Origin: Octopus vulgaris
Taxonomy: Eukaryota
NCBI GenBank assembly: GCA_951406725.2
Contig: OX597822.1
Span: forward strand, 85,560,001 to 85,624,000
Reading direction: 5' to 3'
Length of the DNA: 64,000 nucleotides
Shown here: piece after piece, positions 1 through 64,000 of the stretch
Layout: every line of letters begins with the position of its first letter
How positions within the stretch are numbered: position 1 is the first letter of the stretch
Notes under the pieces: model-generated
Databases searched by the model: none
Seen by the model: only the letters and a program-made list of their open reading frames with translations
What the model was told of the DNA's origin: nothing
Position numbers and translations under genes: made by a program

Positions 1-164
1 CACAGATTGTATCATAGCTTAAATCCACCATCTTCATGTAAACTTTGAAGCAAGAATAGACAGGTGAGGTAAATGATGAAAAACAGAAGGACACATTTGA
101 TAATCTAAACACCTAGCTAGCTAGTTACATATCTATACGTCTATCTACATCTATATAAGCTTCT

Positions 165-234
<70 letters not shown>

Positions 235-246
235 ACTCTATCTATA

Positions 247-292
<46 letters not shown>

Positions 293-713
293 CCCCCTCT
301 CTGTCTCTGTATTACTGTGTGTATGCACGCCTTATCTCACTACTCCACCTCCACTCGTGTCACCCCCTTCCTCTCTGTTTAAGTGGTTCTTCAGTTGAGA
401 CCCAATCCAGCGTGTGATGTGTCAACCTTCGACAGGGGACGCCGCCATTAATTGTAGTCTTTGATACGCGGACATTTCTACATAATACGACCTCATTCAG
501 CTGGAGTTGCACTGGAAAATGCTTGGTAGAGAAGGGTAGATTGAGAGAGACAGAGACATAGAGGAAAAGACAGAGACAGACAGACATACAGACAGAGAGA
601 AAGGGATTGAAAAGGAGAAAGAAGAAAAGGATAGAGAGGAATAACATAACTCACACACAGGTGAATGTTGTGCATGTGTGGACATGTGTGTAGGTGTGTG
701 TGTATAGTGTGTG

Positions 714-1105
<392 letters not shown>

Positions 1106-1592
1106 TACGCATGCGTTTGTTGCTGCCTATATCAATACAAATATTCAAACAGTTAAAAAGTTCGCTTGATAAACACAAGATTTCGGGTTCGACTAACGGT
1201 GTGACATCTTACATAAATACCATTCATCATAGCCTTGGATCGACCCATGCTTTATGAGTGAAATTCGGTAGTGAAAACTTAGCGGAAGCCCGCAGAATTG
1301 GTTTATACCTGCAATTCAAATGCAGAGACAGTCATGGACTGTGTGAGTTTGAATCCGTTTGAAGATCATGGTGAGTCTAAACAAATATACGGAATACTCA
1401 ACAACATATACGCTAATTCAACGAGGCAGAGACCTGAATGGCTTCAACAACTGACACTCAGCGTCGAAATCTACGAAAATCCTCTTGGGGCCATTTTTTC
1501 CTTTTCTGTCTACCTATATATGTCTATCTGTGTCTGTTTATAGATATCTGCACACGCATACATGTATACACACACACACACACGCACGCACG

Positions 1593-1665
<73 letters not shown>

Positions 1666-2011
1666 TAACTTAAACAAATAACAGCAGATGGATATTGGTT
1701 CATTCACTACAGCTGTTTCAAACGAGTTGTTTTTTTATTGATGACTAAAGTTATTAGATCACGCGAAAAAAGAAACCCGTTTTCATCAAGTGAATATACA
1801 CGAATTAAAGTGAATATACAAGAATCAACATTATGTGCGTTTTACGTATCATGAAGCAAGCCATTTCATGTTTCCTGGCTGACTTCAGCCAAAGAATGAT
1901 TCGCTCACACTTGTTAGTAGTTTATACAGCAAAATCATTAGGGTGACGGGAGCAGGGAGGGAGGTGAGGAGCAGTTGTAGTGGGAGGAAGAATACAGAAC
2001 AGGAGATGAGA

Positions 2012-2170
2012 TATATAAAAAACAGAGACAGGTGAAAGAACAACAGAGTGTATTAGTTTGAGGATCAGAGAAAATGGAAGAAGTCTTTTAACGTTTCGAA
2101 CCTATGTCCTTCTACGGAAAGGAATTAGAAGGGGGAAAAATGGAGAAAACAAAATTCAAGAGACAAAAAA
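2012..2170 (-). mobile_element. Solo PLE 3' end (family H1) with degenerate hammerhead at 2085-2120
   Basis: Minus strand TTT-CCGTAGA-A-GGA-catagg-TTC-GAAA-CG-TT-AAAAGAC, followed by ...aactaatacac...ttcacctgtc as in 63350-63420. Confidence 0.6.
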
Positions 2171-4137
2171 TGTATCTGGATTAACGGAGCTACTTGTATG
2201 TATGTATGTATGTATGTATGTATGTATGTATGTATGACTCTTGAGAGTCAACGGCCATCCAATAAATGATTTAAGGCTGTATCATGCGCGGGGACATAGA
2301 AATAATCGGACTGAATACCCGATCGCGTGGTTAAACCATTGGGAGTGAAGGTCTCCTAGCCTTTGTTAGGGCATTCTTCTAAGAGAATATAACTCAGGTA
2401 ACTGGGATGACTCCGATATAAAACCTGCGGCTTAGTGGTTACCGATGATGTTGACTTGTTCTTCTTTTCGAATTATGGCTGCTGTTGCTTAGTGAATGGG
2501 ATTGACATAGTGCACAGCCTTTCCTCACTTTAAAAAAATTTTCTTGCACAGGCATTGCACGATAACAACATTGATTAAGCTTCGTGCAATGACCATACTC
2601 GATAACGAGGGGGCAGCCACCATACACCATGTATGTATGTATGTATGTATGTATGTATGTATGTATGTATGTATGTATATATGTATGTATGTATGTAGGA
2701 AGGTAGGAAGGTAGGTAGGTAGGTAGGTAGGTAGGTAGGTAGGTAGGTAGGTAGGTAGGTAGGTAGGTAGGTAGGTATGCATGTATGCATATATGTATGT
2801 ATGTGTGAATGTATGTATGCATGCATGCATATGTGTGTATGTGTGTATGTATGTATGCATGCATGTATGTATATATGTATGCATGCATGTGTGTGTATGT
2901 ATGAATGTATGTATGTATTCATGTGTGTGTATGAATGTACGTAAGTATGCATGTATATATGTATGCATGTGTGTGTATGTATGAATTGATGAATGTATGT
3001 ACGTGTGTGTATGTATGTCTGCTTGTCTATGTATGGTATGTATCTTTGTGTATGCGCTGTGTGTACGTACGCATGTATGTGTGTGTATGCATGCGTATGC
3101 ATGTGTATGCATGTGTATGTATGTATGTGTGTATGTATGAATGTATGTCTGTGTACGTATCTATGTATGTATGTACATGAAGAGAACTGGTTCACTAAGA
3201 CCAATGTGTGTGTGTGTGTGAATGTGTGTCCGTGTCCATCTGTGTGTATGTGTGTGTGCGTACTTGTTTGTGTGTGTGTGTTATTTAAAGAAGGCGGTGG
3301 GGTGGGAGAATAAAGATCGATCAAATGAAAAGTGAGAAAGTGAGAAAGAGGTCTGCAGAGAAAAACGGACAGACAGACAGACAGACAGTGAAATGGAAGA
3401 GAGTGAGAGAGAGAGAGAGAGGGAGAGGAGGTGAGAAGGAGTAGCAATAACAAGAAAAAAGAAAACGTTATATAAACGAGGGAGGCGTGGGAGGAAGTAA
3501 ATTAACACCAACAAAGGTGGAAACACAGGATGGGGGTGGAGCCAAGAGATTTGAAAATGAAACGCTGAGGAGGTGACCATTGTGTCATTGTTTTAAGGAT
3601 GCTGGCCACTTAATGTCATAAGAGCCGCTTCATCATTTTTACCAACAACCTATACGGGAGTTCAAGCTCCAGGCAATGTTATTTCATCGCCTCTGTGTCG
3701 TCGCCTTTTCTTTTAGATTTCTTTTCTTTGTGTTTTTCCTTCGCTCTTTCCTTCTTTTTCTCTTTTTACATTTCATGTTAAAAATTCCACCCAACTTTTT
3801 TTAAACTTCTTTCACATTTGTTTTTGCTTTGTTATTTTGTTGTTTTCTTTTCTATTTTATTCATCATAAAGAAGCGGTTTATACCTTCATGTGTTTTTCT
3901 TCTTTATTCTTCTTACTCAGTGGGTGTATATAACGATTATCCGGTCTATTTTGTCGGGAATTAGCAAAGCAGTATAAGAGAAGGAATCGCTGAAAATGGC
4001 GCCTGGCCACTCGAATTAACTCGCAAGCTTCCTTAATTACACAACTCCTGTTTACACACGTATATGCAGTGTTGCGTATGTGTGTGTATGAGTGTATATA
4101 GGTGTGTGCGTCTATGTAAACATGTATATGAATATAT

Positions 4138-4184
<47 letters not shown>

Positions 4185-4232
4185 TACGTCGTTTTGATCT
4201 CTCATTTTGTATCCTTTTTATTTGTTGCTTAC

Positions 4233-4295
<63 letters not shown>

Positions 4296-4576
4296 AGTTA
4301 TTAGTATTATTTGGGGGTTTCTTTGTTTTTTCTACTCCGACAGGTACATATCTAAAACGGCTGCTTTATTTCCCTATATTATTCCCTAAAACTGGTTGAA
4401 AATGACGCAATCGATTGTCCGTTCAACATGAATAAAGGCCAAACGGAGTTTCTTTCTATGAATAAAACTTATAGGAAGATGAAATAAAACAAAACCGGAA
4501 GATTGAAAAACAGAAAGCGGGCGAAAAACAAAAGGGTGAGAGAATGAGAAATACAGAATGAATGGAAGGAAGCCTG

Positions 4577-4610
<34 letters not shown>

Positions 4611-4704
4611 GGGCAGGCAGACAGACAGACAGACAGATAGACAGACAGACAGAGACAGACAGACAAACAGACAGACAGAAAGAGAGACACAAAGAGAGAC
4701 ACAA

Positions 4705-4741
<37 letters not shown>

Positions 4742-5208
4742 AAGTGAGAGAGATAGAGAAAGAAACAAAATGGTTGTTAAGCAACAAAGCAAGAGACCTT
4801 TGAGAGCGAAAGGATTAACTATAAGTACTCACACACACACACGTTTATGTGCGTGTTTGTGTGGCTTAGTGGTTAGGGTGTTGCACACGCGATCGCAAGC
4901 TCGTGGTATCGATCCCCGTATCGAGCGATGCGTTATTTCCATGAGTAAAACACTTCGTTTCACGTTATTACTCTCCGTGGTTACTCCGACAGAAACAACG
5001 TCGATTTGATGGAGGCATTTTCAGTTTCCGTCTACCAAATCCACTAACAAGGGTTTGGTCGGCCCGAGACTATAGAAGAAGATACTTGTCCAAGGCGCCA
5101 CACAGTGGGACTGAACCCGGAACCATGTGGTTGGTAAGCAAGCTACTTACCACAGAGCCACTCTTGCACCTATATATATATACATGCATACACACACACA
5201 TATATATC

Positions 5209-5244
<36 letters not shown>

Positions 5245-5314
5245 TTAGGGAGTAAATCCAAACTTACAGGGAAAAATTAGATTTAGGATTAAATCTAATT
5301 TTACAGTATAAATA

Positions 5315-5502
5315 TATATATATATATTAAATTAGAGATAAAACCACTATTAGGCAAATCAAACAGTGAAAAACATAAACCAAAACATAGAAATAAATTT
5401 AATTAATATAATATACAAAATATATAAAATATAATATTCAAAATTTAAATTATTTAAATTAAAAATTTAAAAAAATTTTTAATTATTAATTTATACTTAT
5501 AA

Positions 5503-5560
<58 letters not shown>

Positions 5561-5773
5561 ATTTTTTATTTATATTATATATAAAAATTTATAAGTATAA
5601 ATTAATAATTTAAAAACATTTTTAATTTTTAATTTTTAATTTTTAATTTAAACAATTTAAATTTTGAATATTATATTTTATATATTTTGTATATTATATT
5701 TATTAACTTTATTTCTATGTTTTGGTTTATGTTTTTCACTGTTTGATTTGCTTAATAGTGGTTTTATCTCTAA

Positions 5774-5790
<17 letters not shown>
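5315..5790. repeat. AT-rich inverted repeat (~195-bp arms) centred on (TA)n
   Basis: AATTAGAGATAAAACCACTATTAGGCAAATCAAACAGTGAAAAAC... versus ...GTTTTTCACTGTTTGATTTGCTTAATAGTGGTTTTATCTCTAATT. Confidence 0.8.
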
Positions 5791-5843
<53 letters not shown>

Positions 5844-6147
5844 TACTTGGAAGAAGACGACGCATCAATCATATAATAACAATTTAATAAATAAAACATA
5901 CACGCAATGAGTCGAAACAGGGGCAGCTGAAGAAGAGGAATGTTCCTTGTGTTGTTTGTCTTGTACTCTGGTTTTTCGTTGTTAAAAAAAGTCCGTTTCC
6001 TTGTTTTGTTTTTATGTTTTCGTTTCTTGTTGTGTTCTACGATTATTTGTGGTGTCCTGTACCCATATATGCATGTATATATACATATAAATGTAGGTAT
6101 GTACATATATGTATGTATGTATGCATATGTTTTATTTATTAAATTGT

Positions 6148-6221
<74 letters not shown>

Positions 6222-6268
6222 GTGTGTGTGTGTGTGTATATATATACGTATGCTTATATATATATGCA

Positions 6269-6304
<36 letters not shown>

Positions 6305-6510
6305 GAAAAAAGTCAAGGTAGAAAATGCTAAAACAATTTTTAAAAAAACATTCTGGTACCGGTTTCAGTCATTGAGACTTTTTCAACTGTAAGTATGGAA
6401 AACAATTAAATTTTGAAAAAATTGAAAGAATATTTGCATTGTATTCAAATACAAGGGGTATTTTCCTTGTTTCTGCATGTCTCTGTCTCTCTTGTTTACT
6501 CTTGTGTATA
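6305..6510 (-). mobile_element. Family H5 element with hammerhead-like motif at 6353-6389
   Basis: Minus strand CAG-TTGAAAA-AGTC-tcaat-GACT-GAAA-CCGG-TA; colinear with 34220-34440. Confidence 0.6.
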
Positions 6511-7060
6511 TATTCAGACAGGCTTCTTTTCAGTTTCCGTCTTACGAATCCACTCTCAAGGTCTTGGTCAGTGCGAGCCTATAATGGAATACACTGTCCA
6601 AGGTGTCAAGCGGTGAGACTGAATCGAGTATCATGTGGTTGGAAGGAAACTTCTTACTATGCAATCAGTCTGTGCTCTCTCTCTCTCTCTCTCTCTCACT
6701 CACACACACACACACACACATACATATATAAGGTCATGCTATCTGTATTCTACAGTTATCTGTAGAAGAAGTGCCCACAGCCTTTGCAGGCCTCATAGAC
6801 CAGTCAGTTCGATGCTATTAAGGTTCCTTTTTAATCTTTGGAAGTCAACAGTTGCGGGAAAGACATGAGATGGAAGGGAATTCCAGAAGAGTAAAGTCCT
6901 GGGGAATAAGGATTGGGCGTAGTGAATAGTGTGTGACTTGAGAGTTTGGACTCAACACAGATGATGGAAGAAGGAGAGACGAGGAAGATGGAAGCGGCAC
7001 AAGTAAAGCCACACCTGAGGAGCAGATGCCATAATAATGGTTGTAAAAAAAGTAGAGAGA

Positions 7061-7115
<55 letters not shown>

Positions 7116-7164
7116 CGCCTGAGGGAGCAAAAAAGGCTGGAGCATGTCCGTGACCTGATATACT

Positions 7165-7398
7165 TATTTCTTTACTATCCACAAGGGGCTAAACAAAGAG
7201 AAGACAAACAAGGACAGACAGACGGATTAAGTCGATTATATCGACCCCAGTGCGTAGCTGGTACTTAATTTATCGACCCCGAAAGGATGAAAGGCAAAGT
7301 CGACCTCGGCGGAATTTGAACTCAGAACGTAGCGGCAGACGAAATACTGCTAAGCATTTCGCCCGGCGTGCTAACGATTCTGCCAGCTCGCCGCCTTA
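7165..7398 (-). mobile_element. tRNA-derived SINE family A, full length
   Basis: Head GGCGGCGAGCTGGCAGAATCGTTAG, B-box GAGTTCAAATTCC; perfect 15-bp TSD GTGACCTGATATACT (7150-7164, 7399-7413). Confidence 0.9.
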
Positions 7399-7445
7399 GT
7401 GACCTGATATACTGTGACTCTGTGGAAGCCCGTCGTGTGTGTGTG

Positions 7446-7493
<48 letters not shown>

Positions 7494-8508
7494 TGTGTGC
7501 GTGAGCGTCTGTATTTGTGTTTGTACCTCACACTGGTGTTGGCTTCTTTACGTTTCTGTAACTTAACGGTTTGGCAAAAGAGAACGATGGATTCAGTGCC
7601 AGGTTTAAAAACAAGTACTGGTGCTCCAGCACGGCCGTAGTCCGAAGACTGAAACAAGTAAAAAAAAAGATGTTCCTGGAAGTGAAGAGGGTGTATGAGA
7701 GGTTAATGCGGGGGACTCAATGAGGGGAAGGAAAGATGAATGGCGGAAGTGGAGTGGTGGTCACGGTAGTAGCGAGAGAACACTGAATCTGGACATGTAT
7801 TTGTGTGGGTGTTTGTAAGTGGGGGGGTGTCTATGTATATATTTGTGTGTGTATGTGTGTGTGTGTGTACATAAAGCAGTGGTTTGGTAGAGTTGCTAGC
7901 GATGTAGGTAACAATATCCGACATGAGAGTCATTGTAGCGCTTCTAAAAAGGTAATAATAAGCATTGCTCAGGCTTCGGCCCAAGAGAGGAACTGTCCAG
8001 TTCTGGTCAAAGGAATATTTAGTATATAGCTAGAGAGAGAGACAGAGGCGTAAAAGCCTATATATATATAGACCTATAAGTGTGTTTACGACGTGTGAAT
8101 GTATATGAGTACATATCACAGTATCACAGCACCAACCAGATCATCAGACGTTGTTATGCACCGCTGATCACAGTGCGCTTCTGTCTTGATTGTACCATTA
8201 TTTTCCATCTTGACCCAAATTGCTTGACTAAATCGTTTTCCCATCGTCGCGGAAACCCACCAAGTGGCCTTTTCTGATCTCTTTGATATCACTCGTTAAA
8301 AGACGTGAATTAGTTGGAAAAAAAAATTCTGGGGGGAAAAAATGATTTTTTTCAACTTAATCACATTTATATAAAAAGGTATGAATTTTCAACAAGAAAA
8401 AACAAAAAAACATTTATGATGAATTCCTGAAAGGGGCAAAAGCAATAAATAAATAGATTTTATCCAAATCATGACTACCGCCCTTTTTCTTAAGAAATAA
8501 AATTTGTA

Positions 8509-8930
8509 AGGCGGAGAGCTGGCAGAAACGTTAGCACGCCGGGTGAAATGCTTTGCGGACTTTCGTCTGCCGTTACGCTCTGAGTTCAAATTCCACCGAG
8601 GTCGACTTTGCCTTTCATCCTTTCGGGGTCGATAAATTAAGTACCAGTTACGCACTGGGGTCGATGTAATCGACTTAATCCGTTTGTCTGTCCTTGTTTG
8701 TCCCCTCTGTGTTTAGCTCCTTGTGAGTAGTAAACAAATAGGTATTTCGTCTGCCGTAACATTATGAGTTCAAATTCCACCGAAGTCGATTTTGCCTGTC
8801 ATCCTTTCGGGGTCGATAAATTAAGTACCAGTTACGCTCTGGGGTGCATGTAATCGACTTAATCTCTTTGCCTGTCTTTGTTTGTCCCCTCTATGTTTAG
8901 CCCCCTGTGGGCAATAAAGAAATAAATATA
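8509..8930 (+). mobile_element. SINE family A with tandemly duplicated body
   Basis: One head, then a ~180-bp body twice (8560-8740, 8742-8925); imperfect TSD TAA(A/C)ATTTGTA. Confidence 0.85.
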
Positions 8931-8964
8931 TAACATTTGTACACCACTTCAAACAATCTATACA

Positions 8965-9009
<45 letters not shown>

Positions 9010-9592
9010 ACGCGTTTTAGTCAGTGACTGTGTGCAAAACTTCAAACAACCACGAACCAAGATTCTTCTTCAAATCGAGCCAAAGGGTTAGCAGTACGGA
9101 TGCTACCTTCTTCGTTGTTGTGTAGTATTTCTTTCATGGCTGGAACCGGCAGAGAAACATAAATAGCCAAATAGAAATAGAGAGGAAGGCTAGAATGTTA
9201 GCCGGGTGGAAGTAAAGATGTTTAAACTAGAGATTCTTTAAATAAATAAACTCATGCAGGCTAAAAGCGACCCTATTAAGCAACCACCTTAGCTCCACTA
9301 TTTTACGCCCGTGCACCCCACCACTAACTCCTACCTGTATTTCATTCATTAAATGGTCCTGTGAAAAATTTAAGGAGAAACCAACTGGAATTGAACCCAG
9401 CTAGCTTCCATAGCAACGATGAAGGATTATAAACGCTTTGATTTATTTATTTTTATGTTTATGTTTTCTGGGTTCTTCAGCTTGTTTCTTTTTGTTTTTC
9501 TTTTATTTTTTTGTTTTAATTCTTTTGTGGCGTTTGGATTTGGCTGCTGTCCTTCAAGCAGACTACTTGAACGCACACAATATGTATGTATG

Positions 9593-9691
<99 letters not shown>

Positions 9692-9870
9692 TATATATAT
9701 AATGGTTGTATACTGTCAATCTAACAAGAACGTGACAGTAGGGGGTACACCACCGTTATATAGCCCTAGGAGGCATCGAACGCCTCCTGACAGCTCGACA
9801 CATTTTATCCTGTGTCCTTATATACACATACGAAGGGGAGACAAACACCCCCAACTGCCGGAACTGCATC

Positions 9871-9912
9871 TAGGGACACCGTGTTTCAGGATCATTGTCC
9901 TTCATCGGCCTA
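9871..9912 (-). ncRNA. Type I hammerhead ribozyme (family H2, inverted copy)
   Basis: Exact reverse complement of 10061-10102. Confidence 0.82.
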
Positions 9913-10060
9913 GAGTAGCAGACACCGGTCAGCTGGCGATGTCTGTCTCGACTTCGTATCTGTATATATCTATAGTCAGTGAAGTCTATTCACTGATTAT
10001 CAAAATAAGAAATATTGAGTTTCTAAATCTCTCGTAGAGAGGTGTACGATGGTGGAACGA

Positions 10061-10102
10061 TAGGCCGATGAAGGACAATGATCCTGAAACACGGTGTCCC
10101 TA
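10061..10102 (+). ncRNA. Type I hammerhead ribozyme (family H2)
   Basis: TAGG-CCGATGA-AGGA-caatga-TCCT-GAAA-CACGGTG-TC-CCTA; predicted GUC cleavage after 10098. Confidence 0.82.
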
Positions 10103-10328
10103 GATGCAGTTCCGGCAGTTGGGGGTGTTTGTCTCCCCTTCGTATGTGTATATAAGGACACAGGATAAAATGTGTCGAGCTGTCAGGAGGCGTTCGATGC
10201 CTCCTAGGGCTATATAACGGTGGTGTACCCCCTACTGTCACGTTCTTGTTAGATTGACAGTATACAACCATTATATCGCTCCACCACCGTACACCTCTCT
10301 ACGAGAGATTTAGAAACTCAATATTTCT

Positions 10329-10361
<33 letters not shown>

Positions 10362-10770
10362 TATATATATACATATATATATAGTTCAAATTTACAGAAA
10401 ACAAAAGACGAAGACAGTACACACACACACACATGTATGTAAACACACACATATACATATAAGTGTGTTGATAGCCTGTATACAGTTAATAATATTAACG
10501 GTGATTAAAACTCACTTTTCGCCGTCGTTACCCTGAGTAGCCAAGGTGAGGAACCTCGATTTTCGATACGTCTTAATATTTGTAGGTATCTATATGTACG
10601 ATTGTATGCGTGCAATTTGTGTACATCGGCACCAAGCGCACTTATACACATACTCCTATTGACGCGTGTGTGTGTGTGTGTGTGTGTGTACGCGCGCGCT
10701 GAAATATATATACACATATATATACTTACTTGGAAATGGATGTAAATATATATTTATGTGTATGTGTGTG

Positions 10771-10848
<78 letters not shown>

Positions 10849-10896
10849 TAGTAAAAGAGTAAAGTGTAAGAGAGTATATATATATATGTATGTATG

Positions 10897-10939
<43 letters not shown>

Positions 10940-11249
10940 ATGTATGTGTGTGTGTATGTATGTATATATGTATATATGTATATATGTATATATGATAGTA
11001 TGTGTGCGTGCTTGTATGTACACACACACACATTCATATCGCTCATGCATATGTACATACACAGCCTACTTGACAACTTGGTCCTTTGCTGTGGTGTGTG
11101 GCCCTACAAGACAAGCAGTCGATGTCTTTGGTGCTAAGTAGCCCCATCTTATCTAACGAACATAGGGGACAGTTTTGTAAAAACAGAAATGAAAAAAAAA
11201 AAAAACTTTAACCGAATTACAGACCCGTATTGGCAACCTGTCAACAGAA

Positions 11250-11612
11250 ACCACCACCACCACCACCACCACCACCACCACCACCACTACCACCACCAGC
11301 CATGTAGGACAATTGCAATGTCAACAACATCAAATATACAATGATGACGGTGGAGATGATGACGGTGGAGATGACGACGACGACGACGACGACAATGGTG
11401 AGGGTAATCACCACTTCCACCACCACCATCATCGTCACCATCATCATCATCATCCTCGTCATCGTCATCATTATCATCATCATCATCATCATCATCATCG
11501 TCATCATCATCGTCATCGCCATCGTCATTGTCGTTGTAATCACTATTATCGTGGTAGTCATAGTGGTAATGTTGTTGCTACTGCTGCTGCTGGTGATGAC
11601 GATGATGATGAT
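11250..11612. repeat. Compound trinucleotide repeat (CCA/GAC/CAT/GAT)
   Basis: Seen directly. Confidence 0.9.
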
Positions 11613-11984
11613 TTTTTTCAAGACTATGTTATGCTTAATTACAGTCAATAAGTGTATAAGATACTAAGTTTTTTTTTCCTTTTTTTTTTCTTTTTTTCCC
11701 CCAACTTTTAAAATTAAGGCAGAATCGTTGGCATGATTTCTTCCAGACCATTCCGTTCAGAGTTCAGGAGCCTCCAAGGTCAACTTTACCTTTTGGCTCT
11801 TTGGTGCTGATGCAATAAGTATCAGTCGAACACAGACATCCATCGAATCAGCTGATCTCCTTCACAAACTTTCAGATCTTCAGCCTAGAGTAGAAAAAGA
11901 TTTCATTATTATTCTTATTATTATTACTAAAATTTAATTTTCTTATTCTTACTACTATTACTACTATCATCATCATCATAATCT

Positions 11985-12530
11985 TTTAGCATGGTTTCAG
12001 GTGTTAATCAGGTACGTTCTCTGTATTCTCCATTCAGTCATATGACCTCAGATTGAGGTCATATGACTTAATGCTCAACTTTCGCAGCTTGTTGCGCTTC
12101 CACGTCTAGCCAAGTTTTGTAAAACTGCAGTTTTAGGTGTTATAATGAGCTCGTTGATGTCTGCTGCAAAGTTATTAGGAATTGAGCCAAGAGTTCCAAT
12201 TATTATTTGCAGAACTTTGTTCGGATGTTCCGCATTCTTGAGATTTCCAAACAAAATTTCGAATATTTAACCATTTTCTTGCGATCCTTGTTAGCAAATA
12301 TTAAAGTCGTTGTCTCTAATGTCACCATCGATAATTATTACATGTGTCCATCCCTTCTCCACCACGCTAATATCAGGTCTATTGTTCTCTATCACTTTGT
12401 TTGGACTTTTAAATCCCACTGGATTTCGTGAATTCATTATTTAAAAGCCAGGAATATCTCGCTACCATTTCTGATTTATCTCGAAACCATACATTTTTTC
12501 AAGACACCAACCAATGCAGAAAATAACGGC
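11985..12530 (-). mobile_element. 3' fragment of an R4/Dong-like element (RLE domain + 3' UTR)
   Basis: Minus-strand WDLKVQTK-VIENNRPDISVVEK..IIID, KYSK..EISR, IIIGTLGSIP. The 3' end abuts (ATT)/(CAT) repeats. Confidence 0.7.
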
Positions 12531-14784
12531 CGGTGGAAACTTTTGAAATGAGAGATGTTTCCTCGTCTTACACCTCAGTAACTGACGCAACCAAAGAGCC
12601 GCTTTCCCAGTGATACCATTCCATTCTCTTGCAAACATTTAGAACAAATGAAGCTTAGAAAGGAACAGTAAACCGTTGTTGGAGGCGCAGACAAATCACC
12701 TCCCTTCTCCCCAACATATTTTTGGCCTTGGGTCATGTAAGAAATTACTATACCTCTTCTTTTATACGATTTTGTCCCCCAAAACGGCTTGAGGCTTCTG
12801 TGGAGTAAAGGACCACAAAGAAGGAAAATAAGGAAGGGGGCTAAACAAGGTGATGGTAGTTTAGTTCCAGAGAATAGCAGTTCGAGAAAAGAAGTTTTTA
12901 GAATAAGAGAAAAATCTAAGTTCAACAGAGAAAAGATGTTCCTGAGAAGAGAAGCGGGTGATATGTTTAAAGGTCTTTAGAGTATTAGACCAGAAAGCTC
13001 ATCCAAGCAATGTCCATGGAAATACTTATGGAAAAGATACAACAAAGATACAGTTCGACGATGTCCAGAGTAACGGGTTGTTATAATAATTCGAACATCA
13101 GAAAAATTGCTTTGTGGGTATTTCAAATCCTACCGAAGTCAATTTTGCTTTTCATCCTTCTGGGGTCGATGAAAATAAAGAAGCCACAGGTATTGGGTCT
13201 GTGACATACACTCTCATAATTGCGGGTTTTATGCCTAAATTAAAAACCAAACCATGATGATGATGATGATGATAAAGACTAAGATGGTGGATGGTGGAAA
13301 CGGTAAAGTGACGTCACAAATACCTAGTGATATTCAGCTGTTTATGCTTTCATTTGAGCGCCATCTCCTTTTCTTTTTTTGCAGGGCTTAAAAAAGCTTT
13401 TCATCTTTCTTTAATAGGTTTTGTAGCCTAACAGTCATCTTACTTTAGTGCAGGGTCCACATGGTTTTCATATTGATCGGACAAAGATATTGTTCCAATT
13501 TGAGTTCCGAAAGCACTATTTTCCTACTATGAAGAGATCAATGATATGAAACGAAATTTTAGCTCAAAACGCAAACAACTGGAACAGATGCCGGCAGCTA
13601 TTCGACACTCAAACAATTCAGGCAATTGATCATTCTGGTATTTTCTATAGATTGATGGATACTTGCTTCATACTCACACGACCAGGGCGCCTTCCCTAAA
13701 ATCAAAAAGCGAAATTTTTGGATGCTGCCCTCACGGGCGAAAATTTGTTTCGGCAACGTGGTCATGTCCATTTTTGAGATGAAAAACGATACATACACAC
13801 AGCTTACACATTTTACCTACAGCTAACACCAAATCATGGGGTATAATTCTTCCGTTATTCCTCATATATTATTTTTCCCAAAAATATTTTTTCACTACAT
13901 TTCGTTCCACAGTTTTGCCACAGCCGAACAAAGTACACGAGTGTGTGTACTTTCAGCATAAATGAAAATACTCTGCGCTTATGGCTTGCAAGTCGTCGAT
14001 ATTGTCGACTTGAAAATTACAGCATGAAACCCATGGTAACAGGAATATGGATTGATGTTATGTACATATATGAATTCCTCTAATAGTCACTCTTTACTCC
14101 GCGGAATTGGTCTCTCGCAAAGACATAGGAATCTAAATTCGAATCATGTGAGTGCTACAAAGTGTTTTCTATTCCGACAATCTCTGGATCTCATCTGTTG
14201 TCTGTGTGTGTGTGCATGTGTGTGTGCATGTGTGTGTGCTAGTGTGTGTGCGTGTGTGTGTGTGTGTGTGCATGTATGTATGTGCGTGTGTGTGAGGAGA
14301 TAGCTAGCTAGTTAGGAAATAAATACATTCATACATACACACATACATACATACATGTATACATACATACATACATACACACATGCATACACACATATAC
14401 ACACACATCCATCCATACATGCATACATGCATACGCATATACATACATGCATATGTACAGCAATGTATAAGTATATATGCGTGTGAAGGTGTGTGTGTGT
14501 GCGTGCGCGTGTACAAGACTGGTTGCTATTTATAGAAACAGTAACTGGAAAATGGTTGCTAAGTTTGCTAGTGGGGAAAGTCCATTTCTATGATCCCAGT
14601 GTTTAGTTGGTACTTTATTGTTTGTAATGATTAAATCGAAACCAATCTCTGGTGCGGTTTGAACTCAGATGGTTAAGGAATAGCTGTTAAACACCGCAGA
14701 ACATTATGTCTGTTGTTCTAATAGATTCTATCGATCCATCGGCTTATTTACAGAAATAACAATTAAAATATTGACTATAGAAAG

Positions 14785-15122
<338 letters not shown>

Positions 15123-15882
15123 AAACCTCTCGGAAAGCTTGCACGTGCGCCGCGAAGTACTTCCGGCTAATCACTTAATTTTGCTCGGCTGATTGACTAA
15201 AAAGGACGCTGGTGAATGAGGCTGGCTTAGTTGTGGCTTCTGTGAAGGAAATATTGAAAGGAGGGTTAGGAGGACAGGTGGCCTACCTAAAATCCACCCT
15301 CGCTCTCCATCCTCTTAATCTTTTTTCCTTCTTATTATTACTTCCCATTACCATCATCATTATCATCATCGTCAGTGTAATTGTTATCTCTCCCGCTCCA
15401 TCTTTACTTCTGTTCCTCTCTCTTCTCCTCCTCCTACTACACCTCTTTCTTTACTCATTTCCTTCTTTCATTTTCTCTTACTCATTCACCTTCTTTTTTA
15501 CTCCCTCCTCCTCCTCTTCCTCCTCCTTTTCTTCTCCTTCGTCTTTTCTAACGTTGTTTAGCTGAGTTCGTTTTACACATTCCATCGGGGTCGAGATGTA
15601 ATCGGAACCAAAAACCCCCCCTCCGTTCTCCCCCCCCCCCGCCAACCCATACTTTTCTAGTTGAACAAAAGAGTTGAATAATAACAACGGGTCCATGAAA
15701 TCAAAACAACAAATAAACGCGAATGTGAGGGAGGAAGGGGGAGAAGGTCAGGAAGACGCAGATCGTAGCCGGCTCCATCTTACCATACACACACACACAC
15801 ACACACACACAATATAACAGTGTGCGCGTGTGTGTGTGTGCGCGCGTGTGTGAATGTGAGTGTGTGTGCGTGTGTGTGTGAA

Positions 15883-15913
<31 letters not shown>

Positions 15914-16165
15914 CTTTTTGTCGGTGTTTGTCCCCAACCACCGCTTGATAACCGACGTTTGTGTGTTTACATCCCTGTAACATTAGCGGTTCGGCAAAAA
16001 AGGACCGAAAAGAATAAATACCAGGCTTTAAAACAATATACACTGGGGCCGATTCCTTCGACTAAAAGTTCATCTAGGCGGTGCACCAGCATGGCCACAA
16101 TCTAACGACCGAAACATGTAAGAGATAAAAGATATATACATATGTATACAATTATATACACGCAA

Positions 16166-16241
<76 letters not shown>

Positions 16242-16531
16242 GTGCACATACATACATATACACACAAACACACGTACACACTTATAGTTGTGGATCTCCG
16301 TCGTTCGACTACGCTGATTCACTCATTTGATCAACTGAATTTTCCAGCGGCACATGGACCCTCAGCGTAATACTCAGGCACGATCAGCGTCACACAATCT
16401 TTTCAGTGCAATTGATCGGCTTCTATACAGTTTTCATGAGTAGAATCGAAGCTATAGAAAACAGTCACGTAGATCGAACACGTAGATCGTAGTTCCGAAG
16501 CGAACTTCTTAGCCATTCAGCCAAACTGTGG

Positions 16532-16592
<61 letters not shown>

Positions 16593-17404
16593 TACATTCT
16601 AGCTTACATATATGCATACACACATATTCAACAAAATATTAACGCATACATATACACACACACACATACACGTACCACTTATACATACATACATATTTGT
16701 ATGTATGCATGTATGTATGTATGTATGTATGTATGTATGTATGTATGTATGTATGCGTGCATATATGTATATTGAAAGAGAGAGAGATTACTGACCGAAG
16801 AATGGACGAATAAGTGAAAGCAAAAAGAGAAAATGAGAAGTATTACGGAAAATAAAACCGGAAAGAAAGATAGAGAAAGAGAGAGTGAGAGAATTAGAGG
16901 GAGAGGGAGCGAGAGAGAGATGGTAGACGGAGTAGAGTAGAATGAAGAAAGGAAAGAAAGAAGGGCAAAAATGAAAGAGCGGAAGGAAGGGAGGTAAATG
17001 CGGAGAGTTATGAGGTAATTATAGATCAAAGAGTGTAAATGATGGTGGCGCTGTATGTTAAGTAGGTTAACAAAAGGATCCCCGTGAAGAATGCAGAGGA
17101 GAGTTTAGCTGAGTCTTCGTCAGTCTCCTGGTGGCCCCTACTTAAATTGTCTAAGTAAGCCAGGAAGGTGGAATAGGAGTCATTGAAACGAGAAAAGACA
17201 TCAGTCAAAATTTATACATTTTAGTGAAGAGGAGTTTTGTTTAATATTTTTCTTTTTATCCCCTACTTATCTTGAAAAACCGACAGAGTAAACAAATACG
17301 AAACAATGGCTACAAACATCGACTTTTATTGTTATTATTATTTACATTTTGTAAAGAAATTATCGTTACTTAAATGTTGTTGCTGTTGTTGTTGTTGTTG
17401 TTGT

Positions 17405-17612
17405 TATTTAACCCCAGGCCAATTTTGGTTCAACAGACTTGTGATCAAAGCTATTACAACCTTGACCATGCAGTTTTCTTTTCTTTTATTAACTAAATAC
17501 AGAACTACATAATCTAATGTGTTCTGTCCTTATATAAGACTGTAAGTTGTGATTTGAGGTAGATTTAGCTTCTATTTCTAACTAATTGAGTGATCACATA
17601 GAATCTCCCTCG
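17405..17612 (+). repeat. Old interspersed repeat with motif GATTT(G/A)(G/A)CTGCTATTTCTAGC
   Basis: Related segments near 14520, 34735-34830, 35775-35825 and 43090-43130. Confidence 0.4.
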
Positions 17613-18170
17613 GAAGGGGTAAAGTAAGTCGGTGGAACGGCAAAGACATTGGACTGTCTTGATGTATGCTTTCGTTATCGTACGTTTCCAGTTCGAATCT
17701 TGTCGGGGTCGCTGTTATATGCCACTTTTATGGAGTTGATAAACTGAGTACCAGTTATATATTGAGATCGGTTCAATGCAATGTTCCTACTACCACTACC
17801 ACCACTACCACCACCACCACCACCCGGTGCTCCATCCGAATTTGTGTTCAATGAGAGATAGCGTTTTTGAGACGAAGTCTCAATGTGTTAGAGTGTGAGA
17901 GAAGAGATGAAAGATGAGACGAATCAGAGAGAAATGAGAGAAAGAGAGGAGAAAGAGGGAGAAATAAGAGAACTGGGGAGCGGCAGCGCAAAAGGTGAGA
18001 GAAAGAAGCAGGGGTGGAGGGGTGAAATTAGAACTTAAGCGGTTACGGAGGACGTGAGGAGAAGAGAGAAAGGAGGAGAGGGAGAGAGAAAATGGGAGAG
18101 AGAGAGAGAGATAAAGAAAGGAGGGGAAGAAATAAATAATGAGCAGAGGAGAAGAATTAGCCGGCGTGGT

Positions 18171-18201
<31 letters not shown>

Positions 18202-18313
18202 AGGAACATAAAAGGAAAGAAAACAAGAGAAAAAACAACAACAAAAATTATTGGGAGAAAAGATTAAATGAAAGATATAGAGAATGAAGGGAAGATTAGC
18301 GGATTAAAATATG

Positions 18314-18361
<48 letters not shown>

Positions 18362-18410
18362 ACACATACATGCAAGCATGAATGCATACATACATACATA
18401 CATACATACA

Positions 18411-18441
<31 letters not shown>

Positions 18442-18454
18442 GTATAACACATTT

Positions 18455-18616
18455 TTCTCTTTCCATTTTTTTGTCCCCCCCCCCTATCTTAATCATTTCT
18501 GTCTAAGATCGCCGGCTCGAAATATCAAAGACTTTTCCATTCTTCCTGAGCATCAAAGTAATACACCTTCTTGATGTTCCTTCACCTGTCTTCGTCTTTG
18601 GCTTTCTATAAATTTG

Positions 18617-18620
<4 letters not shown>
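18455..18620 (+). mobile_element. Solo PLE 3' end (family H1) with decayed hammerhead at 18496-18531
   Basis: TTT-CTGTCTA-A-GAT-cgccgg-CTC-GAAA-TA-TC-AAAGAC...ttcctgagc...taatacac...cacctgtcttcgtcttt, then (TA)n. A 3'-tip fragment is also present at 10382-10417 (-). Confidence 0.6.
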
Positions 18621-18670
<50 letters not shown>

Positions 18671-18791
18671 CAAAGTAAATTTGCAAGGTACTGCACGAGT
18701 GAAAATATATACGAAAGAGGGTTTGAAAATGTAGAGCTCTTTTAAAGATGTTTATTGACTTGACCGGTTTCACGTTTTTAAAAGAGTCATA

Positions 18792-18840
<49 letters not shown>

Positions 18841-18904
18841 TGAAACCATTAAAAGGGAAAGTATTATAAGTGAAACTATTATATCACATTACAATAGGGA
18901 TGTT

Positions 18905-19114
18905 ATTGTTTCACTTTTGGCACATAATATCGAAACAGTCTATGAGATTGTTCCGGGCTCGCATTAGGCAAGAAGTTGAAAATTGTTTTGGCCATGACAT
19001 TCCGTGGACCCTATGTAATGCAAGTGTACAATTTGAATGAAATCGGTTGGATAGTTCTCGAGTTTTAGTAATGCATGCACACAGACACACAATCTCAGTT
19101 TTATATATATAGAT
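18905..19114 (-). mobile_element. Possible non-autonomous Helitron 5' portion
   Basis: Minus strand starts (A)TCTATATATATAAAA, then tgtgtgtctgt and aactatccaaccgatttcattcaaatt, a typical invertebrate Helitron 5' layout. No 3' hairpin/CTAG seen. Confidence 0.45.
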
Positions 19115-19419
19115 AGGAAGAAACGAAATTTTATTTCCTTTTCTTTTAATCACAACAAATGTCTGCTTCTTAAGTTTTTTTTCATTTTGTGTTATGTGGC
19201 GGGGACTCGTGTTTAGAGATGTTATCAATGCTGTTTACAAATCGCTAGAGAGAAACACAAGAGGTAAAAAATAATAGAGTTTGTTTGGGGGAGGAGAAAT
19301 AAACTCCGTGTGGGGATACTCTGCATGCACTAAAAATTGTTTTCCTCTTGAATATGGGTTGTCGAAATTAGGGTGCGTCATATACGTCCGTGAATCTTCT
19401 CAAAATCGTACAAGGATAC

Positions 19420-19884
19420 AAGGAAAGGAAGAAAGAAAGAAGGAAGGAAGGAAGGAAGGAAGGAAGGAAGGAAAGGAGGGAGGAAAGAAAGAGCGAAAGA
19501 AAGAAAGAAAGAAATAAGGGAGGAAGGAAAGAAAGAAAGAAGGAAGGAAGGAAGGAAGGAAGGAAGGAAGGAAGGAAGGAAGGGAGGGAGGGAGGGAGGG
19601 AGGAAAGAAAGAACGAAAGAAAGAAAGAAATAAGGGAGGAGGGAAAGAAAGAAAGAAAGAAGGAAAGAAGGAAGGAAAGAAGGAAGGAAGGAAAGAAAGA
19701 AGGAAAGAGAGAAGGAAGGAAAGAAGGAAAGAAAGAAGGAAGGAAAGAAGAAAGGAAAGAAGGAAAGAAAGAAGGAAAGAAGGAAGGAAGGAAAGAGAGA
19801 AGGAAGGAAGGAAAGAAGGAAGGAAGGAAAGAAGGAAAGAAAGAAGGAAGGAAGGAAAGAAAGAAGGGAGGAAGGAAGGAAGGA

Positions 19885-19948
<64 letters not shown>

Positions 19949-19975
19949 AGAGAAGAAAGAAACGAAAGAAAAGGA
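19420..19975. repeat. (GGAA/GAAA)n polypurine tract
   Basis: Seen directly; includes an internal ~120-bp higher-order duplication. Confidence 0.95.
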
Positions 19976-20584
19976 CTGGATAATGAAAGAGTGAATGGAT
20001 TGCTGAATAAATCAAATGAATGAAGGAAGGCCACAACGAATTGATTGATCAAATAACTGTTTCTTCCCACTAAGAAGAGGGATTTACTTCTCAGAATGTA
20101 AAACCACGTTGAACACCGGTGCGAAAACGGTGACGAATCTCTTTAACAATAGAGCTTATAGATTAGAGATTAGAATAGGGCTTAGGGCCCTGGATTAAGG
20201 AGTTATTATAACTCTTCCTTTGCTGGTTTCTACAAAGCTACGAAGAAACCAAGTCATTGTTTTTGTGTTCAGCCATTGACTTTCGTTCGTTGAATTGAGA
20301 GTCTTTCACTGAGTTTTATCGATTTCACAGGTTTGCGACGTCGACGATGTCTGCTTCATAAAGGACAAGACAGGGTTATTAGGGAACATCTGGGTAAACA
20401 AGACTGGGTGAGGAGTGTAAAGGTCAGAAATGGGAATAATAGAAAACCTTTACAATTACTGAGATGACTGCCGTAGAAATGTGGACTGCCGAGTCAGCTA
20501 GGTGTTGCTGTATGTGTGTAGTTAAATGTACAGTAGTCCTGTGTATGTATACAAACATACATACATATATACATATATAAATAC

Positions 20585-20644
<60 letters not shown>

Positions 20645-20842
20645 AATATATAGATTTATATTATATTCACAACATACACATATATGCATGTGTGTATGCA
20701 CATGTTTACATAATATATATACATTTGCATATGTATGCTTTCTATGTACGCATACATACGTAAATATATATATATATATGTGTATGTATGTATGTATGTA
20801 TGTATGTATGTATGTATGTATGTATGTATGTATGTATGTATG

Positions 20843-20874
<32 letters not shown>

Positions 20875-20888
20875 TGTATGTATGTATG

Positions 20889-20941
<53 letters not shown>

Positions 20942-21080
20942 TGTATGTATGTATGTATGCATATATATAGATAAATAAAAAATAAGTGGAAATTTTATCG
21001 GTGAGTGTGTTAAATTATAAAGCTCTAAAAGAGAATGACTCTCCCCAGACACAACAGAAAATTGTGTGTATATATGTATA

Positions 21081-21155
<75 letters not shown>

Positions 21156-21256
21156 AGAGAGAGAGAGAGAGAGATGAAACTTACACATACACATATAAAC
21201 AGACAGATAGACCGACTGACAGACAGGCAGACAGACAGACAGATAGATAGATAGGC

Positions 21257-21360
<104 letters not shown>

Positions 21361-21391
21361 GATGGATGGATAGATAGATAGATAGAAGGAC

Positions 21392-21463
<72 letters not shown>

Positions 21464-21464
21464 T

Positions 21465-21607
<143 letters not shown>

Positions 21608-22362
21608 TAGGAGAGAGACGGCGAGAGACTGAGCTGCATATACAAAGATAACTGCCACAAACTTGCTGAACAAAAGAAATTGTAAAAGACGTTGGTCATG
21701 TGACTAGCAGATGCACAAAGCCTATGAATGAATTAGCTTTTCAAAAGGCATGATGCTGTTGCTAGAACAATGCACCCTACCATCCATAGGAAATCTGTCC
21801 TGCTTTCATACAAGTAGTACATGCGTGTATATATATACATATATATATGCACACATATGTGTGTGTGTGTGCGTGTGTATGTATGTTTATATACACTCAC
21901 ACACACACACACACACATCATATGCAATGTAAATACATCATAATAAATAAATTCACTTCGGTATTTGAGATGATATCTTTTATGGACGTGCCGTGTCTAA
22001 AAATACAATATATATGGGAAGCAGACCAAAATCGCTCAGCAGCCGCCGCTGAGAAGGCTAGATGCGCATTTCTGCTTTGTTTGACTTTGTCGATATCATG
22101 TACTTGCAACAGTACGGAAACAGAGAATAAGCAATCACTAATGCTGGAAATAGCCGCCCAATTAAATAAAAAACCCTTATATGCAAAAGAAGCATAAAAG
22201 ATATTATCTCCGGACGAATATTGTAGTTAATTTGTCATTTTGCATTGTATGTACATTAAGTATGATATACAGATGGCTAATTTAATCCAACACTGCCTAC
22301 GTTGCGCATAAGAGACGCATACATACATGCATACACACACACACATACATCTCTGTTTTCTG

Positions 22363-22395
22363 TTTCTGAAGAAGAGGTTTGCTCGAAACGTAAAA
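22363..22395 (+). ncRNA. Minimal type I hammerhead ribozyme (family H1), canonical core, in a solo PLE 3' end (~22350-22495)
   Basis: TTT-CTGAAGA-A-GAG-gtttg-CTC-GAAA-CG-TA-AAA. Downstream sequence matches 63360-63440 and ends in (TA)n. Confidence 0.75.
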
Positions 22396-22491
22396 GGCTT
22401 TCTCAATTCCCGAGCGTTAAACTAATACATTTGTTTGTTGTTTACACACCCGTCTTCGTCTTTTGCTTTGTTAATTTTTTGTAAATTCCAA

Positions 22492-22557
<66 letters not shown>

Positions 22558-22895
22558 CCGTTAATTAAAGTTTATTCATTCTTCTGACGCCAACTACATT
22601 CAATGCTCGTCGTCAAGAACAAAGGCTTTAACAGTTGTAAAGAGAAGAATTCGAATGATTGCATTTGATCCAGTGGTAGAACGCCTGTCATTTTCAAGCG
22701 AGATACAGATTCGAGTCCGTCGGGCAGCCTTCGATTCTGTTTTTTATAGTTTTATGCGCTTGGAGATCCACTGTTCCAAAGGAGAATTATTTCACGTTGT
22801 TTTGAACTTTGCAAAATCTTATGACTTCAACTACACACACACACACACACACATACACACACGCACACACGAACACACACACACACATACACACG

Positions 22896-22948
<53 letters not shown>

Positions 22949-23129
22949 TGAGTATATTCTTGCATTTTATCGCTAATTGTGGTTCGATGATTTCCACTAA
23001 ATTAGAAATATAACGGCCCTGGTATGATTTTGGAGACAAACAATGGCTATTAATTGTTTGTGTTGGTCGGCTACGATTTGTATATAAGCGTTTCATTCAA
23101 ACTTGATGTTAAATGAAAACATTTATGAC

Positions 23130-23340
23130 CGCCTGCTTCTTGAGAACCCACCACACCTCTAGTAAAGTTATAAATATATATTTACTTATCAAATTATTGT
23201 TTAACTTGGTTGTATGTTTCGAAAAATAGCCTGAAAAAGCTGAGCTTCTCGGTTAAAGAATAAGTTTATCAAATTCTTCAATCTATCTATAAGCGGAGCA
23301 GCAAAATCATGCCATTCTTTCCTAAAATTCAAAATATAAT
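23130..23340 (+). mobile_element. 3' fragment of the R4/Dong-like family seen at 52.5 kb
   Basis: LKKLSFSVKE...SGAAKSCHSFLKFKI* parallels LDKLGFSEKE...SGTVEICETFLRFKI* at 52490-52600. Confidence 0.5.
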
Positions 23341-23883
23341 TCTTTAATATTATTATTATTATTATGGAAATTGAGATGACGCAGTTTTTTTCTCTTAGAA
23401 ATCGTTCACTTTATTCGCGACAGAATGTAAAAGAAAATTACAAATTCTACCATTTCAATTAATGCAGAGAAAAGATAATTTCCTTGCGAGCAGAGACTGC
23501 TGTCTTGTTTCCAATTCGGGTTGGAACCAATCCAAACAGAATGCTGATATTCTTGAGGCGGTTTCGGTTCAATGCTGCAAGCGACGTTCGCTCAGTAGAT
23601 TTCAGTCAATATTTCTATTTATAAAGTGGTTCTATATTTTGCAGCATCGCTGCACAGGCAACATGTTCTAACACATCACATTCTCTACATTCTTCCAATC
23701 ATACATTAATCCTAACTTCATCTTCCAGTATCATTTCACATCAGCATCTCAACTCTTTGACATTTCCCTTTGACTTGTGTAACCCCTTCGAGGATTTTAG
23801 ACAATTATATCGACTCTAGTACTTCATCTCGTACTTATTAATTGGATCTTAATTCATTGAATGGCTAAATTCGTAGCCTAATG

Positions 23884-24302
23884 GGATCTTTTCGGTTTGA
23901 ACGGCAGTTTTTAATATAATTTCTAGGTAACTAAAAAATGTTAAACTTCGTATACTGGTAGAATATGTTTATAAAACATCTTTTACTCTCGGCTTTAATG
24001 AGAAAATTCTATAGTTTGTAAGATATTTGCTGTTGTTTTTCTTCAATTTCTGCAATTTCAACCAATCAATGACCGTCTATTGAGGTGAAAACATTCTGTG
24101 CCGTATGAATATGTTCCTCGTTTAAGAAACAGATTGGGTTTATTTACATTTGTGAAGAAAAAAAGATACCCTTCCCCCCACCCCTAACCCTAACCCTAAA
24201 ATAGATTGAAATGCAATAGATCGATACTAGGGTCATAATTATGGGTGACAATTTCATATGACACCGCTAGACAAAAAATTGCCGTTTAAACCGAAAAGAT
24301 CC
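23884..24302 (+). mobile_element. MITE, Merlin-like (GG-starting TIRs, 8-bp TSD), with internal telomeric repeat
   Basis: TIR GGATCTTTTCGGTTTGAACGGCA / TGCCGTTTAAACCGAAAAGATCC; TSD GCCTAATG (23876-23883, 24303-24310); CCCTAA x3 at 24182-24199. Confidence 0.85.
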
Positions 24303-24998
24303 GCCTAATGCATTGACACATAATTCAACTCACCGATTTATCAATAATACCTCACCAATACACACAACACACACACACACACGCTCACACGACGAGTTTC
24401 AGCACAATATCCGTCTACCAAATATTATTCACGAAGGTTTTGGCCGAAGTTATGACACGCACACGGATCCATGACCTAGAAACAAACCTAACCCATTTGT
24501 ATTTCAATAGTTAGGTGTCTAAATATTTGTATTTACAAACTTCTTCTGTAACATGTTTCGTTAAATGTTGGCTGCCAATGTGTAACTAACTTTGTGGACG
24601 TGTGTGTGTGAGGGGGGGGGGCATACTAGTTGAAACGTCACATCCGGTTTCAAATCCGCAAAACTCTGCCTGACGCTATTAATTATTAGCCAGCTGTCTC
24701 CTTCACCTTCTTCATATTTACATCTAAATATTATACAAACACACACTTACATAAATATATTCACACACACACACACACACACACACAGGTATACATATAT
24801 AATACATATGTATGTATGTACGCATATACACCCATAAATAAATATTTAAAGAGATATGGTTTTATGCATAAATTATAAAGGCGCGTGCCTCTGTGTAAAT
24901 GTATATATGTAACATGCATGTATACATGTCAATTCAAATATGTAAAAGATATTTTACGCCTAATCTTATATATGATAATATGGATAATATTATTAATG

Positions 24999-25440
<442 letters not shown>

Positions 25441-25719
25441 TGCATGTTCGAATGTATGTATATATGTGTTGTGCGCCTGTCTGCTGACCAAACAAACGAA
25501 CATGTCCTACACTCTGGCTGTGTACAGCAAAGCGTTGCTTTCTTTGTCTTCCGCACGGAAACTATTGTTTACCTACAGGAAATGCGATTCGACCATGGTG
25601 GCAGCACCTGTACACAACAGAGACAATTGTCTCTTTCACTTCCACAGATGGTTTCTAGTTTGGCTGACGTTATTCACCGTTATTGTTGCGCGTGCGTGTG
25701 TGTGTGAGTGCATGGGAGC

Positions 25720-25766
<47 letters not shown>

Positions 25767-25769
25767 CAC

Positions 25770-25830
<61 letters not shown>

Positions 25831-25896
25831 TATATATATATATACACACATACATACATACATACAGTGAGAGAAAGAGAGAGACAGACAGACAGG

Positions 25897-26007
<111 letters not shown>

Positions 26008-26112
26008 ACTACGTATGTGTGTGTATGTGTGTACGCGCGCGCGTGACTGTGTGTGTGAGTGCGAGTTTGTGTGTGCATGTGAGTACGCGCGCGCGCGTGT
26101 GTATCATTATTA

Positions 26113-26164
<52 letters not shown>

Positions 26165-26406
26165 TAATCACAAACTCTAATATTCAATTTTTTCTATTTA
26201 TTATCCACAACGGAAATGGAATTTGCAGATCTGTTTATTTGAAACAGGTTTCGTAAGGTGGTATTCCCCTTTGCGATCATCAGATAACCGCTGTCGGTAC
26301 AAGAGCTTCCCATGGTAAATGCCGAGTGACTCACTTGATAGAGAGAGAAGAGGGAGAAAGAGAGACATACAGACTAACTGACAAACAGACAGACAAGAAG
26401 ATAGAC

Positions 26407-26505
<99 letters not shown>

Positions 26506-26559
26506 GTTTGCAAGGAAATCCTGTCGCATTTCAAGATAGGAAATAAACAAATGCTTCTT

Positions 26560-28020
26560 TGATCTTAATTAATATATCTAATCAAGGTAATATTCCCCCC
26601 TCCTTATTGATTACCTAATTCCATCATTCAGGCAAATTGTTGATCCGTCGGTTGTAAAAATTCTTCGGATTTCGAAGCAAAGAAGCACACAATACCTTTT
26701 ATAATTTCAATTAATAAATTATTTGGATCTTTTCGGTTTGAACGGCAGTTTTTTCTAGCGATGTCATATGAAATTGTCACCCATAATTATGACCCTAGTA
26801 TCGATCTATTGCATTTCAGTCTGTTTTAGGGTTAGGGTTAGTTAGGGTTAGGGTTAGGGGTGGGGGGAAGGGTATATATTTTTCTTCACAAATGTAAATA
26901 AACCCAATCTGTTTCTTAAGCGAGGGACATATTTATACGGCACAGACGTCAGTGATTGGCTGAAATTGCAGAAATTGAAGAAAAAAACAACAAATATCTT
27001 ACAAACTATAGAATTTTCTCAATAAAGCCAAGAGAAAAAGATGTTTTATAAACACATTCTACCAGTATACGAAGTTTAAAATTTTTTAGTTACCTAGAAA
27101 TTATATTTAAAAAATTGCCGTTCAAACCGAAAAGATCCAATTATTTTCCCTCTAAACAATGTTGCAATGATTCGAAAAGATCATAATCGAATGGAGCGAG
27201 GTTATGTGAGTAAGGAAGAGGAAGTGGTATTTCCATATTTAGTGTCATAACCTTTTCTTGAGGAATTCGAATTATCGTTTTCCTGTATTCTAGCATTATC
27301 TTGTAACAGCAACGTCCCTTTGCGAACAACAAATAATGGATGCTTTTTCTGCAAATTTTTGTGCAATGCTTCCCATTTATACTAAAACTGATCCGCATTA
27401 ACTGTTTCATTTTGATTTCTTCGTATTCTACTAAACGAAGAGAATAAACTTCTTCGTATTCTCCTATTTCATTGGTTACTAACCAGTGTCGTTTTCGTTG
27501 GATATGATTATAGGGAAGCCACTCTCATAATTTGGAAAGATTCGGTGGCAATAACAAGAAGGGGAAACTCCTTCCATAAGCTGAAATTATTAGGGACCCA
27601 CTGATTCAGATACTTTTCTCAGTTCATGAAGGCGTTTTATGACCGAAGTCTGACTTGAATTGCAAATTCTTGTGCAATTTTCTTCGGATTTTGTTTTTCA
27701 ACTACGGTTTTCAGAAGCACAATGTTGACAAAACTTGGTTGTCCAGATCGTGGGAGATCTTCAAGAGAAAAATTTCTCGAGCGAGACTAGCCAAGTCTCT
27801 ACAGAGAGAAGAAATATATCTTGCCATTTCCATTACTGACGTGCTTCTTTTGAATTCCTGCAGCATAGAGTGTCTGATACGGATCTGAACTAAACTCATT
27901 CAAAAAGAGTAAAATCGATTTCAGTTGAACCATTATAGCATAAAGTAATCTGCAAAGAAAAGGAAAACATCAGAATGTAAAAACTGATGTGTATTTTACC
28001 GTAAGTAGCGAAAATGTAAC
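26560..28020 (-). mobile_element. Degraded mariner transposon, interrupted by the MITE
   Basis: LPYSHNLAPFDYDLFESLQHCLEGK resembles the mariner YSPDLAPSDYHLF motif. The C-terminal remnant (..FASKS..) continues left of the MITE. Confidence 0.7.
26725..27138 (-). mobile_element. Second copy of the same MITE, opposite orientation
   Basis: Same TIRs; TSD AATTATTT (26717-26724, 27139-27146); TTAGGG run at ~26826-26858. Confidence 0.85.
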
Positions 28021-28267
28021 CGTTAAAGGGATCGGATCAAAAAGGCTTCAAGACTTTCCAAACTAATGTACGTGTACGTGCATGTGTGCGTGTGTGTGTG
28101 TGTGTGAGCGAGAGAGAAAGAGAGAGAGAGAGTGTGTGCATATATGTGTGTATTTAGTTGTGTGTGTGTATTTGGTTGTGCGTGTGTACATATATACATA
28201 TGCACACGCATATGTTTATGAATGTATGTATATTGGTATACGTATGCATTAATGTGGGTGTATGCAG

Positions 28268-28404
28268 AGAAGAAGAAGAAGAAGAAGAAGAAGAAGAAGA
28301 AGAAGAAGAAGAAGAAGAAGAAGAAGAAGAAGAAGAAGAAGAAGAAGAAGAAGAAGAAGAAGAAGAAGAAGAAGAAGAAGAAGAAGAAAAAGAAGAAGAA
28401 GAAG
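28268..28404. repeat. (GAA)n, about 45 units
   Basis: Seen directly. Confidence 0.95.
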
Positions 28405-28586
28405 TGCTCTGTGAGAGAGTGGAGAAAAGAAGTTAACGAGTTGGCCGGACATGAGAACTTCAGCGATATTCCGACTTCAAAAATAGTGTGAAACCAACAA
28501 CTCGTCTGGCATTCCAACCAACAACGTCGTTGCGGTTTCTCACGGAGCAGTTCTCGTTCTTAGAGTCATATATGCATGTGTGTATA

Positions 28587-28667
<81 letters not shown>

Positions 28668-28788
28668 TCCAAACAAGAAAACACAGAAAAAAAAAACACA
28701 GCAACGCGAGGACGTGGAACAATTAAAGTATTATTTGACGCTCAGGAAAGAAGGGAAGGAGGGTTATGTATGTATATATATATATGTG

Positions 28789-28884
<96 letters not shown>

Positions 28885-28887
<3 letters not shown>

Positions 28888-29155
28888 CGCAATGGCCCAG
28901 TGGCTAGGGCAGCGGACTCGCGGTCGTAGGATCGCGGGTTCGATTCCCAGACCGGGCGTTGGGAGTGTTTATTGAGGGAAAACACATTAAAAAGCTCTAC
29001 GAGGTGATGGAGTGGTGATCCCTGCTGTACTCTTTCACCACTCTTTCTTTCACTCTTTCACCAGCGGGGTGGCGTCATTCGAAGGCTAAAACAATGCGAA
29101 CGCATTGTGACCAGCGATGTGTAACAACATCTGATGGTCTGGTCGGTCACGTGAT
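28885..29155 (+). mobile_element. SINE family C head with alternative tail
   Basis: Same head as the 55950 copy, but tail GGCGTCATTCGAAGGCTAAAACAATGCG...GGTCGGTCACGTGAT. A 5'-truncated copy lies at 54668-54885; tail-only copies at 48657-48768 (-) and ~8125-8190 (-). Confidence 0.85.
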
Positions 29156-29160
29156 GATGA

Positions 29161-29197
<37 letters not shown>

Positions 29198-29288
29198 AAA
29201 GCGATGGTACATTTAATATACCATCACTAGTGGCAAGTGAATACCAACCGTACAGGCAAATTAATAAGATATTTACATACAAGATATG

Positions 29289-29340
<52 letters not shown>

Positions 29341-29358
29341 TACAATATGAGATATGTA

Positions 29359-29404
<46 letters not shown>

Positions 29405-29408
<4 letters not shown>

Positions 29409-29610
29409 TAATCCAAACAAGAAAGCACAAAAACACAACAACGCGAAGACGTGGAACAAATATAGTATTATTGGACGCTCAGGAAAGAAGGAAAGAAGGA
29501 GGGTTCAACGTTTCGATTTGAGCTCTTCGTCGGAAACATAGAAGAAGGAAAGATCCAGAGAAATGAAGACAGAGGTGAAAAAATCGCCAACGGTACACAC
29601 GTGGTCACAT
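29405..29610 (-). mobile_element. Solo PLE 3' end (family H1) with hammerhead motif at 29504-29536
   Basis: Minus strand TTT-CCGACGA-A-GAG-ctcaaa-TC-GAAA-CG-TT-GAA; (TA)n on both sides. A shorter sister copy lacking the ribozyme lies at 28665-28765. Confidence 0.7.
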
Positions 29611-29619
29611 ATATATATA

Positions 29620-29662
<43 letters not shown>

Positions 29663-29796
29663 GTATTCACGCCTATCTATCTGTCTTTATGTATATACAT
29701 ATATGCATATATATACGTGTGTGTGTGTGTGTAAGTGTGTGTGTGTATGTATATATATATATATATGCACACATGCAAACAGACAGACAGACAAAG

Positions 29797-29875
<79 letters not shown>

Positions 29876-29891
29876 TATACATATATATGCA

Positions 29892-29923
<32 letters not shown>

Positions 29924-30252
29924 CTTATATATGTCAATGTTAACTCATAGCATTCTTTACTATCACCTGTAACAGGTCGCAACTGTACAGACTAACAACC
30001 ATAACAGCTGCTGTCAGAAATGTGGGTGGGGAGGGCTGTTATACAACAAATCAACGCTTTTCCTTCGCATACATGCATGCATGCATGTATGTATGTATGT
30101 AAGTATGTATGTATGTATGTATTGTTTTGTCCGGCTAGTTTCCAATATTTCTCAATTATTTCAATTTCTTTCATATCGATTCAACTCTCATAGCGAATTA
30201 CAAAATCTCTGATCTGTCACTGTTTGTCCTCTTTTGTCCTGGTTTCAACAGT

Positions 30253-30500
30253 ATAGGGTAGTCCCATAAAGTCCTGTGCTTTTAATACGATTCCACTGTC
30301 TTACTCGATGCAATGTGTGTCCAACAAGTGTTCTGCAGACGTAAGGTTGTGTTAAAGTCCTCAGTCAGTTTTGCATTGTGGGATTCAGGTTGTTTCTGCT
30401 GATGGTTCAGCAACCACGGACCCCACCAAAAATATTGGAATATTGCCACGTTTCATGTAGCATTTCGTTCTTATAATTAAGTTTGCAAGATAGTCACAAG
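30253..30500. mobile_element. Tc1/mariner-like end remnant
   Basis: TA-TAGGGTAGTCCCATAAAGTC resembles a Tc1-type TIR. A similar low-confidence remnant ends near 33650. Confidence 0.3.
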
Positions 30501-31249
30501 CACTTCTAAAATTGCATTATTTACATTGTTTACACTATTTACATTCAACGGATATTTGTACTCATCTTGTTTGTTGTCAACAACAAAAAAGATGAGGACA
30601 AATATCCGTCGAATGTAAATAGTGTAAATAATCTAAATAATGTACATAATTCCTCATCTCTTAGATATAGAAACTGTATCTTTTAAAATTATTTGGCTTT
30701 TCAGTTCAGCTTTTTTTTTCTTTCGTATAAATGTATTTGGGAGTCGCTCGTTTTGTCTTCTTTTTTTCTACCTAGTATATATTACACAATCAGTAGACAC
30801 GAACGGGAAGGGCTTACCACGTGTTTGATAATTGTTCTGGAAGGGGAGACAGAGCTGCACCAACATTCGGTCGGTGCTCATTTTCAGCTAAGTAAACCTG
30901 CGGAAGGTGAAATGAAGTGCCTTGCTCAAAGAGATAACGCGCACTCCGATCCAGGAATTGAACCCACGAAGTTATGATCGTGACTCAAACAAGAATGCAC
31001 TTTTACATTCTTATAAATGCTTCAAAGATATATTTCCGTTCTCCAATCATATTGCAATAATTTGTCAGTTTCGATCTTTTAAAACTCATTTAAAAGATAA
31101 AACTCATTGAATACACAGAAGAAGTAGAAACGAAAGCAACCACGGGCAAGTGACACCTTAGGCAAGTATTTTCTTCTAAAGCCTTGGGCCGACCAAAGCC
31201 TTTTGAGTGAATTTGACGGAAACTGAAAGAGGCCCATAGTATAAATGTG

Positions 31250-31293
<44 letters not shown>

Positions 31294-31656
31294 TTGACAA
31301 CCAGTTTTGCTGTGTTTACGTCTCCGTAAAATTAGCAGTTCGGCAAAAGAACTGCACCTATAATTCGCAGTGGAGGGAAATTGGGTACCATGTACCACGT
31401 TTTCGCTTATTTTTGGAACAAAAACACAGAAAAATTACCCATCTCCACCCCACTTCTGACCCTGACTCAGAGAAACATCCAGAGAGACAGACAAACAGAC
31501 AGACAGATTGTCCGTGACACAGTTATAGTGGAACTGTGTCAAGGACCAAGTGGGGTATACGCGACGAAAATTTTGTGCATATTTTAAAAGGATAAAATGG
31601 CTGCCACACGATCAATCTTATATGTATATACATACACACACACACATGCACACACT

Positions 31657-31692
<36 letters not shown>

Positions 31693-32083
31693 CGCATGTG
31701 TGTGTCTATACGTGTGTGGATATGTATATGTACGTATGTGTCTATGAATATAACATACATACATACATACATGCATATGGGTTCTTATATAGCAACACTT
31801 TGGTGTGAGACCCAGTCCATCTGGAACTGTTGGCTCAATGAATATCTGTACAGTTTAGTGCTTAGGTTGATAATGTTTGTGCATATGTGTGTGTGTGTGT
31901 GTGTCTGTGTGTGCGTGTGTGTGTGTGTGTTTGTATGTGTGAGTGAGTGTGTAAGTGATTTTTTTCATTGATTCGTATTATCTATGTTAATATAACTTGT
32001 TCTCCCATCGCGCGCACTTATATGCGCGCATGCTCTCAAGCACTCATTCACACACACACACACACACACACAAACACATACCA

Positions 32084-32151
<68 letters not shown>

Positions 32152-32337
32152 GTGAAACAGATAATTCAATACGTTTCCGTGTGTCTGTGAGTTTGTTAAT
32201 ATGTATGTGTGTGGGTGAGCGCGAAACCGATTAGATAAATACACACACACACACACACACACATACATACATATACACATATACAAATATACATAAATAT
32301 ACACACACACACATGCATATATATATGCACACACTCT

Positions 32338-32715
32338 CTCTTTTACTCTTTTACTTGTTTCAGTCTTTTGACTGCGGCCATGCTGGAGCACCGCCTTTAA
32401 TCCGAGCAACTCGACCCCGGGACTTATTCTTTCGTAAGCCCAGTACTTACTCTATCGGTCTCTTTTGCCGAACCGCTAAGTAACGGGGACATAAACACAC
32501 CAGCATCGGTTGTCAAGCAATGCTAGGGGGACAAACACAGACACACAAACACACACACGCATATATATACATATATACGACGGGCTTCTTTCAGTTTCCG
32601 TCTACCAAATCCACTCACAAGGCTTTGGTCGGCCCGAAGCTATAGTAAAAGACACTTGCCCAAGGTACCACATGGTTGGTAAACAAGCTACTTACCACAC
32701 AGCCACTCCTGCGCC
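32338..32715 (-). mobile_element. SINE family B
   Basis: Reverse complement of 37694-38099 with a small deletion in the head. Confidence 0.85.
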
Positions 32716-33911
32716 ATACGTGCACATATTGTACAAACAATGCCATAAAGACTATGTATATAATATAAATAGCAAATTCAATTTTCGGAGAAAGATAAAG
32801 AAAGATATTTTTACAATATTATTTATATTTAGCGATAAGTATGTAAGTTCTAAAAACATTGTACGCTTGTGGTTATATAAGGTATATCTAAATAGTTTAT
32901 ATAACCAAATCTATTAGGGGAATAGATACGGTTTTTACTGGTTAATATGCAGTTTACTGTAGCAAAAAAAGAGAAAGTAAATTGTTCTAAAAAAGTGAAA
33001 GTAAATTGAGATATTAACTGTAAGTTACGACAGAGACATATCAAAATTTCACAAAAAGAACAAAGAGATCCTTCATTATACCACGTTATTTGGTACCTAC
33101 TTGTATGGTACGTTCTAGTGATGTGTGAAGTATTTCAGAAATAGCAACTGAGGTACACAGTTCCAACGTATTTAAACCCAGCAACGAACAGCACCACTGA
33201 GAAAGCAATTCAGTGATTTTCGTGCTGAGGCATGATAGCCAATCCAGTTAGATGTGAGCAATGTAATAATTCTGCACGATTAATGATTTGTAGAGAGAGA
33301 GAACCAACGGGAAGCGGTGGCGTTGCTCCTGTGAATTCACTAGGACTCTACATGCCAGTTCCTTTCTCGAGAAGAGCCATTTGATTCGATCAATAATAAT
33401 TCAACTAATCTGCATGCGTGTAAAACGTCACTTCCGGTTTCTGTTGCAGTTCACTGTCATTTTTTAGGACAATTTACTTTCACATTTTTACGACGGTAAA
33501 CTGCTTGTTAACCATGTTACGAACTTCAACATTGCTAATCATGATGTCACCTCATTATCACATATTACGCATTATTAAACTGAATCTCTCGTCATTAGAA
33601 ACAAATTATTTTTAGAAAAATATTCATTTTATCTGGGGACTCACTCGTAAATACAGTGAAGAGGGCTGTATATAAACACCCTTTTTTTAAACTACAAAAC
33701 CAATATTATATTGTTATACATTTTGTTAATCCATCTGAATATAATCAATTCAATCGCACAGGCGTCTGATAAATGGTAAAGGATTCTTTGAGCTTGAAAT
33801 TTTACTCGCCCAATATGGTGCCGTGTTCTCCAGTTACTTAGATTTGGGCGGGGTTGTAATATCCTTCCAGTCATTACTTTTTATGTTGAGGCATTTTAAA
33901 TTAACCCTAAA

Positions 33912-33989
<78 letters not shown>

Positions 33990-34160
33990 GAATGCACTAA
34001 AGCATCACACAAGAGATATAGTCTTTCCTCATTAGTTATCGTCCAAAAATCATAACAGTTTCGCGCCTTTAACGATAAGATTGTTCATTTTGGTGGCGTC
34101 AACAAAAAGCTGCTGGGGATAAATGAGCGAACGTAGAAGACAAAAGGTTCACTTAAAAAT

Positions 34161-34207
<47 letters not shown>

Positions 34208-34208
<1 letters not shown>

Positions 34209-34435
34209 ACAACCTCGAACCCACAAGTGTAAACAAGAGAGACAGAGAAAGGCAGAAACAAGGAAAATGCCACTTATATTTGAACACTATACAAATATTT
34301 TTTTAAGAAAACTTTTCTTTTAATTTTTCTAAATTTAATTATTTAATTGTTACAGTTGAAAAGGTCTCAAAATGACTGAAACCGGTACCGAAATGTTCTT
34401 TATAAAATTATTTTAGCATTTTCTATCTTGACTTG

Positions 34436-34440
<5 letters not shown>
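34208..34440 (+). mobile_element. Short (TA)n-flanked element with hammerhead-like motif (family H5, 34353-34390)
   Basis: CAG-TTGAAAA-GGTC-tcaaaat-GACT-GAAA-CCGG-TA; sister copy on the minus strand at ~6305-6510. Confidence 0.6.
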
Positions 34441-34467
<27 letters not shown>

Positions 34468-34604
34468 TTGCGTGTATATGTACAAGATACCTCATTTTAA
34501 CATACTTCCACGTGTAATGTTAAAAGATGGAAAATTTGACGGGAAATTGCCTCTTTTTTCTGTCAGATGAAGCCGCAATTTTGCTGACAATTCATTATTA
34601 TTCT

Positions 34605-34637
<33 letters not shown>

Positions 34638-34655
34638 TGCTGCTGTTGCTGTTGC

Positions 34656-34689
<34 letters not shown>

Positions 34690-34705
34690 GCTGCTGCTGC
34701 TGCTA
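34605..34705. repeat. (CTG)n trinucleotide repeat
   Basis: Seen directly. Confidence 0.95.
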
Positions 34706-35489
34706 TAGTTGCTGTTGTATTTGCTATTGTTGTTATGCTGTCAGTCACGATCGAGCAAACCTATGGTTAAACTCCTTCTGGCCATGACCATCCCGTGTAT
34801 CTTATATTAGAGGGTATGTTACACTGGCTCACACACACACACACACACACACACAATCACATATACATATGCTACGTCTACCAAACCTAATAGATTTATG
34901 ATGCGACAGGCGAGAGTTAATAACATTGGCATTCATTTGCCTATTTAGCCATCAATTTAATTCTTGTGCTTTTCAGTTATAAAACCAGAAGAAATTAGTT
35001 TCTGTGTTTACAACATCATTTTGTTTAAATAATATCTATTGAATATTGTTGAGTGTTTTTACTATTATTTCTTGCTGTGTTAGACAGCTGCAGCTTATCA
35101 TAGCTTTTGGAAGTGGTTGAGATGAACGAGGTTTCAAGTCTTAACGATGCCCGTATCGTGAAAGATGTTTGTGTTTTGAAATAATAAAAGGAGTTGGGCT
35201 TTCGGAAACGAGTCGAAAAGGAGAAAAAAAAACAACAAAACTGCAGCTGTACATTAAACTAGTATACTCCATTAATATGGGATGAGCGGAAATCTTTAGA
35301 AGATGTGTGTGAGAGAGATAGAGAGAGACAGACAGACAGACAAAGGCAGAGACAGGGACAGAATGAGAAAGAGGAGAGAGACAGACAGACAGACAAAGGC
35401 AGAAAGATAAAGAAAAGAAAGGAGAAAAAAGAAAGCATAACACTAGTTTTCTTTAATCATGATATATACGAAACTAACAAGGTTAGTGT

Positions 35490-35612
35490 TGGTGGTTGTG
35501 TTGGTGTTGGTGGTGGTGGTGGTGGTGGTGGTGGTGGCGGCGATGGTGGTGGTGGTGGTGGTGGTGGTGGTGGTGGTGGCGGCGGCGGCGGCGGCGGCGG
35601 TGGTGGTGGTGC
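35490..35612. repeat. (GGT/GGC)n trinucleotide repeat
   Basis: Seen directly. Confidence 0.95.
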
Positions 35613-36449
35613 TGTTGTGTTTCTCCAGGGTAGCTCTAGTTGAACTGACCAGGGTCTACACAGCAACGGTAAATGGCTTTCCAGCTAGGCCCATCCAGTT
35701 TATTATTTCTCCGATCTACATTGTTTAATACAATTTTTGTACTTCTTTAAAAATAGTTTTCATGTGTTTTGTGACAGATTTGACTGCTATTTCCAGCCTG
35801 CCATGGAACCGTGAAGAAGTTCCCAGATACTTTGCAAGCGATAAGTATAAGGAATATGTGATGGTGAAAAGGAAAAGTCGAATAATTTTCACATCATACA
35901 CCAGAGAAGGTTCGATGTATATTGTAGAGATCGATATAATTGATTATATCGATCCCGGGGCACATGAGCTTATGAGACGTGTCTCAGATTTGGTAGGATC
36001 TGTAGTGGTTATATATAGTCAGTACCGGGTGTTGATGTGGCTGCGTGTATTTTATTACAAGAGTTCTTACAGAGATGAAGAATAAATTCAAGATCTATAT
36101 ATTTACTACATAAAAATATATTTTGTTTACTGGTCGATGATGATACATAGAATCAAAATGTAGAATCTAGTTGAATGAAGTAATCTATGCAAGAAAGTTC
36201 AGAGATAGGAAATATAGAAATAACAGCTAAGTGGTAGTTTTCAGTCATGTGGCATAGAGAAATAGATGGACATAGCAATGACGTGAATGGCTCTAAGTCT
36301 AATCAACTAAGAAGCTAAGAGCAGGGTTAGCAAGCTGTTTTTATTAATGGATCGCTACACATTCTAGAAACTTCCAAGAGAAACGTTAAGCTTCTTGAAT
36401 AATTAAGAATCACGTCTCATGACACTGATGCTTCGAGAAACTTAGAAAG

Positions 36450-36960
36450 GGAGGTTACTCTATAATCTTTCTTGCAAGAGAGATCATTCAACTATGTAGC
36501 TACCGCTACAGCTCTTTCTTGAAAGAAGAGCTGCAAAGCCCTATTTTCGCCTAACTTCGGTTTCCTTCCGCACTATTTGGTCATTCTGAAGCTTGATGTA
36601 TTCAGATCCTCATCAAATTCTGCTATTTCTTCAGAAAAAGAAAAGAAAATCAAAAGATATACGTCCCTTAACCGCTTTGGTATTGCGTATCTGATACACA
36701 TTTTGTATGTTTTTATTCAGTTCTAAAATAATCGTACTTATAAGACTAGTCATAACGAAGAGTCATGTCTTCTGTTGGGTGTTTCCTCTCAATTCTATTG
36801 CAACGTATTTCCCTAAGACCTACACACCATTAATTCTGTCCCCTCTGGCTCCCTTCAATACTTTAATGATCTAACTGTTCCTCCCAACCAAACACACCCC
36901 TATATAATTCTCGTCACCCATCACTACTCCAAATATTCTGTTCCCGAACGTCAGCAATTT
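36450..36960 (+). mobile_element. Very degraded LINE (CR1/L2/Jockey group) 3' portion
   Basis: Weak resemblance to LINE ORF2 C-terminal sequence; no intact motif. Confidence 0.3.
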
Positions 36961-37231
36961 GCAGCCGACTGATATCACACAAGAAATGTATTGCTGCCAT
37001 AACCATCCTTCACGACAACCTTATTTCTTCCGACTGTAGCACGACACAATCGCTAATCCGGCATTATACTCAACCTCATATATCACACAACTAAATCCAC
37101 AACGAAAGCTCCACCCTACAATCACTGACAGCCAGTTGCCAGGAAGCGTTGTTAAACACATTGCACGATCGTTGCTCTGACTTGAGATCGAGCCAAAGTC
37201 AACTTTATCTTTAATAATTTCCTCGTCATCC

Positions 37232-37267
<36 letters not shown>

Positions 37268-37602
37268 CTACCACTACCACTACCCCCACCACTATCACCA
37301 GCCCCTGGGCATTGCTACATTGATATTACTATGTCTCATAATTTCGGTTTACCGGTTTCCATGATATAAGGGATCACGATCGTGACATCCTCCTTAAACG
37401 GGAGGACAATCCGTCGCTAGGTTTAGCCATTTACAGCCGAATGGACTGGACCAACATGAAATGAAGTTTTTTGATCAAAGACACAACACACCGCTCAATC
37501 CGGGAGCCAAAACCATGATCTTGCAACCACGAGGGCAACACCAAAGCTATTAAGCCATGCGCCTTCACAAACACACACACACACACACGAATGTACGTAC
37601 GC

Positions 37603-37687
<85 letters not shown>

Positions 37688-37693
37688 TATATA

Positions 37694-38099
37694 CAGGAGT
37701 GGCTGTGTGGTAAGTAGCTTGCTAACCAACCACATGGTTCCGGGTTCAGTCCCACTGCGTGGCATCTTGGGCAAGTGTCTTCTGCTATAGCCCCGGGCCG
37801 ACCAATGCCTTGTGAGTGGATTTGGTAGACGGAAACTGAAAGAAGCATGTCGTATATATGTATATATATATAAGTGTGTGTGTGTATGTTTGTGTGTCTG
37901 TGTTTGTCCCCCTAGCATTGCTTGACAACCGATGCTGGTGTGTTTACGTCCTCGTCACTTAGCGGTTCGGCAAAAGAGACCGATAGAATAAGTACTGGGC
38001 TTACAAAGAATAAGTCCCGGGGTCGATTTGCTCGACTAAAGGCGGTGCTCCAGCATGGCCGCAGTGAAATGACTGAAACAAGTAAAAGAGAGAAAGAGT
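37694..38099 (+). mobile_element. tRNA-derived CORE-like SINE family B with internal microsatellite
   Basis: GTGGCTGTGTGGTAAG A-box, GGTTCAGTCCC B-box, CTTGGGCAAGTGTCTT core, internal (TA/TG)n, tail ...GACTGAAACAAGTAAAAGAG. Confidence 0.88.
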
Positions 38100-38130
38100 A
38101 TACATACATACATATACATACATACATACA

Positions 38131-38227
<97 letters not shown>

Positions 38228-38242
38228 ATATATATATATATG

Positions 38243-38294
<52 letters not shown>

Positions 38295-38343
38295 TATATA
38301 CATACATGCGTACGTACATTCGTGTGTGTGAGTGTGTATAATA

Positions 38344-38585
38344 AATGCGCCCTTTTAAAGCTTAGCCAGGCTCATGGGCCCGGTTTCCCAGTTTCAATGG
38401 CGTATGTGTACCCCAGCTGGACGGGACGCCAGTCCATCGCAGCATTACTTATTTTTGCCAGCTGAGTGGACTGTAGTTAACCTGAAATGAAGTGTTTTGC
38501 TCAAGAACACAACGCATCTACCGGTCCAGGAATCGAAACCACAATCTTACGATCATGATGCTGACACTCTAACCACTAAGCCATG
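38344..38585 (-). mobile_element. tRNA-derived SINE family D
   Basis: Head TGGCTTAGTGGTTAG..GGTTTCGATTCC, core GTTCTTGAGCAAAACACTTCATTTC. Relatives at 4860-4985 (+), 30855-30985 (-), 37345-37566 (-) and 57503-57797 (-). Confidence 0.8.
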
Positions 38586-38909
38586 TACGTATATATGTGT
38601 GTATATAAGTCTGTATATGTGTATAAATATAAGAGTGTGTGTATGTGTGTGTGTATATATATACATGCACATATACACATTTTTAAATGAATGCATAAAC
38701 ACACTTATTTTGATTTATTATTAACCAAAGACCACCAACCTTGATTATCTTCATCCTTCGCTTCTCTCCACTCATGCGCACTAACACAAAATGCAAACGA
38801 GTACACACACCAAACACACATACGCACACGCACACGAATACTACATACGCCACATACACACATAATAAATACATTGCCCAAATTAGCGCCAACGCGCCAA
38901 AAATATTAT

Positions 38910-39377
38910 CAATAATTAATAATATCAGGGTAAGAAAAAAATTTAGAACATATTACTACCAGTGGCCTAGCGTGTAGAAAAATTAGTCAATAGACTATAT
39001 ATTCTTCATATAAATACAGTGTACATCTGAATTTTTGGCAAATTTTCGAAGTAACGCCGGCATTATTTTATTTGTTGCCGACAAAAAACTGTGCTTGCGC
39101 GGTGGATTTGAAAAATTATAATATATAAGCACGGGGCTCATGTTGGATTGCCTCGTATTTATATGCTTAATATAGGCGTACCTGTAGATGAAAATGACGC
39201 CTAGCAAATTATATTATTTGCTAATATAAAGTAAGAAACCATGGTCCAGGATATAGATGGTAAATGTTTTTATTTTTCATTCCCTTCGAAATTTATCCCA
39301 AATAGTAGTTTGGATTTTGGCTATTCCTTCTAGCGTGCCAGGTATCCTATGATGGATACCTCGTATGTGTTTAAATG

Positions 39378-39380
<3 letters not shown>
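38910..39380. mobile_element. Diverged family H4 cassette with inverted 3' tip and decayed hammerhead at 39181-39250 (+)
   Basis: 38910-39028 is the reverse complement of sequence like 42840-42965, and 39250-39378 resembles 42711-42843. Motif CCTG-TAGATGA...GAAA-CCATGG-TC-CAGG. Confidence 0.62.
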
Positions 39381-39442
<62 letters not shown>

Positions 39443-39493
39443 CTGTATTAGTTAAATGCTGACTAAAACTGGATATAAATCACTATTCTCCAT

Positions 39494-39546
<53 letters not shown>

Positions 39547-39632
39547 CATACATACATACATACATACATGCATGCATACATACATACATACATACATACA
39601 TACATACATACATACATACATACATACATACA

Positions 39633-39664
<32 letters not shown>

Positions 39665-39842
39665 CGTTGCGTGTGCGTATGTGCGTTTCTTGACTAACTA
39701 ACCGTAAAATTTCTTTTGTGATTCAAATTTAAAACTATAAGCCAATCGAATTAATCTAGAATAATCAATATCAAGCGGACAGAATAATCAGACTCAGAGA
39801 TATGTAGATGTCTGATTGATGTACTTGGTACAGACATAATTG

Positions 39843-39904
<62 letters not shown>

Positions 39905-40238
39905 AGTAATTTTATTGACTTTTATAGGTTTATAATTTTATGAACTGAACTGTGTGTTTTTTTATTATTTTTTATGTATAGGTCTGATTTAAATTTAAAT
40001 GTGAGTGTGCATATATTTTCCTGTAGGTTAGTTTTTGGAACTAGTAGCCCAATATGTAGAATAACTGTGTTTGTTAATATATATTGATATATTTTGTTTT
40101 GTTTATTTTGTAATATTGTATTAATAAGTATATATATATGTGTAGTATTATGAGTGTCTATGCACACGTTTTTATATTTTATATTTTTATATTTATATGT
40201 ATAAAAAAAAAATTTTTCACACTTATAATAAATTAAAT

Positions 40239-40349
40239 TCTCTGAAGAGGCCGTGGGGCATCCTTGCTAATGTCTCATTTATACCTACCTTATATGGCTT
40301 ATAGGTTAAATGAGGCATGCTTGCCCTTACGGCCGAAACAGCTGTCAGA
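40239..40349 (+). ncRNA. Type I hammerhead ribozyme with long stem II (family H3) in a PLE-type remnant (~39900-40535)
   Basis: TCT-CTGAAGA-GGCCGTGGGGCA...ATGTCTCATTTA...TAAATGAGGCAT...TGCCCTTACGGCC-GAAA-CAGCTG-TC-AGA; fully canonical core, palindromic ACAGCTGT stem III. Confidence 0.85.
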
Positions 40350-40535
40350 TATAATATAATTATATATTATATTTTATATTTTATATTTCTATTTCCTTGT
40401 CTAATTATATTTACAATATATTTTGTATAATGCCTTTACTGTTTATGTAATGGTGTAATAAAGTATTGATTGGGTATCATCTGATGGTTGATGTTTGATT
40501 GATTTAAGTATGTTTCTCCATTTTCTAATTTTGTA

Positions 40536-40588
<53 letters not shown>

Positions 40589-40841
40589 TATATATACAAA
40601 ATAAGAAAATGGAGAAATACATCTAAATCAAATATCAATTACCAGATAATACTCAATCACATACTTTATTAAACCACCACATAAGAAACTGTAGGGTTAA
40701 ACATAAAAAAGTAGAACAAAACAGTGTACATAAAGGAGTGTACATAAAAAAGTGTACATAAAAGAGTAATGTTATACAATAAGTAGAATATATATAAGAG
40801 AATATAAATATAAGTAAATATAAATATAAATATAGATTACA

Positions 40842-40966
40842 TCTTACAGCTGTTTCGGCCATGTAGATAAGTATGTCTCATTTTACTTATATTAGCCTTT
40901 TATGGTAGGTCAATATGTAGTTATAAATGAGATATTTACAAAATATCATAAGGCCTCTTCGGAGAT
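40842..40966 (-). ncRNA. Type I hammerhead ribozyme, long stem II (family H3)
   Basis: Minus strand ATCT-CCGAAGA-GGCC...GGCC-GAAA-CAGCTG-TA-AGAT. Confidence 0.78.
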
Positions 40967-41751
40967 TATCTGATATAAATCAGTCTACATATATACCTAT
41001 ATGGGTGTGGGTACTTACCCATAATACAACATATACATATACATATGAATGCATATACTCACACTCCTATACATATAAATATATACATATACATAATGAT
41101 ATAAATAATATAAATTAGTAAACATACATATGTTCCACATTCAACGTTACAGTTTTTCAACTTAATATTGTGATAATAAACATACACATATTAATACCTA
41201 AATGCAGATATACAGTCAATAGTACATTATATTAATTCCTACTAATTTCTAAAGTGTCATTAAAGTTAGCATCATTATCATTGTCAATACCATTAATGCT
41301 ACCAATATCATCATTCATATTATTATTAATAACGCTAATACTAGAAAAACAATTTATAGATTCCATTATTAGCAATATAGTCACAATAGTACTACAATAC
41401 CATGCAAAGTGTTAAATATCCGCATATACATACGAAGTATGAAGTACAAGCATTCTGTTTACACTACATTAGGATCCATAGTTGCAGATATGTACGTCCG
41501 AGTTCAAGTTTGTAATTTTCCTTATGACATAAATACAACATTGGATTTGAATTTAAATTATCATTGTCTTCCTTACGGTTGGTCTGTCGAGAGCCGCCAG
41601 ACCTCCACCACATCGCACAAGAAAAACATACACATACACATCCAGCCCTGAACCCACACATCCACACAAAAACTCGCACACACATGCACACACACATGAA
41701 TACACCCCGACACATCCACACATATTCACTAAATTACAAAATATATGTCTG

Positions 41752-41878
41752 TCATCCGAAGAGGCCTTATGATATTTTTGTAAATGTCTCATTTATAACT
41801 ACATATTGACCTACCATAAAAGGCTAATATAAGTAAAATGAGACATACTTATCTACATGGCCGAAACAGCTGTAAGAT
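41752..41878 (+). ncRNA. Type I hammerhead ribozyme, long stem II (family H3; 5' strand of stem I truncated)
   Basis: CCGAAGA-GGCC...GGCC-GAAA-CAGCTG-TA-AGAT; the inverted arm begins right at the core. Confidence 0.7.
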
Positions 41879-42241
41879 GTAATCTATATTTATATTTATA
41901 TTTACTTATATTTATATTCTCTTATATATGTTCTACTTATTGTATAACGTTACTCTTTTATGTACACTTTTTTATGTACACTTTTTATGTACACTCCTTT
42001 ATGTACAGTTTTGTTCTACTTTTTTATGTTTAACCCTACAGTTTCTTATGTGGTGGTTTAATAAAGTATGTGATTGGGTATTATCTGGTAATTGATATTT
42101 GATTTAGATGTATTTCTCCATTTTCTTATTTTGCATTATGAATTTGTGGTAAAACATTTTACCTTGTTGGGTACTTCACTAGCAGTATATTGGATATATG
42201 TTATCCCATGGAGGGTTGCATTTACAACCCCTATCTCAATT

Positions 42242-42272
<31 letters not shown>

Positions 42273-42278
<6 letters not shown>

Positions 42279-42959
42279 TATAGAGAGAAGAATACAGTGT
42301 ACATTCAAACACATAAGAGATACCCAGGCAATAGGATACCTGACTCACAAGAAAGAGCAGCTAAATTCCAAGCCACTAATTGCTGTAATTCCGAAAGTGA
42401 TTGAAAAATAAAAACTTTTACCTTATTATCCTAGACCCTGCAAGGTTTCTGCAGACTTAAATACAGATTGAAATAAAATAATTTCAATCTATATCTGGCG
42501 CTGCTTTTTCAGTAGGTTGCCAGCACTGAACACATAGGCACGGAGCGATAAATGATCAGCCACGTTTCTATATGCTCTAACTTTTCGAATCTACCGCGCC
42601 AATGTCTATGTGTTCAGTCCTGGCAACCTACTGAAGAAGCAACGCCAGATATAGATTGAAATTATTTTATTTCAATCTGTATTTAAGTCTGCAGAAACCT
42701 TGCAGGCTCTAGGATAGTAAGGTAAAAGTTTTTATTTTTCAATCACTTTTGGAATTACAACAATTAGTGGCTTGGAATTTAGCTGCTCTTTCTTGTTAGT
42801 CAGGTATCCTATTTCCTGGGTATCTCTTATGTTTTTGAATGTACACTGTATTTTTCTCTGAATAATGTATAGTCTATGGACTAAATTTTTTCCTTGTCGC
42901 TAGACCACTGGTAGCTAAGAAACTTTTCGATAAATATTCATGCTACCCTAAGATTTTAA

Positions 42960-42965
<6 letters not shown>
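42273..42965. mobile_element. Fold-back PLE-type cassette (~268-bp arms) with opposed hammerheads (family H4)
   Basis: Arms 42273-42540 and 42603-42870, ~62-nt loop, tail to ~42965, (TA)n on both sides. Confidence 0.78.
42627..42713 (+). ncRNA. Type I hammerhead motif (family H4)
   Basis: CCTA-CTGAAGA-AGCA..[ATATAGATTGAAAT/ATTTCAATCTGTAT hairpin]..TGCA-GAAA-CCTTGCAGG-CTC-TAGG. The minus-strand twin at 42430-42516 keeps GTC and GCAG/CTGC but has CTGAAAA. Confidence 0.65.
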
Positions 42966-43030
<65 letters not shown>

Positions 43031-43337
43031 CATATTTATGGATATATAAGGGATGTGAACGTTTTAAGGCAGTTTGTAATTAAAAGTCGGATTTAACTGC
43101 TATTTCTAGCGCACCGAGAGACCGAGCAACGACACCTGTTTGCGCCCGTTTCTGTATTATATATTTAGGTGGTTGCCGACATGCGAGGCATTCTTGGCCG
43201 CAATACGAGTGGACACTAAGTCATTTAATGGTCTCGAAAGCGTGCAGGGGTGACCGCAGTTGGTGGCGCACGTGTGTGTGTGTGTGTGTGTGTGCGTGTG
43301 TGTGCGTGCGTGTATACGTATGTGTGTGTGTGTGTGT

Positions 43338-43400
<63 letters not shown>

Positions 43401-43522
43401 TGTGCAAACATGATCCGTGGTAGATAGATTCACTGACTGGCGGATTTACATTTATTTGCAGTAAGTAGAGACACCTCCGTTCACACATACACACACAAAC
43501 ACACACACACACACATACATGC

Positions 43523-43557
<35 letters not shown>

Positions 43558-44122
43558 ATATGCTCGAGTTCACACGTTGAGCTTTAAACAAGTTTTGTGT
43601 GTGTGTGAACAAAGACAAAAGCATGTGAATATGTCTGTACGCGTGTGTGTATGTGTATATGTATGCATGTACGTATGCATGTAGATATGTGTGTGTATAT
43701 GTAGGTGCGTGTGTGTGTGTATACATATATATGTGTATGCAGGCGTGGTGCGAATCTTTGGCGTGCATGTGTGCACGTGTGTATCGCTACTTGTGTGAAC
43801 ATTACGCATGTCTTATAATTTTGAACGGTCACCGCTGAGTAATAAAGCCGGCTGCCCCCCCGTGTCCCAGCGCAAACATCAAATGTTTGTACGATTGCGT
43901 ATATATACGATGCCGAGATGTGTGTGTGCGCGCGTGTGTGTGTGTGTGTGCGTGTGTGTGTGTGTGTGTGTGGTTTATGCAATAAGTACGAACATTATAT
44001 ATCTTTGTTTATTGTAATTACCACAATATACATCCATATGCGCACACACACACACACACACACACATATATACATAAATGCACGCACATACGCATGTATC
44101 TGCACACTCACGTAGAGATACA

Positions 44123-44159
<37 letters not shown>

Positions 44160-44751
44160 GCGTATGTGTGTGTGCGTGTATGTATGCGTGTGCGTGTGTG
44201 TGCGTGTGTGTAAACAATGTTCCCAATAGTCAGATCCGTTTGTAAACTGAGAACGTTTGCCGTCAACCGAACAACTTCCGGTCGGTTCCGGCCAAGCCAC
44301 GCGCCACCGCAAGCTCTTCCCTCCTCTACCCATCACCACCAGTTAGACACACCCACCACTGTCTCAGAGCCACCCACTGGTAACTCCCTCCCTTATATTC
44401 TTTCCTCCTGCCTTCCCTCTTTATCTAAACATTCCATTACCTGCTACTCTCTCACTCTTTTTCATACCATCTTTCTCTCTCTCTACCTCCTCTCTCTTTC
44501 GTTTTTCTTTCGCTCTCTCTCTCTCTCTTCCCCTCTCTCACTCATTTTTTATGTTCTCTCTCTCTCTCCTCCCCTCTCTCACTCATTCTTTCATGTTCTC
44601 TCTCTCTCTCTCTTCCGATTCCACCCCCTTCTATCATATGTCTCTCAATATATTTTATGAAGATTGTTTAAATCTATGTGTGCGTGTGTGTGTGTGTATG
44701 TGTGTGTGTGTGTGTGCGCGCGCGCGCGTGTGTGTGTACCTTTTATCTTTT

Positions 44752-45012
44752 GCCTTTTATTCGTGTCAATAATAAGACTACGGCCATGCTGGGGCACCGC
44801 CTTGAAGAATTTTGGTCGAATGAATCGGCCCCAGTACTTTTGAGCCTAGTACGTACGCTAGTAATGTCTTTTGCCGAACCGCTAAGTTACGGGTACATAA
44901 ACAAACGAACACCGGTACTCAAACATTGATGGGACACAGAGAGACTAAGACAACACATACACACATACATAGAGACAGACAGACGGACAGACGGACAGAC
45001 GGACAGACAGAC

Positions 45013-45102
<90 letters not shown>

Positions 45103-45235
45103 GCTTCTTTTAGTTTCCGTCAACCAAATCCACTCGCAAGGCTTCGATTGGCCCGAGGCTACAAGACACTTGCCCAAGGTGCCAGGCAGAGGGACTGAAC
45201 TCGCAATTCTGAGATTGGGAAGCAGACTTCTTTTA
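44752..45235 (-). mobile_element. SINE family B with internal (GATA)n
   Basis: Colinear, more diverged. Partial copies also at ~1170-1295, 5017-5168, 6520-6660, 7422-7662, 15915-16130, 31150-31360, 45240-45400 and 49170-49340. Confidence 0.75.
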
Positions 45236-45809
45236 CTGCTTCCGACATTGGACTGCGGTCTTCTGAGACTCTATCTAGAAGGGTTCTGTTGAGCAAATCG
45301 CCTTGAGTACTAATTTCTGAGCTGCTACATATTCCATCGGTTCTTTAGGTCGAACCGCTATGTTACGGGGAAGAAAACAAAATAACAGCAGTTGTCATTC
45401 AGTGAGAAACCAACACTAACGCATACATACACACACATACACACACACATCAAATATATATGTGCGTGTGTATACACTCACGTTTTATGTTATTCAATAT
45501 ACATACATGCACGTATATGATAAACATGAAATGAAAGGATAATATTGATATTACTAAACGCGTTTCGATACGTAATTTGTAACACATTACATTATACGAT
45601 TTGGTTATACATTAACATGAAACATTTTCCAAGATTGGTGTTTAGTGGACATTGCCAGATCTTTAGGCAAAATCCTATATTAGGGGTTTATAAGGGCAAA
45701 TTATAGCAGTGGGGTAATGGCAACATACGCTACCATTATCCCAGGAGGTCGATGTTGGAAAGGTGTGACGCACTGATGCAGCACCCGAAAGAGTGAAATA
45801 AATCTTTTA

Positions 45810-46138
45810 TTCTTTTACTTGTTTCAGTCATTAGACGGCGGCCATGCTGGGGCACGACCGGGAAGAATTTTAGTTAGCCGTATCGACCCCCAGTATTCAT
45901 TATTTTTAAGCCTGGTACTTATTTTATCGATCTCTTTCACCGGACCGTTAAGTTACGGAATGTAAACAAACCAACACTGGTCGTCAAGAGGTGGTGTGAG
46001 ACGAACACACACACACTTACATATATATATGTAAGTGTGTGTGTGTATATATATATATACGACCAACTAAAGTCTTGTGAATTGATTTGGTGGACGGAAA
46101 CTGAAAGAAGCTCGTCATATATATATGTGTGTGCATGT

Positions 46139-46203
<65 letters not shown>

Positions 46204-46345
46204 ACGAGCTTCTTTCAGTTTCCGTCCACCAAATCCATTCACAAAGCTTTAAGTTGGTTGTAGAAGACATTTGGCCAAGGTGCCACGCGGTGGGACTGAA
46301 CCCGGGACTATGTGGTTGGGAAGCAAACTTCATACCACACTGCCA
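45810..46345 (-). mobile_element. SINE family B with internal inversion-duplication
   Basis: Tail 45810-46010 and head 46200-46345 are on the minus strand; 46060-46119 is an inverted duplicate of 46200-46260. Confidence 0.8.
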
Positions 46346-46639
46346 CGTCTTCGTTTGTACTTAAGGAACTATTTCTATTTCGTTGATTGGACACTACAGC
46401 TCCACACCAGGAAGTGGTCATCCTCGATTCCATCAATATAAAAGGGGAAAGTGTAAGAACAACCATTGATAGAATCGGTTTAAACTCTGTAACAAGCTCT
46501 GGTGTCTCTTTAAAAAATATAAAACATGAAAAATCCGAAGTAAATCTAATTTGGATGTTTTTCAGAAGCTTTTTTTGCAAATGGTAAACTCAAAAAAAGT
46601 TATTTAAAAATGCATATCTCGCAACCATCAGAGAGAAAA

Positions 46640-47280
46640 ATAAGAACAGATGCTGAAGATTCTGGGCCTGTCTCTCTGACTTAATGAACTCATGGAAATA
46701 ATTATCAAGAGAAAATTGATTAAGTTCTTTAGAAGAAACTGTCTTATTAACCCCAACAGTTGAGTTTCAGTTTCGATATGAAGCTTTCCGTATTACGATT
46801 TGAGTATTTAAACAGCTTCTCAACCATTCAAACACGGGTGCGATATATCTCGACTCAGAGAGGCTTTCAACGGGTTGATCACGGAATGGTATGCCACAAA
46901 CTAGATGATATCAACATTTTTGGGAAACTAGGAGAATGGCTTCGGGATTTTTTTAAGAGACAGGGTCGAGGTGCTGCAGTGAATAATGTTGCTCTTTCAG
47001 TGGATAAAATTATTCTGAGTAGAATCTTTCCATCCCAAGGTACTTGTCTTGCGAATATTTCTGTCTAAAGTGGCTCCATCAGACCCACCCTCCACTAGCT
47101 ATGTCGATGATATGAAACTATCAGAGGCACCGGTGCTTCAGCCAATACATGAGTGCGATGAAGCAAACAAAGAATTTAATGCCGAATAAATTCCGAGTTC
47201 TTCGTATGAAACACTCTGTAGACACAAGATCTTGAAAGAACTAGCATCAAGAAGAACTATTGCAATTCTGGAACCAGAAA
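46640..47280 (+). mobile_element. Degraded CR1-like LINE reverse transcriptase fragment
   Basis: PVSLT, IYLD..AF..VDHGMVCHKL...GKLGEWLRDFF, TSYVDDMKL; frameshifted. Confidence 0.65.
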
Positions 47281-47666
47281 GCACCACTGCACAGAGTCAA
47301 TGGCACCAGCATCTCATCAGATGATGCAACAGATTAGATCTTAAAAACGAAACTATTTTCAATAACCTACCAAAAACTTGAGAGTTCTGCGTGGAACGGA
47401 CGAAAACAGATTCCAGTGAGTGAAGGCCAGTGCACAACAACAAACCCAAGAGTAGCACTGATAAACTCCTGCCTATGCCCAAAACCCCAGTAATGATAAT
47501 GGACTGTAATAATAAGAGAAAAAAATAACGTTGGTGCTCCAGCATAGCCACGAGCCACGAATTGATAGCAATAAAAGAATACACACACCCACATACACGC
47601 ACGCACACACACATATATACATATATCTATGTGTGAGTGTGTATATATAAATATAATATATGCATA

Positions 47667-48152
<486 letters not shown>

Positions 48153-48238
48153 GGTAAGATTAGGGTCCTAGTGTTTGTCCTACGTGTACATTTTGTAGTA
48201 TTTAATGCATTCCTCGTTTCTATATATATAAATGCATT

Positions 48239-48311
<73 letters not shown>

Positions 48312-48521
48312 TGTATATATATAAAAATTAATAAATAAATAAAACATATGCATATATACATACATATATGTACTACCTACCTCTACATGTATATATGCAT
48401 GCATATATGGATACATATACATGTAGAGGTAGGTACGTACATATATGTATGTATATATGCATATGTTTTATTTATTTATTAATGACGGAACGCACGCATC
48501 CATTTCTAAGTAAGATTCTTC

Positions 48522-48584
<63 letters not shown>

Positions 48585-48592
48585 ATAAATGC

Positions 48593-48628
<36 letters not shown>

Positions 48629-49034
48629 ATGTATATAAATGCATATATATATATATCACCGTGACCGACCAGGCTATCAGATGTTGCTACACATCGCTGG
48701 TCACAATGCGCTTCGCATTGTTTTACCCTTAAAATGACGCCACCCCACTGGCTAAGCGAGCAGGCCAATATATATATATATATATATATAAATGCACATA
48801 TATATATATATGCATATATGCATTTATACATACGCACGCACACACACATATATATATATGTGTGTATGTATAAATGCATATATGCAGAGAGAAAGAGAGA
48901 GAGAGAGGGTGAGAGAGAGAGAGAGAGAGAGAGATCTAACTGTTGCAGAGCAGTGTCCTAAATAAAGTGTGTAGATTAGACCGATGAAGATTAACCTTGT
49001 GGGGTTCACTTGCGCCTATTTACTACCCTTACAT

Positions 49035-49128
<94 letters not shown>

Positions 49129-49407
49129 GCGCGCATATGTGTGTGTAATGTTTTTGTGTTTGTCTTTTTATCCCCCACCTCTTAACAATCGATGTTGATT
49201 TGATTACGGCCCTCGTATCTTAGTGGTTCGACAAAAGAAACCAATAGAATAAGTACCAGACTTATGTACTGAAGTCGATTCGGTCGGCTTAGCACTACAA
49301 GGCGATGCCCCAGCATGGCCGCATGTTCAGTAACGGAAACATGCTATGCATGTATGTAAGCGTGTGTGTGTGTGTGTATGTGCTTATACGCATACATGTA
49401 TACGTAC

Positions 49408-49450
<43 letters not shown>

Positions 49451-49862
49451 ATTTTCTTTTCTTTATTCTGCTTGCTCTCTCTTTCTCTCTCTTACTCTCT
49501 GCTTTTCTCTCTCTCTCCCTGCTACCTCCGTATCTCCTCCTCCTCCCACCCCACCTCAATCTCGCTTAACTTTTCCCTTTCTTGCCACACCTCAGTGTTT
49601 ATCTTCCGTCCGTCTTCCATTTCTAAACATCCTTCACCACCACCACCACCACCACCACCACCACCACCGTCAATATATAACGCTACCCGCTACCCTCACC
49701 ACTACCACCACCATATACAAAACCACTTCCTCCACCTCTCTTCCTGCCACTACTCCTCACTCAACCGTCCCCCCACCATCACCACATTAACTTGCTATCA
49801 CTTACCACTTCGACTCCACCTCTCTCTCTCTCTCTCCCTCTCGCTGCCTCCCCTAATATCTT

Positions 49863-49950
49863 CATCTGATAACCACGTGGCCTGCTGTGACGACAGGAGC
49901 GGCACGTGCCGACTATAAAACTACGGCCCGACCCGAGTCGCGTGTCACAC
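49863..49950 (+). promoter_or_regulatory. Candidate core promoter of the PTF1A-like gene
   Basis: CpG-rich unique patch with CATCTG (49863), two CACGTG E-boxes (49874, 49903), a TGACG half-site (49888), TATAAAA (49914-49920) and an Inr-like TCAC about 30 nt downstream. Confidence 0.5.
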
Positions 49951-51119
49951 ACTTATTACGGACTAGGGCAAGCAGAATCGCGTTACGAAACAGTTTCAGA
50001 TGCGACACTAAGAAAACACAACTGATACACACAAAACTATATATAAACATTATACACACACCGATATTATTATACACACTGATATTATATATATACACAC
50101 ACACACGCAGTAAAGTAGATTCTCAACTTCAAAGGCGGCAATATTTTATAAGTGTTACATATATAGGCACACCAACATACACACACACACACACACACAC
50201 ATAGACTGATACGCATACATACGCACCCGCGCGTATGTATTCACAGTCCTTTTTCCCTGAAGGTGTCCCCATCAAAGTACTTTTACCAGAGTTTGAACCC
50301 AAATATTTTTTATAGTTGTTTTTAGTTATTTTTATTTTCATTTTGTGGACGTTATTTCGTTAACTATTTTGTTTTATTTGATTTTTTTTTTTTGCTAAGA
50401 ATCAAAACCAAAAACAATGGTAAATCCCAAGGGATTAAAAAAGGAAAGGAAAGGAAAATCGAAGGAATAGATATAAAGTAAATAATAAGGGAAGGAAAAA
50501 GAAATTGAAGAAGATTCTAAATTAGAAAGAAAGAAAGAAAGACTATAGAGAAAAGAAGGATAAAAAGAAAGTCTTCTAGCACAAAACTATCAAAATAACC
50601 ACATATTTAGAATATTTAAATTCCATGACTACATTTTTTTAGTTGTTTTAGCTTGTTTTTTTTTTAAATTCAATTTAATTTTTTAATCTTTTTTTTTTTA
50701 TAATTTCCTTTTGTCGTCTGCAGCTAAATATTTTTACTTGCTGTTCCTTGTAAATTAATATCGCAGACGATGTCGTTATAACATTGATACCCAGCCAATA
50801 TATACACAAACATATAGAGACATACGATATATAAATATACATACACACACACACACACATACATATATAGACATATATACATTATACATACGCGCACACG
50901 CATTTAAAAAAATATATATATATATGTTAATAGTTTGAACTTTCATGCCTCTTATATAAACATGTTGCATAATATCAGTTTAATTATTATATAAATATAA
51001 ATTATTTGCTCCGTCTTTCTCTCCCCCTCTCTCTCGCACACACATACACACACACACACACACTCGCACACACGAGACGACTAGATATAAAAGAACCTAA
51101 AAGACATTTGAGAGGCGAG

Positions 51120-51744
51120 ATGTTCATGATGGAGAACTACTTGTGCGGTTTCGAGAAAGAACTGCTTGACTTCTGCTATGAGAGCGTCGGTTCGTACGAC
51201 ACCGGATTTGAAGACGATTTCCTCGACGACTCACCTTTCGGTTCAAATGGTGAGGAGAATGATTGCTCCGATTTAGAAAACAGTCTGCAGACTTATGCTT
51301 CTTTGGATGACGGATACTCGGCCTTTATCGAAAGAACCATCGATGTTGGCGTGGCCATTGGCGGCGGTGACGTTGATGGAGGAGAGGAAGAGGACGAAGA
51401 CGAAGAAGAGATATCCGGGCATAGAAAAGCTGGATTCGGACCACTCCGAGGGAAACCGGTGCGGAAAGCGTTGCAGCGACGGGCGGCGAACATGCGCGAG
51501 AGGAGACGAATGAAGTCCATTAACGATGCTTTCGACAAACTGCGCACGTGCATACCGGACACAGTGACCACAGAACGACGTCTGTCTAAAGTGGACACGC
51601 TCCGGCTGGCCATACGTTACATTGAGTACTTGAGTGACCTGGTGCAGAGTTGCAATGAGTATGGGACAGACAAAAGGATGGCGAAAAGTCCACGACATCA
51701 GGAAAAGGTTATCATGTGGTGCCACCTAACGACACAAACTGGAG
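51120..51744 (+). CDS. PTF1A: PTF1A/Fer1-like bHLH transcription factor, first coding exon (downstream exon not found in window)
   Basis: ATG at 51120 (MFMMENYL) and an acidic N-terminus. bHLH QRRAANMRERRRMKSINDAFDKLRTCIP...ERRLSKVDTLRLAIRYIEYLSDLV, followed by QEKVIMWCH (cf. PTF1A QKVIICH). Phase-1 donor GAG|GTAAAT at 51744/51745, where vertebrate PTF1A has its intron. GC/CpG-rich relative to the flanks. Confidence 0.88.
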
Positions 51745-51990
51745 GTAAATATTAAGACAAACCCTTTTCTAGAGTTTCTTCTAAAGTTTCTTGTGGTTTA
51801 AAAAATTTTTTTTTAATTCATATTTATTGCACATTATATTTTCACTCGCCCTCATTTCTTTCAATGCTTATACGCACACACACATACACATACATACACA
51901 CATACATACATACATACATACATACATACATACATACATACATACATACATACATACATACATACATACATACATACATACGTGTGTATG

Positions 51991-52027
<37 letters not shown>

Positions 52028-52399
52028 GATTGCTCCAGCATGATCCAAGCCATGTGGCTGAAACGTATAAGAGAATAATAGAACGTACATATTTCCTCTT
52101 TTCCATGTTTCTCCGTCGTTCCTTTGCGCTACATTTTGCTATTTTATACATACATACAGACTTACATATTTATCTATCAGTGTATCTACCTATCTATCAT
52201 TCTATTTATCGATTTATCTATCTGTTTACTCATGTATCTATCTAATCTATCCATCTATATGCATCTAATGTAATCCATCTATCTATCTTTCTATCTACCA
52301 ATCTATCCCTCTCTCTCTCTCTCTATGTATGTATCTATATGTCTGTCTACCTACCTATCTATCTATTTATCTATCTACCTGTATCAATATAGATGTTTC

Positions 52400-53436
52400 T
52401 CTTCTGTTTTTAATCATTTAAAGGAACTGGTCTCTGACAAAGAGACAAAGCCTCGATATTAGAATGTAGATAGCAAAAGCGATGTCATATTTTAAACCTG
52501 AGAAAAGTTTCGCATATTTCTACAGTTCCGCTTACAAATTGTATTTGTAATGTGCGAATCAGTTTGGTTGAGTTCTTTTTCTGAAAACCCTAGCTTATCC
52601 AGACTGGTTGACAGGCATTTCCTCACAAAACCAAATGCTCCAATTATTATTGGTATAAACAAAAATTTGTAATCTGGGGAAAGATGCGAGAGGTTTCGAA
52701 GCCGCTGTTCCATAGTTATCTTCTTCTTTCTCTTTGCTTTTCAGAGAAATTCCACATCAGCAACACAGCTCACCTCTATGAAAGTACATACTTTTTCTTG
52801 TCTGTCCTAAACAACAATATCCGGTTTATTATGCTAAAACTTGACATGTTTTGATGGGAATATTCCACCAGTCTTCCTTGTACTGACATTCGTGTGTGTA
52901 TTCAATAACAGGGGGATTCTCTATATTTATTCCAAGGGAGTCTTTTTTTCTGAACGGCATTGTATTATTGTCTTTGCGACAACGTCGTATCGCATAGGTA
53001 GGTAGTACCTTGATGACAATTTGAAGCATCTACTGATCACATGTGTGATATCTTCCACGAAAATGTGACATAATATACACTTCCAGTTGTATCTTCGAAC
53101 CCCAAGAGCTTCACTGTCTCTTGTTGATTATGCATTTTGTAGCAATCTCCTGTTCTTCGATTGCAAATGCATAGTCTTCGAAGTATGATGTCCAAGAGAT
53201 GCTTCGCTTCATGTCAATGTTCCTATCTTCAAGTTTTCGGGAAACTTACCCATGCATGGTCTTTTTTTTTTTGTTAAATAGTTTTTGGTATGATGAGCAT
53301 TTCACCTCCAGGTCATTAGAAGTTGGAAGTCATCGAGAAGAAAGCGCTCATTACCAACATGTAGAATATTGTTTTTTCACTTTTCACCACTAAATTAATG
53401 TATTTCTTTTTACTGCCATTGTTTAGCAAGTACTGT

Positions 53437-53486
<50 letters not shown>

Positions 53487-53975
53487 ATGCGACATTCGAA
53501 GGCTGTCTGCACTGATCTCTAGCCCCTACCTCCAATATCTCTTCTTAGATATCACTATTTTTGCGGAGATTTCCAGCTGATGTTAGAATCTTGCAGGTTT
53601 TCATGTCTATGGAGTGGATTTCTTCTACAGATCAGTCAAGTATCCCAAATGTTGGAATCAGCCCTGGTGCTGCAAATGTATTATAGGATATGGTCTTGTT
53701 GTAAGAGAAGAGTTCAGTCTACCATATATTTCTAAGTCCAGTATAATATTCCTTGGTCACTTTACGTTCGCTCACAGTACTTTGGTCTGATATTTTCATC
53801 AATGCCCAGGTACTTATAGCATTCTTTGTGTGGGACAGGAGAGATAGTGGGACCACTGATGCCTAGGTTTTGTGTCTAGGGGACTGATTTTCCCCGTTCA
53901 ACAATCAAATAAGAACATTCCTTCTGACCAAATTCCATTCCTGTATCAGCTGAAAATGTGATTAATTCCAGCTGG
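52400..53975 (-). mobile_element. Degraded R4/Dong-like non-LTR retrotransposon (RT end, zinc knuckle, restriction-like endonuclease) in the PTF1A-like intron
   Basis: Minus-strand fragments GMEFGQKEC, YKYLGI, AFAIEEQEI, EDITHVISRC, WWNIPIKT, HNKPDIVV, FIEVSC, FIPIIIGAFG. Confidence 0.75.
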
Positions 53976-54271
53976 GGTTTTTTTTGTATGTATGTATGTA
54001 CGTATGTATGTATGTATGTATGTATGTATGTATGTATGTATGTATGTATGCCTCTTCCTCTTTTTAATTAAGAATAAATTTTGACCGGTCACCTCCTTGG
54101 TAGCAAGGTTGTGAAGGAAAGAGCCTTGTTTTGTTCATCACCCTTTGAATCGTAACGTCTTGCAAATTATTATAGTCGTAAACGTCGTGATCCTTTGTAG
54201 TGCACGAATTAAGAATTTGCGTTCTCTCCCCCAAGAACCCAAGTGCAGCCATACTTTGCTCCAGACTGGTC

Positions 54272-54316
<45 letters not shown>

Positions 54317-54500
54317 ATTCATGTATACAAGTATACTTTATTTAAAAATTCTTTCAATCACGCGCGAGAGCCTAAATCCAAACAACTCCAGGCAGATTTG
54401 CATTCAATGGAATGCAGAGAGTGAAATGGAAATAAACGATGCAGTAGCAATCCCAAAGCATATGTGATATATGCATGTATATACATACACACACACACAC

Positions 54501-54672
<172 letters not shown>

Positions 54673-54940
54673 GAGTGTTTATTGAGCGAAAACACCTAAA
54701 AGCTCCACGAGGCTCCGGCAGGGGGTGGTGATCCCTGGTGTACTCTTTCACCACTCTTTCTTCTGTTGGCCTGCTCGCTTAGCCAGCGAGGTGGCGTCAT
54801 TCGAAGGCTAAAACAATGCGAACGCATTGTGACCAGCGATGTGTAACAACATCTGATAGCCTGGTCGGTCACGTGATCACGTGATATATATATATATATG
54901 TATATAATTATATATATACATATATATATAAACTGTGTGC

Positions 54941-54990
<50 letters not shown>

Positions 54991-54998
54991 AATAATAC

Positions 54999-55802
54999 AA
55001 GCAAAAGAAATAATATTAAGATTATAAACCTGGACAAGTTCAGGACAACTTATTACATCTGGTAAAGTACAGAAGAAGAACATTTTTACTTAAAATATTG
55101 CAGCTAAGGATAAAATTTCAAATAAAATATTTAGATTTAGATTAGAAAATATTAGCTTTTATTTAAAAACTAAAAAAAGTTATTACAAGTTATTACTTCT
55201 ATTTATTATTACTTGTTACTTTTTTAAAAAATAAAAAATAACTCAATCAAAATATTTTTTGCCTTTTAAAAGAATTCATTTTTTTAAATTATTAATTAAA
55301 AATTTGAAAATGGGTTATAAAAAATAATACATAATTAGTACAATAAATAGAATAATACAAAAACTAATCATATATTACATAAAATCTTCCTATAACAACA
55401 AATTCACATTAATATTTGCTTGATTTATTGCCTAGTCTTCACATTTTTTAGTCTTGACCCAATGCCTATTTTTTACATAATGAATTTGCCTACCATATAT
55501 ACTATTCTACTTTGCGTAAAACTTTAGCTATATTGGTACTTCTGACTCAGTTTTTATGTATTCTAGTGTGTCAATATTGTAACAAAATGATGGTACCTTT
55601 CTTAATTATAATGTTACTTGGTAAATTAAAATCAAATAATTTTTGATATTTAAGTTTTATCCTTAGCTGCAATTTCTTAAGTAAAAAATTTCTTGTTCTG
55701 CATTTTACCAGATGTAATAAGTTGTCCTAAACTTTTCCAAGTGTAATAACTTGTCCTGTAATTTTCCAGGTTTATAATCTTAAGAATATTGTTTCTCTTG
55801 CT
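54999..55802. repeat. Diverged inverted repeat (~140-170-bp arms) around an AT-rich core
   Basis: 54999-55140 versus 55630-55802, e.g. TTAAGATTATAAACCTGGA / TCCAGGTTTATAATCTTAA. Confidence 0.7.
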
Positions 55803-55949
55803 CGCATTTTTCAATGTAATCCATGTTTTTGCCAGGCTATACTATTATGCTAATTAATAATGTGTCAATTAATAATTTAAAATTTTAACTTATTGAAAAT
55901 TATGTCAATGATGATGGCGACATCCATTAAGAGTCTCTTTATAGAACTA

Positions 55950-56334
55950 GGGGATGCACTCCGTCGGTTACGACGACGAGGGTTCCGGTTGATCCGAATC
56001 AACGGAACAGCCTGCTCGTGAAATTAACGTGTAAGTGGCTGAGCACTCCACAGACACGTGTACCCTTAACGTAGTTCTCGGGGATATTCAGCGTGACACA
56101 GAGAGTGACACGGCCGGCCCTTTGAAATACAGGTACAACAGAAACAGGAAGTAAGAGTGAGAGAAAGTTGTGGTGTAAGAGTACAGCAGGGATCACCACC
56201 ATCCCCTGCCGGAGCCTCGTGGAGCTTTAGGTGTTTTCGCTCAATAAACACTCACAACGCCCGGTCTGGGAATCGAAACCGCGATCCTATGACCGCGAGT
56301 TCGCTGCCCTAACCACTGGGCCATTGCGCCTCCA
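55950..56334 (-). mobile_element. tRNA-derived SINE family C, full length
   Basis: Head GGCGCAATGGCCCAGTGGTTAGGGCAGCG...GGTTTCGATTCCC; perfect 15-bp TSD CTCTTTATAGAACTA (55935-55949, 56335-56349). Confidence 0.9.
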
Positions 56335-58401
56335 CTCTTTATAGAACTATATCCATGAAAAAGTATAGAACTATATTATCACCCTCAAATTTCAGAAACC
56401 AAATCTCATAACATTTTTCTTTTAAAACTTCTTTCTCGTCTCAGATATTACGGGACTGTCTTTACATGATATAATTGCGTTAATTAATACAGGATGATGT
56501 AATTCAACTAATTGCAAATTAGCGGTGCCGTTGATAATTTTTCCTTACGTTTATGATGCCGGTGACATATATTAAAAGTCTCCTTATAGAACTATATTCA
56601 TAAAAAAGTATAGAACTATATTATCACCCTCAAATTAACTTTTTTTCTTTTAAAACTTCATTGCATGAGATTAATACCACGAAATTCCTCGAATTGAGCT
56701 CTATCATTTAAGCTTAATTAAAATATAATTTGTTTTTAAAATAAAAAAGTTAATTATACTTAAATCCAATTTTTTACCTTACTTATATTTTTTCATATTT
56801 TACCTCACAACTTTTTTGATAGAAATTTTTGTTGTATGGGATCAAAACTATGAAATTCTTTATGCTTTCTTCTATCATTGAAACTAAGATAAATATATTT
56901 TGCTTTTAAAATAAAAAAAAGTTATTTAGATCTAAACTTGCTTGGAGGTGCTACTTATTCTCCTATAACGCTACTACAAATTTTGATGGAAACCTTTTTT
57001 TTACTGGACCAAATTTCAATTTTTTATGCCAAAATATTGTTAGGGACCAGTCCTTTTCAAAAATGTTAACAGTTTCCAATTTGGTTAAGAACTGAATTCG
57101 TGACGGGCTCTGAAAGATGCTGCGTGTGAGTAAAATGCGGCCTTATGAATATTATTCAACTACTGCCGTAGTTGCATGATAAACCACAAAAAGCCAGAAG
57201 GTATGAGTGATGAAAATCTTTATTCAACCATTTGACATCCTTAGGATTACAGTCGTTTTGCAGCCTTCTTATCTCTCATACCTCCTGACTTTTTATGGTT
57301 TGTATTTTCCTCATAATGTAATTTCATCGATCAGATCTTCTGTATTTCAGCTGCATGACTGCTCTGCATTATACTCCTCTTTATTGGATTACCATGTGGT
57401 CTGATAGCCGGTTTCACTAGAGGAGCTTTACGTGATAGCCACGCAATTCTCTGAATCCATATCTTATACTACAAATTGTGTGTGTGTGTGTGTGTGTGTG
57501 TGGTGATCTTGGTATCGACCAGACCATCGCCTGTTGTTACACATCGCTGGAAACAATGCGCTTAACATTGTTTTAGCTTTCGAATGACTCCAACCCGCAG
57601 GCTAGGCGGGTAGGCCAACATTCCCTTTAATCAGAAGACTATTCCATCACAGAGTTGCCCATTCACAGTTGAACGAACTGGAACAGCGTGAAATGAAGTG
57701 TTTCGCTCAAGAACACAATGTGTCACGCGATCTGGGAATCGGAACCCACGATCTAGCGATTGTGCGTACAACACCCTAACCACTGCACTATGCACCTTCA
57801 ATGTTTGGTGATACAAACAGGAAAATATGAATCAGCAAGAAGTTTAAAGAACGAAACCTGTTGAAGGTTCCCTCAGCTCCCTGAGAACTGACTCCTACCC
57901 TGGACAGGAAATGAGTACCTCTAGGATTGCTAAGTCTAAGGAAATACTTGAATGGAAGTTCCACCAATTTCCAGTTCCTCCAATACATCAGTCTGTATCG
58001 GATTCAGTTAAATGCATTAAGAATACTCAAGAGTGGAGGTGGGTGAGTGGAACAAATTGATAAAGATTAATAAAAAAAAAAGTCCAATGCTCCAACGACG
58101 AGTGGGTCATGGTTAAATGGAACGGAACTAAAGATTTATAATGACATTGCTGATCAGTGTACAGCTTTTATTGGATATCGAGCTAGTCATTCCCTTATTC
58201 GAACTGGCATGAGGAGCGTTCGATCTCAAATCACTTCTCTGTAAACCGCAAAATAAATCACCAATTTCCAGTTTGCATGATACTTTATAAATCATTTCAG
58301 AGATTTTAATTAATTATTTTCTATAATCATTTTAGTTATTAGTTTAATTATGGTGTGTAATATAAATAACATTATAATGTGAAATTTGATATCATATATA
58401 T

Positions 58402-58444
<43 letters not shown>

Positions 58445-58542
58445 CGTTTGTATATGTGTATCTGTACATGTATATATACATACAGATATTACATATAATT
58501 TACATATATACACGTATAGGTGTGTGTGTGTGTGTGTCTGTT

Positions 58543-58575
<33 letters not shown>

Positions 58576-58899
58576 GTGCATATGTAGGGTGTGTATAAAG
58601 GCACACATATTTGTATGCATAACCATGGGTGTGCGTAAATATATGCCTTTATAATTATATATATATGTACTGTGTGTATATACATACATACATACATGCA
58701 TACATACATATTCATACAAACTATGTATGCGTGTCTGAGTATGAATGTATAGCATATATATCGTATGTAAGTACGTACATTTGTATGTATGTATGTATGT
58801 ATGTATGTATCATGTATGTATGTATGTGTGTGTGTGTATGTATGTATGTAGCATATGCGCATGTGGGTCACTTGCTTCGTTCAATAAGCCCTCCAACGA

Positions 58900-59118
58900 A
58901 GGTGGTGAGCTGGCAGAATCGTTAGCACGCCAGGCGAAATGCCTAGCGATGTTTCGTCCGTCTTTATGTCCTGAGTTCAAATTCCGCCGAGGTCGACTTT
59001 TCCTTTCATCCTTTCGGGAGTTGATGAATTAAGTACCAGTTGCGTACTGGAGTCGATCTAATCGACTGGCCCCCGTCCCCACAAATTTCGGGCCTTGTGC
59101 CTAGAGAAGAAAAGAAAG
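58900..59118 (+). mobile_element. SINE family A
   Basis: Same head and body; 17-bp TSD AATAAGC(C/T)CTCCAACGA (58883-58899, 59119-59135). Older decayed copies near 11720, 13100, 14580 (-), 17630 and 37140. Confidence 0.88.
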
Positions 59119-59519
59119 AATAAGCTCTCCAACGAGAAACCCCGACTAGACGTGACTTTCTAAACCCAGTTGTTCCTCTATATCCCAATAAGGGCCCAAA
59201 AAGTCAATAAAACAGGCTCTTCGTTTTCCTGATTACCGATACATTTCATCCCAATCGATAGTTTTTCACTAGTTTAGAGATATTTATTTCTTCGTTTTTT
59301 TTTATATTCATTTATTCTCTTGTTTAATGACTGTATCCATGGCGAGACACCATATTGACGGGTTTAGTCGTTCACATTGATCGCACAACTTAATTTAAGC
59401 CAAGTGCTTATTTAGTCAGGATCTTGCTAAGCTACATAGACGTAAGCAAACCAACACCGGTTGTCAAGTGAGAAAAAACACAAACAAATTGCGTACGTGC
59501 GCCGAGCTTCAGCAGAGTT

Positions 59520-60667
59520 TCATAAGTTATTGAAAAGCTCAAGTTGGGAGAATAACACATCTTCAATACAAAAGTACGACACGACATAGTTTCAATCACA
59601 AGCGACATCGTTGACCAATTCTCGAATCCTATTTGGAAAAATTTAGATGCGTTCTTTTGTAGAGACTCTTTTGAAAGCCACTTCCCTTTCATCCGTGTCA
59701 TCGAATCGTTGTCTTTCAAGACCATTCTTTATTAGATAGAAGAGGGGGGGTGCTTGCAGAGAACCAGATCCGAAATGTACAGAAACCCAAATTGCTGATT
59801 ACCTAATTTGTTGTCAAAGATGTTTGAACCGTTTTCCGATTCTTGTTCGGGTTTTTTTTCCTTCTAATGCCCTCTTAAAGTTTTCAGAGTGTATTAAAGG
59901 AATTCTTGTAGTTCACGATATAGCCAGGTTCCAGAAAATTAAGGAGAATGACGTCCTTGTCAACTCCAAGAAAATAGTCACCATGACTTTCTTTACCGGT
60001 CGCTCTTGAAATTTTTAGGCTCTGGAGAAGAGATGTGGTACCATTCCATGGATAAATTCTTCATTTCCAGGTCATAATGAAACGCCCACGTTTCATCTCC
60101 AGTCGCTGATCGGAACAAAAAACAACTTCAACAGACCAAAGTAGGTTTCAAACCGTCTCTTCAAATCGGGTGTCAAGAGTCGAAGTACCCACTTTGCACA
60201 CACTTTCCGTACCCAAAGACTTCCACCATTTTCTGTAATGGATTGTATCCAGGGTCCAGTTGTGCAAGAAGCTCTCAGACTGTGACTTGTCTCTCTACGC
60301 GAATCGGTTGGTCCACTCGCCGGTGATTCGTATCAATCCTCACAATTGATGATCTACTATTTGGACTGTCCTCAAAGAGGGCTTCTACTTCTTTAAACTT
60401 CTTCATTTATGAACAAAGTTCATCTCAATGTTGATATTTCTGTGAATGTCGCACCCTTGCATCTCTCCTTCGTCTACAACTCAATGACAGTACATTACCA
60501 TTGTTTGGAACCCATTATTTACCTGCAATTAAAAAGAACAGAAAGAAGAAAAACAGTAGAAGAAGAGTTAGTCTACAAACATGGCCAATTTCCACGACTT
60601 CAGTCTCTGTTCATAAAATAACTTGCATTATTTTTTTTTTTGTATTAATTTCAGTACAACCCTCGTA
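59520..60667 (-). mobile_element. Degraded mariner-like transposon
   Basis: TIR-like end TACGAGGGTTGTACTGAAA (reverse complement at 60649-60667). Fragments resemble mariner transposase (RKVCAKWV.RLLT, TGDETWAFHYD, KVMVTIFL). Many stops. Confidence 0.6.
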
Positions 60668-60695
60668 TGGGAGGAGGGCTTGCATATGAGTATAT

Positions 60696-60730
<35 letters not shown>

Positions 60731-60886
60731 TGAATGCGTGTATGATGTATATATGCTGTCATGTATGCATGTTTGCAAATAAGCTGTATCTTTGAACGTG
60801 TCTGTGTGCCTGTATAAGCGTACAGATACATATACATACAAATACAGATATACTCACACACACATAGACACATGCGCAAGCACACT

Positions 60887-60965
<79 letters not shown>

Positions 60966-61124
60966 GTTAGGTCATAGAAATGTTATGTCATGTTTTGTAT
61001 TAAAAAATAATCTACAGATGTGGTCCAATTTGTTTGTTGATCAAAAGTTTTCTCCATATTCTCATTATTTAAATTATATATATATATATAATAGATAGAT
61101 AGATAGATATAGATATAGATATAG

Positions 61125-61167
<43 letters not shown>

Positions 61168-61229
61168 TATACATATATACATATATAGATATATACATAT
61201 TTACATATATATATATATTATATATATTA

Positions 61230-62458
61230 TTTGTCCTTACTCTGAACTGCTTCTCGTTCGCGGGCGAGTTCTACCATCAGGTCTCGGGAGTGGCCATGGG
61301 AACGCGAATGGGCCCCAACTATGCGAACCTGTTCGTTGGCTATGTTGAGGCCCAAATATTCTCTAATTTCACTGGTCCCACTCCTGAACTATATGGTCGT
61401 TATATTGACGACATTATCGGTGCCACCTCACTCTCCCGCGAACATCTAGATTCCTTCCTCTCTTTCGTCCAATCTTTCCATCCAGCCCTCCACTTCACTT
61501 CCACTATCTCCAACACCTCTGTCTCCTTCCTCGACATTTCGGTTAGCATTCTTCACTCCACTCTTACCACCTCCATTCACTACAAACACACAGACTCACA
61601 CTCATACCTCAACTTCTCTTCCTCCCACCCAGAACACACCAAGCTTTCCATCCCCTATTCCCAATTCCTCCGTCTACGTAGGCTCTGTAGTGACGACCAT
61701 GACTTTGAGACTCAGTCTCAACGTATGGCTCACCACTTCACCCTACGTGGATACCCCCTCACCACTATCCACACCGCCCTTGCCAGAGCACGGTCCGTGG
61801 ACCGTGTATCTGCTCTCTCTCCCCGAACCCGCCCTGTAGTCTCCCGCCTCCCTTTTCCCCTCACTTACCACCCCACGACCCTACGTCTCCAACGCACCAT
61901 TCTTCGAGCTTTCCGTCATCTCCAGTCCGACCCGTCCACTTCACACCTCTTCCCTAACCGACCCCTCCCCTCTTTCAAACGAGCCCACAACCTTCGGGAC
62001 CTTTTGGTCCATAGCTCCTTCCCTGACCCTACCTCCCAACCCGGCTCGTTCCCCTGCTCCCGCCCACGTTGCCGCACTTGCCCTTACATCTCCAACACCA
62101 CCCGCCTCACTAGCACCCACCATCGACCCTATCCCATCATCCACTCCTTCACCTGCACCTCCAGCAATATTATCTATTGCATCTCTTGCTCTCTCTGCAA
62201 TTCCTTGTACATCGGACAAACGGGACGCCGCTTGGCTGACCGGTTCGCGGAACACCTTCGTGACATCCACCTTGCGAACGACACACCGGTCTCACGCCAT
62301 TTCCGCTCAACCGGTCACTCCTTGCAACACCTATCTGTGTTCGGTTTGTCCTTACACAGAGGCCATCCGGATTCCCGTTTGCGCCGTGAACAGGAATTAA
62401 TCTTCTCTCTTCGCTCTTATACGCCATTTGGTCTCAACTCTCCCCCCTCCTCATCTAA
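61230..62458 (+). CDS. Penelope-like reverse transcriptase (C-terminal half) + Cys linker + GIY-YIG endonuclease, 5'-truncated
   Basis: Open from FVLTLNCFSFAGEFYHQVSGVAMGTRMGPNYANLF. Contains YGRYIDDI, FLDISV, YKHTDSHSYL..SSHP, SIPYSQFLRLRR, linker CSRPRCRTC, NIIYCISCSLC..LYIGQTGRRLADRFAEH and terminal PFGLN. The ORF track extension past ~62460 is low-complexity read-through. Confidence 0.9.
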
Positions 62459-62799
62459 CCTCACCCCCCTCCTCACCTATCCTTTCTCCCCCCGACCCCT
62501 ACTTCTTCAGTCCTTCATCCTTTCACCCCTACTCCCCTTCCCTTCTTCCCTCTTTCTCCCTCCCTCTTCCCCTTCCCTCTGCTCCCTCACTCCCTCTCTC
62601 CCCTTCTCTCTCCCCCTCTCCCTCTTTCCTCCTTCATCCCCCTCATCCCCTTCCTTCTCCCCATCCTCTCCTCTCCCCCTTCTCCTCCCCCTCTTCTTCT
62701 CCTCCCCTTCTCTCCCCCTCTTCTCTCCCTCCCCCTCTTCTCCCCCTCCCCCTCTTCTCCTCACTACACCACATGACTTTACACATCACATCACATATG

Positions 62800-63145
62800 A
62801 TGTGCCATACTAATACACACACCAACTAATACCTACTAATACGTACTAATACATACTAGTACATACTAATACTTACACCAACCCTATACATACACACGTC
62901 CAGACCCCGCATACGCACTTATACTCTCTCACACACACACACACACACCTATACATACCAATACGTACTAATACATACTAATACATACTAATACATACAC
63001 CAACCCCATACATACGCACGTCCAGACCAATCTTACGCACTAATACTCTCTCATACACACACACACACACACACACACCCTTATACATACTAATACATAC
63101 ACCAACCCTATACATACACACATCCAGACCCCTCCCACGCACTTT
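62800..63145 (+). repeat. ~110-120-bp tandem units in the PLE 3' UTR
   Basis: ATACATACTAATACATACACCAACCC(T/C)ATACATAC...TCCAGACC repeated about three times. Confidence 0.7.
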
Positions 63146-63314
63146 TAGCTGGTCCCTCAACCCTTTTATCAACCCTATTATCTCCCCTTATTTCGCTCTC
63201 GCGTCTCATGTTTGATCTTTGACCTCTGGCCGAAATCAGATCGCCATGTTGATTCGTTAGCTACTGCACGCATTTTTTTCTCTCCTTCTTTCTGTGTTTT
63301 TCTCTCTCTGTGTA

Positions 63315-63352
63315 TCTTTCTGTTGAAGAGCGTAGGCTCGAAACGTTAAAGA
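63315..63352 (+). ncRNA. Minimal type I hammerhead ribozyme motif (family H1; A6>T variant)
   Basis: TCTTT-CTGTTGA-A-GAG-cgtagg-CTC-GAAA-CG-TT-AAAGA; stem I TCTTT/AAAGA, palindromic AACGTT stem III. Confidence 0.7.
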
Positions 63353-63673
63353 CTTGTTTTATTTATATTTCCTGAGCGCCATACTAATACAATTGTTCGT
63401 TTGTTTTCCACCTGCCTTCGTCTTTTGTTTATTTTCATAAAGCTTCCCGTTATATATATATATATATATATATACACGCACATGCATACATATACATACT
63501 ACATGTATGCATACGAATATGTGTTTATACTTCGGTAGATACATACATACACATACATACATGCACACACATACATGCATAAATACATACATACACATAC
63601 GTACGTACGTACATATAACAGGTGTCTCGTAAGTAAAATTGCTTTCAGATCTTTCCTATAACAGAGTAAATCA

Positions 63674-63704
<31 letters not shown>

Positions 63705-63841
63705 TTGTGTGTGTACGTGTGTGTGTGTGTACGTGCGTGCGTGTGTATGTATAATCATATTTAAATACATATGAAAATGTCAGTGAGTCTGTATACACTT
63801 GCGTCTGCATTGAGGCCCTCAAACCTCCCCACCTCTTTCTT

Positions 63842-63877
<36 letters not shown>

Positions 63878-64000
63878 ACACGCACAACTCTCAGTCCACT
63901 CATACACGCGCACACATTCAGTTCACCACCGACCACTTGTTTGTGTGGAAGTCACGGTGTGGCTCCTGTGGCTGCTGGATTTTGAAGCAAGCCAGTCCAC

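What the first reader, a model, noticed from the sequence alone, without database searches (positions are those of the whole stretch)
9697..10331. Young double-inverted cassette (A'-spacer-B'-A-B) with a hammerhead on each strand
Seen: a 635-bp, relatively GC-rich insert in (TA)n made of two interleaved inverted repeats. The ~216-bp arms look identical and the ~52-bp arms differ by one base. Arm A starts exactly at stem I of the hammerhead TAGG-CCGATGA-AGGA/TCCT-GAAA-CACGGTG-TC-CCTA. There is no coding capacity. Inference: it formed by repeated template switching during PLE reverse transcription, with the junction at the ribozyme boundary. Transcription in either direction would give a potentially self-cleaving RNA that can also form long dsRNA.
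Basis: partly seen in the sequence, partly recalled or inferred. Interest (0 to 1): 0.75.

Follow-up and report, generated by a model that had tools for sequence, protein, structure and literature searches.

The report
Two-armed Penelope-type hammerhead repeat insertion
This is one young copy of a non-coding 363-base repeat with a hammerhead ribozyme motif that occurs hundreds of times in this genome, usually as two back-to-back arms with a short tail on one end only, a layout known from Penelope-like retrotransposons and likely made when both ends of a cut target prime reverse transcription.

Summary
The repeats are real (A arms 216/216 identical; B arms 56/58), but there is one inversion, not two. 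The cassette is a whole 363-nt unit on the minus strand joined head-to-head to a 5'-truncated unit plus a 58-nt tail on the plus strand. The unit is a young, structured, non-coding family (426 hammerhead matches, 7 subfamilies) inserted mostly in (TA)n. In 75 loci reached through the hammerhead motif, 52 are head-to-head; 46 have exactly one tailed and one untailed end, and none has two alike. Inner junctions are scattered and joined by microhomology; 3 of 180 ends fall at this copy's stem-I point, so the junction is not fixed at the ribozyme. In 33 of 61 loci, this one included, neither arm can be a copy of the other, which disfavours fold-back. Best reading: a non-autonomous retrozyme-type element moved by a Penelope-like enzyme that primes both cut ends at two fixed RNA sites (inferred). 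No sequence-matched autonomous partner was found; cleavage, circles and this locus's own junction in reads are untested. The layout is published for Penelope-like elements; this scan reported the same reading for other families in this genome.

The parts
9580..9701 (.). (TA)n target, left side
9700..10062 (-).
   Evidence: fold z -9.7
9869..9914 (-). Type I hammerhead motif with full stem I, U4C core, 4-bp stem II, short near-palindromic stem III; predicted cut between 9875 and 9874
   Evidence: activity untested
10061..10062 (.). The single inversion junction; 2 shared bases, with two private substitutions in the last 14 nt of the minus arm
   Evidence: found in no other fetched locus
10061..10275 (+). 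Tailed arm, body: unit positions 151-363, 5'-truncated inside hammerhead stem I
10061..10102 (+). Second hammerhead motif, stem I cut to 4 bp; predicted cut after 10098
10274..10331 (+). 58-nt tail: start of the next unit (positions 1-58), ending at the second fixed end of the family
10329..10383 (.). (TA)n target, right side; a target duplication cannot be resolved in TA repeats

Best explanation
The cassette is one insertion of a non-coding 363-nt hammerhead repeat family, made of an untailed and a tailed arm joined head-to-head, and it was likely pasted in trans by a Penelope-like reverse transcriptase/GIY-YIG endonuclease that primed cDNA from both ends of one staggered cut. Shown: unit, family, two fixed outer ends, one-tail rule, scattered inner ends with microhomology, target duplications. 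Inferred: the RNA template spans the unit junction (multimer or circle); the enzyme cuts both strands of (TA)n about 10-14 nt apart; one 3' end primes at the unit end and the other 58 nt further on; both cDNAs stop at variable points and are joined by microhomology or a few added bases; gaps are filled.
For: 426 relaxed hammerhead matches, control 0; 1,854 exact matches to the 3'-end 22-mer. Of 75 loci from the first 100 of 164 exact hammerhead matches, 52 are head-to-head: 46 tail+no-tail, 0 tail+tail, 0 no-tail+no-tail, 6 with a non-standard end; none tail-to-tail; all 144 loci: 95 head-to-head, 78 tail+no-tail, 0 alike. Among ends in the two classes, 80 of 109 are at position 58 and 84 of 105 at the unit end. 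Duplications of 10-14 nt flank whole two-armed inserts in L010, L024, L033, L057, L069. Microhomology of 2 nt or more in 40 of 62 blunt or overlapping junctions against 16% by chance. Neither arm can be copied from the other in 33 of 61 loci. Opposite arms share 98 of 509 variant sites against 795 of 17,099 between loci. RT + GIY-YIG frames occur in this genome, and L177 has a 766-bp inverted copy with an extension on one end only. In vitro a PLE protein cuts and extends both strands and starts at two RNA sites that bound the tail (PMC11167929).
Against: No autonomous element sharing sequence with the unit was found, so the enzyme is assigned by footprint only. 23 of the 75 loci show one arm. 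Arms of one locus differ as much as arms of different loci (2.3% against 2.4%), so one template molecule is not shown. In the in vitro work the start site did not differ between strands, so it does not itself explain the one-tail rule. 28 of 61 loci are compatible with one arm being copied from the other. Inner ends are mildly enriched near stem I (15 of 180 at 145-157; best-window P 0.049).
Confidence: 0.7

Rival explanations
1. Fold-back or self-priming: one cDNA folds on itself (or an antisense RNA self-primes) and is copied back, giving the inverted arm.
For: Proposed for PLE head-to-head inversions from palindromes at junctions (PMC3846280, passages). 7 of 92 junctions are near-symmetric; 28 of 61 loci fit one arm within the other; the window's A arms are identical.
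Against: In 33 of 61 loci, and in the window, each arm holds sequence the other lacks. 85 of 92 junctions are asymmetric. It does not explain why the copied arm ends at the other fixed site.
Confidence: 0.1
2. Template switching during one round of reverse transcription, triggered at the ribozyme.
For: This copy's plus arm starts in stem I; 15 of 184 ends at 145-157 against 6.9 expected, P 0.004 uncorrected.
Against: 165 of 180 refined ends lie elsewhere, 2 at the cleavage site; loci were found through the hammerhead, which favours arms reaching past it; a switch to the opposite strand needs an antisense template and does not give fixed outer ends on both sides.
Confidence: 0.1
3. Two independent insertions into the same (TA)n, or a later DNA-level inversion.
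For: The family favours (TA)n (64 of 92 two-armed loci have TA on both sides); arms differ about 2.3%.
Against: No tail-to-tail pair and no pair with like ends in 144 loci; no TA run at the junctions; one target duplication around both arms; arms share variants four times more than unrelated loci.
Confidence: 0.05
4. Assembly artefact (chimeric fold-back reads).
For: No listed contig spans this locus or bridges its junction (short-read contigs only).
Against: 95 loci with different junctions, target duplications and diverged arms; inversion-type joints of other copies occur in contigs of independent runs, two of them in two runs each.
Confidence: 0.03

Closest known systems
Metazoan non-LTR retrozymes (Cervera and de la Pena 2020, PMC7229834, passages and sections 13-14 read; Li, Clavereau and Pollet 2026, bioRxiv 10.64898/2026.07.22.740005, part 1 of 5 and passages read)
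   Same: Non-coding 150-450 bp unit (mussel 350-390 bp), type I hammerhead, GC under 50%, short head-to-tail repeats, strongly self-paired RNA, PLEs in the same genome.
   Different: Here most copies are short head-to-head two-armed inserts with fixed ends; the word 'inverted' does not occur in the main text of the first paper and once, in a reference, in the second. The core carries U4C. Cleavage and circular RNA were shown for coral and mussel, not here.
EN+ Penelope-like element insertions (Craig et al. 2021, PMC8557442, passages and section 11; Arkhipova et al. 2013, PMC3846280, passages; Cervera and de la Pena 2014, PMC4209133, part 1 of 4)
   Same: Partial tandem, adjacent inverted 5'-truncated copy in head-to-head orientation, tail often at one end only, 8-10 bp target duplications, (TA)n preference in some clades, hammerhead pairs 100-700 bp apart on opposite strands.
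   Different: No reading frame; tail is 58 nt rather than 30-40; no sequence match to any PLE examined.
Poseidon element of Anolis in vitro (Frangieh et al. 2024, PMC11167929, parts 1-2 of 4)
   Same: Two internal start sites bounding the tail, both DNA strands cut and extended, AT-rich target, ribozyme cleavage not needed for insertion.
   Different: In vitro, start site did not depend on strand; here the two ends of an insert always differ.
L1 twin priming
   Same: Inverted insert within one target duplication, junction microhomology.
   Different: In L1 the second primer anneals at variable internal sites and the two parts do not overlap; here both outer ends are fixed and the arms cover the same template stretch.

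Membership tests
Metazoan non-LTR retrozyme | Non-coding unit of 150-450 bp, GC under 50% | tested here: met
   363 nt, parts 35-48% GC; no Pfam match in the longest frame
Metazoan non-LTR retrozyme | Type I hammerhead in each unit | tested here: met
   77 of 85 full units parsed with the motif; Rfam models did not detect it; C at position 4 in 72 of 77
Metazoan non-LTR retrozyme | Head-to-tail copies with at least two consecutive hammerheads | tested here: met
   Met by the family (for example L019, L035, L061), not by the window's copy, which has one per strand
Metazoan non-LTR retrozyme | Highly self-paired RNA | tested here: met
   z -9.7; 7 of 39 subfamily substitutions break a pair against 17 expected
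Metazoan non-LTR retrozyme | Self-cleavage | not testable with these tools
   U4C lowers activity in vitro in a viroid case (PMC3088659, passage)
Metazoan non-LTR retrozyme | Expressed as linear and circular monomers | tested here: inconclusive
   Family sequence is in contigs of three runs only guessed to be RNA; contigs show neither strand, ends nor circles
PLE-mobilised insertion | Partial tandem plus adjacent inverted 5'-truncated copy | tested here: met
   52 of 75 loci
PLE-mobilised insertion | Tail at one end | tested here: met
   46 of 52; length 58 nt, longer than the published 30-40
PLE-mobilised insertion | Target duplication of about 10 bp | tested here: met
   10-14 nt in five two-armed or complex loci; not resolvable in the window's TA flanks
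PLE-mobilised insertion | Sequence shared with the pLTR of an autonomous PLE | tested here: inconclusive
   No match in 30 + 14 GIY-YIG loci, 20 other hammerhead loci, 4 further loci; these sample few of 6,136 candidates
Autonomous PLE | RT and GIY-YIG reading frame | tested here: not met
   None in the cassette or as part of fetched family copies

The most novel reading that the evidence does not exclude
PLE enzymes insert by obligate double priming: a dimer binds the RNA junction structure and assigns one cut end to each of two fixed start sites, so the inverted copy and the one-sided tail are direct products of one reaction, one-armed inserts being cases with a vanishing second arm; ribozyme cutting is dispensable and U4C may keep the multimeric template uncut. 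This family would be a minimal 363-nt substrate to prove it.
Probability: 0.45. Interest if true: 0.65.

Novelty: new member of a known kind. Interest (0 to 1): 0.42.

Why it matters
How Penelope-like elements make their tandem and inverted structures is described as undefined in Craig et al. 2021. Many young copies of a short unit give countable footprints: a strict one-tail rule, no tail-to-tail pairs, microhomology junctions, and arms that cannot be copies of each other. These favour priming at both cut ends over self-priming and tie a retrozyme-type repeat to PLE chemistry. The cassette itself is ordinary within its family.

Tried and rejected
Rfam: only microRNA-like hits from repeats and the long hairpin; no hammerhead model. 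Autonomous partner: not found among GIY-YIG loci, a second GIY-YIG family, other hammerheads with the same stem III loop, 30 loci sharing the 3' end or 40 hand-picked variant loci; L188 is a local tandem duplication and L193 a decayed neighbouring PLE. The idea that identical A arms prove one template molecule failed as a family rule. An apparent excess of inner ends at unit position 1 (11 of 184) vanished after exact mapping (0 of 180). Reads: only short-read contigs were available; none listed spans the locus or shows an empty site, which proves nothing. The insert at unit positions 120-136 was first taken for PLE body; it has a zinc knuckle and no RT. The protein atlas gave no answer for it. 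Literature: 'twin priming' with 'Penelope' returned 3 papers, seen as listings only, none on PLEs by title. Most subscription papers and all supplements were not seen and may already describe the one-tail rule.

Full report
Observation. The 216-nt arms at 9697-9912 and 10061-10276 are 100% complementary. The shorter arms are 58 nt (10005-10062, 10274-10331) with two mismatches. Both flanks are (TA)n. The hammerhead core, stem II and short stem III are present on both strands. On the minus strand the motif continues into a longer stem I and a long helix; on the plus strand it is cut inside stem I. Rfam did not detect it. The longest frame has no Pfam match.

Anatomy. Reading the minus strand from 10062 to 9700 gives a 363-nt unit. 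The plus arm is unit positions 151-363 followed by 1-58. The A-B joint is the normal head-to-tail junction seen in many loci, so the cassette has one inversion, not two. The unit folds far better than shuffles (z -9.7). Between seven subfamily majorities, 7 of 39 substitutions break a predicted pair against 17 expected (0 of 5,000 draws as low; the structure is predicted and the subfamilies are related).

Family. The genome (2.8 Gb, 227 contigs) holds 164 exact and 426 relaxed hammerhead matches and 1,854 matches to the 3'-end 22-mer; these count motifs, not loci. 85 full units fall into seven groups of three or more, 1.0-1.7% from their own majority and up to 30 positions apart, plus ten singletons. 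Position 4 of the core is C in 72 of 77 parsed units; 8 did not parse. Family sequence is also in contigs of runs labelled as four organisms (two of the other three were laid).

Architecture. I scored 144 loci after dropping 21 duplicate fetches and one segmental copy (L096). The least biased subset is 75 loci from the first 100 of the 164 exact matches; the rest were chosen by likeness to the cassette, by the inserted reading frame or by hand. In the 75: 51 two-armed, 23 one-armed, 1 complex. All 52 inverted loci are head-to-head; 46 have one tailed and one untailed end, 6 have a non-standard end, none has two alike. In all 144: 95 head-to-head, 78 tail plus no-tail, none alike, none tail-to-tail. 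Outer ends are fixed within a few bases. Of 92 simple two-armed loci, 64 have TA on both sides; duplications of 10-14 nt flank L010, L024, L033, L057 and L069 (11 rows in all, some weak). Eleven two-armed loci can be seen in the 30 fetches anchored on the 3' end, mostly of older subfamilies with shorter arms (read by eye, not included in the counts).

Junctions. Of 90 junctions (2 with large gaps dropped), 28 carry added bases and 62 are blunt or overlapping; 40 of the 62 share 2 nt or more, against 16% by chance. Inner ends are spread over the unit: 15 of 180 at 145-157, 3 at 150-152, 2 at the cleavage site; the best 13-nt window has P 0.049 against uniform, and the first, uncorrected test gave P 0.004. 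There may be a slight preference near stem I, but no rule. The window's junction is in no other fetched locus.

Arms. Of 61 colinear tail/no-tail loci, 33 have arms that cannot be copied from each other, the window among them; 22 fit untailed-within-tailed and 6 the reverse. Arms of one locus differ by 294 of 12,560 sites, like different loci (2.4%), so the window's identical arms reflect youth or chance; but opposite arms share 19% of variant sites against 4.6% between loci, pointing to a common source lineage. 23 and 27 of 71 arms exceed one unit, so the template is a multimer or a circle; the data do not separate these.

Mechanism (inferred). A PLE protein binds RNA across the unit junction, cuts (TA)n on both strands, and each 3' end primes, one at the unit end and one 58 nt on; the cDNAs stop at variable points and are joined. 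This matches the in vitro behaviour of the Anolis element (PMC11167929, parts 1-2 read), except that start site there did not depend on strand. The genome has RT plus GIY-YIG frames, several of 781 aa without stops, with the cysteine linker that Craig et al. give for Neptune and Nematis (no tree built). L177 shows an inverted copy with an extension on one end only. None matched the unit in sequence.

Transcription. A read-through RNA in either direction makes the antisense arm first and folds into a 216-bp duplex that buries the hammerhead. Self-cleavage would need a start inside the cassette, probably a second hammerhead for the dimer fold described in PMC4209133, and tolerance of U4C (PMC3088659). 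None of this is tested.

Known or new. The layout is the published PLE insertion pattern (PMC8557442; PMC3846280), opposite-strand hammerhead pairs were noted in 2014, and the unit fits non-LTR retrozymes in size, motif and fold, whose PLE origin is argued in a 2026 preprint. The family is a new member of a known kind. What goes beyond the text I saw is the strict one-tail count and the test against fold-back. Earlier notes of this scan reach the same reading for other families in this genome; a sequence look-up found no note on this unit. Those notes call the animal an octopus; I did not test that.

Noticed in passing
L079:736-2472, L080, L083, L098, L117, L120, L129, L130, L132, L136, L137, L140, L142: A 1.75-kb element with one ~430-470 aa frame (zinc knuckle, no RT found) is inserted at unit positions 120-136 with a 10-15 nt duplication, in three 5'-junction types and sometimes in tandem; 14 exact 3'-junction matches. 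The enlarged unit is moved with the same two-armed, one-tail layout (L130, L137). Related subfamilies sit in other targets.
   Followed up: partly
L174:906-4587, L175, L176: Abundant PLE family with a 781-aa RT + GIY-YIG frame and an upstream frame, ending in (TA)n.
   Followed up: partly
L177:2321-5483: PLE copy with a 766-bp, 100% identical inverted arm and an extension of about 33 nt on one end only.
   Followed up: partly
L187:2697-2930 and 2965-3260: Two further small head-to-head cassettes in (TA)n from unrelated hammerhead families, one also with C at core position 4.
   Followed up: no
L288-L307: 92 diverse hammerhead-like motifs with the same palindromic stem III loop (control 8), unrelated to the unit.
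   Followed up: partly
window 61125-62813 (+): 5'-truncated PLE frame (RT thumb to GIY-YIG), about 30% identical to L174 and L177.
   Followed up: partly
window 50973-51755 (+): bHLH-coding exon (Pfam HLH, E 7.9e-21).
   Followed up: no
window 22366 (+) and 29533 (-): Hammerhead-like cores with stem II but no clear cleavage triplet.
   Followed up: no
window 8561-8928; 26826-26859: Two tandem 184-bp copies (88% alike); a short TTAGGG run.
   Followed up: no
L049, L129, L207: Loci scored as one-armed that carry an 8-15 nt remnant of the tail end as a second arm; most other one-armed loci show none.
   Followed up: partly
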